A program made the translations under genes and the position numbers. The notes under the pieces were generated by a model. The model was not told the DNA's origin. It saw only the letters and a program-made list of their open reading frames with translations, and did no database searches. Below, piece by piece: positions 1 to 64,000 of a stretch of 64,000 bases of DNA; position 1 is the first letter of the stretch, and every line of letters starts with the position of its first letter. Source of the stretch: an uncultured Pelagibacteraceae bacterium (lineage in GTDB: Bacteria > Pseudomonadota > Alphaproteobacteria > Pelagibacterales > AG-422-B15); contig CABZHU010000002.1 in assembly GCA_902525575.1 (NCBI GenBank), positions 18,326-82,325 of the forward strand, given 5' to 3'.

Positions 1-590
1 GTAGTTATGATTATAGTTTTTCCATTTTGATTTAGTTTATGAATATTCTCCCACAAGTTACTTCTAAGCTCTACATCAACGCCTGCTGTTGGTTCGTCTA
101 GGATCAATATTTCTGGATCATGGACCATTGCTTTCGCAATAAGAAGACGTCTCCTCATTCCCCCAGACAAAGTTCTGGCATATGCTTTAGCCTTGTCTTC
201 TAATGCAAGCATTTTTAGAATTTCCATGGTTTTTCTGTCTTTCTTTCTAATACCGTATAAACCTGCCTGAATTTCTAAAAGTTCGTAAGGAGTAAAAAAA
301 GGATCAATGTTTAATTCTTGAGGTACAATTCCCATAAGCTTTTTAGCATCTATTAAATTGCTTTCGTGATTAATATTTAGCACTTCAATTTTGCCAGAAC
401 TTTTTTTTGCTAAGTCCGCTAAAATATTAATGAACGTAGACTTTCCAGCTCCATTAGGTCCAAGTAAGCCGAAAATTGAACCTTTCTTTATTTCCAATGA
501 AATATTGTCTAATGCAAGTTTATTAGTATCAGAACTTGATTTATAAACCTTGCTAAGATTATTAACTTTTATTGCTAATTCACTTTTCAT
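1..590 (-). CDS. ABC transporter ATP-binding protein (YadG/ABC-2 type), 3' end runs off the window
   Basis: Manual translation from ATG at 590: MKSELAIKVNNLSKVY...GLLGPNGAGKST (Walker A), LSGGMRRR (signature), ILILDEPTAG (Walker B). Not in the ORF track. Confidence 0.9.
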   Translation of the reverse strand, partial: MKSELAIKVNNLSKVYKSSSDTNKLALDNISLEIKKGSIFGLLGPNGAGKSTFINILADLAKKSSGKIEVLNINHESNLIDAKKLMGIVPQELNIDPFFTPYELLEIQAGLYGIRKKDRKTMEILKMLALEDKAKAYARTLSGGMRRRLLIAKAMVHDPEILILDEPTAGVDVELRSNLWENIHKLNQNGKTIIIT

Positions 591-651
591 ATGTTTGATT
601 AATTAAGAGAATATATAGTTTTTCAAAGTAATTTCTTGTATCATTCAACAT

Positions 652-828
652 ATGAATTCTCCAGAAATAAAAAAAAATCAAGATGAAAATATTGAATTAG
701 TATCATCCAAAAAAGTAACTTGTTCTGGTCCTGATGGTCCACTTGGACACCCTAAAGTTTATCTAGATATGGGCGATAACGAAAGCGTGGTTTGCCCTTA
801 TTGCAGTAAAATTTTTAAATTGTTTTAA
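652..828 (+). CDS. Small zinc-finger protein (zf-CHCC family), 58 aa
   Basis: Manual translation MNSPEIKKNQ...VTCSGPDGPLGHPKVYLDMGDNESVVCPYCSKIF: C-x8-H-x14-CxxC pattern; stop abuts the polA ATG. Confidence 0.85.
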   Translation: MNSPEIKKNQDENIELVSSKKVTCSGPDGPLGHPKVYLDMGDNESVVCPYCSKIFKLF

Positions 829-3630
829 ATGAATAGCAATAAACATCTTTTTTTAGTTGATGGCTCAGGATATATTTTTAGAGCATACTACGCCTTGCCG
901 CCATTATATAGAAAGAGTGATGGTTTACCAACAGGTGCAGTAAACGGTTTCTGTAATATGCTTTATAAGCTAATAGAAGATACTAATAAAAGTGTCGGAC
1001 CAACTCACTTGGCTGTAATTTTTGACAGTGCAAGGAAAACTTTCAGGAATGATATTTATAAAGACTATAAAGCTAATAGAGGTGATCCCCCAGAAGATTT
1101 AATACCACAATTTAAAATTATAAAGGATGCAGTGACTGCTTTTGGTATTCAATCAATAGAATCGAGGGGATTCGAAGCAGACGACATAATTGCTACATAC
1201 GCTGATGCTGCTGTGAAAAAGAACTGGCAAGTTTCAATTGTATCATCTGACAAAGATTTAATGCAATTGGTTTCAGAAAAAATAAATCTTGTTGATACAA
1301 TGAAAAATAAAAATATTGGACCCAAAGAAGTCGAGGAAAAATTTGGTGTAGGGCCAGATAAAGTAATTGATGTTCAAGCTCTTGCTGGAGACAGTTCAGA
1401 TAATGTTCCAGGAGCGCCCGGCATAGGTATAAAGACAGCAGCTCAACTAATAAATGAATTTGGAAATCTTGAAAAATTATTAGAAAAGTGTGGAGACATT
1501 AAACAAGAAAAAAGAAGAGATAATATTAAAAATAACATTGAGCAAATAAGAATAAGCAAGGAGTTAGTAACTTTAAAGAAAGATGTTAAAGATGTCCCAT
1601 TACTTGCAGATCTTAAAAATAATAATTTAGCAATTGAGAAATTAGTACCATTTCTAGAAGATCTTGAATTGAAGAAATTAGCAGATCGTATTAGAAAAAA
1701 AAATCCAGAAGCAAAATTTGAAACTGTAAATATCAATGAATCAAAATTAGAAAAAAAAGAAAAAAGTAATGTTAATACTAATAAAGAAATTTCAACAAAA
1801 AATGTTAGCACTAAATATATACTCATAGATAACTTAAAAAAACTCGAGGAATTAAAATCAAATATCTATGATACAGGTCATTTTGTTTATGATGTAGAAA
1901 CTGACTCTTTAAGTATATTAGAAGCCAATCTTATTGGTATATCAATTTGTTATGGCCTTGAAACCTCTTACTATATTCCATTTCAACACACTGATGAGCT
2001 TAATCAAATAATAACAAAGCAAATTAAAATAGAAGAGTTCTTTAAAATATTTAAGCCGATAATGGAAGACTCATCAATTATCAAAATTGGACACAATATA
2101 AAATATGATAATGCCATTTTAAAAAAATATGGTATCGACGTTATTGGCTATGATGATACAATGTTAATGTCATTTATTTCAGATGCGGGAGTCAATCGTC
2201 ATGGTATGGACGATCTTGCAAAGATACATCTCAATAAAGAAACTATAAAATACAAAGAAGTTGTAGGAAGTGGAAAATCTCAGATCACATTTGATCAAGT
2301 TGATCTAAATAGTGCGTTAAAATATGCGGCCGAGGATGCTGATATTACTTATAAACTTTACTTATTTTTTAAAAAAAGAATAAACCATGAAAAAAATAAT
2401 TATATCTATTCTAATATTGAGAAGCCACTAATTGATTGCATTCAAACTATGGAATTCAATGGCATAAAAGTTGATAAAGAATATTTAAAAAAGCTATCAA
2501 CAGATTTTTCAAAGAGAATATTAAAATTAGAAAGCAAGATATACAAGGATACTGGTACAGAGTTTAATATTGCATCACCAAAGCAGCTGTCAGAGGTATT
2601 ATTTGATAAACTCAAACTTAAACCACCAAAAAAAACAAGAACAGGAGAAAAATCTACAGGAATAGATGTACTTGAAGATCTTGCCTACGGTGGTAATAAA
2701 GTTGCTGAAACTATTATTGAATGGAGACAGCTATCTAAGCTAAAGAATACTTATACAGAAGCCTTACAAGCCCATATTATTAAATCTACAGGTAGAATAC
2801 ATACCTCATATGCAATGGCATCTACAAGCACAGGTAGACTTGCGTCCTCTGACCCAAACTTACAAAATATTCCAATCAGAACAGATGAAGGTAGATCAAT
2901 TCGCAAAGCGTTTATTCCCGATAAAGACCAAACAATCTTTGCAGCAGACTACAGCCAAATAGAATTAAGAGTTTTAGCTCATATGGCTGACGTATCTCAA
3001 CTAAAAGATGCTTTCAATAACAATGAGGACATACATCAATTAACTGCGTCAGAGATTTTTAATGTCAAACACAAAGATGTCACTAAAGATTTACGCAGAA
3101 AAGCAAAAGCTGTTAATTTTGGTATAATTTATGGGATCTCTGCATTTGGACTGGCAAAACAGTTATCAATATCAAACTACGAAGCAAGTAATTTTATTAA
3201 AGAATATTTTAATAAGTTTTCTGGAATAAAAGAATATATGGAAAATACAAAAGAGCTTTGTAGAAAAAATGGTTATGTTGAAACACTATGTGGGCGAAAG
3301 TGTTTTTTTCCACGAATAAAAGATAAAAACTTTGCTTTAAGATCATTTCAAGAAAGAGCGGCTATAAATGCTCCAATTCAGGGGACTGCAGCAGATATAA
3401 TAAAGTTAGCTATGATAAAAATTAATGATAAAATAAAATCTACTAATGAATGCAAGATGCTGCTTCAAGTTCACGATGAGCTAATTTTTGAAATCAAAAA
3501 TGATAAACTTAAAAAATTTAGAAAAATAATTGTGGCTGAAATGGAAAATGCGCTAAAGCCAAAGTTTGATCTTTCGGTACCACTTTCTGTTGATAGTAAT
3601 AATGCTGATAATTGGAGCGATGCGCATTAA
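829..3630 (+). CDS. polA: DNA polymerase I
   Basis: 5'-3' exonuclease (LVDGSGYIFRAYYA), 3'-5' exonuclease motifs (YDVET, HNIKYD, YAAEDAD), polymerase motifs ADYSQIELR, KAVNFGIIYG, LQVHDEL. Confidence 0.99.
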   Translation: MNSNKHLFLVDGSGYIFRAYYALPPLYRKSDGLPTGAVNGFCNMLYKLIEDTNKSVGPTHLAVIFDSARKTFRNDIYKDYKANRGDPPEDLIPQFKIIKDAVTAFGIQSIESRGFEADDIIATYADAAVKKNWQVSIVSSDKDLMQLVSEKINLVDTMKNKNIGPKEVEEKFGVGPDKVIDVQALAGDSSDNVPGAPGIGIKTAAQLINEFGNLEKLLEKCGDIKQEKRRDNIKNNIEQIRISKELVTLKKDVKDVPLLADLKNNNLAIEKLVPFLEDLELKKLADRIRKKNPEAKFETVNINESKLEKKEKSNVNTNKEISTKNVSTKYILIDNLKKLEELKSNIYDTGHFVYDVETDSLSILEANLIGISICYGLETSYYIPFQHTDELNQIITKQIKIEEFFKIFKPIMEDSSIIKIGHNIKYDNAILKKYGIDVIGYDDTMLMSFISDAGVNRHGMDDLAKIHLNKETIKYKEVVGSGKSQITFDQVDLNSALKYAAEDADITYKLYLFFKKRINHEKNNYIYSNIEKPLIDCIQTMEFNGIKVDKEYLKKLSTDFSKRILKLESKIYKDTGTEFNIASPKQLSEVLFDKLKLKPPKKTRTGEKSTGIDVLEDLAYGGNKVAETIIEWRQLSKLKNTYTEALQAHIIKSTGRIHTSYAMASTSTGRLASSDPNLQNIPIRTDEGRSIRKAFIPDKDQTIFAADYSQIELRVLAHMADVSQLKDAFNNNEDIHQLTASEIFNVKHKDVTKDLRRKAKAVNFGIIYGISAFGLAKQLSISNYEASNFIKEYFNKFSGIKEYMENTKELCRKNGYVETLCGRKCFFPRIKDKNFALRSFQERAAINAPIQGTAADIIKLAMIKINDKIKSTNECKMLLQVHDELIFEIKNDKLKKFRKIIVAEMENALKPKFDLSVPLSVDSNNADNWSDAH

Positions 3631-4406
3631 TGACTGAAATCATTATACTTGTCACTGGCGGATTTGATCCTATTCATAGTGGACATATCGCTTACTTCAA
3701 GGATGCAAAAAAATTAGGAAATAAGCTAATAGTTGGCGTTAACTCAGATAATTGGTTGATACAAAAAAAAGGTAGTGCGTTTCTTCCCATTCAAGAAAGA
3801 ATAGAAATTGTTTCTAATTTAGGGGTAGTTGATGCTGCCATTGAATTTGAGGATGATGAGTATCAATCTGCGTCAAATGCGATACAAAAAGTTTTAGATA
3901 TGTATCCAGATAATAAAATAATTTTTGCAAATGGTGGCGATAGAAATCAAGCTAATATTCCTGAAATGGAAAAATTTGTGAATAATGAAAGAGTAAGTTT
4001 TGAGTTTGGAGTTGGAGGAGATTTTAAAAAAAACTCGTCAAGTTGGATATTAAAAAATTGGAAAGGACCAATTGAATATCGTCCGTGGGGATGGTATCGA
4101 GTTTTAGATGATAGTGATGATCACAAAGTCAAAGAGATAGAAGTCAATTCTAAGTCACGATTGAGTTATCAATCACACACTAAAAGATCTGAAGTTTGGA
4201 CTGTGATCAGCGGAGAGGCTTTGGTTACCATTGACGATAAAATTACAGAGTTAAAGATAAATGATTCAATATTTATTCCTGTTAATTCTAAGCACCGTTT
4301 AGAAAATAAGTCAGATATGAAATTAAATATTATTGAAATTCAAACGGGGACATATTTTGGTGAAGACGATATAGAAAGATATGAAGATGACTACAATCGA
4401 TCATAA
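3630..4406 (+). CDS. Fusion of cytidylyltransferase-like (HIGH) domain and mannose-6-phosphate isomerase type II cupin
   Basis: TGGFDPIHSGH, VGVNSD and FANGGDR in the N-half; RPWGWY, LSYQSHTKRSEVW and EIQTGTYFGEDDIERYEDDY in the C-half. Start placed at the ATG overlapping the polA stop (TAATG); the ORF track starts at 3612. Confidence 0.85.
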   Translation: MTEIIILVTGGFDPIHSGHIAYFKDAKKLGNKLIVGVNSDNWLIQKKGSAFLPIQERIEIVSNLGVVDAAIEFEDDEYQSASNAIQKVLDMYPDNKIIFANGGDRNQANIPEMEKFVNNERVSFEFGVGGDFKKNSSSWILKNWKGPIEYRPWGWYRVLDDSDDHKVKEIEVNSKSRLSYQSHTKRSEVWTVISGEALVTIDDKITELKINDSIFIPVNSKHRLENKSDMKLNIIEIQTGTYFGEDDIERYEDDYNRS

Positions 4407-4409
4407 TGT

Positions 4410-5678
4410 ATGAAGGCAAACTATTCCTATGTTTATTTAGCTTTCTTTTTACTTTTAAATATTTTTAATTTTGTAGATAGAAATCTACTTATAGCTTTTG
4501 CTCCTCAAATAAAGTCTGAGTTTAATCTTACAAATGTACAATGGGGACTGCTGACAGGTGTTTACTTCCTCTTTTTCTATTCAGTATTTGGTATATTAAT
4601 GGGCGTGCTTGGAGATAAATTTAGTAGGATGAAAATTGCTGCCGCAGGAGTATTTTTATGGAGTTTAATGACTGCTCTCACCGGTGTCGCTAAAAATTTT
4701 TCACACTTAATTGTTGCTAGAGCCTTAATTGGCGTTGGAGAGTCTGCATTAACCCCCAATGCGATATCAATGCTATCTGACCTTTTTAACCAAAATAAAA
4801 GAGGAACGGCATCTGCAATTTATTACTTAGGTATACCTTTAGGTGTCGGATTTGGAATGTTGATAGCAGCTTTTTTTGGACCAGTTTTTGGATGGCGCGC
4901 AGTATTTATCACATTAGGTTTGATTGGAATGGGACTTGGCATAGTAACATATTTTCTTTTGGAACCGAAGCGTGGGCAATTAGACGTATCTTTTGATGAA
5001 GATAATAAATCTGCAAGTATTCGAGAAATTATAAGTATGACAAAACATGCTCTCTATAATTCTAAATGTTTAACATTTGCGATTATTGGCAGTATTTTTC
5101 TCCATATTCCATTAGGCGCCGGTAACTTTGAGGTTTTATGGGCTGTAAATGAAAGAGGTTTTACTGCTAGTGCATATAATTTTTTATTTGGCATTTTTTT
5201 TATATTAGGCGGTACCGTCGGCGCAGTCCTTGGTGGTGTTTTGTCTGATCGTTTAAGTCATTACTTCAAAGGTGGTGTAATGACCTTTTTAGTTATATCT
5301 TATTTGCTTTTAACACCTTTAACAATAAGCTATAGATTTATAAGTCCTGATACTAACTTTTTTTATTTAACATTATTCTTCGTTTCATTTAATGTCACTT
5401 TTTTTTATGGTCCAGTTTTTGCTTCAGTGCAGGAATTAACTCCAGTAAAAGTGAGATCAACTATGGTTGCAGTATGGATACTAGGAGTAAACATTATTGG
5501 AATGGGAGTTGGTAGTTTTTTTACTGGCTATCTTGTCGATTATGTATTTAATGATTTTTCGTCTCCATATACACTTTCTTTAATTTCAATTGGACTAACA
5601 TCAATTTTAGCAATTATTTGTTACTATATTGCTAGTCTTAGTTATACAGAAGATATCGAGAGGGTAAATAAATCCTAA
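4410..5678 (+). CDS. MFS transporter (spinster-like)
   Basis: About 12 hydrophobic segments; [14 protein letters not shown] (MFS motif A), RALIGVGES. Confidence 0.9.
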
Positions 5679-7279
5679 TTGGCAATAGGTCCTGAAGTTT
5701 TAATATTCTCTTCAACTTCAGATTCAAACTTAGTAAAATTACTAATAAACATTTGTACTAGTTTTTTTGCCTGCGCATCATAATCAGACTCACTTTTCCA
5801 TGTTTTCTTGGGATCTAATATTTGTTCATTAATTCCATCAACCTTAACTGGGACTGAGAAGCCAAAATTTGGATCCTTTCTCATTTCAGCATCAGCTAGT
5901 TTGCCGGAGAGCGCAGCATTCAGTAATGCTCTAGTATTTTTAATCGATATTCTTTTGCCAACTCCATAAACACCGCCAGACCAACCTGTATTTACAAGCC
6001 AACAATCAACCTTATGATCTGATATCTTTTTTTTAAGTAAATTTCCGTATTCTATTGGATTTCTTGGCATGAATGGTGCACCAAAACATGTTGAAAATGT
6101 TGCCTGAGGCTTGTTTGAAAGACCAATTTCAGTGCCTGCAACTTTTGCTGTATAACCTGACAGAAAATGATACATCGCCTGATCTGCAGAAAGTTTAGCA
6201 ATTGGAGGCAATACGCCAAATGCATCAGCAGTAAGCATAATTATATTTTTAGGGTGACCAGTTTTTCCAGATACGGTAACTCCTGGTATATAGTCTAAAG
6301 GATAGGCTCCTCTTGTATTTTCTGTTAAAGAATTGTCATCTAGATCTAAAGTTCCGTCGTTATTCATGACAGCATTTTCAATGACTGTACCTTTCATTTG
6401 AGTAGTAGCATAAATTTCTGGTTCTGCTTCTTTAGATAATCTTATCAGTTTTGCGTAGCATCCACCTTCAAAATTAAAAAGTCCGTCATCCGACCATCCA
6501 TGCTCATCATCTCCAAGGAGTGATCTCTTCGGATCTGCACTTAATGTAGTTTTACCTGTACCGGATAGACCAAAGAATATTGCAGCGTCACCATTTTCAC
6601 CAGTATTAACAGAACAATGCATTGGCATAACGTTTTTTTCAGGAAGCAAAAAATTCAAAAGAGTAAATACAGATTTTTTTGTTTCACCTGCGTACTCAGT
6701 ACCTGCTATTAAAATTATTTTTTCCGCGAGATTAACAGCTATAACAGTTTCACTATTTGTACCATGAATACTTGGATCCATTTTCAAATTTGGAAAGTTT
6801 ACAATAGTATACTCGGGATTAAAATGCTTTAGCTCATCAGCACTTGGCCTTACAAGTAAATGTCTAGCAAATAATCCGTGCCAAGCATATTCTGTTATTA
6901 TTGAAACATTTAATGAATGATTACGATCTGCTCCACCCATTAGGTTGTGTAAATATAATGACTTATCCTTTGAAAAATCTATAAATGCATTAGCAATTTT
7001 TGCATAATATTCTTCTGAGATAGGTACATTTGTTTCACCCCAATGGATTTTTTTCTCATTTACACCTTCTTTAACAAAAAATTTATCATTAGCTGACCTA
7101 CCTGTATGTTTACCTGTTTTAACAACTAAAGCTCCATGCGATGATAGTTTGCCTTCGCCTGAGGTATGTGCAACTTCATATAGTTCTTCAGAATTAAGGT
7201 TATTTTTAATTGAAGAAGCGTTTTGTATAATGCTATTTTTTACTGAATTTTGCATATTTTGAGGTTGTGATAAAAACAT
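5675..7279 (-). CDS. pckA: Phosphoenolpyruvate carboxykinase (ATP)
   Basis: [45 protein letters not shown]; divergent from chvI as is typical of alphaproteobacteria. True start may be 7255. Confidence 0.97.
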
Positions 7280-7400
7280 ATAATAACATGTATGTTAAGT
7301 GCTAATATCTAAATAAATGAAAAAAACTGTTAGTTAAATTATGTAATATTTATGCCATTTTATGGTCATATAATAATTTAAAATATGATGAAAATTTAAA

Positions 7401-8099
7401 ATGAAACACCTTATTGCCCTAGTAGATGACGATCGAAATATTTTAATTTCTCTCGAAGAACTGCTTAAAAAAGAAGAATTTGAAATACATACTTATAGTG
7501 ACGGTCAGTCAGCATTGATCGGGATGTCTAGGTATCCCCCAGAACTAGCGGTAATTGATATAAAAATGCCAAAAATGGATGGATATGAATTATTTAAAAA
7601 AATAAGAGAAAAAACCGAAATACCAGTGATCTTTCTGACATCTAAAGACCAAGAGGCCGATAGATTAAAAGGCTTAATGCATGGTGTTGATAGCTATGTT
7701 ACAAAAAGTGGAAATTTTTCTAAAGAAATCTTAATAGAAACAATTAAAAATACACTCAACAGAAAAAATATGGAGAATGAAAATTCTGAAAAAAAACAAA
7801 TTATTATACTAGGAAATCTGAGGCTTGACTGTTTGAGATACGAATGCGAGTGGAAGGAGAAATCACTTTTAGAGCCTTTAACTACTACTGAATTTAAAAT
7901 AATAAAAGAATTGGTTGAAAGACCAGGCATTGTTAAATCAAGAGATAGATTAATGGAGATTGCTTACAGGGATGAATTGGATGTTGATGATAGAACAATA
8001 GACAGTCATATAAAAAGGATTAGAAAAAAATTTAGAAAGATCGATCCTGAATTTAAATCCATTAATACTTTATATGGATCAGGATATAAGTGGAAATAA
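7401..8099 (+). CDS. chvI: OmpR-family response regulator ChvI
   Basis: IALVDDDRNIL, DIKMPKMDG, DDRTIDSHIKRIRKKF; pckA-chvI-chvG synteny. Confidence 0.9.
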   Translation: MKHLIALVDDDRNILISLEELLKKEEFEIHTYSDGQSALIGMSRYPPELAVIDIKMPKMDGYELFKKIREKTEIPVIFLTSKDQEADRLKGLMHGVDSYVTKSGNFSKEILIETIKNTLNRKNMENENSEKKQIIILGNLRLDCLRYECEWKEKSLLEPLTTTEFKIIKELVERPGIVKSRDRLMEIAYRDELDVDDRTIDSHIKRIRKKFRKIDPEFKSINTLYGSGYKWK

Positions 8100-9645
8100 T
8101 ACAGTATATAACTTGAACAGCCTATTTAGAAAATTTTTATTATATAATTTTGTTGGATTACTAATTTTAACAGTTAGTACAATACTCATAATTATTTTCC
8201 TCAACAACTATCAACTTAATAAAAGACTTAAACAAATCGATAATCAGTCGTTGATTATTTATAACTTCTTAAAAACATCAAATTCACTCAGGGACATTAA
8301 AACAGAACTAAATGCTGAGGCTATTCTCTCCAAGTTAGAAATCAAAAATCTTTCTATTATAATCATGGATGAGAACATGAATATCTTGCTAGATACAAAA
8401 GGATATGACTTAGAAAACAGTTCTTTTATAAATCAGTCTGCTACAGTAGTAGAGATCATAGACAAAAATAGTTCAATAGTTACTTTTAAATCAGATCAAA
8501 AAGAAAATTTAGCTAATAGAGATTTTTTAAATCACCCCAAATTCCTAACTAATTTCAAAAATTTAGAAAAAGGAATTCAAAAAAACTTTTCGATTGAGTT
8601 GAACAATAATAAACTTGAATTGGTCTCAATATTTCCTATTAGTTATGATGACATTTACTACTATATTGTTGCGCACGAAGATAATACCAACATTCAAAGT
8701 ATTAATAATCAAATACAACTAAATGTATTACTAGCAGGTTTAGCTATTGGAGGTTGCTTGATATTATTTTCATTTTTTTTAAACTTTATAATTCTCAAAC
8801 CTATTAGAAACTTGGCAAATGCTGCGGAAAAAGTCCAAATAGACCACAAAACAAAACCTTTAATTTCTGGATTAGACAGAAGAGATGATGAAATTGGCCA
8901 ACTTTCTAAAATCATTAATGAAATGTTGAATAGTTTATATAATAAAATTGATAATGCTGAAAATAATTCAGCTGATTTGATGCATGAAATCCGAAATCCC
9001 CTTGCTTCAATAAAAATGGCATCCGAGGTTATTACAGATGAAATGAGTGATGGTCAAAAAAAATTTCTAAATCTTATTCAGAATGATATTTCAAGAATTG
9101 AAAGCATCATTACTGATTATTCAGTGATGATTAAAAATGAGGTAAATTTGTATAAAAGTCAGCAGCAAAAATTTGAAATAAAATCTTTATTGCATCAGAT
9201 TATTGAAGACACCCAAAAAATATTACCAGATCAAATCCAAGTTAAGTTTTTATATGATCAAGATAATCAAAAGGAAATTTTTGTCGATGGCCAGAAGAAG
9301 TTTATTTCTCAAGCTATTAAAAATATTATAGACAATGCAATTTCCTTTTCTCCAAAGCCTGGAATTATAAAAGTTACTCTATCATCAACAAGTAACTACT
9401 TGAGCATAGCAATTGTGGACGAGGGACCGGGCATTAAAGAGCCTGATATGAAAAGAATTTTTGAGCGTTTTTATTCTCTAAGAGAAGAAGATAATAAATC
9501 ACATTCTGGACTTGGATTGAATATTGCCAAACAGATTGTTGATGCACATGAAGGTTCAATTTCTGTAGATAATATTATTGAGGAAAATGATATTAAGGGT
9601 GCGAAGTTCATTGTCAATTTGCCCCAGGTAAATATTAATAAATAA
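8074..9645 (+). CDS. chvG: Sensor histidine kinase ChvG
   Basis: Two TM segments, HAMP (RRDDEIGQL), HisKA (HEIRNPLAS), HATPase (DNAISFSP, DEGPGI, HSGLGL); follows chvI. Confidence 0.85.
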   Translation: MDQDISGNNTVYNLNSLFRKFLLYNFVGLLILTVSTILIIIFLNNYQLNKRLKQIDNQSLIIYNFLKTSNSLRDIKTELNAEAILSKLEIKNLSIIIMDENMNILLDTKGYDLENSSFINQSATVVEIIDKNSSIVTFKSDQKENLANRDFLNHPKFLTNFKNLEKGIQKNFSIELNNNKLELVSIFPISYDDIYYYIVAHEDNTNIQSINNQIQLNVLLAGLAIGGCLILFSFFLNFIILKPIRNLANAAEKVQIDHKTKPLISGLDRRDDEIGQLSKIINEMLNSLYNKIDNAENNSADLMHEIRNPLASIKMASEVITDEMSDGQKKFLNLIQNDISRIESIITDYSVMIKNEVNLYKSQQQKFEIKSLLHQIIEDTQKILPDQIQVKFLYDQDNQKEIFVDGQKKFISQAIKNIIDNAISFSPKPGIIKVTLSSTSNYLSIAIVDEGPGIKEPDMKRIFERFYSLREEDNKSHSGLGLNIAKQIVDAHEGSISVDNIIEENDIKGAKFIVNLPQVNINK

Positions 9646-9649
9646 TCAT

Positions 9650-9678
9650 ATTGAATATTAGTCTATTTAACCCTATAT
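9650..9678 (+). promoter_or_regulatory. Putative ahcY promoter
   Basis: ATTGAA-N16-CCTATAT, close to the alphaproteobacterial CTTGAA-N16/17-CCTATAT pattern. Confidence 0.45.
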
Positions 9679-9691
9679 TTTATACTTAATT

Positions 9692-10984
9692 ATGGCCAAT
9701 AAAGATTTTAAAGTAGCAGATATTGAACAAGCCGAATTTGGTAGGAAAGAAATATCTTTAGCTGAGACAGAGATGCCAGGTCTTATGGCACTCAGGGATG
9801 AGTATAAGGGCCAGAAACCGCTAGATGGTGCAAGGATAGTTGGCTGTCTTCACATGACTATACAAACTGCAGTCTTAATTGAAACTTTAGTAGAATTGGG
9901 AGCAGACGTTAGATGGTCATCCTGTAATATTTTTTCAACACAAGATCATGCTGCTGCTGCAATAGCTAAAGCGGGCATTCCGGTTTTTGCCTGGAAAGGA
10001 GAAACAGAAGAAGAGTATTGGTGGTGTGTTCGACAAACTATTGAGGGAAAAGAAGGATGGAAACCTAATTTAATATTAGATGATGGTGGAGATCTTACAG
10101 GACTTATGCATAAAGAATATAAAGAGTTGCTTCATGATGTAAAAGGGCTTTCCGAAGAAACTACCACTGGGGTGTTAGCGCTTAAAAAGATGGAAATTGA
10201 TGGAACTCTTATGGTACCAGCAATAAATGTCAATGACTCTGTGACTAAATCTAAATTTGATAATCTTTATGGTTGTAGAGAGAGTTTAGTGGATGGCATT
10301 AAAAGAGCAACTGATGTGATGATGTCAGGAAAGGTTGCGATCGTTGCCGGGTTTGGAGATGTTGGAAAAGGAAGCGCAGCTTCATTACGACAAAGTGGTG
10401 CAAGAGTAATGGTTACTGAAGCAGATCCAATATGTGCATTGCAAGCAGCAATGGAAGGTTATGAAGTTGTTACAATGGATGATATGATAAAAGAAGCAGA
10501 CATTGTCGTAACTGCTACAGGTAACAAAGATATTGTAACTGCCGATCATATGAGAGAAATGAAGGATAGAGCAATACTATGTAACATTGGACACTTCGAT
10601 AACGAAATTCAAGTTGAGGCGCTAAAAAACTATAAATGGGATGAAATAAAACCTCAGGTTCATGAAATTACTCTTCCTAGTGAAAAGAGAATTATTTTAC
10701 TAGCAGAGGGTAGATTGGTTAATCTTGGTTGTGCAACAGGTCATCCTAGTTTTGTTATGAGCGCATCATTTACAAACCAGGTTACTGCTCAAATTGAACT
10801 TTGGAACAATCCTGAAAAGTATGAGAAAAAAGTTTATGTACTTCCAAAACATTTAGATGAGAAGGTGGCAAGACTTCATTTGGAAAAAGTAGGCGCGAAA
10901 CTCACAAAATTATCTAAAGAACAAGCTGATTATATAAGTGTTACTCCCGAAGGGCCTTATAAGCCTGAAGCTTATAGATACTAA
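9692..10984 (+). CDS. ahcY: Adenosylhomocysteinase
   Basis: [48 protein letters not shown]. Confidence 0.99.
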
Positions 10985-11011
10985 TTAACATTTTTAAGAT
11001 ATTATTTTCTC

Positions 11012-11455
11012 ATGCTTCTGAAGAATGAAGGTGATACTGAGAAACTCGCCAAAAGACTAGTTAAACTGTCAAAAAAAGAGAATACAGTTATATGTTTAAA
11101 TGGGGATTTAGGTTCAGGAAAGACTACGTTTACAAGATATTTCATAAGAAATTTTTTTAAGGGTTTAGAAATTAAAGAAATTCCAAGCCCAACATTTACT
11201 CTATTGCAAGTTTATGAGAATGATGGCCATACAATAAATCATTATGATTTTTATCGATTAAAAAATTCTAGTGAGCTATTTGAACTTAATTTTGGTGAGG
11301 CATTAACTGACGATGTCTGCTTGATTGAATGGGCAGATAAATTTGAAGAAATATTACCAATTGACCGTATCCAACTTAATTTTCAAATCAAAAGCAAGGT
11401 TTCAAGAAGTGTACAAATCTCTTTAAGAGGAAAATTTAAAAATCAAAAGTATTAG
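11012..11455 (+). CDS. tsaE: tRNA threonylcarbamoyladenosine biosynthesis ATPase
   Basis: GDLGSGKTT, SPTFTL, HYDFYRL, IEW. Confidence 0.95.
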   Translation: MLLKNEGDTEKLAKRLVKLSKKENTVICLNGDLGSGKTTFTRYFIRNFFKGLEIKEIPSPTFTLLQVYENDGHTINHYDFYRLKNSSELFELNFGEALTDDVCLIEWADKFEEILPIDRIQLNFQIKSKVSRSVQISLRGKFKNQKY

Positions 11456-12436
11456 ATGAATAATCGAGATTTAGAACTTCATAGTTTTGTCCGTAACTGT
11501 GGCTTCAAAGGAGAGGATATTATTTCTGTTAAAAATGATGCTTCCTTTAGAAGATATTATCGTATCAAAAATAAAAATTTGATTGTTATGGATGCACCCC
11601 CTGATAAAGGGGAGTCAATTGAACAATTTAGAATTGTAGCTGACATCATTCATACCTTTAATCTAAGTGCGCCACAAATAGAGTCTTTCGATACAAAAAA
11701 TGGATTTATGTTACTTGAAGATTTTGGACAAACATCATTTTCAAATATTCTTAACAAAGATAATGAGAGTGAATTATATAAAAAAGCCATTGAGGTATTA
11801 ATAGAAATTTATCAACAATCAAAAAGTAAAGAAAAAAAACTTAGTAACTTAAAAAGTTATTCTATAGATTTGCTTGTGAATGAGTCATTACTATTTATAG
11901 ATTGGTATTTTGAAAAAATAAATGGTGAGTTAGTTAGCAGTAATCAAAAAAAAGAATTTATTCAAATTTTAAATGATTTTCATAATAATATAAAACCACA
12001 ATCATCGACTTTAGTATTAAGAGACTATCACGTAGACAATTTATTTTATTTAAATAATCAAAAGTCTTTAAAGCAAGTCGGTTTAATTGATTTTCAAGAC
12101 GCCGTGATCGGTTCTCCAATATATGATTTAGTATCCTTACTTGAGGATGTAAGAAGGCCACTTAAGAGAAATTTACAAAAAAAATTATTAGAGTTTTACA
12201 TAAAAGCTATAAATATAAACGCGGAGGATGCAGAGCGAGAAATGAGGTTCTTTTCAATTCAGAGAAATTTGAAAATATTAGGTATTTTTCAGAGACTTTC
12301 CATAAGAGATAAAAAAGATAGTTATCTAAAATATTTGCCAAATGCTGTAAAACTTTTAAGAAGAAATTTACAAGATCCATTTTTCAGTAATCTTGTACAT
12401 TGGTTAAAGCAATTTAAAAATCATGAACTAATATGA
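11456..12436 (+). CDS. amgK: Anomeric MurNAc/GlcNAc kinase (APH family)
   Basis: DASFRRYYR, MDAPP, RDYHVDNL, IDFQDA, QRNLKILGIF; tsaE-amgK-murU order. Confidence 0.85.
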   Translation: MNNRDLELHSFVRNCGFKGEDIISVKNDASFRRYYRIKNKNLIVMDAPPDKGESIEQFRIVADIIHTFNLSAPQIESFDTKNGFMLLEDFGQTSFSNILNKDNESELYKKAIEVLIEIYQQSKSKEKKLSNLKSYSIDLLVNESLLFIDWYFEKINGELVSSNQKKEFIQILNDFHNNIKPQSSTLVLRDYHVDNLFYLNNQKSLKQVGLIDFQDAVIGSPIYDLVSLLEDVRRPLKRNLQKKLLEFYIKAININAEDAEREMRFFSIQRNLKILGIFQRLSIRDKKDSYLKYLPNAVKLLRRNLQDPFFSNLVHWLKQFKNHELI

Positions 12437-13128
12437 TCGATACTGCAATTATTCTAGCCGCAGGTCTTGGGAAAAGAATGAGAAATTTTGATCCTATTAT
12501 TCCTAAACCATTAATTAAGGTCAACAATAAACCATTTATTCAATATGCAATCGATTTACTTAATGAAATTAGAACAAAAGAAATTATCATAAATGTTCAC
12601 TATAAGTCAGACGAGATATTGAAATTTATACACAGCTTAAGCCAAAATAATATCATAGTCTCAGATGAGTCAGATTTACTTTTAGATACTGGAGGCGGCA
12701 TTAAGAAAATATTTGATAAACATAATATTAATAAATCTCTGGTTTTAAATAGCGATGTTATATGGGGTCACTCAGATAAGAAATTAATTGTAGACATGAT
12801 AAATAGTTATCCAGAAAAGGCCGAAGCATTTCTTGGTTTGGTACCTAAACGAAACTTGAAATCGTTCAAAGGTAAGGGCGATTTTTGTAAATTAAATAAT
12901 AATGATCTAATAAGATACGACGAAAGTTCTGAGCCATATGTTTATATTGGCGCTCAAATTATATGTCAAAATGCATTTAACGGTATTGAAAAAGAGGTAT
13001 TTTCTGTCAATGAAGCTTGGAATTCATGTATTAGCAAAAAAACTCTGAAGGGCTACCAATTTAATACAAACGCACTACATTTAGGAACAGCTGAGTCTTT
13101 GAAAGAATATTTGAGTCATGATAAATAA
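12433..13128 (+). CDS. murU: MurNAc-1-phosphate uridylyltransferase-like nucleotidyltransferase
   Basis: ILAAGLGKRM, PKPLI, LLDTGGG; directly after amgK. Confidence 0.8.
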   Translation: MIDTAIILAAGLGKRMRNFDPIIPKPLIKVNNKPFIQYAIDLLNEIRTKEIIINVHYKSDEILKFIHSLSQNNIIVSDESDLLLDTGGGIKKIFDKHNINKSLVLNSDVIWGHSDKKLIVDMINSYPEKAEAFLGLVPKRNLKSFKGKGDFCKLNNNDLIRYDESSEPYVYIGAQIICQNAFNGIEKEVFSVNEAWNSCISKKTLKGYQFNTNALHLGTAESLKEYLSHDK

Positions 13129-13720
13129 ATTAATACAGAAAACTATAATAATAATTTTATTTTTTAATGTGTTTAGCATTAGTTTTGCTGAAGATGATCA
13201 AAATCTTGCAAACTTCATTATAAGAAATTATGAAACTGCTGCTCTTCCAACAGTTGGAAATAGTGAAGCAGATTATACAATTATAGAGTTTTTTGATTAT
13301 AGATGTGGTTACTGTTCAAAGCAGGCTAATGATTTTCAAAAGCTATTGAAAAATACAGATAATGTTAAAATAATTTATATGGAATGGCCAATATTTGGAG
13401 ATATATCTGTTACAGCCGCTAAGATTGCCCTCATTGTTTGGCAAAGACATCCTAAATTGTATTTTGAAATCCATAATCAGTTTATGCAGCTTGGTCCAAA
13501 GATGAAAAAAGTAAGTATTGTCGACATACTAAATAAAATTGATTTAAATGGTGAAGAAATATTTCAAGAAGCTGCCAGTCAAAATTCAAATGACATCATA
13601 GAGGCAAATATGAAATTAGCAAAAAGTTTGGGGCTTCGTGGAACACCTGCTTCGATTGTAAATGATTCTATTTATCCTGGTTATCTTCAATATAAGACGT
13701 TAGAAGCATTAATTAAGTAA
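13118..13720 (+). CDS. DsbA-family thiol:disulfide oxidoreductase
   Basis: Signal peptide, EFFDYRCGYC, GTP cis-proline motif. Confidence 0.9.
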   Translation: MINKLIQKTIIIILFFNVFSISFAEDDQNLANFIIRNYETAALPTVGNSEADYTIIEFFDYRCGYCSKQANDFQKLLKNTDNVKIIYMEWPIFGDISVTAAKIALIVWQRHPKLYFEIHNQFMQLGPKMKKVSIVDILNKIDLNGEEIFQEAASQNSNDIIEANMKLAKSLGLRGTPASIVNDSIYPGYLQYKTLEALIK

Positions 13721-13748
13721 TTATTAGATATATTGTTTTAAGAACACA

Positions 13749-13776
13749 CTTGAAAATATTTGAGAATATACTTATT
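13749..13776 (+). promoter_or_regulatory. Putative RpoH-type promoter of hspQ
   Basis: CTTGAA-N16-CTTATT immediately upstream of a heat-shock gene. Confidence 0.5.
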
Positions 13777-13786
13777 CTTTTCTTAA

Positions 13787-14113
13787 ATGATCAATAAAGC
13801 AAAATTCCAAATCGGCTCGATAGTAAAGCACAAGTATTTTGATTTTCGTGGCGTTATATTTGATGTTGATCCAGAATTTAATAATACCGAAGAATGGTAT
13901 CAGTCAATACCTATGCAAGTTCGTCCAAGAAAAGATCAGCCCTTTTATCATTTACTCGCTGAAGCTCCAAGTCAACCATCTTATGTTGCGTATGTTTCTC
14001 AACAAAACTTATTAGTTGATGAGTCAGATGACCCTGTAACACATCCTTTGCTGGACGAGATGTTTGAGGGAATTAAAAATGGCAAATATATTTCCAAAGC
14101 AAAGCACAATTAA
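13787..14113 (+). CDS. hspQ: Heat shock protein HspQ (YccV-like)
   Basis: AKFQIGSIVKH, FRGVIFDVDPEF, QPFYHLLAE, YVAYVSQQNL. Confidence 0.93.
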   Translation: MINKAKFQIGSIVKHKYFDFRGVIFDVDPEFNNTEEWYQSIPMQVRPRKDQPFYHLLAEAPSQPSYVAYVSQQNLLVDESDDPVTHPLLDEMFEGIKNGKYISKAKHN

Positions 14114-14125
14114 AATTGTATCTAT

Positions 14126-14671
14126 ATGCGTGGGTCTTTAAAACAAGTATTTGAACTCGGACCTTTAGTTGTCTTTTTTTATTTTTTTATTAAAACAGGT
14201 CAAATTCAAGAAGCTATTCTTCCTTTGATGATTGCTGCAGGTATTGCAATTGCTGGATCATACTTAATAGAAAGAAAAGTATCTCCAATGTTATTATTCA
14301 GCACTATTTTGATATTTGTTTTTGGTGGATTGACGATTTATTTTAATGATCCGTTCTTTATTAAGTTTAAAGTAACACTTGTAAACTTAATCTTTTCTCT
14401 AGCATTATTTATAGGTTTGTATTTTAACAAACCTTTATTAAAAAATCTCATGGGCTCAGCAATAAATTTAACCGATTATGGTTGGACAAATTTAAGTAAA
14501 AGATGGGGGTATTTCTTTCTATTTTTAGCTGCTACAAATGAGGTAGTTTATAGGAATTTTTCTGATGCTGTATGGGTAAACTTCAAGCTTTTTGGTATTA
14601 TGGGGCTCACCTTTATATTTATCTTTTCTCAAGTATTTTTTATTCAGAAAAACCTTTTAGATAATCAATAA
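14126..14671 (+). CDS. yciB: Inner membrane protein YciB (septation protein A)
   Basis: ELGPLVVFF, FGGLTIYFNDPFFIKFK, WVNFKLFG. Confidence 0.92.
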   Translation: MRGSLKQVFELGPLVVFFYFFIKTGQIQEAILPLMIAAGIAIAGSYLIERKVSPMLLFSTILIFVFGGLTIYFNDPFFIKFKVTLVNLIFSLALFIGLYFNKPLLKNLMGSAINLTDYGWTNLSKRWGYFFLFLAATNEVVYRNFSDAVWVNFKLFGIMGLTFIFIFSQVFFIQKNLLDNQ

Positions 14672-15501
14672 GGACGGTCTCCTAATACCGCAATTCTGTC
14701 CATTATTCTTTCATGCCCAAGACCTCTGCCAGGAAAAAAATCTGCTATTGCGTAGTGAATTACACTACGATTATCCCATATTGCTACATTATTTTCGGAC
14801 CATGTGTATCTACATGTTAAATCTAGACGTGATTGATGTTCAAATATTTTAGAGAGTATTTCATTGCTCTCAGATTCTTCTAGTCCTTCAATTTTTTTTG
14901 TATAGGTCCAATTTACAAATAATATTTTTTTTCCTGTTTCAGGATGGGTTCTTACAATTGGATGGTGATTGGAATATTCCTCAGCATCATTGCCATTACT
15001 TTCAAAATATTTATATTCATCTATAAAGAAACCCGCACCAAGAGAAAAGTGTTCAGCTCTTTTATCTTTAATAATATCTTTTATTTCTTTATCCAGCGTC
15101 TCCCAAGCCAATTCCATATTTGCAAAAACTGTGTCACCGCCTACTGGTGGTATTTTAATTGATTTTAGTATGACAGCTTTTGTAGGATTTACATTGTAGC
15201 TAACGTCACTGTGCCATCCTTCACCCCATTGGTTTTTCTCTTCTGCACCTTTAATCAGTCTTGTTATTTCTGGATAACCTTCTCTTCCTTTAACATAAGC
15301 GTGTTCTTCAATAGGACCAAAAAATTTTGCAAATCTTATTTGTTCTTCAGGAGTAATGTTTTGGTCTCTAAAAAAAATAACTTTATGTTCAAGTAATAAT
15401 TCATTTACAGTATTAAATATTTCTTTATTGATATTATTTAGAGATATGCCAGAAATTTCTGCTCCTAATGCACCTGAAAGAAGTTTAACGTTCATACTCA
15501 A
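14665..15501 (-). CDS. TauD/TfdA-family Fe(II)/2-oxoglutarate dioxygenase
   Basis: LGAEISG, WHSDV (HxD), GGDT, HPIVRTHPETG, WDNRSVIHYA. Confidence 0.92.
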   Translation of the reverse strand: MSMNVKLLSGALGAEISGISLNNINKEIFNTVNELLLEHKVIFFRDQNITPEEQIRFAKFFGPIEEHAYVKGREGYPEITRLIKGAEEKNQWGEGWHSDVSYNVNPTKAVILKSIKIPPVGGDTVFANMELAWETLDKEIKDIIKDKRAEHFSLGAGFFIDEYKYFESNGNDAEEYSNHHPIVRTHPETGKKILFVNWTYTKKIEGLEESESNEILSKIFEHQSRLDLTCRYTWSENNVAIWDNRSVIHYAIADFFPGRGLGHERIMDRIAVLGDRPY

Positions 15502-15525
15502 ATCTACTTTTTTTAGAAAAAATTG

Positions 15526-16404
15526 TCATTCTTTATGTTTCTCAGCTTCAAGAAATTGATCAATCAGTCTCCAGAGGACAAAAGAAAAGACAATTAATCC
15601 ACCAATCAGTTCAATATAAGGAGGTGTTTCACCTACACCGATCCACGCCCATAGTGGAGCCAATACTGGTTCAAGAAGTACATAAAGTGCAGCTCTATGT
15701 GGGGGTATATATCTTGATCCAATTGTGATTAATAAAAATCCTAACCCTACTTGGAATGCGCCCATAAAAAGAACGATAAACAAGTCTTCCATGCTAATTG
15801 AATAATCTGGAATGATGGCTAGACCTACAAATAACACAAAGAGACCTGAGAGAAAGACAGAAGGAACATAATCGACGTCAGGCTTGCTATTAATCATTGT
15901 TAATTGAATTGCAAAACAAATTGGGACAAATAAAATAATTATATTTCCAAAATTATTAGCCGAACCTAATCCTTGAGAGAACATTATAGCAATTCCAAAC
16001 ATCGATCCTGCTATTGCGATGATAGTTTTAGTACCTATTATTTTTTTTAAGAAAAAATAACTTGCGAAGGCTGCAAATAAAGGGCCCGTACTCATTATAA
16101 ATACAGCGTTAGCAACGGTTGTATTGCTCATCCCAAAAACAAAAAAAATATTACTAAAACCTAGAACAAACATTAGTATTATTCCTCTGCTTCCAATATT
16201 GATAAATGCCTTAGGGGTCTGAGATTTATACTTAAATAAAATATAAATAAGTGCCACTAGTGAGAACGTTATTGATCGGTAGGATGTTATCTGTATCGTT
16301 GATGCTTCATCAACAAGCCTAATCAGAAGCCCTCCAAAACTAAGAAAGAAACCTGCAGCTAATAAGCATAAAGTTCCAAAAATTTCATTGTTGTATTTGT
16401 TCAT
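15526..16404 (-). CDS. DMT/EamA family transporter
   Basis: About 10 TM segments in two repeats; LLEPVLAPLWAWIGVGETP. Confidence 0.88.
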   Translation of the reverse strand: MNKYNNEIFGTLCLLAAGFFLSFGGLLIRLVDEASTIQITSYRSITFSLVALIYILFKYKSQTPKAFINIGSRGIILMFVLGFSNIFFVFGMSNTTVANAVFIMSTGPLFAAFASYFFLKKIIGTKTIIAIAGSMFGIAIMFSQGLGSANNFGNIIILFVPICFAIQLTMINSKPDVDYVPSVFLSGLFVLFVGLAIIPDYSISMEDLFIVLFMGAFQVGLGFLLITIGSRYIPPHRAALYVLLEPVLAPLWAWIGVGETPPYIELIGGLIVFSFVLWRLIDQFLEAEKHKE

Positions 16405-16443
16405 ATTTTAGTTCAAAATTAATTTACCAAACAAATTCATTAA

Positions 16444-18165
16444 ATGATCAGTAATTTAAAAATAATTTTATTAAGCTTATTTTTTCTTATCTCATGTAGT
16501 GATCAAAATCAGTCTAATGAGACATTAGACTCTGATCAAGGCTTGTCTCAGAAACATAAATATGAGTTTAGGAAAGAATTAATTGAGGTAACAGACGACA
16601 TTTTCGTAGGTGTTGGTTACGGTCTTGCCAACTCAATTATGATTGAAACAGAAAATAATCTCGTAATTGTAGATACTTTAGGTTCTGTTGAAACTGCGAC
16701 AGAATTAATCAAGGATTTTAGAAAAATTTCAGAAAAGCCAATTAAAGCAATTATATACACTCACAATCACTTGGATCATTTAGGTGGAGCTAAAGTATTT
16801 TTTGATGAGGAATACACAGAAATATATGCACAAGAAAATATAATTTATAATTTAGATAATATTGCTACAACAATTAGACCAATAATTTTTGAAAGATCAT
16901 CGAGACAATTCGGGATTCCACTTCCAGAAGAGGAAATTGTTCATCAAGGCATAGGAGGATTCCTCGAAATTAATGATCAATCTACATTCGGACTTGTTAG
17001 GCCTAACATTCTTTTTGATGATCAAATGACGTTAAAAATTGATGATCTCACATTAATGTTAGCCCATGTGCCCGGGGAAACAGATGATCATCTTTATGTA
17101 TGGATACCTGAAAAAAAAGTTGTGATGGTTGGTGATAATTTTTATAGATCATTTGCAAATTTATACGCGATAAGAGGAACAAAATTTAGAAATCCAATGG
17201 AATGGGTTCATAGCCTTGATAAAATAAGGTTACTTAATGCAGAACATTTAGTCCCGAGTCACTCACGCCCTATTAGTGGAAAAGAAAATGTTTCAAAAGC
17301 CTTGACTGATTATAGAGATGGTATTCAGTTTGTTCATGACCAAACGATAAGATACATTAATAAGGGCTTAACACCTAATGAGATTGTGCAAAAAGTAAAA
17401 CTTCCAAATCACTTAGCTGAGTCTCCTTACCTTCAACCTTTTTACGGATCAATATCCTCTTACATAAGATCAATTTTTAGTGGATACATAGGTTGGTTTA
17501 GTGGTAACATTTCTGATCTACATCCACTTTCTGCGACTGAAAGGGCACAAAAATTTGTCAATATAGCTAGGAAACAAACTAAAATTTCAGATGAGGCAGA
17601 AAGCGCTCTTACCAATGGAGAATATCAGTGGGCACTTGAGCTTGCAGATATTTTACTTGCTTTAGACCCTGACAGTACAAACGCAAAAAATATTAAGGCA
17701 AATGCTGCAGAAAAATTATCGCAATATCAGCTTGCTTCAAATGATTACTATTTTTATAGAACTGTTGCGGGCGAATTAAGAAATGAGATTAATGTCGATC
17801 CCTCAACAGCAAATAGCGTAACCCCTGAACAATTGGAAGCTACACCTATAGATGCAATAATGAATATACTTCCAGTCAATCTTAATTTAGAAAAATCCGA
17901 AGAAATAATAAAAACATATCAATTTTCGTTTACCGATAGCGAAGAAAAGTACTCTGTGTACGTAAGAAGGGGGGTTGCACAAATCAGTAAATATCCTGAG
18001 CCTAATGCAGAAATTAAAGTTATTACAGATCAGCAAACACTCAAAGAAGTTTTTGGTGGTTTAAAGAACTTAGCCGCTATATCACTTCTTTTAGCAAACA
18101 ATACAATTAATGTAGAAGGCAGCAAGCTTGAATTTTTACAGTTTCTTGATTTATTTACGGATTAG
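16444..18165 (+). CDS. Alkyl sulfatase (SdsA1/BDS1 family), probable lipoprotein
   Basis: Lipobox LISC; metallo-beta-lactamase motif THNHLDHLGG; PGETDDH, NLYAIRGT, PSH; C-terminal SCP2-like domain. Confidence 0.88.
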   Translation: MISNLKIILLSLFFLISCSDQNQSNETLDSDQGLSQKHKYEFRKELIEVTDDIFVGVGYGLANSIMIETENNLVIVDTLGSVETATELIKDFRKISEKPIKAIIYTHNHLDHLGGAKVFFDEEYTEIYAQENIIYNLDNIATTIRPIIFERSSRQFGIPLPEEEIVHQGIGGFLEINDQSTFGLVRPNILFDDQMTLKIDDLTLMLAHVPGETDDHLYVWIPEKKVVMVGDNFYRSFANLYAIRGTKFRNPMEWVHSLDKIRLLNAEHLVPSHSRPISGKENVSKALTDYRDGIQFVHDQTIRYINKGLTPNEIVQKVKLPNHLAESPYLQPFYGSISSYIRSIFSGYIGWFSGNISDLHPLSATERAQKFVNIARKQTKISDEAESALTNGEYQWALELADILLALDPDSTNAKNIKANAAEKLSQYQLASNDYYFYRTVAGELRNEINVDPSTANSVTPEQLEATPIDAIMNILPVNLNLEKSEEIIKTYQFSFTDSEEKYSVYVRRGVAQISKYPEPNAEIKVITDQQTLKEVFGGLKNLAAISLLLANNTINVEGSKLEFLQFLDLFTD

Positions 18166-18175
18166 TTATTTATAA

Positions 18176-18622
18176 ATGGGACAAAAACAATCTTACATTC
18201 TTGGCTTATTTGGCCTCATACCATTTATCATAATTTTTTTGATGTATTTTATCTCTCCTCCAAATGATGAAATATATGATTTAATGATATTTATTTATAT
18301 TGCTTATGCTGCAATCATTTCATCTTTCTTGGGGGGTATACAGTGGGGACTAATAACAGCCTTTGCGGACAAAATTTTTTACGTTTTCACTCCACTCTTA
18401 ATAACAGTAATTCCAGCGCTAATCTCTTGGGCTGCATTATTGTCTTTAGAAAATTTAAAACTTTCTTTGGTACTATTACTTATTAGCTATGTTATTTCTC
18501 TTTTACATGATTACTATCTTTATCAACAGCTAAAGATTACACCACGCTGGTTCATTACAATGAAAGTCATACTTTCATTAACGGTTACAATGCTGACAAT
18601 TATACTTATAATTTTTGTGTAA
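18176..18622 (+). CDS. DUF3429-family membrane protein
   Basis: LGLFGLIPF, YAAIISSFLGGIQWG. Confidence 0.8.
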   Translation: MGQKQSYILGLFGLIPFIIIFLMYFISPPNDEIYDLMIFIYIAYAAIISSFLGGIQWGLITAFADKIFYVFTPLLITVIPALISWAALLSLENLKLSLVLLLISYVISLLHDYYLYQQLKITPRWFITMKVILSLTVTMLTIILIIFV

Positions 18623-18623
18623 C

Positions 18624-19847
18624 TTAAACAATTAGTCTTTGAATAAAAAAGTATAGACCGAAACAAATCAGCAAGGCAAAAGAACTATCTTTAAATAAAA
18701 TAATAATGAAATCCAGGCGAATAAAATTAACTAATTGAAATATTAATAATACTGCTAATACAAACAATATTTGCCCAAATTCAACTCCTAAATTAAATCC
18801 TAATAAACCCGATAAAATATTGCCTGAGTTTATTTCTGTATTTAATAAAAATCCTCCAAAACCAAAGCCATGAATAAGCCCAAATACTATAGTTATTAAT
18901 ATTAATAAATTATCATCATTTTTTAAATTTTCTTTTAGAAAAAAATATCCTACAGAAAATAGTAATAAGCCCATCATTAGGAATCCAGAAAACTGGATAT
19001 TAGTAATAAAGCTTAAAATAAATAATAGGGGTAAAAGTAAAACTAGATACCCCAAACTTAATAATTTTCCGTTATTATGTTTGTAGAAATATTCTAAACC
19101 TACAAACATAATAGTAAATCCAATAAGCGATTCTACTATGCTTGCATTTACTTGAACAATATCAGCTAAAGATAAGAATAAGGTAAGACTATGTCCAATG
19201 GTAAAGCCCGTAATGACTAAGATAAGCTTATTAAGATTTGTAACTATAATGAGTAGTCCCAAGATAAAGAGAAGATGATCATACCCTCCTAAAATATGAT
19301 TTAGTCCAGAATAAAAAAAATTTTTAAAACTGCTTAAAAAACTTAATTGAGTTTTCTTTTCTGATACATCAACTGATTGATCGTTAAAAAAAAGTGCTTT
19401 CTCTGTGAGTAAATCATTTTCTAAATATATTCGAGCTATATGAATATGACTTTGAATAACATTAAATAAAGCATTATTAATAATCTTTATATTTTCTTCT
19501 GAAGGACATTGAAATCCTAGTTCATATCTTAAATAGCCTTCATCTGAGCTTAACTCTCTAATATCATTGCTAGATTGACATTTTAAATCAGCTGAATAAA
19601 CATGAATGTGGTCATTTAAATAAATTTTAAATATATCTTTTTCATTAAGCTCTTTGTCTATAAAAATTTTTTCATATTCTTCAACTTGAAGTACTCTTGT
19701 TGCTTCCAATTCTAGTATGGAGAAATTAGCAATAATATCTGATCCCACAATATTCCACTTAGAAAAGGACTCACTAAAATAATGGGCATATGATTGTGAA
19801 TTAAATAACAGAAATATTAAAATTATCAGTAATTTACGAATATGCAT
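18624..19847 (-). CDS. HupE/UreJ-family membrane protein with N-terminal periplasmic domain
   Basis: Signal peptide ending AH; GLNHILGGYDHLLF, FTIGHSLTL, FGLIHGFGF, GFNLGVEFGQ. Confidence 0.88.
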   Translation of the reverse strand: MHIRKLLIILIFLLFNSQSYAHYFSESFSKWNIVGSDIIANFSILELEATRVLQVEEYEKIFIDKELNEKDIFKIYLNDHIHVYSADLKCQSSNDIRELSSDEGYLRYELGFQCPSEENIKIINNALFNVIQSHIHIARIYLENDLLTEKALFFNDQSVDVSEKKTQLSFLSSFKNFFYSGLNHILGGYDHLLFILGLLIIVTNLNKLILVITGFTIGHSLTLFLSLADIVQVNASIVESLIGFTIMFVGLEYFYKHNNGKLLSLGYLVLLLPLLFILSFITNIQFSGFLMMGLLLFSVGYFFLKENLKNDDNLLILITIVFGLIHGFGFGGFLLNTEINSGNILSGLLGFNLGVEFGQILFVLAVLLIFQLVNFIRLDFIIILFKDSSFALLICFGLYFFIQRLIV

Positions 19848-19851
19848 AAAT

Positions 19852-20754
19852 TTAAAAAGAATATCGAATAATTTCTGAATTATCTTTTAAGTATTTTAGA
19901 TAGTTTTTTAATTTTTCGTCATCTAAACCATTGTTGTAATCAAAAATAATCTTCTCTCTAATCTCATTATAATAGTTTTCATCAATTTCTTGTTTAATCT
20001 GATCAACAAGCTTAAAGATAAAATATCCATTATCAAAAAATATTGGTTGAGATACTTCATCAATACTTAGTGAAGCAATTTGATTACATATGGACTTACC
20101 AAATAGAAGATTGCAATCTTTAATATTAATTAACTTATCGGGAACCTCAAAAAAATTATTTTCATCGTAACTAGATTTAATATCTAAGAAATCTTTTGTA
20201 TTAAGTTCATAATACAATTTAGACAATTTTGGTTGAAGTGTCTTCAGGTCTGACTCTGTTCCGAGTAGAACAGACTCTTGATTAAGAGAGTTTATATATA
20301 TTGAATGAAATTGAATTTTTTGCGTAGGGGTATATTTTCCAATATTTTTTTTGTAAAAATCCCTAAGATCTTCTTCACTAATCCGATTTTTTTCAACTTG
20401 AATGATGAAGTCAATCACCTGTTTTATCATTTCTTTTCTGACACCAACATCCTTTTTATGTAGATCAAGTTCTATTCCTCTTTGCACAAGAAGTTCTTCT
20501 TCTATCATTCTTTCCAATAATAACTCTAAGATTTCAACATCATCTTCTGGTTGAATGTCTGCTCCTAGGTTTGAGGCATATTTTAAAAATTGATCTTCAG
20601 AAATAACAACATCATTTACTAGAGCGACAGCCTTTCTATTTTTGAGCTGAAGAAATTCATCATTGAATGAAATAGTTTCATAAAAAATGAGAGTTAATCC
20701 TATGATTATGGCAACAATAAATATGAGAATATTTTTATTCAAGATCTTGGTCAT
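19852..20754 (-). CDS. SurA-N/PpiC-type peptidyl-prolyl isomerase-like chaperone
   Basis: N-terminal membrane anchor, VALVNDVVIS, LERMIEEELLVQRGIELDL, degenerate parvulin C-terminus (VSQPIFFDNGYFIFKL). Confidence 0.75.
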   Translation of the reverse strand: MTKILNKNILIFIVAIIIGLTLIFYETISFNDEFLQLKNRKAVALVNDVVISEDQFLKYASNLGADIQPEDDVEILELLLERMIEEELLVQRGIELDLHKKDVGVRKEMIKQVIDFIIQVEKNRISEEDLRDFYKKNIGKYTPTQKIQFHSIYINSLNQESVLLGTESDLKTLQPKLSKLYYELNTKDFLDIKSSYDENNFFEVPDKLINIKDCNLLFGKSICNQIASLSIDEVSQPIFFDNGYFIFKLVDQIKQEIDENYYNEIREKIIFDYNNGLDDEKLKNYLKYLKDNSEIIRYSF

Positions 20755-20806
20755 TGCATGTAATATTATACTTAATTATAATTAATTATTATCAAATAAT
20801 TTTTTT

Positions 20807-23212
20807 ATGAGTATTGTAAAAGTTATAAAATATTTTTTCATTCTTTCAATCCTCTTTATAATTAGTTTACTCTTGGTTTTAGAATTCCATTTATTTAGTG
20901 AAGACTTAGATGGAGGTAAAATCACTGGCGCAATTAATACTGTCGAGTTTGTAAAAGATAAAGAGACAAGGCAATTAACTGCAATGAAAACTCTTAACGA
21001 ATTGCCAACCAAACAAATTTTGTTTGGTGATCTTCATGTTCATTCAACATTTTCAGCCGATGCACATATGATGAGCCTGCCAATCACTGGTGGGCACGGT
21101 GTACATCCTGTTGCGGATGCGTGTGACTTTGCAAGACATTGTTCAGCATTAGATTTTTGGTCAATTAACGATCATGCTGAAGCAACTACACCAAAAAGAT
21201 GGATGGAAACAAAAGAAACAATCCGGAAGTGTAACGCTTTAAATGTTGATCCAGCTAATCCGGATTGTGTTGCTTTTTTGGGATGGGAGTGGACCCAAGT
21301 AGGCGTTATAAGAGGAAATCATTGGGGTCATCATAATGTCATTTTGAAAGAAGAGTCCGATGAGGCGGTTCCAACTAGAGCTATTGCATCTTTATCTGTA
21401 ACTCGACAAGCAATGACTTCTAGACCCTTAGTACCAAATGTTTTTTTCCCATTTGTAGATTTTGAAAACTTCAAAAGATATAATGACATAAATCGATACT
21501 TCACAGAAACAGGTAAAATAAAAAATTGTGAGCGAGGTGTACTTTCTAAAGATTTACCAATGAACTGTCATGAAGAAGCAGTAACTCCATTAGATTTAGT
21601 AAATAGGCTTGAAGAATATGATAGTGACTACATGGTTATACCACACGGGCAGTCTTGGGGACTTTATACTCCTGCTGGATATACTTTGGACAGGGGCTTA
21701 GAGATTTCAAAAAAGTACCCAAAAATGTTTGAATTATTAGAAACTTATTCCGGGCATGGTAACGCTGAGGAGTACCGCTCATGGAGAGGAGTTAATGTTG
21801 TAAGAGACGGCGAGGAAATAATTAGACCATTTACGTTTCCGATGGGTGAAATTGATTTAGATCAAGGAACTTTTACACTCAAAAATCAAAATGGACCGGA
21901 TGAGGTCATTGATATCGGGACTCAAACTTGTCCAAAGCCGTCTGATAATTATATCCCTCAATGCTGGCAAGCGGGTAAAGTAATCTACGAGAGATGTATA
22001 GCTGATGGGGAATCAGATATAGAATGTAGTGAGAGACGAGAAGCGACAGAACAAGCATCAGTAGATAGAGGTAGAGCAGGGTACAACGTTGTTCCAAAGT
22101 TTACAGAATTTGATCGAAATATATCCGGTCAGTGTTTAGATTGCTTTAGTCCTCCTATGAATCATGTGCCGGGGGGTAGCGCTCAGTATGGATTGGCGTT
22201 AACAAAATATAAAGAAGACGGGTCAAAACATAGATTTAGATATGGGTTTATAGGCTCAAGTGATAACCATTCTGCTGCACCTGGCAGTGGGTATAAAGAA
22301 CTATTTGGTAACAATATAGATGGGAGCGGACCTCCAAGTGAATTCTTAGATAAGATTTTACATATGAGTCCATATTATTTCCCTAAAAGTACAAGTCCAA
22401 TTGGTCGAAATTCTGATCCAATTGGTGACTCCTTTATTTCGCCTTCGCAGCCGCAAGTTTATGATATTCCTGATCTCATCGTTGGCTTTAATACTGTTGA
22501 ATGGGAAAGGCAAAGAGGTTTCTTTACGACAGGTGGACTGGCAGCTGTTCACTCTGAGGGACGGTCTAAAGAGGAAATTTGGGATGCGTTAAAAAGAAAA
22601 GAAACTTACGCGACAAGTGGCACCCGTATGTTACTTTGGTTTAATTTAACCGGTGAGAATAAAAAAGTTTCTATGGGTTCTTCAATTGAAACAGATACAC
22701 AACCTGAATTTGAAGTTAAAGCTATGGGCTCCTTTGTTCAGAAACCTGGGTGTCCAGAGGATGCATACATTGCGTTGGGAGAGGAAAGAGTAGACGAGTT
22801 GTGTTTTAATGAATGTTATAATCCTTCAGATGACAGAAAGTTTATTCATAGAATTGAAGTAATTAAAGTATTACCGCAAGAGTATGTAGATCAACCTATT
22901 GAAGGACGAATTCAAGATCCTTGGTACACCCATTATTGTGATCCAAATGAATTTGGCTGTTCTTTTAAATTCACTGATGAGGATTTTTCTATAGAAAAAA
23001 AAGATGTGAGTTATTACGTAAGAGCCATTGAAGTGCCCACTCCACAAATTAATGTTAAAGGCGGTGTTTGTGAATTTGATGCAGATGGGAATTGTGTAAA
23101 GTTTAAGCTTTGCACTCAAGACTGGAGGCATCCAAGAGACATCGAGACTTGTTCTGAAATAGACGAACATCGCGCTTGGTCATCGCCGATTTATTTGGAC
23201 TATTTATCCTAA
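20807..23212 (+). CDS. DUF3604-domain protein (PHP-like metallohydrolase fold), exported and Cys-rich
   Basis: FGDLHVHSTFSAD, INDHAE, GWEWT, HHNVI, IPHG, ETYSGHG, GFIGSSDNH, ETYATSG, YYVRAIE, RAWSSPI. Confidence 0.88.
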   Translation: MSIVKVIKYFFILSILFIISLLLVLEFHLFSEDLDGGKITGAINTVEFVKDKETRQLTAMKTLNELPTKQILFGDLHVHSTFSADAHMMSLPITGGHGVHPVADACDFARHCSALDFWSINDHAEATTPKRWMETKETIRKCNALNVDPANPDCVAFLGWEWTQVGVIRGNHWGHHNVILKEESDEAVPTRAIASLSVTRQAMTSRPLVPNVFFPFVDFENFKRYNDINRYFTETGKIKNCERGVLSKDLPMNCHEEAVTPLDLVNRLEEYDSDYMVIPHGQSWGLYTPAGYTLDRGLEISKKYPKMFELLETYSGHGNAEEYRSWRGVNVVRDGEEIIRPFTFPMGEIDLDQGTFTLKNQNGPDEVIDIGTQTCPKPSDNYIPQCWQAGKVIYERCIADGESDIECSERREATEQASVDRGRAGYNVVPKFTEFDRNISGQCLDCFSPPMNHVPGGSAQYGLALTKYKEDGSKHRFRYGFIGSSDNHSAAPGSGYKELFGNNIDGSGPPSEFLDKILHMSPYYFPKSTSPIGRNSDPIGDSFISPSQPQVYDIPDLIVGFNTVEWERQRGFFTTGGLAAVHSEGRSKEEIWDALKRKETYATSGTRMLLWFNLTGENKKVSMGSSIETDTQPEFEVKAMGSFVQKPGCPEDAYIALGEERVDELCFNECYNPSDDRKFIHRIEVIKVLPQEYVDQPIEGRIQDPWYTHYCDPNEFGCSFKFTDEDFSIEKKDVSYYVRAIEVPTPQINVKGGVCEFDADGNCVKFKLCTQDWRHPRDIETCSEIDEHRAWSSPIYLDYLS

Positions 23213-23222
23213 AATTTTATAA

Positions 23223-23387
23223 ATGAAATATCTGATCCCATCCATTGTATCGATAGTAGTAGGCAGTCTCTTTAGTTGGGCTTATTTAACAGCTTATGGA
23301 TTCGGCTTCTCATATATTATTTATCTTAGTATGATGATTGCGATGGTCTTCCTGGCCATAGATGCATGGAGAAATATTAATAAATAA
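23223..23387 (+). CDS. Small two-TM hypothetical protein, 54 aa
   Basis: Manual translation MKYLIPSIVSIVVGSLFSWAYLTAYGFGFSYIIYLSMMIAMVFLAIDAWRNINK; starts 10 nt after the DUF3604 stop. Confidence 0.55.
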   Translation: MKYLIPSIVSIVVGSLFSWAYLTAYGFGFSYIIYLSMMIAMVFLAIDAWRNINK

Positions 23388-23521
23388 GCAAATTAAAACA
23401 ATTACTTAGATAACTAGTTTTAAGATATTCACAACTTGTCAATTTGGCAAGCATCAGTAATTGTGAAAGCCCTTAATTGATAAAAGATGCTCTTATAAAA
23501 TTAAATATAGGGAGAAAATAC

Positions 23522-24790
23522 ATGTTAAAAAAAGTACTACTTTATACAGTATTGTTTTCATCACTATTATCTGCCAATGCATTTGCAGCCGTCGATGACG
23601 AAACAGCTTATGCATTGAACACACTATTATTTCTAATAAGTGGATTTTTGGTGATGTGGATGGCCGCTGGATTCTGTATGTTAGAATCTGGTCTGGTTAC
23701 ATCTAAAAGTGTTTCGACAATTGCTGCAAAAAATATAGGTTTGTATTCTATAGCTGGGATCATGTTCTGGTTAGTAGGTTATAATCTTGCATACGGTATT
23801 CCAGAAGGTGGATATATTGGAACGTTTACTACATGGAGCGATGGTTCAGCAGTAGCAACTGGTTATTCTGATGGATCAGACTGGTTTTTCCAGATGGTAT
23901 TCTGTGCAACAACAGCTTCAATTGTTTCAGGAACTTTGGCTGAAAGAATAAAAATTTGGCCTTTCTTTTTGTTCGTAGCAATATTAACAGGAGTTATTTA
24001 TCCAATCGAGATGGGTTGGCAATGGGGTGGTGGATGGTTATCTGCTGCTGGTTTCTCAGACTTTGCTGGATCAACTCTTGTGCATGGTGCAGGTGGTGCA
24101 GCGGCATTAGCTGGTGCAATTGTTCTAGGTCCAAGACTTGGAAGATTTGATAACGGAAAGTTAGTTCCATTTGCAAATTCCTCAATACCTCTAGCAACAC
24201 TTGGTGTATTTATCTTGTGGTTGGGCTGGTTCGGGTTTAATGGTGGATCACAGCTAGCTCTAGGTTCATTTGATGATGCAACAGCTGTAGCAACAATTTA
24301 TATCAATACAAACTTAGCAGCTTGTGCTGGTGTATTGGTCTGCGCAGCTATAACAAGATTAGCAAGAGGCAAAACTGACGTTGTAATGATGTTAAATGGT
24401 GCACTCGGTGGTCTAGTGGCAATTACAGCAGAACCATTAATGCCTTCTCCATTGATGGCAATCATCATAGGTGGAATTGGTGGTGCGCTAGTATTCGCAG
24501 GTACTGAGCTCTTAGTGTCATTAAAAATTGATGACGTTGTAGGAGCTATACCGGTTCACTTGATTGCAGGTGTCTGGGGTACTCTTGCTGTACCAATTAC
24601 AAATCCTGATACTAGCTTTGGAACTCAACTCCTTGGCACAGCATCTATTTGTGTGTTTGTTTTTGTGGTGTCCTTTATTATTTGGGCAATCATGAAAGCC
24701 ACAATAGGTATAAGGATAAGTGAAGAAGCAGAAAAAGAAGGAACAGACGTAGCTGAGACAGGTGTCATAGCCTACTCAATTAGAGACTAA
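23522..24790 (+). CDS. amtB: Ammonium transporter
   Basis: FFQMVFCAT, DFAGSTLVH, LWLGWFGFNGGS, DDVVGAIPVH (both conserved His); start placed at the ATG after a GGAGA RBS (ORF track starts at 23477). Confidence 0.97.
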   Translation: MLKKVLLYTVLFSSLLSANAFAAVDDETAYALNTLLFLISGFLVMWMAAGFCMLESGLVTSKSVSTIAAKNIGLYSIAGIMFWLVGYNLAYGIPEGGYIGTFTTWSDGSAVATGYSDGSDWFFQMVFCATTASIVSGTLAERIKIWPFFLFVAILTGVIYPIEMGWQWGGGWLSAAGFSDFAGSTLVHGAGGAAALAGAIVLGPRLGRFDNGKLVPFANSSIPLATLGVFILWLGWFGFNGGSQLALGSFDDATAVATIYINTNLAACAGVLVCAAITRLARGKTDVVMMLNGALGGLVAITAEPLMPSPLMAIIIGGIGGALVFAGTELLVSLKIDDVVGAIPVHLIAGVWGTLAVPITNPDTSFGTQLLGTASICVFVFVVSFIIWAIMKATIGIRISEEAEKEGTDVAETGVIAYSIRD

Positions 24791-24805
24791 GTCTAGTTCG
24801 TAATT

Positions 24806-24859
24806 AAAAAACGGGTCCGAAGGTTTCCCCCAGTTATTCCTTCCATCGGACCCGTTTTT
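24806..24859. terminator. Long hairpin downstream of amtB (terminator-like, C/U-rich loop)
   Basis: AAAAACGGGTCCGA...TCGGACCCGTTTTT inverted repeat enclosing AGGTTTCCCCCAGTTATTCCTTCCA. Confidence 0.75.
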
Positions 24860-24911
24860 ATTTAATTTTAAATTTGAATTAAGTTTTTTTTGGTAATACA
24901 TTGCACCAGTC

Positions 24912-25856
24912 ATGACCGAACAAAACAATCCTTTTCACAAAAAAAAATCTGGAGTTTTTTTCTTTAAATCGTCTAATCCCTATGAATTTTATGATTTGCT
25001 GAATGGTGTTGATATGGAACCCAAACAAGACGTATGGGGAACTTTGATTTTTCCTGAAAATGCTAAATTGCCATGCCCAGTGATTATTCCAATTCATGGA
25101 AGCGCAGGTCTTAGAGAAGGTCATTACACACACATGGTTAACCTATTAGAAGCAGGCTTTGCTGTTTTCAGAATTCATCATTTTGAATCTAGAGGAGTAA
25201 TTTCAATCGTAGAAAATCAAACACAAATTACTCTGGCTACCATGATAACAGATGCATTTCGTGCACTTACACTTTTAAATAAACATCCAGATATTGATAA
25301 AGATAAAATTGGCATCATGGGATGGAGTTTAGGTGGTAGCACCGCTCTTTATTCTGCGTGGCAGCCAATAATAGATATACTAACCTCAGGGGATGAAAAA
25401 TTTTCTGCGTATTTACCATTGTATCCTGGAGCATTACTTAAACCTGAAGACAATCGTTGGTCTAATGCTCCAATGCATATTCTATTTGGTGAAGACGATG
25501 ATTATACGCCCCTAAGTTTATGTAAAAAACTTATTGATTATATGAAACCTGCTCGTGATGTTGACTTAACAGTTTATCCCAACGCTCATCATTCTTTTGA
25601 TTCAATTGATCCCGTTGAATTCATTCCGTACGCCATCAAGTTAAAAGATATGTTTATTGATTTAAAGAAAGATGGACGTCAGGTTTATACTGATGAAAAT
25701 AACAATACTTTTTACTTGGACAATAAGGAAGAACGGTTTCGCTTGATTAAAGAAACACCCAATCTCTTAGGCGCGCATGCTGGAGGAAATTGGACGGCGC
25801 GTAAACAATCACATCAGGATGTGGTTGATTTTTTTAGGAAGCAATTTTTTTCATAA
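24912..25856 (+). CDS. Dienelactone hydrolase-family alpha/beta hydrolase
   Basis: HGSAG, GWSLGG nucleophile elbow, GEDDDY, YPNAHHSFD. Confidence 0.85.
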   Translation: MTEQNNPFHKKKSGVFFFKSSNPYEFYDLLNGVDMEPKQDVWGTLIFPENAKLPCPVIIPIHGSAGLREGHYTHMVNLLEAGFAVFRIHHFESRGVISIVENQTQITLATMITDAFRALTLLNKHPDIDKDKIGIMGWSLGGSTALYSAWQPIIDILTSGDEKFSAYLPLYPGALLKPEDNRWSNAPMHILFGEDDDYTPLSLCKKLIDYMKPARDVDLTVYPNAHHSFDSIDPVEFIPYAIKLKDMFIDLKKDGRQVYTDENNNTFYLDNKEERFRLIKETPNLLGAHAGGNWTARKQSHQDVVDFFRKQFFS

Positions 25857-25872
25857 ATCTTTTTAAGTAGTG

Positions 25873-25918
25873 TTGACTCTTGTATTGAGTAATGCAATAA
25901 TGAGAACAAAACAAGAAC
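25873..25918 (+). promoter_or_regulatory. Sigma70-type promoter with alphaproteobacterial LexA (SOS) box
   Basis: TTGACT(25873)-N17-AATAAT, then GAAC-AAAACAA-GAAC (25904-25918), matching GAAC-N7-GAAC, upstream of umuD. Confidence 0.85.
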
Positions 25919-25935
25919 ATAATTAGACGTATTTC

Positions 25936-26325
25936 ATGCTTTTAACATTTTATAAAGAGGCCGTAGAGTGTGGTTTTCCTTCTCCAGCAAGGGATTTTAC
26001 TGAAGGGACAATTGATTTGAATGAAGAACTTATTCCTCATCCAAATGCAACTTTTATTGTTCGTGCGCGAGGAGACTCAATGGTGGGTTCAGGGATTTAT
26101 CCTGGAGATTTACTGATTGTTGACCGAAGCATTAAGCCTCGAAATGAGTCAATTATTATTGCTGTGCTGGATGGAGAGTTGAGCGTAAAGATTCTCAGAT
26201 TTAAGAATAAACAAGTCAATTTATCATCTTCTAATAACAACTACAAAGATGTCTTAGTCTCTGAAGAAATGGATTTTACCATATGGGGAGTATGTACGAA
26301 TGTTATTCATAATTTAAGTCCATAA
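25936..26325 (+). CDS. umuD: UmuD (S24 peptidase), DNA polymerase V accessory subunit
   Basis: VECGFPSPA cleavage site, GDSM (Ser), SVK (Lys), IWGV. Confidence 0.93.
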   Translation: MLLTFYKEAVECGFPSPARDFTEGTIDLNEELIPHPNATFIVRARGDSMVGSGIYPGDLLIVDRSIKPRNESIIIAVLDGELSVKILRFKNKQVNLSSSNNNYKDVLVSEEMDFTIWGVCTNVIHNLSP

Positions 26326-26337
26326 AATAGATGAAGC

Positions 26338-27153
26338 ATGAATAATAAAGTTTTTGCACTAATTGATTGTAACGCATTTTATGTTTCTTGTGAGAGAGTT
26401 TTTAATCCCAAGCTCAACAATAGACCAGTTGTAGCATTATCCAATAATGATGGTTGCATTATATCTCGTTCAAAAGAAGCAAAAGCACTTGGTATCAAAA
26501 TGGGCGTACCACTCTTCAAAGTCAAAGATATTGTAGAAAAGGAAAATGTATTTGTTTTTTCCTCTAATTATACATTGTACGCCGATATGTCGCGCCGTGT
26601 AATGAATATCATTTCATATTCATCTCCTCACACAGAGATTTATTCAATTGATGAAGCGTTTGTAGAGTTAAGCAGTCTATCGATTGACTATGAAGAATAC
26701 GCACATCAATTGAGAAAGACCATTTTACAGCATACAGGTATCCCAGTTAGTATAGGCATAGCGTCAACAAAAACCCTATCAAAAGTTGCAAACCATAAGG
26801 CAAAAAAAGATGAGACTTTAAATGGTGTTTGCTCTCTAGTAGGTCATAAAAATATTGATCGAACATACTCACAAGGTCATGGATATAAAGATTTATGTAA
26901 GGAACTTCTGAATATCGATATTTCAAAAAAACAGCAATCAAGCGACTGGTCAAATCCTGATTTAACTAAAGAACAAATAAATTATGCTGCGACTGATGTA
27001 ATGCACTTACATGCTATAAAGATTAAACTAGATGAAATCCTAAAAAGACAAAATAGAGAACTACTTGTCGAGGCGTGTATCAAATTTCTGCCTATAAGAG
27101 TTGAGCTCGATTTAAGGGGATGGGAAAATGATATTTTTTCTCATTCTAATTAA
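26338..27153 (+). pseudogene. umuC: In-frame chimera: N-terminal ~174 aa of UmuC (Y-family polymerase) joined to the C-terminal ~97 aa of RNase D
   Basis: DCNAFYVSCERVF, LSNNDGC, YSIDEAF, STKTLSKVAN, then an abrupt switch at ~26857-26862 to RTYSQGHGYKDLCKELL...QQSSDW...YAATDV...LDLRGW, the alphaproteobacterial RNase D C-terminus that normally precedes kdsD-lptCAB. Confidence 0.8.
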
Positions 27154-27161
27154 TATTACAC

Positions 27162-28127
27162 ATGAGTATAAATAAAATTAAAAGTTACGGAAAATCAGTT
27201 ATAGAAACAGAAATATCTGGCGCTAAAAAACTGTTTAAATCAATCAATTCAGATTTTGCCAGAGCTATCAACAAACTTTCAAAAATTAAGGGAAAGGTAA
27301 TAATCACAGGTGTAGGAAAATCTGGTCATATTGCAAGTAAAATTTCAAGCACCATGAGTTCAACTGGTACGCTTTCTCAGTATTGCTCTCCAACAGATAT
27401 GAGTCATGGTGATTTAGGAATAATTACTAAAAATGATGCCATAATAATTATATCTAATTCTGGTAAGAGTGAGGAAATTAAAGCTTTGTTAGATTTTGCA
27501 AAAAAAAATAAAGTTTTTGTTATAGGAATCACATCCAATTCAAAAAGTACTCTCTATAAATTGTGTAATATTCCATTATTAATTCCGAATTCAAAAGAAG
27601 CATGTTCAATAGGGTTGGCACCTACAACTTCAACCACTATGTCATTAATCTTAGGCGACGCCATCTGTGTATCTCTAATGAAGGTAAAGAATTTCAAGCT
27701 TAAAGACTACAAAATGATACATCCTGGGGGTGCTTTAGGCGCTAATATGCTTCAGGTTCAAGATATAATGCATACTGGGAAAAAAATGCCAATTGTTCGT
27801 GAAAATTCTTCAATGAAGTCTGTCATTGTTGAGATGACGAAAAAATCATTTGGTCATGTAGCAATAAAAAATAAAGAAAATAAACTGATAGGAATAATTA
27901 CCGATGGAGATTTAAGAAGACACATTAGAAAAGCATTATTAGATGTAAATGTAAAAGAAATTATGTCCTCAAAACCAATGCTTATATGTAAAGAAGAACT
28001 GGTTATTAATATACTTCAAAAAATGAATACAAATAAAATTACATGTTTATTTGTAGTAAATAACTTAAAAGATAAAAAGCCAATAGGTATTATCCATATC
28101 CATGACTGTATTCGATATGTTAATTAA
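27162..28127 (+). CDS. kdsD: Arabinose-5-phosphate isomerase (KpsF/GutQ family)
   Basis: GVGKSGHIA, HGDLG, APTTSTT, HPGGALG, two CBS domains (GIITDGDLRR). Confidence 0.93.
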   Translation: MSINKIKSYGKSVIETEISGAKKLFKSINSDFARAINKLSKIKGKVIITGVGKSGHIASKISSTMSSTGTLSQYCSPTDMSHGDLGIITKNDAIIIISNSGKSEEIKALLDFAKKNKVFVIGITSNSKSTLYKLCNIPLLIPNSKEACSIGLAPTTSTTMSLILGDAICVSLMKVKNFKLKDYKMIHPGGALGANMLQVQDIMHTGKKMPIVRENSSMKSVIVEMTKKSFGHVAIKNKENKLIGIITDGDLRRHIRKALLDVNVKEIMSSKPMLICKEELVINILQKMNTNKITCLFVVNNLKDKKPIGIIHIHDCIRYVN

Positions 28128-28623
28128 GAATATTGCAAAATTATCTTTTTTCTTTTTATTAATATCAATTTTATTCCAGACTAATTTATTTTCTAATGAA
28201 AACATCGAAATTGAAATAGATAGACCAAAATTTTCTGAAAAAGGTCTCGATAATAGGCTTTATGAAATTAAAGCTGAGAAGGGCATTCAGCGAGAAGATA
28301 ATTTAGAGTTATTTATTGTCGAGGGTAAATTAAGAACTGACTCTGGTGTTTGGATATATTTAAATGCTAAAAAGGGTAACTTTGACCAAGTAAAAAATTT
28401 AATAGAACTTAATGGGGAAATAAACTTTTATACTGATGAAGAAGATAGGTTTCAGTCCGACAATGCATTTTTTTCAATCAATGATGATATAATTGAATTC
28501 AATAATAATGTTAAACATATTAGGGGAACCAATATTATAACAGCAAACGAGTCAAAAATTAGCGGCAATTTTAATCATATTGTCTATAAGGGCAATGTGA
28601 GTACTTCCTATATCATAGATTAA
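28102..28623 (+). CDS. lptC: LPS export protein LptC
   Basis: N-terminal anchor plus beta-rich domain; position between kdsD and lptA. Confidence 0.7.
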   Translation: MTVFDMLIKNIAKLSFFFLLISILFQTNLFSNENIEIEIDRPKFSEKGLDNRLYEIKAEKGIQREDNLELFIVEGKLRTDSGVWIYLNAKKGNFDQVKNLIELNGEINFYTDEEDRFQSDNAFFSINDDIIEFNNNVKHIRGTNIITANESKISGNFNHIVYKGNVSTSYIID

Positions 28624-28626
28624 TTT

Positions 28627-29076
28627 ATGCTTAAAAATTTTTTTATTACTTTCTTGTTCATTTTATTTACCAATTTGGCAAACGCTAAACAAATAAAAAT
28701 TGTGTCTGATAAATTAGAAATTATTAGAGCAGAAAATATTTCAATTTTCTCTGGAAATGTATATGCCGTAGAAGATAATTTAAGTATATGGTCTGAAAAA
28801 TTAATTATGACCTCAAGCAAAGACGAAAAAGAAGTTAAGGAAATCAATGCCCATGGCAATGTAAAAATAGTAAGTGAAGAATTATCCATTAATGGTGATA
28901 AGGCGAGGTATGACCCTATTCAAAATAAATTATTTGTTTTTGGGAAAGTTGAGGTTTTACAAAACCAAAGTATTATCTTATGTGATAAAATAATTGTAGA
29001 TCTAGAAAATTCATCAAGTATTATGAGTAGTGACTCAAATAAAAGAGTAGAAGCATTAATAATCAACGAAAAGTAA
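28627..29076 (+). CDS. lptA: LPS transport periplasmic protein LptA/OstA
   Basis: Signal peptide, IVSDKL, FSGNV, AHGNV, C-terminal RV; precedes lptB. Confidence 0.8.
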   Translation: MLKNFFITFLFILFTNLANAKQIKIVSDKLEIIRAENISIFSGNVYAVEDNLSIWSEKLIMTSSKDEKEVKEINAHGNVKIVSEELSINGDKARYDPIQNKLFVFGKVEVLQNQSIILCDKIIVDLENSSSIMSSDSNKRVEALIINEK

Positions 29077-29083
29077 GAATACA

Positions 29084-29836
29084 ATGGCTGAAAAACCTAA
29101 ATTAGTCTCCTCAAATCCAGGACTTGAGGTTAATAACTTAAGAAAATCACTGTCAGGAAAGCAGATCGTAAGAAATATCTCGTTGAAAGTTGAAAAAGGT
29201 AAAGTAATAGGGTTACTTGGCCCAAACGGAGCGGGAAAAAGTACAGCTTTATATTGCATTATGGGTCTAATTAGTTGTGATAGTGGTGAAATAAAATTAA
29301 ACAATAATGATATTACGAGTCTTCCAATGTGGAAAAGAGCACAAGCAGGACTTGGTTATTTGCCACAACAACCAAGTATCTTTAGGGGCTTGAGTGTTGA
29401 AAACAATATTATGGCAATATTAGAAACAACCAAACTCAATTTAGATCAGAGAATAAATAGACTTGAGGAACTATTAGCGGAATTTAATTTAACTCATTTA
29501 CGAAATGCAATGCCTCACCAGTTGTCAGGTGGTGAAAGACGTAAATGTGAATGTGCAAGATTGCTTGGAACTAATCCGTCGTACGTACTTTTTGATGAAC
29601 CATTTTCTGCACTAGATCCTATATCTATCAACGATATCAAGTCTGAAGTTAATAGACTTAAGAATAAAGGTATATCTGTTATAATCACGGATCACCAAGT
29701 CAGAGAGGTATTAGATATTAGCGATTACAGCTACCTACTTTTCAGTGGTGAGATTATTGCACATGGAACAAGTGAAAAAATTCTAGGTAGTAAAGAAGCA
29801 AGAAAATTTTATTTGGGAGACGCGTTCAAGTTCTAA
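29084..29836 (+). CDS. lptB: LPS export ABC transporter ATPase
   Basis: GLLGPNGAGKST, GYLPQQPSIF, LSGGERR, DEPFSALDP, ITDH, FYLG. Confidence 0.95.
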   Translation: MAEKPKLVSSNPGLEVNNLRKSLSGKQIVRNISLKVEKGKVIGLLGPNGAGKSTALYCIMGLISCDSGEIKLNNNDITSLPMWKRAQAGLGYLPQQPSIFRGLSVENNIMAILETTKLNLDQRINRLEELLAEFNLTHLRNAMPHQLSGGERRKCECARLLGTNPSYVLFDEPFSALDPISINDIKSEVNRLKNKGISVIITDHQVREVLDISDYSYLLFSGEIIAHGTSEKILGSKEARKFYLGDAFKF

Positions 29837-29912
29837 TGGTGGAGCTGACCGGGATCGAACCGGTGACCCTCAACATGCCATGCTGATGCTCTCCCAGCTG
29901 AGCTACAGCCCC
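29837..29912 (-). tRNA. tRNA-Ala (GGC)
   Basis: Reverse complement GGGGCTGTAGCTCAGCTGGGAGAGCATCAGCATGGCATGTTGAGGGTCACCGGTTCGATCCCGGTCAGCTCCACCA: cloverleaf, G3-U70 pair, anticodon GGC, encoded CCA. Confidence 0.97.
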
Positions 29913-29916
29913 ATAT

Positions 29917-30285
29917 CTAGTCTTGATCAATTCCTTCGTTAGTTTCGGTATTATCTAAGTCGATATCAACATCACTAGTTATAACTTCATTGTCTACTTC
30001 CGAGTCTTCAAGACTAATTGTATCCTCGTCAATTTCATCTTCCAGGTCTATTTCAGTTACATCAGCTATCGACTCCGTTGCATTGCTTCCTACTAAGTTG
30101 TCATCAGCAACTGTATCTACATCATCAATGAATACTTGTTTGGCTGTAGTTGATGTTGTCTCATTTAAAGGATCTACGTATTCAGTGCCACAATGCGGGC
30201 AAATAGCTGGTTTTCGATTAAGGTCATAAAATTTTGCCTCACAATTACTGCACACAACTTTCTTCCCAAATTTTATGTCTGGCAT
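29917..30285 (-). CDS. TIGR02300 / FYDLN_acid family protein
   Basis: CSNCEAKFYDLN...CPHCG plus acidic tail; usual position between aroA and tRNA-Ala. Confidence 0.92.
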   Translation of the reverse strand: MPDIKFGKKVVCSNCEAKFYDLNRKPAICPHCGTEYVDPLNETTSTTAKQVFIDDVDTVADDNLVGSNATESIADVTEIDLEDEIDEDTISLEDSEVDNEVITSDVDIDLDNTETNEGIDQD

Positions 30286-30386
30286 ATGTAATCTCTAGAT
30301 AATTTATTGGTTAAAATTTTGACAATCTCAAAAAATATACAGTATTATCGAAGAATATCCTAACTTATTAAATTAACAATACAAAA

Positions 30387-31676
30387 GTGCTTAAATTAAA
30401 AGGTTCAATTAAAATATCTGGCGATAAGTCCATTTCACACAGAGCGCTTATTTTTGCCTCCCTTTCTACAGGTAAAGTAAAAATCTCAAATTTACTGGAG
30501 TCAGATGATGTAATGCGAACCCTAAATATTCTAAAAGAGTTGGGCATAAAAATTATTAAAAAAAAAGCACAATGGATTGTTTATGGAAATGGAACTGGTG
30601 GATATATTCAACCTGCTCAAGTACTTGATTGTGGCAATAGTGGCACAACTTCACGTTTGATGATAGGAGCAGTTTCATCTAATCCTATAAGCTGCACATT
30701 TATAGGGGATAATTCCCTAAGTAAGCGATCAATGTCAAGACTATCAGTATTTCTAGAAAAAATGGGAGCTGAAATAAAACTTACTAAAAAAGATTTTTTA
30801 CCACTCCATATAATTGGTGACATAAATCTAATTCCTATGGAACACATTATGCAAAAAGCATCCGCTCAAGTTAAATCTGCTATAATATTATCAGCTCTAA
30901 ACTTGCGAGGGAAGACTAGAATAATTGAAAAAAAAAATACACGTGATCACACAGAAAGATTATTGCGTTATCTTAAAATAAACTTCAAAAAGAAAATATT
31001 AAGCAAAAGTTCAACATCTATAGAACTTAATGGTCCATATGAGATAAAGCCAAGAAATATTATAGTAGCAAGTGACCCATCCAGTGCAGCATTTTTTATT
31101 GTGGGAGCACTGATTATTCCAGATTCCAAAATTACATTAAAAAATATAGCACTTAACAAATCTAGAATTGCTTTTATCGATGTCCTTAAAAAGATGGGAG
31201 GCAAGATAAGAATTAAAAAAACTAAAAGTATATCTGGCGAAGATGTTGGTGACATTCATGTCAAATATAGCTTACTAAATGCGATTAAAATAAAAGCATC
31301 TTTATCTCCCTATTTAATAGATGAGTACCCAATACTATCTATTGCTGCATCACAGGCCAAAGGTATTACAACTATGAGAGGATTATCAGAGCTTAGACAT
31401 AAAGAAAGTGACCGGATAAAGAGCATTGTAACGAATTTATCTAAGGTAGGCTTCAAAGTAGTTTCAAATAAAGATGATATATCTATCAAAGGATCAAATA
31501 AAATACAGATTGATAATCGAAAAAAAATAAAAACATATGGTGATCACAGAATTGCTATGTCGTTTGTAATTCTAGGTCTACTTTATAAGAATAAATTAAT
31601 TATTGATGATGAGTCCTGTATCTCAATAAGTTATCCTGATTTTAAAAATCATTTAAAAAAATTATCTTCCCATTAA
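30387..31676 (+). CDS. aroA: 3-phosphoshikimate 1-carboxyvinyltransferase
   Basis: GDKSISHRA, DCGNSGT, SAQVKS, RDHTE, ELRHKESDR, DHRIAMS. Confidence 0.97.
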   Translation: MLKLKGSIKISGDKSISHRALIFASLSTGKVKISNLLESDDVMRTLNILKELGIKIIKKKAQWIVYGNGTGGYIQPAQVLDCGNSGTTSRLMIGAVSSNPISCTFIGDNSLSKRSMSRLSVFLEKMGAEIKLTKKDFLPLHIIGDINLIPMEHIMQKASAQVKSAIILSALNLRGKTRIIEKKNTRDHTERLLRYLKINFKKKILSKSSTSIELNGPYEIKPRNIIVASDPSSAAFFIVGALIIPDSKITLKNIALNKSRIAFIDVLKKMGGKIRIKKTKSISGEDVGDIHVKYSLLNAIKIKASLSPYLIDEYPILSIAASQAKGITTMRGLSELRHKESDRIKSIVTNLSKVGFKVVSNKDDISIKGSNKIQIDNRKKIKTYGDHRIAMSFVILGLLYKNKLIIDDESCISISYPDFKNHLKKLSSH

Positions 31677-32320
31677 TGACAAAAATAATCGCAATTGACG
31701 GTCCTGCCTCTGTTGGAAAATCGACATTAGCAAAAAGACTCTCAAAAAAATTCAAAGCTCCAGTATTATATAGTGGCAAGTTATACCGAGCGGTGGCATT
31801 GGAAATCATTAAACAAAAAATCAACCTTAGTAATACTAAGGAGATATTAAAATGTATTAATTACATCAATTTAGACAATCTAAACTCTGACGAACTTTAC
31901 TCCAGTGAAGTGGATAACGTATCCTCAATAATATCAGCAAAGAAAAAAATAAGAAATAAGCTAATCACATTCCAGAGAAGTTTTCCAAAAAAATATGGAA
32001 ATAATGTTAAATTTGCAATAATTGAAGGTAGAGATATTGGTACAATTATCTTTCCTGGAGCAGACTATAAAATTTTTATGTGGGCAGCCTCAGAAATAAG
32101 GGCAAAAAGAAGATATGAACAACTCAGAAAAAATGGCAAAAATGTTAGATATAGCAAGATTTTTAGTGAAATTAACGTTCGTGATCAAAAAGATATGACA
32201 AGAAAAATTGCCCCTCTGATGCCAGCTGCAAATTCGGTATTGCTAGATACCAGTTATATTGATATAGAACAGGCTCTTAACGCAATAAAAAATATAATAC
32301 AAAAAACTAAAACCATATGA
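31676..32320 (+). CDS. cmk: Cytidylate kinase
   Basis: IAIDGPASVGKST, EGRDIGT, RAKRR. Confidence 0.95.
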   Translation: MTKIIAIDGPASVGKSTLAKRLSKKFKAPVLYSGKLYRAVALEIIKQKINLSNTKEILKCINYINLDNLNSDELYSSEVDNVSSIISAKKKIRNKLITFQRSFPKKYGNNVKFAIIEGRDIGTIIFPGADYKIFMWAASEIRAKRRYEQLRKNGKNVRYSKIFSEINVRDQKDMTRKIAPLMPAANSVLLDTSYIDIEQALNAIKNIIQKTKTI

Positions 32321-34014
32321 ATCAAGAGTCTATAGACAACAATCAAATGACAGAGTTTGACTCAATTCTTGCAGAATCAATTAGTAATTCAAAATTAAAA
32401 GAAGGTACCATAATTAAGGGAACTATATCGGAAATCGAAGATGATGCAGTAATCGTGGATATAGGTGCAAAAGTTGAAGGTAGAATTTCGAAACGTGAAT
32501 TTGCATTTCGAAAGGATCAAAAAGAACTAGTAGTTGGCGACGAAATTGATGTTTATTTAGATAAAATTGAAAATCATAATGGTGATTGTATTCTTTCTCG
32601 ATCAAAAGCAAAATCAAAAGAAATATGGGCTGAAATAGAGAAGTCTTTTGAAGCAGGTAAGTTAATTGAGGGAGTTATTACCGGAAAAGTTAAAGGTGGA
32701 TTATCATGCGAGATTGGTGTCACAGCATTTTTGCCTGGTAGTCAAATTGATACACGGCCTGTAAGAGATGTAAGTCACTTACTTGATATTCCACAAAAGT
32801 TTAAAATACTTAAGATGGATCTAAAAAGAAATAATATTGTCGTAAGTCGTAGAGCTGTATTGGAGGAAATGCATAAAGAAGTAAGGGAAGAACGTTTCTT
32901 GCAGCTAAAACTAGAGGATGTAGTTGAAGGTAAAATAAAAGCTATAACTGATTATGGAGCTTTTGTAGACTTGGGAGGTTATGACTCATTACTTCATAGC
33001 AGTGATATTACTTATAAGAGAATAGGCCATCCATCTGAAGTTCTTAAAATAGACCAGCAAGTAAAAGTAAAGATTATAAAAGTTGATCCAGAAAAGAATC
33101 GTGTTTCTGTTGGCATGAAACAACTAGAAGATGATCCATGGCTACAGGTTAAAGAAAAATTTAATGTTAATGATAAAGTAAAAGGTGTCGTAACCAACGT
33201 CACTGATTATGGAATTTTTATTGAAATTGAAAATGGAGTAGAAGGTCTATGTCACAAAGATATGCTGACATGGAGTCAGAGACAAAATTCTAAACCAGGA
33301 AATCTTTATGCAAGATCTCAAGCCGTTGATTGCCAGATCTTAGAAATTGACCATGAAAAAAGAAGGTTAAGTCTTGGAATAAAACAATTATCACCAAATC
33401 CTTGGCAGAAATTTAATGAATCCAATCCTATTGGGAGCATAATTGAGACGAATATCACAAATATTAAGGATGGGATTATATTTTGTAATCTCGAAGGGGA
33501 AATTGATGGGGCGATATTTAGTAAAGATCTTTCATGGGATTTAGATCCAAAAGAGGAAATAAAAAAATATAACGTCGGGGATAAGATTAAAGCAAAAATT
33601 ATTACCAACGACAATGATAAAGTATCGCTTTCTATTAGAGAAGTTGAGGGCAATCCATTTGATGAATTGAATGGCAAGTCAAAGGGAGATATAGTCACCT
33701 GTAATGTAATAGAAACTGGCGATTTTGGATTGAAAGTACGTATTGGAGAAAATGGTCCAATTTCAATAATTAAAAGAAATGAATTGGCTCTTCGAAAGTC
33801 AGATGCACGTCCTGAAAGATGGGCTAAGAATGATAAGTTAGATGCCACAATCACAAATATAGATCAGACAAATTATAAAATTAGTTTATCCGTACGTATA
33901 ATGGAAGAAACTACAGAACGTGAGGCTATGGAAAAGTATGGCTCAAAGGATAGTGGAGCTAGTCTTGGAGCTATCCTCGGAAAAGCTCTCGGCAGAGACA
34001 AAAAAGAAGACTAA
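32317..34014 (+). CDS. rpsA: 30S ribosomal protein S1
   Basis: Repeated S1 domains (AFLPGSQID, ITDYGAFVDLGG, RRLSLGIKQ), C-terminal GASLGAILG. Confidence 0.97.
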   Translation: MNQESIDNNQMTEFDSILAESISNSKLKEGTIIKGTISEIEDDAVIVDIGAKVEGRISKREFAFRKDQKELVVGDEIDVYLDKIENHNGDCILSRSKAKSKEIWAEIEKSFEAGKLIEGVITGKVKGGLSCEIGVTAFLPGSQIDTRPVRDVSHLLDIPQKFKILKMDLKRNNIVVSRRAVLEEMHKEVREERFLQLKLEDVVEGKIKAITDYGAFVDLGGYDSLLHSSDITYKRIGHPSEVLKIDQQVKVKIIKVDPEKNRVSVGMKQLEDDPWLQVKEKFNVNDKVKGVVTNVTDYGIFIEIENGVEGLCHKDMLTWSQRQNSKPGNLYARSQAVDCQILEIDHEKRRLSLGIKQLSPNPWQKFNESNPIGSIIETNITNIKDGIIFCNLEGEIDGAIFSKDLSWDLDPKEEIKKYNVGDKIKAKIITNDNDKVSLSIREVEGNPFDELNGKSKGDIVTCNVIETGDFGLKVRIGENGPISIIKRNELALRKSDARPERWAKNDKLDATITNIDQTNYKISLSVRIMEETTEREAMEKYGSKDSGASLGAILGKALGRDKKED

Positions 34015-34068
34015 ATATTCTTTACATTCAATTATTTACAATAAGTCTTAATATCATATAATTATTAT

Positions 34069-34389
34069 ATGAGCTTAATTAAATCTAAACTTATACAAAA
34101 TATTACTGAAGCTAATCCTCATTTATTTGTCAGAGACGTAGAAAGAATAGTTAACACGATATTTAATGAAATCACACATTCTTTAGCTGAGGGTAAGAGA
34201 GTAGAATTAAGAGGTTTTGGAGCATTTTCGGTTCAACACAGAAAAGAAAGAACAGGAAGAAATCCAAGAACTGGAGAATCAGTAAAAGTGGATGAAAAAT
34301 TTATTCCAAGATTTAAAACTGGAAAAGAATTAAGACTTAAATTGAATTCAAAAAATAATACCTCCGTTTCACAAGAAGAAGGCGATTAA
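34069..34389 (+). CDS. ihfB: Integration host factor beta subunit
   Basis: [29 protein letters not shown]; follows rpsA. Confidence 0.95.
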
Positions 34390-34403
34390 CCTATAATTTT
34401 GTT

Positions 34404-35096
34404 TTGACTAATAATCCTATTTTTTGCGCTATCGATACAAGCGATATTGATAAGGCAGTAGCATTAGTTGATCAAATTTACCCTCATATAGGGGGAATTA
34501 AATTAGGATTAGAATTTTTTACGTCATGTGGTCTTCTGGGAATGGAAAAAATAAAAAAATTTGAAATTCCAATTTTTATTGATCTAAAATTATACGATAT
34601 TCCCAATACAGTAAAACAAGCGCTTAGTAATATTTTACAATTTGAACCAGAATTTACTACTTTACATCTTTCAGGTGGCTCGGAAATGCTTACTGAGTGT
34701 GTAAAAGCAAAAAACGAACTTCATAGTAGAACTAAATTAATCGGTGTAACGATGCTAACCAGCTTTAATGATACGCTCATTTCAGAGATTGGCATTGAGA
34801 AATCAGTTAATGAGAATGTAAAACAACTAACTCAACTTGCTGTCAATTGTGGTATGGATGGCATTGTGTGCAGTCCTCTGGAAATTTCTGAAGTAAAAAA
34901 TACTCATGAAAGCAAACTACAGATAATCTCTCCAGGAATTAGAGGTAAAGAGAATGCAGTAAATGATCAAAAAAGAACACTTTCAGCAAAGGAAGCGATT
35001 GACGCAGGGGCTGATATTTTAGTTGTAGGCAGGCCAATAACAGATGCTAAAGATCCTGCTAAAGCAGCTAAAAATATTTATTCAGAAATTACGTGA
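34404..35096 (+). CDS. pyrF: Orotidine-5'-phosphate decarboxylase
   Basis: DLKLYDIPNT, VTMLTS, PGIR, DQKR, VVGRPI; TTG start. Confidence 0.96.
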   Translation: MTNNPIFCAIDTSDIDKAVALVDQIYPHIGGIKLGLEFFTSCGLLGMEKIKKFEIPIFIDLKLYDIPNTVKQALSNILQFEPEFTTLHLSGGSEMLTECVKAKNELHSRTKLIGVTMLTSFNDTLISEIGIEKSVNENVKQLTQLAVNCGMDGIVCSPLEISEVKNTHESKLQIISPGIRGKENAVNDQKRTLSAKEAIDAGADILVVGRPITDAKDPAKAAKNIYSEIT

Positions 35097-35731
35097 GTGA
35101 TCTTCAAATTAAAATTTGTGGTGTTAAAAACAAAGAAATTGCAAAGCATGCAATTGATGCTGGTGCAAGCTTTATAGGGTTTATTTTTTATGAAAAATCC
35201 CACAGAAACATTACTGTTGAAAATTGCGAGGAAATTTTATCTAAGATAAAAGATCAAACCATACCTGTTGCCGTTACAGTTAATCCAGATGATAATTTAT
35301 TAGATGATTTATTGAGAATTGGTTTTCAATATATTCAACTACATGGTCACGAAACTCTTGAAATGGTCGAAAGAATAAAATTAAAGTTTGGTTTTAAGAT
35401 TATTAAAGCCTTTGGAATTTCTTCTTCTAATGACTTAGATGAATTAGTTAAATATGAGCCGTTTGTAGAATATTTCTTACTTGATTCCCCTCCTCAAGCT
35501 GACATCCAAGGTGGAACCGGGCATATATTTGATTGGAAGATAATTAAGAATTTATCGATAACTAAGAACTTTTTTCTTTCAGGAGGACTTAATAAAGACA
35601 ATATAATCTCAGCTATAAACCTAAAAAAGACTATTTATTTTGATGTTAGTTCTGGTGTTGAAGATTCAGAGGGTATAAAAGATAAACAATTAATTACCGA
35701 ATTTATTGATAAAGCAAAAAATAGTATATGA
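35093..35731 (+). CDS. trpF: Phosphoribosylanthranilate isomerase
   Basis: IKICG, QLHGHE, GGTGHIFDW, LSGGL, DVSSGVE. Confidence 0.95.
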   Translation: MSDLQIKICGVKNKEIAKHAIDAGASFIGFIFYEKSHRNITVENCEEILSKIKDQTIPVAVTVNPDDNLLDDLLRIGFQYIQLHGHETLEMVERIKLKFGFKIIKAFGISSSNDLDELVKYEPFVEYFLLDSPPQADIQGGTGHIFDWKIIKNLSITKNFFLSGGLNKDNIISAINLKKTIYFDVSSGVEDSEGIKDKQLITEFIDKAKNSI

Positions 35732-36960
35732 TCGAATTACAAAAGGGCACTCCACTTATTGATCAGCATGATGAAAACGGTTACTGGGGAGGAAAGTTTG
35801 GTGGAAATCAGATTGCAGAAAGTTTAAATCACCCAATTGAGGAATTAACTAAAGAGTTTGAGAAACTGAGAAATGACGAAACCTTCATTGCTGAGAGAGA
35901 TTTTTATTTTAAAAACTTTATAGGAGCTCCAACTCCTTTCATAAAACTAGAAAACCTTACTAAACACCTTGGTGGAGCACAAATTTATTGCAAGCTTGTT
36001 TCAAAAGCTACTGGTGGAGCACATAAAGCATATAACGCCGTAGTTCATAGTCTCATCTGTAAGAGATTAGGAAAAACTTATATTGGTGGAGATACGGGTG
36101 CAGGTTATGCAGGAAAGATGTTGAGTATGACTGCAGCAAAATTCAATTTGAAATGTAAAATATTTATGGGGTCTAAAGATATTGAGCGACAATCGATTAA
36201 TGTATTTTCAATGAGAAGTTATGGTGCGCAAGTTATTCCCGTTGATTCAGGATCTCAAACGCTTGTGGATGCTGTTTCAGAATGTATGAGATGGTGGACT
36301 AGTGAAAACGAGCAGGCACACATGTGTGTTGGCAGTACGGTTGGACCAACAATTTTTGTAAAAATATGTGCATGGTCTACTGCGCAAATTTCTAGGGAAA
36401 TGAAAAAACAAGTGATTGATGAATTTGGTGAGATCCCTAAAGACATGAAACTGATTAACTGTGTTGGAGGGGGATCTTCTGCAGCTGGGTTTTGGAATGA
36501 ATGGATAGATCATGGTAATGTTGAATTAATTGGAGTAGAAGCTGGTGGACCTGAAGGGTCTCCAATGCATGCAGCCCCTCTTACCAATAATTCTCCTTTA
36601 GGCGTTCTTCACGGAGCAACACAATATGTAATTCAAGATAATCAGGGAGAGATTGAAGAAACAGCATCTATTAGTGCGGGATTAGATTATCCAGGTGTTT
36701 CTCCTCTGCACTGTTTTCTTAAAGAAACTGGAAGAGCTAGGTATACATCGGCATCTGATGAAGAAGCAATTGATGCTTTTCAATTGGTTAGCAGAATGGA
36801 AGGTTTTGTAAGTCCTTCATTAGAGCCTTCTCATGCCTTTGCTGAAGCAATAAAAATTGCTCCATCTTTAAGTAAAGATACTATCATTGTAGTTGACTCT
36901 TGCGGAGACTCCGCGAAAGACTCAAGAATTATAGCTGAACGTTTAGGATATAAGATATGA
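35728..36960 (+). CDS. trpB: Tryptophan synthase beta chain (divergent)
   Basis: GGAHK (PLP lysine), CVGGGS, GVLHG, SISAGLDYPG; located between trpF and trpA; several canonical residues are changed. Confidence 0.88.
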   Translation: MIELQKGTPLIDQHDENGYWGGKFGGNQIAESLNHPIEELTKEFEKLRNDETFIAERDFYFKNFIGAPTPFIKLENLTKHLGGAQIYCKLVSKATGGAHKAYNAVVHSLICKRLGKTYIGGDTGAGYAGKMLSMTAAKFNLKCKIFMGSKDIERQSINVFSMRSYGAQVIPVDSGSQTLVDAVSECMRWWTSENEQAHMCVGSTVGPTIFVKICAWSTAQISREMKKQVIDEFGEIPKDMKLINCVGGGSSAAGFWNEWIDHGNVELIGVEAGGPEGSPMHAAPLTNNSPLGVLHGATQYVIQDNQGEIEETASISAGLDYPGVSPLHCFLKETGRARYTSASDEEAIDAFQLVSRMEGFVSPSLEPSHAFAEAIKIAPSLSKDTIIVVDSCGDSAKDSRIIAERLGYKI

Positions 36961-37751
36961 CTGGATCACCGCTATTAAATGCTTTTCATCAAAGTAATGC
37001 AGCTTTATTAACTTATACAGTAGGCGGAGATCCAAACAAAGAGACTTCTCTTGAAATTTTCAGGGAAATAGCCCAATCAGGTGCTGATATTATTGAGTGT
37101 GGTTTAGGTCACGGCGCGAATATTGGTGATGGAGGTGCAATTCAAGATGGTACATATAGAGCTCTTTCTAATGGCATAAAAACAAATGACGTATTTGATA
37201 TAATTAAAACATTAAGAGATGAGTTTGATACAAATGTAATCATAATGACTTATCAAAATAAAATAATGTCATACGGTGAAGATAGTTTTTTAAGCAAGTG
37301 TGTAGAGAGCAAGGTGGCAGGAATTATTTGTGTGGATTGGCCATGGCCTCTTAATCTTAATTTTGCAGCTAAATGTAAAAACAATAATATAGATTTCATT
37401 CAACTACTTTGTCCTACAACAAATGAGGAAAGGTTAAAATTAATTTTGAACGATGCTCATGATGTTGTTTATTATATTTCTATGTTATCAACCACTGGGC
37501 AAAAATTAAAAGTGAGTCCAAGTGAAATAAAGGAGAGGTTTAATTTAATTAAAACAATTGCACCTGAGAAAAAATGCATTATTGGATTCGGCATTACTGA
37601 AGAAACAATTGCAGACTTTAAGGACACTGACGCTTGTGTTGTAGGATCTGCTTTATGCAGGGAAATATCTAAGTCAGTGAATGAGGGACAGAATCCAGCT
37701 ACCAATATTGGTGCAATGGTTAAAAAACTTACAAATAAATTGAAATCATGA
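36957..37751 (+). CDS. trpA: Tryptophan synthase alpha chain (divergent)
   Basis: GDP, GADIIE, GDGGAIQ, PTT, GFGI, VVGSA. Confidence 0.88.
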   Translation: MTGSPLLNAFHQSNAALLTYTVGGDPNKETSLEIFREIAQSGADIIECGLGHGANIGDGGAIQDGTYRALSNGIKTNDVFDIIKTLRDEFDTNVIIMTYQNKIMSYGEDSFLSKCVESKVAGIICVDWPWPLNLNFAAKCKNNNIDFIQLLCPTTNEERLKLILNDAHDVVYYISMLSTTGQKLKVSPSEIKERFNLIKTIAPEKKCIIGFGITEETIADFKDTDACVVGSALCREISKSVNEGQNPATNIGAMVKKLTNKLKS

Positions 37752-38602
37752 ATTGGCTTACCAGAACAATATCAAAAGTCTTTCCACGTAAGAAGAAAAG
37801 TCTAGATATCGCAGAGAATTCCTGGATTAAATGTCCACAGTGCCAAACTATGCTTTATTCAAGTGATCTGGGGTCAACATTATTTGTATGTCCCAATTGC
37901 GATGAGCATTTACAAATTCATCCCCGTACTAGGTTTAAAGGTCTCTTTGATGGCGGAGTTTTTGAGGAAATTAAATATCCCTCAGGTTTTAGTGACCCCT
38001 TAAATTTCAAAGCTCTCAAAACTTACAAAGAAAGGTTCAATGAGGCTCGCTCTAAAACAGATATGGATGATTGCTTTTTGATCGGGTTTGGCAAAATGGA
38101 TAATTTGAATGTAACAATTGCCGCTCAGAATTTTCATTTCATGGGGGGCTCCGTTGGGGCTTCCGCTGCAGAGGCTATGATAAAAGCTGCAGAGCATTCA
38201 GTGACAAATCATACACCGTTAATTGTTATTACCTGCTCAGGCGGAGCAAGAATGGACGAAAATCAACACTCACTTCAATCTCTTCCAAAGACAACCATTG
38301 CTTGTCAAATGGTTAAGGATGCTAAATTACCCTACATTGTAGTAAATACTAATCCTACAAGTGGCGGTGTAACTGCTTCATTTGGATCTCTTGGATCTAT
38401 CACATTGGCTGAACCTAATGCACTAATTTGTTTTGCTGGACCAAGAGTTATATCCAATACTGTAGGTGAAACTCTTCCTGATGGTTTCCAGCGATCTGAA
38501 TATTTGCTTGATCATGGATTTATAGATCAGGTAGTACATAGAAAAGATTTAAAAGATAAGTTATCTCAAATTATTTCACTGTTATTAAAACGAGTTGCTT
38601 AA
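37748..38602 (+). CDS. accD: Acetyl-CoA carboxylase carboxyltransferase beta subunit
   Basis: WIKCPQC...CPNC zinc ribbon, FMGGSVG, SGGARM, GGVTASF, FAGPRVI. Confidence 0.96.
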   Translation: MNWLTRTISKVFPRKKKSLDIAENSWIKCPQCQTMLYSSDLGSTLFVCPNCDEHLQIHPRTRFKGLFDGGVFEEIKYPSGFSDPLNFKALKTYKERFNEARSKTDMDDCFLIGFGKMDNLNVTIAAQNFHFMGGSVGASAAEAMIKAAEHSVTNHTPLIVITCSGGARMDENQHSLQSLPKTTIACQMVKDAKLPYIVVNTNPTSGGVTASFGSLGSITLAEPNALICFAGPRVISNTVGETLPDGFQRSEYLLDHGFIDQVVHRKDLKDKLSQIISLLLKRVA

Positions 38603-39889
38603 TTGAGTATCTCTAATATTCAAATCGATAATCTTTTAGAAGAATTATTAAAACTACACCCTAAGAAAATCGATCTTTCTTTAGATCGAATTAAAATACT
38701 TTTAAATAAGTTAGGAAATCCGCAAAACAAAATTAACAACATATTGCATATAGCAGGTACCAACGGGAAATATTCTACACTAAGATTTATTCAAGAAATA
38801 CTCAGGTATAATAATAAGTCTACTAATGCCTATATATCTCCTCATCTGGTCAGATTTAATGAACGTTTTGAATTAAATGATAAACAAATAACAAATGACG
38901 ACTTATTTAGTCTTTTAAACAAAATTAAAAACATAAATGAAGGTTCAGAAATAACATTTTTTGAAAGTACTTCTGGGGCATTTTTTGAAGCGGCATCAAA
39001 ATCACATACTGACTATACTCTGCTAGAGGTAGGACTTGGCGGAAGACTTGATAGCACTAATGTTATAGAGCCATTAATCTCAATAATTTCATCAATATCT
39101 TTCGATCACCAGGATTTCCTGGGAAATAGTATTGAGAAAATTGCATTTGAAAAATCTGGTATTATTAAAACTAAAATTCCAGCAATCATTGGCTTTCAAC
39201 CCTATCCTGAAGCAAAAGAGATGTTGATTAATCAAGCAGAGCACAATGAAGCTCCTATTTTTGCTCATGGAATACACTGGAACATAACAGAACAAAATGG
39301 CACCCTCATTTATGAAGACAATACAATTACATTAGAATTCTCTAATTTTGATGATCAAAATGAATTTCAAAAGAAAAATATTGGGCTTGCAATTGCTGCA
39401 ATAACTCAACTACCAAACATAGAAGTAAGAGAATTCTTAAAAGATCAAAAACATAAATCTATTTATTTCCCTGGCCGAATGCAAAAAATAGAGGATGGTA
39501 AGTTATGTTCAAAAATGAAACCATCAAATGAACTTTACTTAGATGGATCACATAATGTTGATGCTGCATTTAATCTGAATAGCACACTCAAAAATTTGCC
39601 AGAAAAAAAGTTATGCATCATTATTGGAATGATTAATACAAAAGATCCTGCAGCCTATATCAGACAATTTAGCAATTGCTTCTCGATTACAACAATAACG
39701 ATTCCAAGCGAGGAAAATGCAATTCCAGCAGATGAACTCAAAAATAAACTTAAAGATCAATGTACCGAAATTGCAGTCTCAAGTTCAATTTCTAAAGCAG
39801 TAAAAAGTATTAATGAAGCAAATGAGAATACGCGCATATTAATTTGCGGTTCACTCTATCTAGCTGGAAAAGTTTTAGAAGTTAATTAA
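38603..39889 (+). CDS. folC: Folylpolyglutamate synthase/dihydrofolate synthase
   Basis: HIAGTNGK, SPHLVRFNER, EVGLGGRLDSTN, DGSHN, CGSLYLAG. Confidence 0.95.
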   Translation: MSISNIQIDNLLEELLKLHPKKIDLSLDRIKILLNKLGNPQNKINNILHIAGTNGKYSTLRFIQEILRYNNKSTNAYISPHLVRFNERFELNDKQITNDDLFSLLNKIKNINEGSEITFFESTSGAFFEAASKSHTDYTLLEVGLGGRLDSTNVIEPLISIISSISFDHQDFLGNSIEKIAFEKSGIIKTKIPAIIGFQPYPEAKEMLINQAEHNEAPIFAHGIHWNITEQNGTLIYEDNTITLEFSNFDDQNEFQKKNIGLAIAAITQLPNIEVREFLKDQKHKSIYFPGRMQKIEDGKLCSKMKPSNELYLDGSHNVDAAFNLNSTLKNLPEKKLCIIIGMINTKDPAAYIRQFSNCFSITTITIPSEENAIPADELKNKLKDQCTEIAVSSSISKAVKSINEANENTRILICGSLYLAGKVLEVN

Positions 39890-40209
39890 GCGATTGAATC
39901 TTCAATCCACTCAACAATAGCTGTCTTCGATACTGCTCCAACTTTAGTTGCTGCAGCTTCACCATTTTTAAATACAAGCATTGTTGGGATCCCTCTTACA
40001 CCATATTTAGTTGGCGTCTCTGGATTCTCATCAATGTTAACTTTAGCAACAGTAATCTTATCAGCCATTTCGTCTGAGATTTCTTCTAAAGATGGACCAA
40101 TCATTTTACAAGGACCGCACCATGGTGCCCAAAAATCAAGTACAACAGGTTTATCAGATTTTAAAACTTCTTCCTCAAAAGTTGCGTCTGTAATATTTTT
40201 CGTAGCCAT
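39886..40209 (-). CDS. trxA: Thioredoxin
   Basis: FWAPWCGPCK, GIPT. Confidence 0.97.
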   Translation of the reverse strand: MATKNITDATFEEEVLKSDKPVVLDFWAPWCGPCKMIGPSLEEISDEMADKITVAKVNIDENPETPTKYGVRGIPTMLVFKNGEAAATKVGAVSKTAIVEWIEDSIA

Positions 40210-40236
40210 AGTAATTCCTTTCTAAAGTTGATTGTA

Positions 40237-40265
40237 ATGTAAGTACGGAGAGGCCTAAAGTCAAG
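40237..40265 (-). promoter_or_regulatory. Putative trxA promoter (RpoH/sigma70 type)
   Basis: Minus-strand CTTGAC-N16-CTTACAT, followed by an AAGGA RBS. Confidence 0.5.
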
Positions 40266-40302
40266 GTTAAAGGCCGCTAAAAAAGTTATTAACCTATTGA
40301 AT

Positions 40303-41301
40303 TTACTTAATTTTTTTTATTTTTGTAACTTCATTTTCTTCAAAGTCAGGAATTTCCTTATCTGGTTTCAAGCCACCTAATTTGAGCATTTTCTTAACTC
40401 TTGATACCAAGCTCCCCTTTCCATCCCTCAATCTTGATTTGGCTGTCTCAATTGAACCCATGGATTTATTAAGTTCATGTCCAGCATTTTCGAAGGCAGA
40501 ATAAACTTTTTCAACTTGCGCATAAATCTCTAATGCGGTGCTCGCAATAGAATCGGCATTCCTGTTTCTCTCATTAATAGACCACATGTTATCAATTATT
40601 TTTAGTACTGAGATTAATGTTGAAGGGCTTGCTAAAATAATTTTAAATTTATTAGCTTCAAGAATTACCTCCTCAACTTTATCTAACATTGATTCAAAAG
40701 CACTTTCGTAAGGCATAAACATCACTACGGCATCAAGAGTTTTAATTTCATAAATTTTTTGATAATTTGCTTCACTTAATTTTTTAATATGTGTTCTTAT
40801 TGATTGAATATGTCTTTTGTGTGCATCAATCTTTGTAATTTCATCATCCGCATTACAATAATCTTGCCATGCACTCAGTGATATTTTTGAATCAATAACT
40901 AAATCTCTGTCATCAGGTAAATGTAAAATAATATCTGGATATTTTTTTTTGAACTCTCCGTCAATTTCATCATCATATTTTTTTTGTACTTCAAAATCTT
41001 TGTCTTCTCTAAAACCTGACTGTTGTAAAATATTCAATAATAAAATCTCTCCAGCAATTCCTTGTTTCTTTGAACCTCCCGTAAATGATGCTGCGAGCTT
41101 GTTAATCAAATCATAACGCTCTTCATCTTTTCCTTCTTTAAGAGAAATTTGATTACTGAGGTCTTTAACCATTTCTTTTACATCAGATAGACTTTTATTA
41201 TTGTCATTATCTGATTTTTTCCGATGTAATAAAAAATAAGTAATCGCTGCACCAATGATTAGACCACAAATAAATAAAATAAGACCTGTTAAATTATCCA
41301 T
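40303..41301 (-). CDS. rmuC: DNA recombination protein RmuC
   Basis: N-terminal TM, GIAGEILL, PDIILHLPDDRDLVIDSK, VMFMPYES, SPSTL. Confidence 0.9.
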   Translation of the reverse strand: MDNLTGLILFICGLIIGAAITYFLLHRKKSDNDNNKSLSDVKEMVKDLSNQISLKEGKDEERYDLINKLAASFTGGSKKQGIAGEILLLNILQQSGFREDKDFEVQKKYDDEIDGEFKKKYPDIILHLPDDRDLVIDSKISLSAWQDYCNADDEITKIDAHKRHIQSIRTHIKKLSEANYQKIYEIKTLDAVVMFMPYESAFESMLDKVEEVILEANKFKIILASPSTLISVLKIIDNMWSINERNRNADSIASTALEIYAQVEKVYSAFENAGHELNKSMGSIETAKSRLRDGKGSLVSRVKKMLKLGGLKPDKEIPDFEENEVTKIKKIK

Positions 41302-42718
41302 CTAACTTTTCCCTATGATATGTATCCAGTTCTTGAATATACGTATCAATTTCTTCCAAACGATCCATATCAATTTCATCTTCACTTTCTCTTAGATCAT
41401 CAATTTCACTCATCGCTCCTGGAATTGTATTCCATGAACATTTGTCCATTGAGAGTACTTTCTCAGCAATTATTTTATCGCGATTCTTAACTTCTTGTTC
41501 TGGTAAAAACTGAGGTTTTTCATTGTAAATTACTCTTTTTGCAAATTCCTTTGAGCGATTGTCAGTTATTTTTTGAGCAATTTCATACTTCTTATCCCAC
41601 TCAGCGGCATGAAAATCAGACATCAAATAATTATCTTTTGAACTAGGAAAACCATTATAAATTTGCTCTTCAACAGGTTTTTCAGTTTGGTCCTGTGTAA
41701 GTTCTCTATCTTCACTTTTGTCTAAAAGAAGGTTAGTAAACTTTTCTATAAAATTTTTGTTACCTCTTATTTTTTTCATACGCTCATTTACGATTTCGGG
41801 TGAAAGATCTTTATAATCTTCTGACCTAAAGAGGTAGTCTTCATCTAATAAAATCGGCTGTTCATTTGCTTTGATCATATGAAAACACTTATTCTGACCC
41901 TTAAACATTTTCTTTAGCTCTGCCCTATCTAAATCAAAAACATAATCTGGGTCGATTGACAAATCAAAACAGTAAACATGATTTTCATATGAAGGATCCT
42001 TAGTAATGTAGGCAAGGCCATGCGTATATTCTTTTCCTCTAAAGAACCTGCTAGCACAAAATACTTTTTCTTGATCAACATATTTATAGAGGTCTTGTTT
42101 TGATGCAGTTTTTAATGAGCTTTCCCATACATCGTTGCATCGGTCTTTTATAAGCTTACAAACACTCAATGTTGCTTCAACATCTGATAGAGCGTCATGA
42201 GCCTTTGAATGTTCTATGCCATTAGCTGCAGCAAACTTTTCTAATCTAAAAGTAATTTTACCAGTATTATCATCAAGCGGTCTCACAAAAGCATTTGGGT
42301 AAACTGCTGCTGCAGAATGAAGAAGTTTCATCGCATCTCCTCTTTTATTGCCATTCGTATTTGTGATGTAAGGTGGCAAAGCTGATTGATAAAGAGATTG
42401 CCTTAGGTGCATGTCATCAAATGAAATTGAATTATATCCTATAAAAAGACACTCGCCCCATGATAATAATTTGCTTTGTATTTGGGCAATTAAACTAAAG
42501 TTTGAATTTTCATGATTTTTTAATTGATCAATGGAAACGCCATTAACTAACAAAGCCTTTGCTGAAGGAACAGGATATTCCCTCTTCATTCGACCTCTCA
42601 AATCAAATTGGTCAATGATATTAAAGTCTTCATCCGTGCATATTGCAGCTGCCTGAACAATAGATCCATAAGCTGCATTCAATGTTGATGTCTCTAAATC
42701 CCAAAAAATATATTTCAT
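41294..42718 (-). CDS. sbcB: Exodeoxyribonuclease I
   Basis: DEDDh motifs WDLETS, GYNSISFDD, HDALSDVEAT; VEEQIYNGF typical of the ExoI C-terminal region. Confidence 0.88.
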   Translation of the reverse strand: MKYIFWDLETSTLNAAYGSIVQAAAICTDEDFNIIDQFDLRGRMKREYPVPSAKALLVNGVSIDQLKNHENSNFSLIAQIQSKLLSWGECLFIGYNSISFDDMHLRQSLYQSALPPYITNTNGNKRGDAMKLLHSAAAVYPNAFVRPLDDNTGKITFRLEKFAAANGIEHSKAHDALSDVEATLSVCKLIKDRCNDVWESSLKTASKQDLYKYVDQEKVFCASRFFRGKEYTHGLAYITKDPSYENHVYCFDLSIDPDYVFDLDRAELKKMFKGQNKCFHMIKANEQPILLDEDYLFRSEDYKDLSPEIVNERMKKIRGNKNFIEKFTNLLLDKSEDRELTQDQTEKPVEEQIYNGFPSSKDNYLMSDFHAAEWDKKYEIAQKITDNRSKEFAKRVIYNEKPQFLPEQEVKNRDKIIAEKVLSMDKCSWNTIPGAMSEIDDLRESEDEIDMDRLEEIDTYIQELDTYHREKLDG

Positions 42719-42991
42719 TTATTTATTCTTTTTTTCTAAGCACCTGAAATCTGCTACAGGCATTTTTCCTTCAAAATTAATGTGACAAATATTTAATTGA
42801 TGCCTTTGACACCAAATTTGAAGCCCTCGATCAGTAAAACCTACATCGATTCTTGAATAATCTTGAATAGATTTTGCATCTGTTAGGCCTTCAGTTAATT
42901 CATCTGAGCATTTAACACAAACTATTGGTTCTTTTATTTGATTCAATAAATAATCAAGTTTTGAGATATCTTGTGCAAGTTTACTGGACAT
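42719..42991 (-). CDS. Hypothetical Cys/His-rich protein, 90 aa
   Basis: CVKC...DVGFTDRGLQIWCQRHQLNICH; packed between the aldehyde dehydrogenase and sbcB. Confidence 0.7.
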   Translation of the reverse strand: MSSKLAQDISKLDYLLNQIKEPIVCVKCSDELTEGLTDAKSIQDYSRIDVGFTDRGLQIWCQRHQLNICHINFEGKMPVADFRCLEKKNK

Positions 42992-43002
42992 AATAAAAGT
43001 AT

Positions 43003-44475
43003 TTATCTGATCTTAAATGGGTCTTCTGTTACTCTTGCAGTTGAGGTCCAGATAGTTTTTTTTAATTGCATATCTCTTATTGCTTCAGATCCACTCTCTC
43101 GTCCATAGCCACTATTTTTTCTACCGCCAAAACTTGCAGCGTATGAAATAAACCTATAACAATTTGTAAAGCAAATGCCAGCTTCAATTTTTTTGCTCAC
43201 TCTCTCACATGTTTCTTTATTTTCACTAAACACACCTGATGAAAGGCCATAACGATTGTCGTTAGCTATATTTATGGCCTCTTCCTCAGATTTAAATCTG
43301 ATCACAGAGAGAACTGGTCCAAAAAGTTCTGTATTTGCTGTATTGATTGATTTATCTGGACATTCAATAATTGTCGGGGGAAAGTAGCAATTATTTTGCC
43401 GCTTACCTCCACATAATATTTTAGCTCCTTGTTTAATAGATAAATCAATGTTTTTTTCTATAAATTCTACTTGTTTAAGATTATTTAATGGACCCATTTG
43501 AGTTTCCGCTTCAAGCGGTGAACCCAATTTAATACTCTCAGCTCTATTTTTTAATTGATGTAGAAATTCATCATAAATTTTATCATGCAGAACCAATACT
43601 GATCCAGCAATGCAACTGCAGCCATTTCCAGAAAAGATAGCGGTAGTAATATTATTTAATGCATTCTCTATATTGGCGTCTGCAAATACAATAACTGGCG
43701 ATTTCCCTCCAAGTTCAAGGGTTAACTGTGCAAAATTTTCAGCTGTATTTCTTATTACATGAGATCCTGTTTCGGTCCCACCAGTAAAGAGCACTTTGCC
43801 TATATCTTTATGGGATGTTAAATTTTTTCCAACTTCTGCTCCTCCACTCACCAGATTTATAACGCCTTTTGGCAATCCTACTTGTTCTGTTAATTTTGAA
43901 AATTCAGCTAACGGTGCTGGAGCAAGTTCTGATGATTTTATAACCACTGTATTCCCTGCAGCCAATGCAGGTGCAACTTTAGTCGCTGTTAAAAACATTT
44001 GTGAATTCCATGGAATGATACATGCAATAACACCTATTGGTTCAGTTACTTCAGTAACTTCCATATCAGGCTTATCTATGTCAGAAATAATTTTTGTATT
44101 TTCCATTTTCTCAGCGATCTCTGCATAGTAGTAAAAATAATCTTTCATATATTCAGCTTGAAATTTTGTTTCTTTCAATAGTTTACCGCTATCAATGGTT
44201 TCTATTTTTCCAATATGCTCAGCGTTGTTCTTAAGCTGATCCCCTATTGCCCTAAGATATTGAGCTCTTATTTTTACATCGCTTGCTGACCACAACATAA
44301 ATGCATTTTTAGCGGCTGCAACTGCATTATTGACATCATTGACTGTTGCATCTGGAAATGAAGACCAAGGTTTATTATTCTCAGGATTAGTACTTTCGAA
44401 TCTTTGATTATTTTCTGCTTCAGTCCATTGGCCATCTATGAACATTTGATAATTTTGAATATTATTAGTTGTCAT
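43003..44475 (-). CDS. Aldehyde dehydrogenase (TgnC-like)
   Basis: IPWNSQMFL, FTGG, LELGGKSP, catalytic Cys in GCSCIAGS, ELFGPV. Confidence 0.92.
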   Translation of the reverse strand: MTTNNIQNYQMFIDGQWTEAENNQRFESTNPENNKPWSSFPDATVNDVNNAVAAAKNAFMLWSASDVKIRAQYLRAIGDQLKNNAEHIGKIETIDSGKLLKETKFQAEYMKDYFYYYAEIAEKMENTKIISDIDKPDMEVTEVTEPIGVIACIIPWNSQMFLTATKVAPALAAGNTVVIKSSELAPAPLAEFSKLTEQVGLPKGVINLVSGGAEVGKNLTSHKDIGKVLFTGGTETGSHVIRNTAENFAQLTLELGGKSPVIVFADANIENALNNITTAIFSGNGCSCIAGSVLVLHDKIYDEFLHQLKNRAESIKLGSPLEAETQMGPLNNLKQVEFIEKNIDLSIKQGAKILCGGKRQNNCYFPPTIIECPDKSINTANTELFGPVLSVIRFKSEEEAINIANDNRYGLSSGVFSENKETCERVSKKIEAGICFTNCYRFISYAASFGGRKNSGYGRESGSEAIRDMQLKKTIWTSTARVTEDPFKIR

Positions 44476-45250
44476 TTAAAAAGTTTCCAAATACTTGATT
44501 AACCTTGTCTGCGCACTCCATGCCACACATATGTTTGCCATTAGGAATGATCTCTACTTTACTATCTTTAATTATTTCCCCAATCTTTTTCGACATTTCA
44601 GGCGTAGATCCTTCCTCATTCTCTCCAGTTACAATTAATGTAGGAGCTAAAATTTTATTAAACAAAATCATATTGTCTTGGAAATGAGAGAACAATTTAT
44701 ATGATTTTAAGAACTCTTGATGATCATTGTTTTCTATGATTGTTGCAATCAATTGGCTCTCATTAGGATTTTTTTTCATATAATCCTCATTAAACCATCT
44801 GCTCAATTGTTTAGGAATATCAAAATATTCTGTAGAAACATTTTCATACCTTCTAATAGCTTCTTGCTGTTGCTCTGCACTTCGTCCATAGATAGTCCCA
44901 AATAAAATTAATTTATTGATCTTCTTTGATCTCGTTGAAGCATAGTGAGCAGCGATTAACCCTCCTAAGGAGAAACCTATTAAATGGCATGAAGAGTATT
45001 TTAAGTATTGCATGAGACCATCAATTTGATCAGAAAATTTATCAAATGTAATGGCATTAACACTCGTGGTTCTTCCATGACCGTATAAGTCGTATGCAAT
45101 TGTTGAATGATTTTTAAAGAAATCTCTTTGAGGTTTCCATATTTCTAGACTTAAACCAACCCCATGAATAAATACTATGGGAGTAGTGCCAGCAACTTCA
45201 TTTAGTTGATAATATGTACCTTGATCGTCAAGTCCTTCACGAAATGACAT
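44465..45250 (-). CDS. Alpha/beta hydrolase (TgnD/PcaD-like)
   Basis: FIHGVGL, YDLYGHG, GFSLGG, GSTPEMS, KHM. Confidence 0.88.
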   Translation of the reverse strand: MSFREGLDDQGTYYQLNEVAGTTPIVFIHGVGLSLEIWKPQRDFFKNHSTIAYDLYGHGRTTSVNAITFDKFSDQIDGLMQYLKYSSCHLIGFSLGGLIAAHYASTRSKKINKLILFGTIYGRSAEQQQEAIRRYENVSTEYFDIPKQLSRWFNEDYMKKNPNESQLIATIIENNDHQEFLKSYKLFSHFQDNMILFNKILAPTLIVTGENEEGSTPEMSKKIGEIIKDSKVEIIPNGKHMCGMECADKVNQVFGNFLNDN

Positions 45251-45255
45251 GAATA

Positions 45256-45837
45256 TTATTTCAGTCCCATTTCCTTTTCATCTTCATAACGGTTTCCGAT
45301 ACGATGATGAGCTTGAGGAGTAGTACTTGCGCCAATTGCTATAACTAATTCAGCAGGACCAGGAGCATCATAAATTGTAAACTCGTGAGTTAAATAAAAT
45401 TGTCTCAAACCGGGATCTGTTTTGTGCATCATAGGAATTGATATTTTTGAAGCCGCAAGTCCACGTACATTAGTAAATGAAAGATAGGATGTTCCTCCAA
45501 CAGCATCTCGAAATTTATTGCCAAAATGTAATGTATGAATCAGTGCGCTTGCATGTTGTATGCTTCCTCGCATCCCAGTCATACTCGCCTTACCGTAGGC
45601 TAAGACTTTTTCTGGAGATCCGATTTCATCTAATAACTTACCAACTAAGAAATCACCAAGCTTTGGGGCTATTTCTAAAATTGTAGGCTTCAGGTCTTCT
45701 ACATACCCTTGGTCAACCCATGGGTTTGTAATTACTGCCGCGACAGATACTAAAACTACGGGTTCATCACATTTTTTAAAATCTTCAACATAGGTTGTAT
45801 CAACAAACTTACACATCTTCCTTATTTCAAGTGTCAT
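45256..45837 (-). CDS. Amino acid synthesis (AA_synth/DUF1185, TgnF-like) family protein
   Basis: AAVITNPW, AYGKA, HASALIHTLHFGNKFRDAVGG, IPMMHK, DAPGPAE, HHRIGNRY. Confidence 0.85.
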   Translation of the reverse strand: MTLEIRKMCKFVDTTYVEDFKKCDEPVVLVSVAAVITNPWVDQGYVEDLKPTILEIAPKLGDFLVGKLLDEIGSPEKVLAYGKASMTGMRGSIQHASALIHTLHFGNKFRDAVGGTSYLSFTNVRGLAASKISIPMMHKTDPGLRQFYLTHEFTIYDAPGPAELVIAIGASTTPQAHHRIGNRYEDEKEMGLK

Positions 45838-45846
45838 AATATGATC

Positions 45847-47544
45847 CTACTGTTTTATTTTATGTTTAAATGAGTCCTGCCTGAATGAATATAGTGCATC
45901 AGGGGAACATTGAACATCGATTACTGTTGGGCAGTCAGCGTCAATTCCAGCTTTAATAGCATCTCCAATTTCTCTAGCTTTTTCAACCTTTATACCCTTA
46001 CATCCATACAATTCAGCAACTTTGTCAAACTCAGGAGTAGTAATATGGGCGCCAATAAAACGTCCCTCAAAAAAATCTTTTTGGTAGGCCGCTTCAGCAC
46101 CCCACGTACCATTATTCATGACGCATACAACAGTATTAATATTATTTTCGATTGCAGTTGAAAGCTCTGGAATAACCATAGACATCCCACCATCTCCATG
46201 AAATGAAACTACTGGTCTCTCAGGAGCTGCAAGTTTTATCCCTAATCCAGCGGGATAAGAAAATCCAACTAACCCAAAATCAAGTGGCGAAAACAAACTC
46301 TTTGGTTGATGATATTGAAGTGCATCAGTTAACTGGAGACACATTGTGCCTGCATCCAAAGTTACGACACAATCCTCTGGCAAGGCTCCCCTTAATTCTT
46401 TAAATAATCCTGAAGGTAAAATTGGTACACTTTCTGTGTCAGCATGAGCATCTCTTTTTTCAAAATAATTTTTTTTATTGTCTTTGAATTGATCTAACCA
46501 ATCCTGTACTTCTTTTTTCGACTTATGTGTTTCAAGCATTTTACAAAGTTCATCGGTTACAGTTTTAGCATCAGCATGTATACCCACTTCAACAGGAAAA
46601 TAACGACCAATCGAATTTAGATCTATTTCACATTGTATAATTGAAGCTTTTTCATTTAGGTTCTCGTAAGAATAGAACGTTGTATTAAAACCTAATCGAC
46701 TCCCTAAAACTAGAATGACATCCGCCTCTCTTAAAAGTTTTGTTCCCAGTCCTGATCCACGAGGGCCTGCTGATCCCGCATTTAACGGATGACTATATGG
46801 AATTGCATCACCATGTCCTGGAGAAGTGGTACATGGAGCATTGAGAAGTTCAGCTAACTTTAAAACACTATCTGCTGCACTTGTTCCATAATTCTTAACT
46901 CCTGCCCCAACTAGAATTACAGGTTTATGTGCTTCACTTAAAAGCTTTACAGCTTTTTTTAAATTTTCCTCATCAGCAGCTAAAGCTGGTATAGATTTAA
47001 ATTTTGTTGGCTGATTAAGTTCAGCTGATTTACCTAAAACATCTCTAGGCATGTCTACATGAACAGGGCCACAGCGAGGTATCAGTGCTGTTTGCATTGC
47101 TTCATTTAAAACTTCTGGTATTGATTCAACCTCTTTAACTTCAAAAACTTTTTTTGATACCGCTTGCATCAAACTGACCTGATCTATTTCCTGAAAAGCA
47201 TCCTTACCTTTGTGATCTGATGCAATTGCGCCAGCAAGGTTAACAACTGGCGAAAACGCAGCCTTTGCCTGAGCCATCGCAGTCACTGTGTTGCTGACTC
47301 CCGGACCTGCTTGGCCACTCAGAAATACCCCATTTTTCCCAGTATACCTGGCATAGGCATCCATCATGATCATCCCATTGCTCTCATGTCTGCATCCTAT
47401 ATATCTGATTTTATCAGCGTTATTGTAGAGACCATCCAATATCTCAAGTGTCGATGAGCCAATCAGCCCTGTAACCACTTCAACTTCATTTGCCAATAAA
47501 GTTTCAACAACGGCTTCGCCGCCAGTCATTTTTTTTGAAGACAC
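45847..47544 (-). CDS. ThDP-dependent enzyme, Xsc/acetolactate-synthase-like
   Basis: RHE catalytic Glu, QAGPG, AFQEIDQ, GDGG...NN ThDP motif, WGAE as in sulfoacetaldehyde acetyltransferases. Confidence 0.88.
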   Translation of the reverse strand: MSSKKMTGGEAVVETLLANEVEVVTGLIGSSTLEILDGLYNNADKIRYIGCRHESNGMIMMDAYARYTGKNGVFLSGQAGPGVSNTVTAMAQAKAAFSPVVNLAGAIASDHKGKDAFQEIDQVSLMQAVSKKVFEVKEVESIPEVLNEAMQTALIPRCGPVHVDMPRDVLGKSAELNQPTKFKSIPALAADEENLKKAVKLLSEAHKPVILVGAGVKNYGTSAADSVLKLAELLNAPCTTSPGHGDAIPYSHPLNAGSAGPRGSGLGTKLLREADVILVLGSRLGFNTTFYSYENLNEKASIIQCEIDLNSIGRYFPVEVGIHADAKTVTDELCKMLETHKSKKEVQDWLDQFKDNKKNYFEKRDAHADTESVPILPSGLFKELRGALPEDCVVTLDAGTMCLQLTDALQYHQPKSLFSPLDFGLVGFSYPAGLGIKLAAPERPVVSFHGDGGMSMVIPELSTAIENNINTVVCVMNNGTWGAEAAYQKDFFEGRFIGAHITTPEFDKVAELYGCKGIKVEKAREIGDAIKAGIDADCPTVIDVQCSPDALYSFRQDSFKHKIKQ

Positions 47545-48719
47545 TAAGAAACTTTCTTAATTAAATTATCATCACTAAATTGAGGAGCCACTTTTTCATT
47601 AAATAATTTTAATGATTTCATCACTGCATTGTGAGGCATTCCAGGAGGATTTGACCATATGGCCAACTGCTGAAGATTTAATTCTGACTTTAGCTCGTGA
47701 ATTTTATCGATTACAAATTCAGCTGTACCTACTAATTGGTTTCTTGGATGGATCCAATCGTATGTTAAAAGGTCAATTGGATTATCTGTTTTTGGCAATT
47801 CCTCACCAGGGTTCGCAAAGATACCCACTCCTCTGCCTCCGCCACAAACAGAAACTAAATATCTTAAAAAATGCTCACCTGCTAATTCTTTAGCTTCTTC
47901 CATTGTATCGGCAATAAAGCAATCACGAACCAATGCAATTCCCTCGCCCATAGGAACATCTCTCTTTTCGACCTCAGATTTAGCATTTGCATAAGTCTCA
48001 AAGCGTGACTTCAAGGAAGCAATTGTTGGCAGCCACATCAAACAATTAAGACCATTCTTTGCCGCAAATTCAATTGAACTAGGACTATCAACTACTTGCC
48101 ATAGAGGAAGATTTTTTTGAAACGGTTTTGGAACTATACTAATTTTCTTTAAGACATTTGTTTCCGGGTCAACAACATCCGATGTTTCATTCAACAGTGG
48201 ATTGGAATATTTAAATTCTGGAGCTGGGTACTCATAGAATTCACCATTATGTGAAAAGTATTCTTGCGTCCAAGCCTTCTTTAATATGTCTAGCGTTTCA
48301 ACAAACAATCGAAAGTTTTTTGGCTGATCTTTTAAATCGGCCTCTATGTTCATGTGGATAGCTTCTTTTCCAAATACACCTCGACCGAGACCAACATCTA
48401 ACCTGCCTGATGACAAGTTATCTAAAAGCGCAACATCTTCGGCTAATCTAAGGGGATTCCAAAAGGTTGCGATAGCTGCGGCTAATCCGATGCGAATATT
48501 TTTTGTGCGGGCTGCAAGATCTGAGCCCAGTAAAATTGGATTGGGTATGCACTCCATTGTCCAATTATTTGTAGTTTGTAGGTGGTGTTCACTCAACCAT
48601 ATTTGTCTAAAATTACTATTTTGATCTAAATAATCTGTAATCTCCCTTACTTCATCAAGAATTTCAGTATATGGACGCTTATGCCAGTTTGTAGCGTTTA
48701 GGAATTTAGAAAAAATCAT
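47544..48719 (-). CDS. Luciferase-like (LLM) flavin-dependent monooxygenase
   Basis: WLSEHH, PNP, AARTKNIRIG, PLRLAEDVALLDNLSSGRLDVGLGRG. Confidence 0.92.
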   Translation of the reverse strand: MIFSKFLNATNWHKRPYTEILDEVREITDYLDQNSNFRQIWLSEHHLQTTNNWTMECIPNPILLGSDLAARTKNIRIGLAAAIATFWNPLRLAEDVALLDNLSSGRLDVGLGRGVFGKEAIHMNIEADLKDQPKNFRLFVETLDILKKAWTQEYFSHNGEFYEYPAPEFKYSNPLLNETSDVVDPETNVLKKISIVPKPFQKNLPLWQVVDSPSSIEFAAKNGLNCLMWLPTIASLKSRFETYANAKSEVEKRDVPMGEGIALVRDCFIADTMEEAKELAGEHFLRYLVSVCGGGRGVGIFANPGEELPKTDNPIDLLTYDWIHPRNQLVGTAEFVIDKIHELKSELNLQQLAIWSNPPGMPHNAVMKSLKLFNEKVAPQFSDDNLIKKVS

Positions 48720-48806
48720 TAGCTTCCCCCTTTTATTAAATTAACAATAAAAAGTCGACCGATCCCGCTTCCTTTAATGGTGAGTTATGTATCGCTTCAG
48801 ATTAGG

Positions 48807-48835
48807 ATAGTATCAGAAAATAAGCGTTTTTTCAA
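48807..48835 (-). promoter_or_regulatory. Putative sigma70 promoter of the LLM operon
   Basis: Minus-strand TTGAAA-N17-TACTAT, implying a leader of about 80 nt. Confidence 0.55.
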
Positions 48836-48840
48836 ACCAC

Positions 48841-49347
48841 TCAATTGATGATTTCATTAGGATAAATGCCAAAAACTTTATTTTTTGGAATATAGAATTT
48901 ACTTTTTTTACCCTCTTCCTCTAAATAAACCTCAAATAAGATAAAAGCTGAATCAGCTTTGAGTATCATGCCATGTACATTTTTTTCAACTTTAGCCACA
49001 ACCTTCTTTTCAATTGGATTATTGTAACCCAATACAACTTCTTTTGTAATTGCTGCTCTCTTGGGTGATAGAATTGGTCTGAAAAGAAAACATAGATCAT
49101 CAGTTAGAGGATCTCTAGCCTGAACCCAGAGATCATCAATATTTCTCACAACTTCCCATGGAAAATATTTTTTTACATATTGATATTTTATGGAACCCAT
49201 AGCTTTTCCGTCTTCATCTGTAATATATGACGCCCGACAATTAATTGTATTTTTTGAAGTTACCCATCGAGGTGTTGGCAAATCATCTGCTGATACATTG
49301 GGTGACCACAGAATAAAGAGAGAAAATAATAAAAATATTTTTATCAT
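48841..49347 (-). CDS. Exported bacterial SH3-domain protein
   Basis: Signal peptide then LPTPRWVTSK, resembling the alphaproteobacterial double-SH3 family (LPxPRFVSLK). Confidence 0.6.
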   Translation of the reverse strand: MIKIFLLFSLFILWSPNVSADDLPTPRWVTSKNTINCRASYITDEDGKAMGSIKYQYVKKYFPWEVVRNIDDLWVQARDPLTDDLCFLFRPILSPKRAAITKEVVLGYNNPIEKKVVAKVEKNVHGMILKADSAFILFEVYLEEEGKKSKFYIPKNKVFGIYPNEIIN

Positions 49348-49359
49348 TTCACAGATACT

Positions 49360-49965
49360 CTACGGGTAAAGTCTGGTCTTTATCCATGCATCATTTGATT
49401 GCGTGAAAATAATCCTATCATGCAGTCGAGTTTTATAATCATCTCTGCTTTTCCATACTTCTACTCTTGAAGGCATAATGATTATTCCCCCCCAGTGATT
49501 GGGTCTTTTTATTTCTTTTCCTTCATGTGCGTCTGCGAACTCTTGAAATTCTTTATCCAGTACTTCACGACTATCAACATCATAAGATTGTTTTGAAATG
49601 CTTGCTGATATTTGAGCATTACGATCACGTGAAGAAAAATACTCATCAGACAAGTTTGAGTTTATTTTTTTGACTTTTCCTTGAACTCTAATTGAAACTC
49701 CTTGTGCACGGCTGTACCATGTTAGATGTCCCTCTGAATTATGGAAAAGTTCTTTTCCTTTTTGTGATTCATAATTTGTATAAAAAGTGAAACCTTCTTG
49801 GCTGACATCTTTAATAAGTACAACTCTAGCGTTGGGCTTACCTTCACTACTCACGGATGACACCAGTGCAGCGTTGGGGTCTAAGTCAACCAGCTCTTTC
49901 TCTTTGTCATAAAAATGATTCCAAGCCTCTATCCACTGATTAAAAGATGATATGTCAGTATTCAT
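49360..49965 (-). CDS. pdxH: Pyridoxine/pyridoxamine 5'-phosphate oxidase
   Basis: PNARVVLIK, FYTNYESQKG, YFSSR, RPNHWGG, RLHDR, RLYP. Confidence 0.93.
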   Translation of the reverse strand: MNTDISSFNQWIEAWNHFYDKEKELVDLDPNAALVSSVSSEGKPNARVVLIKDVSQEGFTFYTNYESQKGKELFHNSEGHLTWYSRAQGVSIRVQGKVKKINSNLSDEYFSSRDRNAQISASISKQSYDVDSREVLDKEFQEFADAHEGKEIKRPNHWGGIIIMPSRVEVWKSRDDYKTRLHDRIIFTQSNDAWIKTRLYP

Positions 49966-50033
49966 AGAGATTATTTATAATGAATTTGCCAAAATATTGA
50001 ATTAAAATAATTAATTAAAAAAAGAGTCCTAAA

Positions 50034-50159
50034 ATGTTTCAGGTTTTAAAAAAAATATGGTTCTTACAGTGGAGATTTATCAAGATCTTCTTATCAACTG
50101 GTACTTATCCGCCATTGATAAGAAATAGAAAAAGAAATAGTTGGGGTAAGAAAAAATAA
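50034..50159 (+). CDS. Possible small basic protein, 41 aa
   Basis: Manual translation MFQVLKKIWFLQWRFIKIFLSTGTYPPLIRNRKRNSWGKKK; fills an otherwise empty gap and converges on the next small ORF. Confidence 0.3.
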   Translation: MFQVLKKIWFLQWRFIKIFLSTGTYPPLIRNRKRNSWGKKK

Positions 50160-50162
50160 ATA

Positions 50163-50312
50163 TTATTCGTCTTTGTCTTGGCTTTTGATGACCACTTCAG
50201 TAACTCTCTGCATTTGACTTTCAATACGCACTGAATGGTCCTTAAAATCCTGACGGATTAAATATACAAGATAGATTAAGATACAAACTGCAATAAATAT
50301 CAAAAATTCCAT
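50163..50312 (-). CDS. Small single-TM protein, 49 aa
   Basis: Manual translation MEFLIFIAVCILIYLVYLIRQDFKDHSVRIESQMQRVTEVVIKSQDKDE; downstream of djlA. Confidence 0.55.
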   Translation of the reverse strand: MEFLIFIAVCILIYLVYLIRQDFKDHSVRIESQMQRVTEVVIKSQDKDE

Positions 50313-50369
50313 AACTAAGTATATCCCGTGGTCATTTAATTTAAACTGATAAAAAAATTTAAATTATGC

Positions 50370-51104
50370 CTATTTTTCACCTCTTATTTTTAGAACTTGT
50401 TCATAAGCATCATTAATGCGTTGAAAATTTTCTTTAGCTTTAGTTATTAAACTCTTATCAGTAATACCCTTAGCCCTAACAATATCAGGATGATTTTTTC
50501 TAGCCAAGTTTCGATAGATCTTTTTAATCTCTGATGTTGATTGTGATTTATTAACCCCCAATACTTTGTAGGGATCTTCCTTTACAAACTCTGGCCTTGA
50601 ATTGCTCAGTCTATTAAACGTTGCCTGATCGATACCAAATATTTGACTTACTTTTTTTATATATTTTAATTCAGGCGCAGATAAATCATGATCTGCATAA
50701 CCTATTTCGAAAAGTCCTATGATTACTTGTTCTAACATTTGAGGTGTGCGATAAAAAGTATCTCTTAATTGTTGTGCGTATGGTTCAAAACCTGCACTAG
50801 TCTCTGCTGCAGTTTTCCAAATTTTACCCACTTCCTTCATATTTTCTTCAGGAATTTTAAAGATCTTTTTAAATTTCTTTATTTCATCATCCGTGACTCT
50901 CCCATCTGCTTTAGCTAACTTTGCACACAGTACAACTAAACCGAGAGCATAAACACCCTGGTGTCTATTAAAATTCGCACCAGGATTTCTAAAATTATTT
51001 TTCTTTCCTAGAAAATAAGCACCAGCTGTAAAAGCTAATGCGCCTAGAGGACCTGCAATCATGTTGCCAAGAGAAGCAGCGAGTAAATATTTCCAAACGT
51101 TCAT
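50370..51104 (-). CDS. djlA: DnaJ-like membrane co-chaperone (TerB-like plus J domain)
   Basis: N-terminal TM, AKLAKADGRV, DPYKVLGV, HPD motif. Confidence 0.88.
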   Translation of the reverse strand: MNVWKYLLAASLGNMIAGPLGALAFTAGAYFLGKKNNFRNPGANFNRHQGVYALGLVVLCAKLAKADGRVTDDEIKKFKKIFKIPEENMKEVGKIWKTAAETSAGFEPYAQQLRDTFYRTPQMLEQVIIGLFEIGYADHDLSAPELKYIKKVSQIFGIDQATFNRLSNSRPEFVKEDPYKVLGVNKSQSTSEIKKIYRNLARKNHPDIVRAKGITDKSLITKAKENFQRINDAYEQVLKIRGEK

Positions 51105-51163
51105 AATTTTTATGCTAGTCTAATTCTTAATATTTGTAATCGCAATCATAGATCGTTTTATGT

Positions 51164-52066
51164 ATGGAAAATAATATAAAAGTTGGTGCTTTTTTTATGC
51201 TCGTCAGTGTGACTGGCTTTGCATTAATGGATTTGGCAGTAAAATGGACTACAGAAGATTACAGTATTGGTTACGTTGTATTTTGGCGAATGATAGGAGG
51301 CTTAATACCTCTTGTATTTACAATACCTCGTGATCGATGGGCACATCTATTAACAACTTCAAAGCCCGGACTTCATTTTATTAGAAGTTTAGCTGGAACA
51401 ATTGCTTTATTTTGTGTTTACGCAAGCTTACATTTCTTGCCATTGGCAACAACCGTATCACTTACGTTTGCATCGCCTATTTTTAGTACATTATTATCAA
51501 TTTTCATTCTTGGAGAAATAGTTGGAAGCAGAAGATGGACTGCAATTGCAATTGGGTTCATTGGAGTTTTAGTAATAGTTAATCCAACATCATCTGGATT
51601 TAACTTTTATATGATCTTACCAATTTTATTTTGTATATTTTTTTCTATAGTTGCAATTTCGATACGCAAGTTAAGTGAAACAGAGCCTACATACTTAATA
51701 GCCTTATACTTTACAATTTTCGGAATAATTGCTTCTCTGTTTACAATCCCTTTTGGTGGCTGGTATTGGTGGCCTGTGTCTTTATTTGATTTTGGCATGT
51801 TGGCGTTAGTTGGGATCAGTGGAGGTATAGGAAACCTTGCTTTAACTCAAGCATACAAGAATGCTGAAGTGTCAATTGTTACACCTTTAAAGTATTTGAG
51901 TTTGATTTATGGAATAATCTTTGGCTATTTTATTTGGAATGAAATTCCTGCTTGGAATACATACATTGGTGCATTTTTCATTATTGTTTCCTCATTGACA
52001 ATTCTGAGAAGAGAGAAAATTCTAAAAAAAGAAATTGTACCTGATAAATATATAATTAGACGTTAG
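51164..52066 (+). CDS. DMT/EamA family transporter
   Basis: About 10 TM segments; LGEIVGSRRW, GFIGVLVIVNP. Confidence 0.88.
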   Translation: MENNIKVGAFFMLVSVTGFALMDLAVKWTTEDYSIGYVVFWRMIGGLIPLVFTIPRDRWAHLLTTSKPGLHFIRSLAGTIALFCVYASLHFLPLATTVSLTFASPIFSTLLSIFILGEIVGSRRWTAIAIGFIGVLVIVNPTSSGFNFYMILPILFCIFFSIVAISIRKLSETEPTYLIALYFTIFGIIASLFTIPFGGWYWWPVSLFDFGMLALVGISGGIGNLALTQAYKNAEVSIVTPLKYLSLIYGIIFGYFIWNEIPAWNTYIGAFFIIVSSLTILRREKILKKEIVPDKYIIRR

Positions 52067-52848
52067 TCGTTAGACCAGTTTGGATCTCTTTTTTCAAGAA
52101 AAGAAGATATTCCCTCGTTGCCATCATTGAGTGTTAAATTCCTTACCATCTCTGCACTCGTAAAGTCATAAGCGTCAGTTAATGGCATTTCACTTTGACG
52201 GTAGAAACTTTTCTTTCCCATGGCAATAACGGCAGCTGATTTATTACAAATATCATTGCATGACTTTTCAACTACTTTTTCTAAATCTGCACTATCAACC
52301 GCGGCATTGATCAATCCAATTTGTACAGCCCTGTCAGACAAAATCGGTTCTCCACTTAACAACATTTCCATCATTGGTTTTCTGCCGATTGTCCTTGAGA
52401 CAGCAACTTGAGGTGTATGACAAAATAATCCAATATTTACTCCTGGAGTTGCGTATTTTGAGTCTAATGATCCATAAGCTAAATCACATGAGGCGACTAA
52501 TTGGGCACCAGCTGCAGTTGCTATGCCTCTGACCTGCGCAATGACTGGCTTACTTAAAGCCTGAATTTGTTTCATCATTGAGGAACACGTTGAAAATAAT
52601 TCAACTTGAGATTTAGTATCATTATTATCAAGAAAGCCTTTTACCTCTTTTAAATTATGTCCTGAGGAAAATATTTTATCACTTTCAGATTTTATAATTA
52701 CAACTCGAATAGAGTCATCATGATCAATAGTTGTTAGTTGATTTTGAATTTCTCCCATCATAGGCATACTTAGACTATTTGCAGGAAGGTCATTCAAACT
52801 TAAAGTAGTAACTGAATTTTTATCACTTCTGATGAGAATATTCGTCAT
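52063..52848 (-). CDS. Enoyl-CoA hydratase/isomerase family protein
   Basis: FSSGHNLKE, ATAAGAQLVASCDLA, TPGVNIGLFC, EGISSFLEKR. Confidence 0.92.
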   Translation of the reverse strand: MTNILIRSDKNSVTTLSLNDLPANSLSMPMMGEIQNQLTTIDHDDSIRVVIIKSESDKIFSSGHNLKEVKGFLDNNDTKSQVELFSTCSSMMKQIQALSKPVIAQVRGIATAAGAQLVASCDLAYGSLDSKYATPGVNIGLFCHTPQVAVSRTIGRKPMMEMLLSGEPILSDRAVQIGLINAAVDSADLEKVVEKSCNDICNKSAAVIAMGKKSFYRQSEMPLTDAYDFTSAEMVRNLTLNDGNEGISSFLEKRDPNWSND

Positions 52849-53561
52849 TATTTAAACCTTATGTTTACTCTTCGGTTTCTTTTACCTTTATTTTCAATTT
52901 TTCCAATCTCTAATCCTTCAATCTCACCCGTTGATTTCACATGAGTGCCTCCACACGCCTGTATATCTAAAATTTTATCTTCACCAATTTGAACAATTTG
53001 TACTTTGTTATCAATTATGGGAGGGCTAACAGCAGCGCCTTTTGCTAAATGGGGATTATCTCTAAATTCATCTCCAGAAATTTGTTTTGTGAATACAGGA
53101 AAATTATTTTTGATAATTTCATCAATCTGTTGATTCATTGCCTCTTTATCAAGCAAACTTGGGTCGACATCAAAATCAACTCTACTTTTTTGTGCACCAA
53201 CTGAAGCACCTGTAATTAAAGCATCAATCAAACTACACAGAATATGACATGAGGTATGCATTCTCATATGACTTTGTCTCAATTCCCAATCAATCTTGAT
53301 CTCACATTCTTTACCAACAATGCTCTGATCAATATCACCGTCGACTAAATGAATAATGTCATTTGGAGAATTACCTTTCTGAGTGTCGATAACTTTATAA
53401 ATTTGATCTCCTAGGATGATCTCTCCTTGATCACCCGGCTGTCCGCCTGACTCAGCGTAGAAAATTGTTCGATTCAATTGAATAGAGTTTTGATCGACGT
53501 TTGTAACAACTGCTTCAGACTGAGTGAGGTAAGCATCATTGTTAAAAAGTAATTCAGTCAT
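52848..53561 (-). CDS. Alanyl-tRNA editing protein (AlaX-M)
   Basis: FYAESGGQPGD, HMRMHTSCH, QACGGTH. Confidence 0.92.
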   Translation of the reverse strand: MTELLFNNDAYLTQSEAVVTNVDQNSIQLNRTIFYAESGGQPGDQGEIILGDQIYKVIDTQKGNSPNDIIHLVDGDIDQSIVGKECEIKIDWELRQSHMRMHTSCHILCSLIDALITGASVGAQKSRVDFDVDPSLLDKEAMNQQIDEIIKNNFPVFTKQISGDEFRDNPHLAKGAAVSPPIIDNKVQIVQIGEDKILDIQACGGTHVKSTGEIEGLEIGKIENKGKRNRRVNIRFK

Positions 53562-53563
53562 GA

Positions 53564-54934
53564 TTATAAATAGAGATCATATTCCTCTCGAGGAACAAAA
53601 CTTGACTCGACATGATCAATTTCACCTTGTTTTGCAGCAGTATAAAGATCAAGATATTCTTTTCCAAGATATTTTTTTAATAGTTTGGAAGATTGGAAAC
53701 GCGCTAACGCTTGGTCCATATTTTTTGGCATATCAATATCAGCTTCTTTATCCGCTCCTTCGTTATTATCAAAATCAACTTGGTTTGAGGGAGTTAATTC
53801 ATTAGCTAAACCATTATGCAACCCTGCTAATAAGCATGCTAGGACTAAGTAAGGATTGGCGTCTGATGAAGCAACGCGATGTTCAATTCTTTTTGCGTCA
53901 TCTGATCCAGCTGGTATTCTTAATGAAACGTCTCTTCGATTCCAGGACCAACTTGTATTAACAGGAACGAAATTTCTTGTTTCTATTCTTCTGTAACCAT
54001 TTCGATTTGGAATAAAGATTGGAAAACTATCATAAAACATTGATTGAAAACCAGCTATAGCACTTTTTAATTTTTTATTTCCATAACGATTCGGAGTAGC
54101 AAAAATATTTTTTTCATTTTTATCATAAACGGAGAGATGAAGATGCATTCCATTACCTGTTTGATCTAAAAAGGGTTTAGCCATAAATGTTGCTTCATAG
54201 CCGTGCCTTGCACTTGTCTCTTTAATAATTCGTCTTAATAAAGCAGCATCATCTGCGGCTTTCAGAAGATCTCCTGTGTGCTTTAGATTAATTTCATACT
54301 GTCCCGCAGCAAATTCACTAGAAGCCGTAGTCGCTGGTATATTTTGCATCTCGCAATTCTTGTTAATATCATCAAATAACTTTCCGAAGAGATCAAGGTC
54401 TGGTATACCATAAACATGTGTTTTATTAGCACCTTCAGCAGGTATTGGTTTTCCAGACTCATCTCTGTTTTTGTCTAAAAGATAAAATTCTAATTCAAAA
54501 GCAACCACAGGCTTCAATCCAGTGTTCTTAAAATTCTTCATAACTTTTTTTAAAATATTTCTAGGGTCAACCTCTGATGGGTCCTTTATTACTCCCCAAT
54601 TTTCTTGCTCTTTTCTCATTGTGATTAAAACTTGCAAGAAGCGTTCATCCCACGGTACTGGCTTAATAGTTCCTTTAACAGGAACCAGAACACCATCAGG
54701 ATCACCATCTGTCCAACCTAGATTCAGGGTATTTGTTACTCCTCCTAGAACATCTAGATAAAATGCGGAGAATGGGAGAAGAACGCCATCTGAAAAAATT
54801 TTATTAGCTTCAAGGACTGGAAAACGTTTTCCTCTTACATAACCACATAAATCTGTGAAGATAGCATCGACATATTGAATATTATTGTGCTGGCTTAATA
54901 TTTCATCAAATTCAGCTTGTGTAGCAACTTCCAT
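53564..54934 (-). CDS. Glutamine synthetase-like protein (gamma-glutamyl-amine ligase, PuuA-like)
   Basis: GDPDG, ELEFY, EFAAGQYEIN, FMAKPF, GNGMHLHLS, RIEHR, DANPYL; amine-catabolic context. Confidence 0.85.
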   Translation of the reverse strand: MEVATQAEFDEILSQHNNIQYVDAIFTDLCGYVRGKRFPVLEANKIFSDGVLLPFSAFYLDVLGGVTNTLNLGWTDGDPDGVLVPVKGTIKPVPWDERFLQVLITMRKEQENWGVIKDPSEVDPRNILKKVMKNFKNTGLKPVVAFELEFYLLDKNRDESGKPIPAEGANKTHVYGIPDLDLFGKLFDDINKNCEMQNIPATTASSEFAAGQYEINLKHTGDLLKAADDAALLRRIIKETSARHGYEATFMAKPFLDQTGNGMHLHLSVYDKNEKNIFATPNRYGNKKLKSAIAGFQSMFYDSFPIFIPNRNGYRRIETRNFVPVNTSWSWNRRDVSLRIPAGSDDAKRIEHRVASSDANPYLVLACLLAGLHNGLANELTPSNQVDFDNNEGADKEADIDMPKNMDQALARFQSSKLLKKYLGKEYLDLYTAAKQGEIDHVESSFVPREEYDLYL

Positions 54935-54948
54935 TTTATATCCCTGAC

Positions 54949-56043
54949 TTAAGTCAGTCCATTAACGTGATTTTGTAAATGACTTAGATAGAACTTTTGA
55001 TATTGAACCAAGCTTGTCTCTAGTTCGCCATACTTTCCAGGCTGATAAGCTCGACTTTCAATGCCCTTTTGATTCATTTCACACAATTGGGAATCTTCTG
55101 TTGATGTTTGGTCCCAAAGAAAAATCATTTTATCAATGTCAACTTCAGCATCTTTGTGAGTAACCCAATATTGAGTAACGATTGTTTTATTTTGACTAAC
55201 AGGAGTAAATAAAAAAAGAATTACAAATTCATTATTGGCAACAAAGCTATTGAATGGGCTAAAACCAATAGCGGTATAACCATGATCCGGTCCTATGGTT
55301 TTAAAGTCCCCCATCAGTGAAGAGCATGAATAGCTGCCATCCATTGTCTCAGACATAATGCCTTCAGGTAAAGGAGTGCGCTCTGCAATTCTAAAATATT
55401 TATTGGTATCTTCACTGTACTCGCTAACAAACAAACCTTTATTTTGACTTTCAAGTGTCCAATCTTTTATACGTTGATTGAATTCAGGAGATTCAATTCC
55501 TGAGCCAACCCCAGCTCCATAAGAATTACAATACGCCTCCCCATGAACACTTAAATAATCTTTGTGAGTAAATTCACCTCCCCAACAATGCGCGCATTCT
55601 TTGAAGTTGTGAATGGTTGCAAGATGAGAAGCATTAAATATAAAGTCTTTTTGAAATGCGATCTTACCGTCATTAAGGCCATGAATTTTAATATATGGTT
55701 CTAGTGGTTTTATAAATTCTTCAAAGAAATATGGCACTTCAGAAAAGTTGACAAAAATTAAGCTTTCATAAACTTTTAAATGGCATTTGAAATCAGGTAC
55801 AGATGATGAGATAGTTAAATTATTGTCTTTAGACATTTTTATTTCAACAAACCCGCCATTAATTTGATAAATGAATGTATTGTTTTCATTAAAATAAGAT
55901 AGATGAGTAAGAAATACCCACTGTTTCTTGAAAACAGCCTCATAACTTAGATCAAACAATGCTTTGTTGGTGAAAAAAAGCTGATCCATTCCTGTATTAG
56001 GGTCTTGGTTTTTAATAATGTCTCTAATGTTTTGATCAATCAT
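54949..56043 (-). CDS. Rieske-oxygenase alpha-subunit homolog lacking the Rieske [2Fe-2S] subdomain
   Basis: Family N-terminus (FFTNKALFDLSYEAVFKKQW) and catalytic domain (NFKECAHC...THKDY, WDQTSTEDSQLCEMNQKG) are present, but there is no CxH...CxxH ligand set. Confidence 0.8.
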   Translation of the reverse strand: MIDQNIRDIIKNQDPNTGMDQLFFTNKALFDLSYEAVFKKQWVFLTHLSYFNENNTFIYQINGGFVEIKMSKDNNLTISSSVPDFKCHLKVYESLIFVNFSEVPYFFEEFIKPLEPYIKIHGLNDGKIAFQKDFIFNASHLATIHNFKECAHCWGGEFTHKDYLSVHGEAYCNSYGAGVGSGIESPEFNQRIKDWTLESQNKGLFVSEYSEDTNKYFRIAERTPLPEGIMSETMDGSYSCSSLMGDFKTIGPDHGYTAIGFSPFNSFVANNEFVILFLFTPVSQNKTIVTQYWVTHKDAEVDIDKMIFLWDQTSTEDSQLCEMNQKGIESRAYQPGKYGELETSLVQYQKFYLSHLQNHVNGLT

Positions 56044-56095
56044 GGTGTGAATTCAATATATTTTATTAATTAATAAATTAAAATAAAATAATCTT

Positions 56096-57592
56096 ATGAG
56101 TAGTTTAGACCTTGATATTTGTTATTTATCAGCTTCTGAAGCCCTAGAAAAATTTAAAAATAAATCTTTGTCTCCAGTTGAGCTATTAAATGAGACAATA
56201 AAAAGAATTGAAAATGTAAACCCAAAAATTAATGCTTTTAATTTTTTTCGCTTCGAAGAAGCATTGAAAGAAGCAAAACATTCAGAATTAAAATATACAG
56301 AAGATAAATCTACTTTGCCTTTGGAAGGTTTACCTTTAGCAATTAAAGATGAAGTTAATATAAAGGGACAACCTAATAAGAATGGAAGCTTAATCTATAA
56401 AGACGTAATAGCAGAAGGAACTGACGTAGATGTAGAGTCCCTTGTAAGCTCTGGTGCAATAATTCATGCACGCACAACTAACCCAGAGTTTTCACTGACA
56501 TCATTCTGCCATTCCAAAGTAAATGGCGTCACAAGAAATCCCTGGAACTTAGATATGACACCAGGAGGTTCAAGTGGGGGAAGTGCTGCCGCACTAGCGT
56601 CGGGTTGTGCATCACTTGCAACTGGTAGTGATATAGGTGGATCAATTCGTATCCCTGCTGGGGCCTGCGGAGTCGTTGGTTACAAACCTCCCTATGGAAG
56701 AAATCCAATGGGTTATCCTTTTAATCATGATCCGTATTGTGTTGTTGGTCCCCTTGCGAGAACTGTTAGTGATTGTGCCCTTATGCAAAATGTTATGAGT
56801 GGTCCAAATAAAAATGATATTGCTTCACTCAGACCCAAAAAAATTATTCCTAATAAGTTTGAGAATATTAAGAACTGGAAAATTGCTTATTCACTTGATC
56901 TTGGATTTTTTGAGGTGGATGAAGAAGTTGAAAAAAATACATTGGAGGCTTTGAAAAAATTTGAGACTCTTGGTGCAACAATTACAGAAGTAAAATTAAA
57001 TTGGAATCGAGATGAAGTAAATTCAGTTTGCTTTAGTCATTACGCTAATTCATTTTATGGCCTCATAGCAAAATTTTCAAACGATGAAAAAAAACTATTA
57101 ACTGATTATGCAAAAATGTTTGCTGAAGTCCCTGAATTACATATCAGAGCGATTCAAAATAATGAAAAGTACTATCATGATCAAATAGGGGCTTATGTTG
57201 GATATGATGTTATTGAAAGCTCAGAAATCACAGGCCGTATGTATTCAGAAATTGGGCCAATATTAGACAGTTACGATTTATTTATATGTCCTACAAACTC
57301 TTTACCTTCAATTAAGGCTGATATTGATATTGTTAATGAAAATATCATTATCAATAATAAAGAGCAGGAGTGTGCAGATTTTTCTTGGGTCATGTCACAT
57401 CCATTTAATATGCTGGGTAAATTACCGGTCCTATCAGTCCCTTCAGGATTAAGCTCTAGCAATATTCCAACAGGAATCCAAATTATTGCACGATCTTACA
57501 GTGATGAATTAGTATTCCAGGGTGGGTACAACTACGAAATGTTAGATCCATGGCTCAATTCCAGCAAAAATCGTCCTTTGATTCACTTTTAA
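56096..57592 (+). CDS. Amidase (amidase-signature family)
   Basis: LAIKD (Lys), PGGSSGGSAAA, GSDIGGSIRIPA. Confidence 0.93.
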   Translation: MSSLDLDICYLSASEALEKFKNKSLSPVELLNETIKRIENVNPKINAFNFFRFEEALKEAKHSELKYTEDKSTLPLEGLPLAIKDEVNIKGQPNKNGSLIYKDVIAEGTDVDVESLVSSGAIIHARTTNPEFSLTSFCHSKVNGVTRNPWNLDMTPGGSSGGSAAALASGCASLATGSDIGGSIRIPAGACGVVGYKPPYGRNPMGYPFNHDPYCVVGPLARTVSDCALMQNVMSGPNKNDIASLRPKKIIPNKFENIKNWKIAYSLDLGFFEVDEEVEKNTLEALKKFETLGATITEVKLNWNRDEVNSVCFSHYANSFYGLIAKFSNDEKKLLTDYAKMFAEVPELHIRAIQNNEKYYHDQIGAYVGYDVIESSEITGRMYSEIGPILDSYDLFICPTNSLPSIKADIDIVNENIIINNKEQECADFSWVMSHPFNMLGKLPVLSVPSGLSSSNIPTGIQIIARSYSDELVFQGGYNYEMLDPWLNSSKNRPLIHF

Positions 57593-57658
57593 TATATTGA
57601 CCAACGACCCTATAGGTGTACAATTTTTAGTATAAATAAAAAAAAAGGATGATTAATA

Positions 57659-58738
57659 ATGAAAAAATCAATTTTTACAGTTTTATTAGGAGCAGCTTTA
57701 ATAGCTCTTATAGCTGGATGTTCTCAACAAGAAGAAGAAGTTGCACAGTCTAAACCAGGGCCTGGATCAGTCTTCTTGTGGGGTGGCTATGATGATGATG
57801 GCCTATTTGGATCATACGCTGCAGAGCATGGTTCCCCCGAATACTCAATATTTGGTGACGCTGAAGAGGGATTGCAAAAGCTAAAAGCAGGCTTTGAAGT
57901 TGACTTAGCATGGCCTTGCCAAGGTGAAATAAAAAGATGGGTAAGAGCCGGCGTATTAGAGCCACTTGATCCGTCAAGAATTGATAACTGGGATGATATG
58001 TTCCCTGAAGTTAGAGACCTGCCAAGCGGTATGGTTGATGGTAAGCATTATTTTGCACCAGTCGACTGGGGAGACACTACATTGTTTTACATGGCAGACA
58101 GAGTCGATTGGATGGATGCCTCTAATGAAAGTTTTGCTCTAATGGAAGACCCAAGAGTAAAAGGTAAAGTCGGTATCTTAGACTCAGCTGCAGACTCTTT
58201 GTTTTTAATGATGCACCATCTTGGAGTTGATATCAGAGAACAAGATCAATTAACGAAAGCTGCTATTGACAAAGGTATCGATAAGTTTCGTGAAATGAGA
58301 GATAATGGTCAAATTCGTGCATTCTTTGGAGATACATCTTCAATGATTGAAGCGCTAGGAAACGAGGAAATAGACGTAGCACTTGGATGGAACGAAATAG
58401 CATGGAGTGCAGGAGCAAAAATGATGCAGCCTGCTAATGGCACAATGACTTGGGCTTGCGGTCTTGCGATTGTTAAAGGTGCAGACCTTGATAAAGCATA
58501 CGCAATGATTAATGGTGCAACTAGTGCAGAAACATCTGCTTACTTATTAAGTGAGTGGGGTTATGGACACAGCAATAAAGCTGGCTTTAGCACACTTACA
58601 GCTGACGAATTGGCTGAGCGTGGTGTTGCATCAAATCCTATAGAGCATTTAAATAATGGAATGTTCTCTGTGATGCCAACTGACGAAGTTACTGACTACA
58701 TGGAAGCTCAGTGGGCTGAAATGGTAGCTGGCGGTTAA
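57659..58738 (+). CDS. Polyamine-type (PotD/PotF family) ABC substrate-binding lipoprotein
   Basis: Lipobox IAGC, WGGY, LEPLDPSRIDNWDD, PVDWG, GWN; adjacent to the potABC-like operon. Confidence 0.82.
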   Translation: MKKSIFTVLLGAALIALIAGCSQQEEEVAQSKPGPGSVFLWGGYDDDGLFGSYAAEHGSPEYSIFGDAEEGLQKLKAGFEVDLAWPCQGEIKRWVRAGVLEPLDPSRIDNWDDMFPEVRDLPSGMVDGKHYFAPVDWGDTTLFYMADRVDWMDASNESFALMEDPRVKGKVGILDSAADSLFLMMHHLGVDIREQDQLTKAAIDKGIDKFREMRDNGQIRAFFGDTSSMIEALGNEEIDVALGWNEIAWSAGAKMMQPANGTMTWACGLAIVKGADLDKAYAMINGATSAETSAYLLSEWGYGHSNKAGFSTLTADELAERGVASNPIEHLNNGMFSVMPTDEVTDYMEAQWAEMVAGG

Positions 58739-58760
58739 TTCACTGCTAATTGGCTAATTT

Positions 58761-58797
58761 AAAATAGCCTGTTCTCTCTTGAGGACAGGCTATTTTT
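58761..58797. terminator. Bidirectional intrinsic terminator
   Basis: AAAATAGCCTGTTCTC-TCTT-GAGGACAGGCTATTTT hairpin between convergent genes. Confidence 0.85.
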
Positions 58798-59872
58798 TAT
58801 TGAGTAAGGAAATATCGTTTAAATTTATGCTGATAAAGCATTTACCATCTTGAAAAGACTGATTATCAAAATATTGTGATGATACGGTTATAATTTTTTC
58901 TATTTCTTTAGTTTCTACGTAAAATTTTGTCATTTCACCTAGATATGATGTTTGCTTGATTTTACCTTGTAAGCAAATATCCCAGTCTGATTTTTCTTTG
59001 TCAATCATCATTGTCTCTGGACGAACACTGCAAATAACATCTGAGGCATTTTCACTTATATTGAGATTATTTTTTATTTTAAATAAACCAAGATCTTCAA
59101 TGTTAACATTAATATATTCTCCGTCTTTAGAATCCGTCTTAGCTTTTAAAAAATTAGTTTCGCCAATAAAGTCACTAACAAATATATTTTGAGGATTTTT
59201 ATATAATTCGTTTGGAGATGACATCTGCTGAATTTTACCTTCACTCATCACCGCAACTCGGTCTGACATACTAATAGCCTCTTGCTGGTCGTGTGTAACA
59301 AATACAAAAGTTATTCCAATCTCTTTTTGAAGAGTTCTTAGTTCGAGTTGCATTTCGTCACGTAACTTTTTATCTAGTGCCCCAAGTGGCTCATCCAGTA
59401 ATAATACTTTCGGTTGTCTTACTAAAGCCCTTGCTAATGCTACTCTTTGTCTTTGACCTCCAGATAGTTGGCTACTATAGCGTTCCTCATAACCTTCTAA
59501 TTTTACCAACGACAAAACATCCTTAACTCTTTTGATAATTTCATCATTTGTTAAGCCAAGTTTTCTAAGACCAAACTGAACATTTTTCTCAACGTTTATG
59601 TGCGGAAAAATTGCGTAGTTCTGAAAAACCATATTTGTAGGTCTTTTATCAGGAGGTAATGCGGTAATATCACTGCCATCAAGTAATAGATTTCCACTAG
59701 TTGGATACTCAAAGCCAGCTAGTAATCTCAATAAGGTTGTTTTACCACAACCAGACGGACCTAGCAGAGAGAAAAACTCTCCCTCTTTAATTTGAAAAGA
59801 GACATCATCTACCGCTTTTACATTTCCAAAATGCTTAGAAATTTGGTTTATCTGTATAAAAGAATCATTCAT
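58790..59872 (-). CDS. Polyamine ABC transporter ATP-binding protein (PotA-like)
   Basis: GPSGCGKTT, VFQNYAIFPH, LSGGQRQRVALARA, LLLDEPLGALD, C-terminal TOBE domain. Confidence 0.92.
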   Translation of the reverse strand: MNDSFIQINQISKHFGNVKAVDDVSFQIKEGEFFSLLGPSGCGKTTLLRLLAGFEYPTSGNLLLDGSDITALPPDKRPTNMVFQNYAIFPHINVEKNVQFGLRKLGLTNDEIIKRVKDVLSLVKLEGYEERYSSQLSGGQRQRVALARALVRQPKVLLLDEPLGALDKKLRDEMQLELRTLQKEIGITFVFVTHDQQEAISMSDRVAVMSEGKIQQMSSPNELYKNPQNIFVSDFIGETNFLKAKTDSKDGEYINVNIEDLGLFKIKNNLNISENASDVICSVRPETMMIDKEKSDWDICLQGKIKQTSYLGEMTKFYVETKEIEKIITVSSQYFDNQSFQDGKCFISINLNDISLLNKK

Positions 59873-60680
59873 GTATTTTTATTCCAAATTCAGCTTTCTC
59901 TTTTCCTTGACCAAGGTTTCGCAACCAGAATGCTAACAAAACTATAAAAGTAGTAAACACAATTATAACCGCTCCTAAAGCCAATACATGAGGCAGTTTC
60001 TGAATAAATCTCATTTGAGCCCACATATACATAGGCAATGTTGCATCACTTCCAGTTAAGAAGAATGCCAGAACAAATTCATCAAATGAAATTATAAAGC
60101 TCAATAAAAGTGAAGCTATTATACCTGGTAGGTATAATGGAAGAGATACTCGGTAAAATGTCCCCCAAGCGTTTTCTCCAAGGTCTCTTGAAGCTTCCTC
60201 AAGTGAGAAATCAAATCCTTCTATACGAGCGATTAAGATAAGCATTGCGAATGGAGTGCAAAAAAGAATATGTCCTAAAGTTACCGGTACAAGTCCTAAT
60301 TTAAAACCGAGGCTCAACCAAATCACAAGTATTGCAACTGCTAAAATAATTTCAGGGATTAAAAAAGGGATCATAATGGCACCATAAGAAATATTTTGTC
60401 CTCTGAATTTATACCGTGCGAATGCTTTGGCCGCAAACAGTGCAATTGTTGTGCTGACAACACTTGCCACTACACCTACTTTGATGCTAGCCCAAAGAGC
60501 TTTATGTAAATTTGTTTTTGCCCACATTTCTTCATAATGCTCTGTTGTAAATCCTGAGAGGGGGAATGACATATAATTTGCGTCATTAAAACTAAATATT
60601 GGCAAGAATAAAACAGGAATATATAAAAATGCAAAATACAATAATGTGTAAATTAACAATGTATTATTTTTTTGCTCCAC
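59865..60680 (-). CDS. Polyamine ABC transporter permease (PotC-like)
   Basis: FLYIP...FSFN, EEASRDLG, SFDEF, TLP. Confidence 0.9.
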   Translation of the reverse strand: MEQKNNTLLIYTLLYFAFLYIPVLFLPIFSFNDANYMSFPLSGFTTEHYEEMWAKTNLHKALWASIKVGVVASVVSTTIALFAAKAFARYKFRGQNISYGAIMIPFLIPEIILAVAILVIWLSLGFKLGLVPVTLGHILFCTPFAMLILIARIEGFDFSLEEASRDLGENAWGTFYRVSLPLYLPGIIASLLLSFIISFDEFVLAFFLTGSDATLPMYMWAQMRFIQKLPHVLALGAVIIVFTTFIVLLAFWLRNLGQGKEKAEFGIKIHE

Positions 60681-61565
60681 TTATGAAATCCTCTGAGTAA
60701 GTTTTTTTGTTGTATATGAAACAATCATTGTCACTATTGCTACAGTAATAAGCATAATGGTCGCAGAAGCAGCCCCAAGAGGAAGATTATTTACTTTTCC
60801 AAAGTAGGCTTGAATCATATTTGACAGCATTCTACCGTCAGTTCCCCCAAGCAAAGCAGGAGTTACATAATCTCCAACAGTTGGAATAAAGATAATTAAT
60901 ATAGCGCCAATTATTCCAGGAAGAGATAATGGAAGAGTGATTTTCCAAAAAGTTTCTAGTCTTGACAATCCTAAGTCTCTGGCAGCTTCAATTAGAGAAA
61001 AATCTATTTTATCCAATGAAACATACAAAGGCAGTAAAGCAAATGCTGCCCATGCATGGGTGAGGGTTATAATAACCGCTGTCTCAGAATACATTAAAAA
61101 AGTGAGAGGTTCACTAAGCAGTCCTGCATTAATTAAGGAAGAATTAATAACTCCTTTTGTCCCAAGTATAATTTTCCAAGAAAAAACCCTCAAAAGATAG
61201 GATGTCCAGAAAGGTAAAGTCAATAAAACAAGCCATAGCATTTTATTTTTCTTTACGTAAAAAGCTATGTAATAACAGACAGGATATGCAGTAAGAAGAG
61301 TTACGAAAGTTACAATAAACGAAATCTTCACTGATTTTATAAGTAGTGAAACAAGCAAATTACTTTGAAAAAAATCAATGTACCTTGTGATAGTAAAAGA
61401 GTAGTCAATTTCTGTGAAACTGGTTTGAGTAAAAAAACTAAAACTTAACATTAGCCCTAAGGGTATAAGCATAGCTAAAGTAACTAAGATCAATGCAGGA
61501 GAAAGTAGTGAATAAGCTTTTGCAGGATCACTCCTCGCATAAAATGACTTCCAGACTTGCAACAT
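60681..61565 (-). CDS. Polyamine ABC transporter permease (PotB-like)
   Basis: LPFWTSYLLR, EAARDLG, FIPTVGDYVTPALLGG. Confidence 0.9.
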   Translation of the reverse strand: MLQVWKSFYARSDPAKAYSLLSPALILVTLAMLIPLGLMLSFSFFTQTSFTEIDYSFTITRYIDFFQSNLLVSLLIKSVKISFIVTFVTLLTAYPVCYYIAFYVKKNKMLWLVLLTLPFWTSYLLRVFSWKIILGTKGVINSSLINAGLLSEPLTFLMYSETAVIITLTHAWAAFALLPLYVSLDKIDFSLIEAARDLGLSRLETFWKITLPLSLPGIIGAILIIFIPTVGDYVTPALLGGTDGRMLSNMIQAYFGKVNNLPLGAASATIMLITVAIVTMIVSYTTKKLTQRIS

Positions 61566-61601
61566 AAGAAAATTTTAATTTATATAAATAATAGATGCAA
61601 T

Positions 61602-62957
61602 TTATATTTCTTTTTTACTTTTATCAGTAAAATTTGAATACCATAGATACAGTCTTAAGTACCATAATCTTAAAAAACCTAGTGGTATTTTAGGAGAGAG
61701 ACCCTGATAGACTTTTGATATATTTGTTTCCCCACTGTTGGACTCATAAATCATCTCAGCCAACTTCTTTCCACAATAAACTGTAGTATTGTTTCCATTA
61801 GCTTGATAGCCATAAGAAAACAGTACTGACTTATCATCATCTAGTGCACCGAATGCTGGGACGAAATCTCTAGTCATGACTACTGTACCTCTCCAGTAGT
61901 GATCAATATCTATATTGTTCCAATTAGGAAAAACTCCCTTAAATTTTTGAGTCATTAATTCTCTCATTTTCAGTGCACTTGCATCATCGCCATAAGTATC
62001 GCCTCTTGTACCAAATAACATTCTGTTAGAAGGCATTCTTCTGTAATAATATAAAATTTCTCTAGAATTACATATAGGATTTAACGTTTTATAGTTTTGT
62101 AACTTAAATTCATCATCACTCATTTCTCTAGTAACAATAATGTTTGATAGGACTGGCATCATTCTATTAGCAAAACTTGGGTGAAGTGATTCATCCGTAT
62201 AGCCGTTAGTAGCTACAACAACTTTATTTGCAGTAAGTGATCCACCTTCTGTTATTAATTTATGTGATCCATTTCTCTCCCATTTTTTTACTCTCGAAAA
62301 ACTATGCAATTTAGCACCGGCATCCACAGTTGCTGATGCAAACCCTCGCATAAATGCCATAGGATTCATTGCAAATCCAGCTTCTGTAAAAACTGCGCCA
62401 AATTGTTCTGTTGATTGGTGTCCAACTTCATCAAATTCTTCCTTAGGAATCCATTTTGTATTGATTCCAAAATACTCTTTTAATTCATTTCCCCATTCTT
62501 TTAATTCTTCGCTACTCGCTGGATGGTGGGCTACATCAAGGTTGCCATCACCTACTTTTTCACAATCAATATTATTTTCTGATATGATTGATGAAAGAAG
62601 TTCAACGCCCTCAATTTGAGATGAAAAAAATTTCTTTGTCTCTTCCATCCCAAACTTTTTTATTAATTGTGTCGTTGATAATTTTGTTGCTGGCAGGCAA
62701 CAAAAACCAGCGTTCCTTGCGCTGCTTGCGAAACCATAGTGCCCAGCTTCTAACACTCTTACATCTCCACCATAATTTTTTGCAATATGATACGCGGTAC
62801 TAATGCCTGTAAATCCGCCTCCAATGACACATACATCGCATGATTGATCGCCTATTAATTTTGGATACTTATTTTGATCAATGCCGCTGACCTCTTCCCA
62901 ATAGCTTTCAATGGGTTTATTGACATCGTATATTGCCTTATCATATAGTTGTTTCAT
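61602..62957 (-). CDS. FAD-dependent oxidoreductase (DAO family, PuuB/OrdL-like)
   Basis: VIGGGFTG, ASSARNAG, VATNGY, YYRR; upstream of the Pot permeases. Confidence 0.85.
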   Translation of the reverse strand: MKQLYDKAIYDVNKPIESYWEEVSGIDQNKYPKLIGDQSCDVCVIGGGFTGISTAYHIAKNYGGDVRVLEAGHYGFASSARNAGFCCLPATKLSTTQLIKKFGMEETKKFFSSQIEGVELLSSIISENNIDCEKVGDGNLDVAHHPASSEELKEWGNELKEYFGINTKWIPKEEFDEVGHQSTEQFGAVFTEAGFAMNPMAFMRGFASATVDAGAKLHSFSRVKKWERNGSHKLITEGGSLTANKVVVATNGYTDESLHPSFANRMMPVLSNIIVTREMSDDEFKLQNYKTLNPICNSREILYYYRRMPSNRMLFGTRGDTYGDDASALKMRELMTQKFKGVFPNWNNIDIDHYWRGTVVMTRDFVPAFGALDDDKSVLFSYGYQANGNNTTVYCGKKLAEMIYESNSGETNISKVYQGLSPKIPLGFLRLWYLRLYLWYSNFTDKSKKEI

Positions 62958-62982
62958 TCTATTTCTAGCGCCCTATGAAACT

Positions 62983-63201
62983 TTAATTTGGTATCCCATA
63001 TCGGACTATTTCACCATACTTTTTTGATGTAATCCAATTACCTTTTGTATCCTTTACGGAGGTAAGAAAATTAAATTCTTTTCTTTCTAAAACATAATCA
63101 GATTTTGGACCCCCAAATCTTTTTTTATTTTCAATAGCTGTTTCTGAAAAAGCTATTGTAGAAATAACAAAAAAGGTGACTACTGTGAAGAACGTTTTCA
63201 T
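62983..63201 (-). CDS. Small exported hypothetical protein, 72 aa
   Basis: Signal-peptide-like N-terminus MKTFFTVVTFFVISTIAFS; co-oriented within the cluster. Confidence 0.55.
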   Translation of the reverse strand: MKTFFTVVTFFVISTIAFSETAIENKKRFGGPKSDYVLERKEFNFLTSVKDTKGNWITSKKYGEIVRYGIPN

Positions 63202-63238
63202 GTTATATTGAATCGTAACCTCTTTATTACATTTAATA

Positions 63239-64000
63239 TTATGGTAACTTCATATTGGTAAAATACCAATCATAAAAATAGGTAACAGCCGACTCATTCT
63301 GAGAAAGAACCCCAGGACTAAAAGAATGAGACAATAAGCCATTTTGGTTATTTTCAATTATGGTTGTGTCGTGTGCAGTAGTTACGTCCCATATGTGAGT
63401 TAAATTTTCTTCATTAAAATCTATGCCCTCTTCAGCTTCCTCATTGACTAACCAAATCAATTCAACTTCAGATTGCAAAATTGATAATGGTTTAAATATA
63501 AACATAACTCCAAAGTCATTTGTAAAGTAACAACAGCCAAAAGGATTAAAACTTACTTGGGATAAACCACCATCAAATTCTTTAAACTGACCCATTAGTT
63601 TAGAGGCTGGTTTACCATCTTTAGTTTGTGATAAATTTCCATTACCAATGGGTGTACGGTCCACGTATCGATTTAATCCCTTACTTAATCCTTCTTCAGT
63701 TTCTAAATATGTTTTTGAGGGAATTCCTTTTGTTTTACAATCCTCAATCCATGGTTGAATCTTTTTTAAATATTCTTGTGTTTCTTTTTCTGGGGCCGTT
63801 CCAAGACCGGCACCCATGGTGAATACCCAGTCTTTTTCATGTACTGAGCATAGCTCTGGATGTGCTGGACCACAGTGATAGCATTCTTGGAAATTTTCTA
63901 GGACAAGTTTGAAATTAGCTTTCGTAGGATATTTTCGTCTAGCAGCAATCTTTGCCTTTTCAGGATTATGAAAATTTACAAGCTCAGTCAATGGAGCAAT
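63239..64000 (-). CDS. Rieske non-heme iron oxygenase alpha subunit (GbcA/Stc2-like), 5' end outside the window
   Basis: ANFKLVLENFQECYHCGPAHPEL, SQTKDGKP, WDVTTAHDTTIIENNQNG; the frame is open to the window edge. Confidence 0.88.
   Translation of the reverse strand: MAPLTELVNFHNPEKAKIAARRKYPTKANFKLVLENFQECYHCGPAHPELCSVHEKDWVFTMGAGLGTAPEKETQEYLKKIQPWIEDCKTKGIPSKTYLETEEGLSKGLNRYVDRTPIGNGNLSQTKDGKPASKLMGQFKEFDGGLSQVSFNPFGCCYFTNDFGVMFIFKPLSILQSEVELIWLVNEEAEEGIDFNEENLTHIWDVTTAHDTTIIENNQNGLLSHSFSPGVLSQNESAVTYFYDWYFTNMKLP

What the first reader, a model, noticed from the sequence alone, without database searches (positions are those of the whole stretch)
18624..23387. Candidate uncharacterised system: exported DUF3604 metallohydrolase with a dedicated foldase and a HupE/UreJ metal-delivery protein
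Seen: an 801-aa membrane-anchored, Cys-rich protein with a full PHP-type metal-ligand set (DLHVH, DH, E, H, SDNH) sits 52 bp from a divergent two-gene operon. That operon encodes a membrane-anchored SurA/PpiC-like chaperone and a His-motif HupE/UreJ protein with an extra periplasmic domain. A 54-aa two-TM ORF follows DUF3604. Known: HupE/UreJ proteins are Ni/Co-uptake accessories of hydrogenase and urease, neither of which is in this window, and DUF3604 has no assigned activity to my knowledge. Inference: a periplasmic metalloenzyme with its own folding and metal-loading factors, possibly acting on sulfate or phosphate esters given the neighbouring sulfatase and TauD. Retention of ~4.7 kb in a streamlined genome suggests selection.
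Basis: partly seen in the sequence, partly recalled or inferred. Interest (0 to 1): 0.72.

Follow-up and report, generated by a model that had tools for sequence, protein, structure and literature searches.

The report
Exported metal enzyme with two helpers
A marine SAR11-group bacterium carries genes for an exported enzyme of unknown substrate (DUF3604) beside a folding-helper gene and a metal-catching membrane-protein gene; the helper pair tracks this enzyme family across many bacteria even when the genes lie far apart, so it likely folds and metal-loads the enzyme outside the cytoplasm.

Summary
20807-23212 encodes a membrane-anchored, PHP-fold protein with nine conserved metal-ligand positions and 20 invariant cysteines, a divergent 'long' branch of DUF3604. 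Divergent from it lie a SurA/PrsA-like foldase lacking the parvulin histidines and a HupE_UreJ_2 protein with a His1-tipped periplasmic domain of the anglerase/ZrgA fold. The link is real: both partners flank the enzyme in 19 of 58 distant loci, the HupE subtype is in 47 of 50 such genomes, and three drawn genome samples show tight co-occurrence, often unlinked. Corrections: the fixed unit is the foldase-HupE pair, which serves the family rather than one gene (this genome has a second DUF3604 and one pair); at least three genomes keep the pair without DUF3604; the genome does encode urease elsewhere, but relatives without urease keep the module; TauD and the 54-aa ORF are local. An alkyl-sulfatase-like gene recurs nearby above chance. 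Best reading: a periplasmic folding and metal-loading pair for Sec-exported PHP ester hydrolases, most likely phosphoesterases; nothing biochemical is shown. I found no description in the papers searched. This scan reported the module before on other DNA, including two SAR11 relatives.

The parts
20807..23212 (+). DUF3604-like PHP-fold metallohydrolase, 'long' Cys-rich subfamily, 801 aa: N-terminal membrane helix (aa 3-26), PHP barrel with large insertions (aa ~70-600), C-terminal Ig-like domain (aa ~606-801)
   Evidence: Pfam 79.8 bits; AlphaFold pLDDT 91.4; VIA Z 17.3/rmsd 3.3/244 aligned to 3e38, 16.4 to 2anu, Ig folds at 606-801; nine ligands and 20 Cys conserved
19852..20754 (-). Membrane-anchored SurA/PrsA/PEB4-like foldase, 300 aa, with a degenerate parvulin domain (Ser and Phe at the two His positions)
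   Evidence: Pfam Rotamase_2; profile matches PEB4, SurA, HP0175, PrsA; His columns
18624..19847 (-). Anglerase-type HupE_UreJ_2 protein, 407 aa: signal peptide, His22 as predicted mature His1, periplasmic beta domain with C90/C114 and H134-x-H136, then a membrane domain with H184/H191/H219 and two extra helices
   Evidence: Pfam; His22 in 73 of 76, Cys pair 76 of 76, HxH 75 and 74 of 76; fold Z 11.8 ZrgA, 11.1 PA4063, 9.8 RbAng-1a with residue 22 aligned to residue 1; insertion versus Ang-1 type
19782..19784 (-). Codon of His22, the predicted N-terminal metal-binding His after signal-peptide cleavage (cleavage site judged by eye)
20755..20806 (.). 52-bp AT-rich divergent intergenic gap, presumed shared promoter region; no conserved motif found
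23223..23387 (+). 54-aa two-helix membrane protein, real gene but confined to this genus; not part of the wide module
   Evidence: tblastn hits in 19 of 22 close loci and 0 of 58 distant loci; dN/dS 0.026-0.048
16444..18165 (+). Alkyl-sulfatase-like (SdsA1-type MBL) lipoprotein; associated neighbour, recurrent near long DUF3604 genes elsewhere
   Evidence: Pfam; in 20 of 22 close loci and 9 of 58 distant loci; 8 of 50 observed versus 0.24 expected
18176..18622 (+). DUF3429 membrane protein; local neighbour only
   Evidence: Pfam; 20 of 22 close loci, 0 of 58 distant

Best explanation
The three genes likely form a periplasmic maturation module: a membrane-tethered PHP-fold protein, predicted to be a trinuclear metal ester hydrolase (most likely a phosphoesterase acting on lipid-like substrates), is likely exported unfolded by Sec, held by the neighbouring isomerase-deficient foldase, and likely given its metals by the His1-tipped HupE/UreJ-2 protein. 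Shown: gene layout, folds by prediction, conserved ligand residues, absence of Tat motifs, co-occurrence in cis and in trans. Inferred: (1) hydrolase activity, from the intact PHP ligand set (about 0.85); (2) metal insertion outside the cytoplasm, because 0 of 120 homologues have a twin-arginine motif and 20 invariant Cys imply oxidative folding (about 0.75); (3) the foldase-HupE pair serves DUF3604 enzymes, one pair for several paralogues (about 0.6); (4) substrate class: phosphate ester 0.45, sulfate ester or another step of alkyl-sulfate/lipid use 0.2, carboxyl ester, carbamate or amide 0.2, oxidative chemistry 0.1; (5) metal probably Zn with Mn or Fe rather than Ni (weak).
For: PHP structures fill ranks 1-17 of the fold search, top Z 17.3; nine ligands conserved. 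Both partners adjacent in 19 of 58 distant loci, 17 of 41 with full flanks, in three gene orders and five parts of the tree. Same HupE subtype in 47 of 50 host genomes; the other 3 carry the short-type pair. Drawn sample of 300 Pseudomonadota: DUF3604 in 20, module foldase adjacent in 17 and unlinked in 1. Drawn sample of 100 genomes of another phylum: long DUF3604 in 2, long HupE in the same 2, on other contigs. Family sample of 61: 11 of 12 long-HupE genomes have long DUF3604, and all 8 long-DUF3604 genomes without it carry the short-type pair. Genus: same 29 of 36 genomes; Pelagibacteraceae 0 of 24 DUF3604. HupE periplasmic domain matches Zn-binding ZrgA and PA4063 and Cu/Ni-binding RbAng-1a.
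Against: No biochemical or genetic data. The pair occurs without DUF3604 in G410, G374 and G560; only the top foldase hits of the 280 DUF3604-negative genomes were inspected, so more may exist. Most long DUF3604 genes (39 of 58) lack both adjacent partners, and only 7 of 35 unlinked long-HupE loci have a long DUF3604 beside them. The published model for this architecture is metal import into the cell, which would not load a periplasmic enzyme (PMC12537917, section 8). This genome has urease with no ureJ in its operon, so a Ni-import role is possible here. The Arg after the DxH motif (98 of 112) is Ala in this protein, which weakens a phosphate-binding argument. Kin are not independent, so the Fisher values overstate.
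Confidence: 0.58

Rival explanations
1. The HupE/UreJ-2 protein is an ordinary anglerase importer that feeds transition metal to the cytoplasm; the foldase helps the enzyme or the permease fold, and linkage reflects a shared metal demand, with the enzyme picking up metal by itself.
For: Same architecture and same membrane His spacing (7 and 28 residues) as Ang-2-HupE/UreJ-2, proposed as uptake systems (PMC12537917 section 8); urease in this genome lacks its own ureJ; related HupE_UreJ_2 genes occur without DUF3604 in 7 of 24 Pelagibacteraceae.
Against: Module kept in 3 of 4 near-complete relatives without UreC and with no hydrogenase; the Pelagibacteraceae copies are another subtype beside DUF4198; a general importer would not be limited to 2 of 100 genomes that are exactly the DUF3604 carriers.
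Confidence: 0.17
2. The foldase-HupE pair is a broader periplasmic metal-loading station for several exported metalloenzymes; DUF3604 is only its commonest client.
For: The pair stays together in 26 of 35 unlinked loci with varied neighbours; it persists without DUF3604 in three genomes, two of which encode other exported PHP-type proteins; exported alkyl-sulfatase-like MBL enzymes, which also need metal, recur nearby.
Against: G410 showed no exported PHP candidate; G516 has an exported CehA/McbA-family protein but no module foldase; no other client family recurs beside unlinked pairs.
Confidence: 0.13
3. The flow runs the other way: the enzyme hydrolyses a metal chelate or metallophore in the periplasm, and the His1 domain catches the released metal for import.
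For: It reconciles the published import direction with tight linkage to a hydrolase; TonB-dependent receptor genes lie near some pairs (L195, L196, named from sequence appearance only).
Against: No metal-uptake or siderophore families recur among neighbours of the long subfamily; paralogue expansions of up to about eight enzymes per single pair fit diverse carbon substrates better.
Confidence: 0.08
4. The three genes are neighbours by chance in one lineage.
For: Most distant homologues lack adjacent partners (39 of 58).
Against: Adjacency in several phyla and gene orders and co-occurrence when unlinked; the same trio on plasmids of cultured genera.
Confidence: 0.01

Closest known systems
Anglerase-HupE/UreJ-2 proteins Ang-1 and Ang-2 (RbAng-1a, PDB 9GCE; PMC12537917)
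   Same: Signal peptide followed by His1, periplasmic beta-sandwich domain of the same fold (Z 9.8, His22 aligned to His1), HupE_UreJ_2 membrane domain with the same His triad spacing.
   Different: Periplasmic domain does not align by sequence to the Ang-1-type protein tested; it adds an invariant Cys pair and HxH, and the membrane domain has about 53 extra residues. Partners are a foldase and DUF3604, not DUF4198; the paper names neither DUF3604 nor this operon.
PHP-superfamily trinuclear phosphoesterases (BVU_3505 3e38, TM0559 2anu, BAD_1165 3o0f, RNase AM 9etk, CV1693 2yb1)
   Same: Barrel fold and the nine-ligand pattern; 3e38 also has PHP plus Ig-like domain.
   Different: 12-19% identity; 800 aa with large Cys-rich insertions and a membrane anchor; extra invariant H172, N177, H317; substrate unknown.
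CehA/McbA carbamate hydrolases (NF038032)
   Same: Exported, PHP-like-domain hydrolases (McbA periplasmic with PHP-domain histidines needed for hydrolysis, PMC8292978 passages); weak profile match at aa 583-640.
   Different: 22.2 bits against a cut-off of 80; not a member. Shows that exported PHP enzymes need not be phosphoesterases.
SurA/PrsA/PEB4/PpiD-type foldases; lipase-specific foldases as a functional analogy (the analogy is recalled)
   Same: Membrane anchor, SurA-like N/C chaperone domain and parvulin fold.
   Different: Parvulin histidines missing in the long-type subfamily; distribution restricted to genomes with the module rather than housekeeping.
ZrgA (PDB 8F1B/8EZW) and PA4063 periplasmic zinc-binding proteins
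   Same: Best structural matches of the periplasmic domain (Z 11.8 and 11.1).
   Different: They are soluble partners of ABC transporters with N-terminal HxH and His-rich loops (PMC9820375 passages); 5-10% identity; here the domain is fused to a permease.

Membership tests
DUF3604 (PF12228) | Score above the Pfam gathering cut-off | tested here: met
   79.8 bits versus 20.4; Atlas clusters are 100% PF12228
DUF3604 (PF12228) | Full-length match as in canonical members | tested here: not met
   Best stretch covers profile 317-415 of 591; the canonical paralogue scores 637 bits over 2-590. It is a divergent subfamily that shares the motif order
PHP superfamily | PHP barrel fold | tested here: met
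   Model pLDDT 91.4; Z 17.3, rmsd 3.3, 244 aligned to 3e38; ranks 1-17 are PHP-type entries by title or recall
PHP superfamily | Nine metal ligands (HxH, D, H, E, H, H, DxH) | tested here: met
   111-112 of 112 conserved; the ligand pattern itself is recalled, and geometry in the model could not be measured
PHP superfamily | Metal-dependent phosphoesterase activity | not testable with these tools
   needs an assay
CehA/McbA metallohydrolases (NF038032) | Score above the NCBIfam cut-off | tested here: not met
   22.2 versus 80 bits
Anglerase-HupE/UreJ-2 | Signal peptide followed directly by His | tested here: met
   His after an A-x-A-like site in 73 of 76 homologues; cleavage judged by eye, no SignalP run
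Anglerase-HupE/UreJ-2 | Periplasmic domain of the Ang fold fused to PF13795 | tested here: met
   Z 9.8, rmsd 3.2, 122 aligned to 9GCE; PF13795 121.7 bits
Ang-1 subfamily | Sequence similarity over the periplasmic domain | tested here: not met
   No sequence hit to 9GCE; profile comparison with a DUF4198-linked HupE_UreJ_2 aligned only the membrane part
Anglerase-HupE/UreJ-2 | Cu/Ni binding at His1 and metal transport | not testable with these tools
   needs binding and uptake assays
Classical HupE/UreJ nickel permeases (PF04955) | Pfam cut-off | tested here: not met
   22.1 versus 23 bits
Classical HupE/UreJ nickel permeases (PF04955) | Linkage to hydrogenase or urease genes | tested here: not met
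   UreC on another contig and in 2 of 5 genomes, hydrogenase in 0 of 5, module in 5 of 5
Active parvulin PPIases | Two conserved active-site His | tested here: not met
   Ser and Phe here; His is not among the six commonest residues at the first column and is 19 of 68 at the second; which positions matter is recalled
SurA/PrsA-like chaperones | SurA-like N/C domain enclosing a parvulin fold, exported | tested here: met
   Profile hits to PEB4 (E 7.7e-10), SurA, HP0175, PrsA; N-terminal helix
Tat-exported cofactor enzymes | Twin-arginine signal motif | tested here: not met
   0 of 120 homologues; 25 lipobox-like, 118 hydrophobic N-termini (simple patterns)

The most novel reading that the evidence does not exclude
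The foldase-HupE/UreJ-2 pair is a previously unrecognised metal-insertion machine at the outer face of the inner membrane: the permease runs opposite to the published anglerase model (or acts as a membrane metal store), passing metal through its His1 domain into the trinuclear site of Sec-exported PHP enzymes held open by the foldase, one machine serving whole paralogue families of lipid- or sulfate-ester-scavenging hydrolases, and essential enough to be core in a streamlined SAR11 family.
Probability: 0.22. Interest if true: 0.85.

Novelty: new variant of a known kind. Interest (0 to 1): 0.58.

Why it matters
How Sec-exported enzymes get the right metal in the periplasm is poorly understood, DUF3604 has thousands of members and no assigned activity (a 2026 preprint says so), and anglerase permeases have no known client. 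This module ties the three questions together and gives a direct test in tractable hosts, since the canonical trio is on plasmids of Sinorhizobium meliloti, Pseudoalteromonas, Rhodobacter and Roseibium. That a SAR11 family with ~1.3-Mb genomes keeps two DUF3604 enzymes plus the pair, while Pelagibacteraceae samples lack DUF3604, points to a substrate that defines that family's niche. Interest is limited by the lack of a substrate and of any evidence on transport direction.

Tried and rejected
Sequence searches of solved structures with the enzyme and its profile found nothing significant (the CHCH-domain hits at E 0.05-0.5 reflect Cys spacing); Foldseek alone gave no E<=0.001 for the enzyme. 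Complex prediction of the enzyme with the HupE periplasmic domain returned no verdict (score 0.00). NiSOD search rang nowhere, controls included, so it says nothing. Promoter scan was at chance level (26 versus 28.2), no conserved intergenic motif, no Rfam match in 14000-27000. RNA-library contigs from 4 of 4 runs cover pieces of the enzyme gene and 3 listed pieces lie in the HupE gene, but contigs cannot show level, strand or operon structure and DNA carry-over was not excluded. The membrane domain's matches to CcdA, Rnf/Nqr subunits and TIC components (Z 6.9-9.6, helical) are too weak to argue transport direction. TauD as a module member: 9 of 20 close loci that cover the place, no recurring cluster in distant loci. 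A replacement client beside unlinked pairs: none recurs among 53 neighbours scanned. The first gene-calling pass mis-called GC-rich loci and was replaced by six-frame profile searches; the canonical paralogue was translated on the wrong strand, corrected. The tree is the quick version; its change count compares only two label groups and is not used. Paper searches for PsfC and for LysE-superfamily context gave nothing usable.
Full report
Observation. Pfam supports the three labels. All four are under purifying selection against the 4 relatives tested (crude dN/dS 0.045-0.057 enzyme, 0.058-0.095 foldase, 0.147-0.174 HupE, 0.026-0.048 small ORF). The 22 closest of 80 fetched loci are titled Pelagibacteraceae/Pelagibacterales; the genome tool places the window in a family that is separate from a second family of the same order. 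That this is SAR11 subclade IV is my recall; a preprint passage only confirms that clade IV sits in Pelagibacterales in GTDB (10.64898/2026.08.15.744057, passages).

The enzyme. The Pfam match is partial (79.8 bits), whereas a second gene on another contig of the same genome matches fully (637 bits) and has no partner genes around it. The window protein belongs to a 'long' subfamily of 690-810 aa (5096 hits among 7996 candidates scored; 574 clusters at E<=1e-30). The model is confident (pLDDT 91.4) and matches PHP proteins: 3e38 Z 17.3, 2anu 16.4, PsfC 12.3, EndoQ 11.7, RNase AM 9.2, with an Ig-like domain at 606-801. H77, H79, D85, H123, E161, H175, H280, D486 and H488 are kept in 111-112 of 112 rows, as are 20 of 21 Cys; canonical members mostly have 0-4 Cys (28 of 30). 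Of 120 homologues none has a twin-arginine motif, 118 have a hydrophobic N-terminus and 25 a lipobox-like motif. Inference: Sec export, oxidative folding and metal insertion in the periplasm. The fold does not fix the chemistry: McbA, a periplasmic PHP-domain enzyme, hydrolyses a carbamate (PMC8292978, passages), the NCBIfam CehA/McbA model hits weakly (22.2 of 80 bits), and PsfC is, from recall, an oxidase.

The foldase. Its profile matches PEB4, SurA, HP0175 and PrsA. At the two parvulin His positions this protein has Ser and Phe; among 68 module foldases His is not among the six commonest residues at the first and is 19 of 68 at the second. I read it as a tethered holding chaperone.

The HupE protein. 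A lead from earlier scan notes sent me to PMC12537917 (abstract, introduction, all of section 8, passages and a supplement search seen), which describes 'anglerases': His1 domains fused to HupE/UreJ-2, binding Cu and Ni in vitro, proposed to feed an importer. The window protein fits this architecture: His follows the signal peptide in 73 of 76 homologues, the periplasmic domain matches ZrgA (Z 11.8), PA4063 (11.1) and RbAng-1a (9.8, residue 22 on residue 1), and H184/H191/H219 repeat the spacing of the Ang-2 membrane site. It is a separate subtype: invariant Cys pair (76 of 76), HxH (75 and 74 of 76), about 53 extra membrane residues and no sequence match to the Ang-1-type periplasmic domain. 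The paper has no DUF3604 in main text or in the five supplement files searched (one was cut when stored); 'Rotamase' occurs there in a DUF4198 neighbour table.

Co-occurrence. Close loci keep the divergent layout. In the genus, long DUF3604 and the HupE are in the same 29 of 36 incomplete genomes, canonical DUF3604 in 25 of 36; the other family has DUF3604 in 0 of 24, and 7 of 24 carry a different HupE_UreJ_2, next to a DUF4198-type gene in the 4 examined. Among 58 distant loci both partners are adjacent in 19 (17 of the 41 with at least 2.5 kb on both sides): 17 as enzyme-foldase-HupE, 2 divergent; one more is convergent. They fall in Robiginitomaculaceae, Woeseiaceae, Binatia and Myxococcota branches of the tree. 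In 50 of those 58 genomes (8 near-duplicates dropped) the long HupE is present in 47; the 3 others have a shorter-type foldase-HupE pair. In 35 long-HupE loci fetched away from the query gene the foldase is adjacent in 26, cut off by a contig end in 4 and absent in 5; a long DUF3604 paralogue is adjacent in 7.

Drawn samples. Of 300 Pseudomonadota, 20 have DUF3604; 17 have the module foldase adjacent (16 with HupE too), 1 has the pair unlinked, 2 hold only gene fragments. Of the 280 others I inspected the 12 best foldase hits: 2 are pairs (G410, G374), and both genomes lack DUF3604 on re-search; weaker hits were not inspected. Of 100 genomes from the phylum of G066, 2 have long DUF3604 and the same 2 have long HupE, on other contigs. 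Of 61 genomes of the family of G104, 19 have long DUF3604, 12 long HupE, 11 both; all 8 enzyme-only genomes carry the short-type pair, the one HupE-only genome (G560) has the pair without DUF3604, and 2 of 2 genomes tested that lack DUF3604 altogether lack the module foldase. So an enzyme almost always comes with a pair, a pair mostly comes with an enzyme, and one pair can go with many paralogues. Two of the three exceptions encode other exported PHP-type proteins, but so does a genome without the pair. The canonical trio is annotated on plasmids of S. meliloti, Pseudoalteromonas, Rhodobacter and Roseibium, and absent beside the gene in 2 of the 6 records opened.

Nickel enzymes. The genome has a urease operon with urea ABC genes and no ureJ, and this is its only PF13795 gene. 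But UreC is in 2 of 5 genomes tested, hydrogenase in 0 of 5 and the module in all 5.

Substrate clues. An alkyl-sulfatase-like MBL gene lies within 6 kb in 9 of 58 distant loci; in the 50-genome subset 8 were seen against 0.24 expected from copy number and genome size; five of the nine are one clade, leaving about four events (Poisson P 1e-4), plus the SAR11 family. Clustering of lipid-catabolic genes could inflate this. Other recurring neighbours are lipid-metabolism genes (SDR, acyl-CoA dehydrogenase, SCP2, amidase, alpha/beta hydrolase), common in these taxa and not controlled. TauD is patchy and the small ORF is genus-specific.

Mechanism and rivals. I commit to a maturation module for exported PHP ester hydrolases (0.58), with phosphoester hydrolysis on lipid-like substrates as the leading guess. 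The main rivals are a plain anglerase importer (0.17), a broader loading station (0.13) and enzyme-releases-metal-for-import (0.08). No step beyond sequence, predicted structure and distribution is shown.

Literature. 'DUF3604' gave 2 papers: a preprint stating that no metal binding or activity has been reported for the family (10.64898/2026.10.18.759936, one passage) and a table entry (PMC11925237, one passage). 'PF12228/IPR022028/DUF 3604' gave none; a HupE-UreJ-isomerase-operon search listed 16 papers whose listings do not show this module (listings only). Subscription papers and bioRxiv supplements were not searchable. ZrgA details are from passages of PMC9820375. The scan's own notes report this module on other DNA at least six times, twice in SAR11 relatives; they are not independent support. 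What I tested myself here: the three drawn samples, the unlinked pair, interchange of pair subtypes, the exceptions, the urease check and the sulfatase enrichment.

Verdict. Real, conserved, undescribed in the papers searched; parts are of known kinds and the combination is new. New variant of a known kind; interest 0.58.

Noticed in passing
window 26338-27153 (+): The umuC-like gene is an in-frame chimera: aa 1-175 match the 420-aa UmuC of relatives (91-98%), then similarity stops near window 26860 and the rest is a 3'-5' exonuclease (PF01612) tail. A deletion of the intervening genes or an amplification/assembly chimera.
   Followed up: partly
L081:7383-9332 (G000:C1:137382-139331): Second, canonical DUF3604 gene with an N-terminal membrane helix and no partner genes; present in 25 of 36 relatives, so both paralogues look core in this genus.
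   Followed up: yes
L200:7378-18372 (G000:C1:117377-128371): Urease operon with accessory genes and a divergent urea ABC transporter, no ureJ; UreC found in only 2 of 5 genomes of the genus tested.
   Followed up: partly
L082:6088-7974; L083, L084, L085: Pelagibacteraceae genomes carry a different HupE_UreJ_2 gene starting with His after the signal peptide, beside a DUF4198-type gene, as in the published Ang-1 context; 7 of 24 genomes.
   Followed up: partly
L032, L033, L040, L099, L119: A short (about 100-175 aa) extra gene holding only the N-terminal part of the foldase lies in some modules, beside or instead of the full foldase.
   Followed up: no
L100:4093-5396; L125:5247-5831; L202:6815-7510: Short classical HupE/UreJ genes sit directly upstream of some long HupE genes or next to the trio.
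   Followed up: no
L217:325-2352 (G560): A 676-aa exported protein with PHP-like motifs and no Pfam match, in a genome that has the pair but no DUF3604; possible further client family.
   Followed up: partly
L195:7429-13892 (G410): The pair ends an operon with a TonB-receptor-like gene, a PepSY_TM gene and a cytochrome c gene, with no DUF3604 in the genome.
   Followed up: partly
L079; G530, G540, G511, G520: Long DUF3604 paralogues expand to several copies per genome (three in tandem in L079, about eight in G530) while the long HupE stays mostly single.
   Followed up: partly
L002, L007, L020 downstream of the module; window 23477-24790: Some relatives have two tandem ammonium transporter genes where the window has one.
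   Followed up: no
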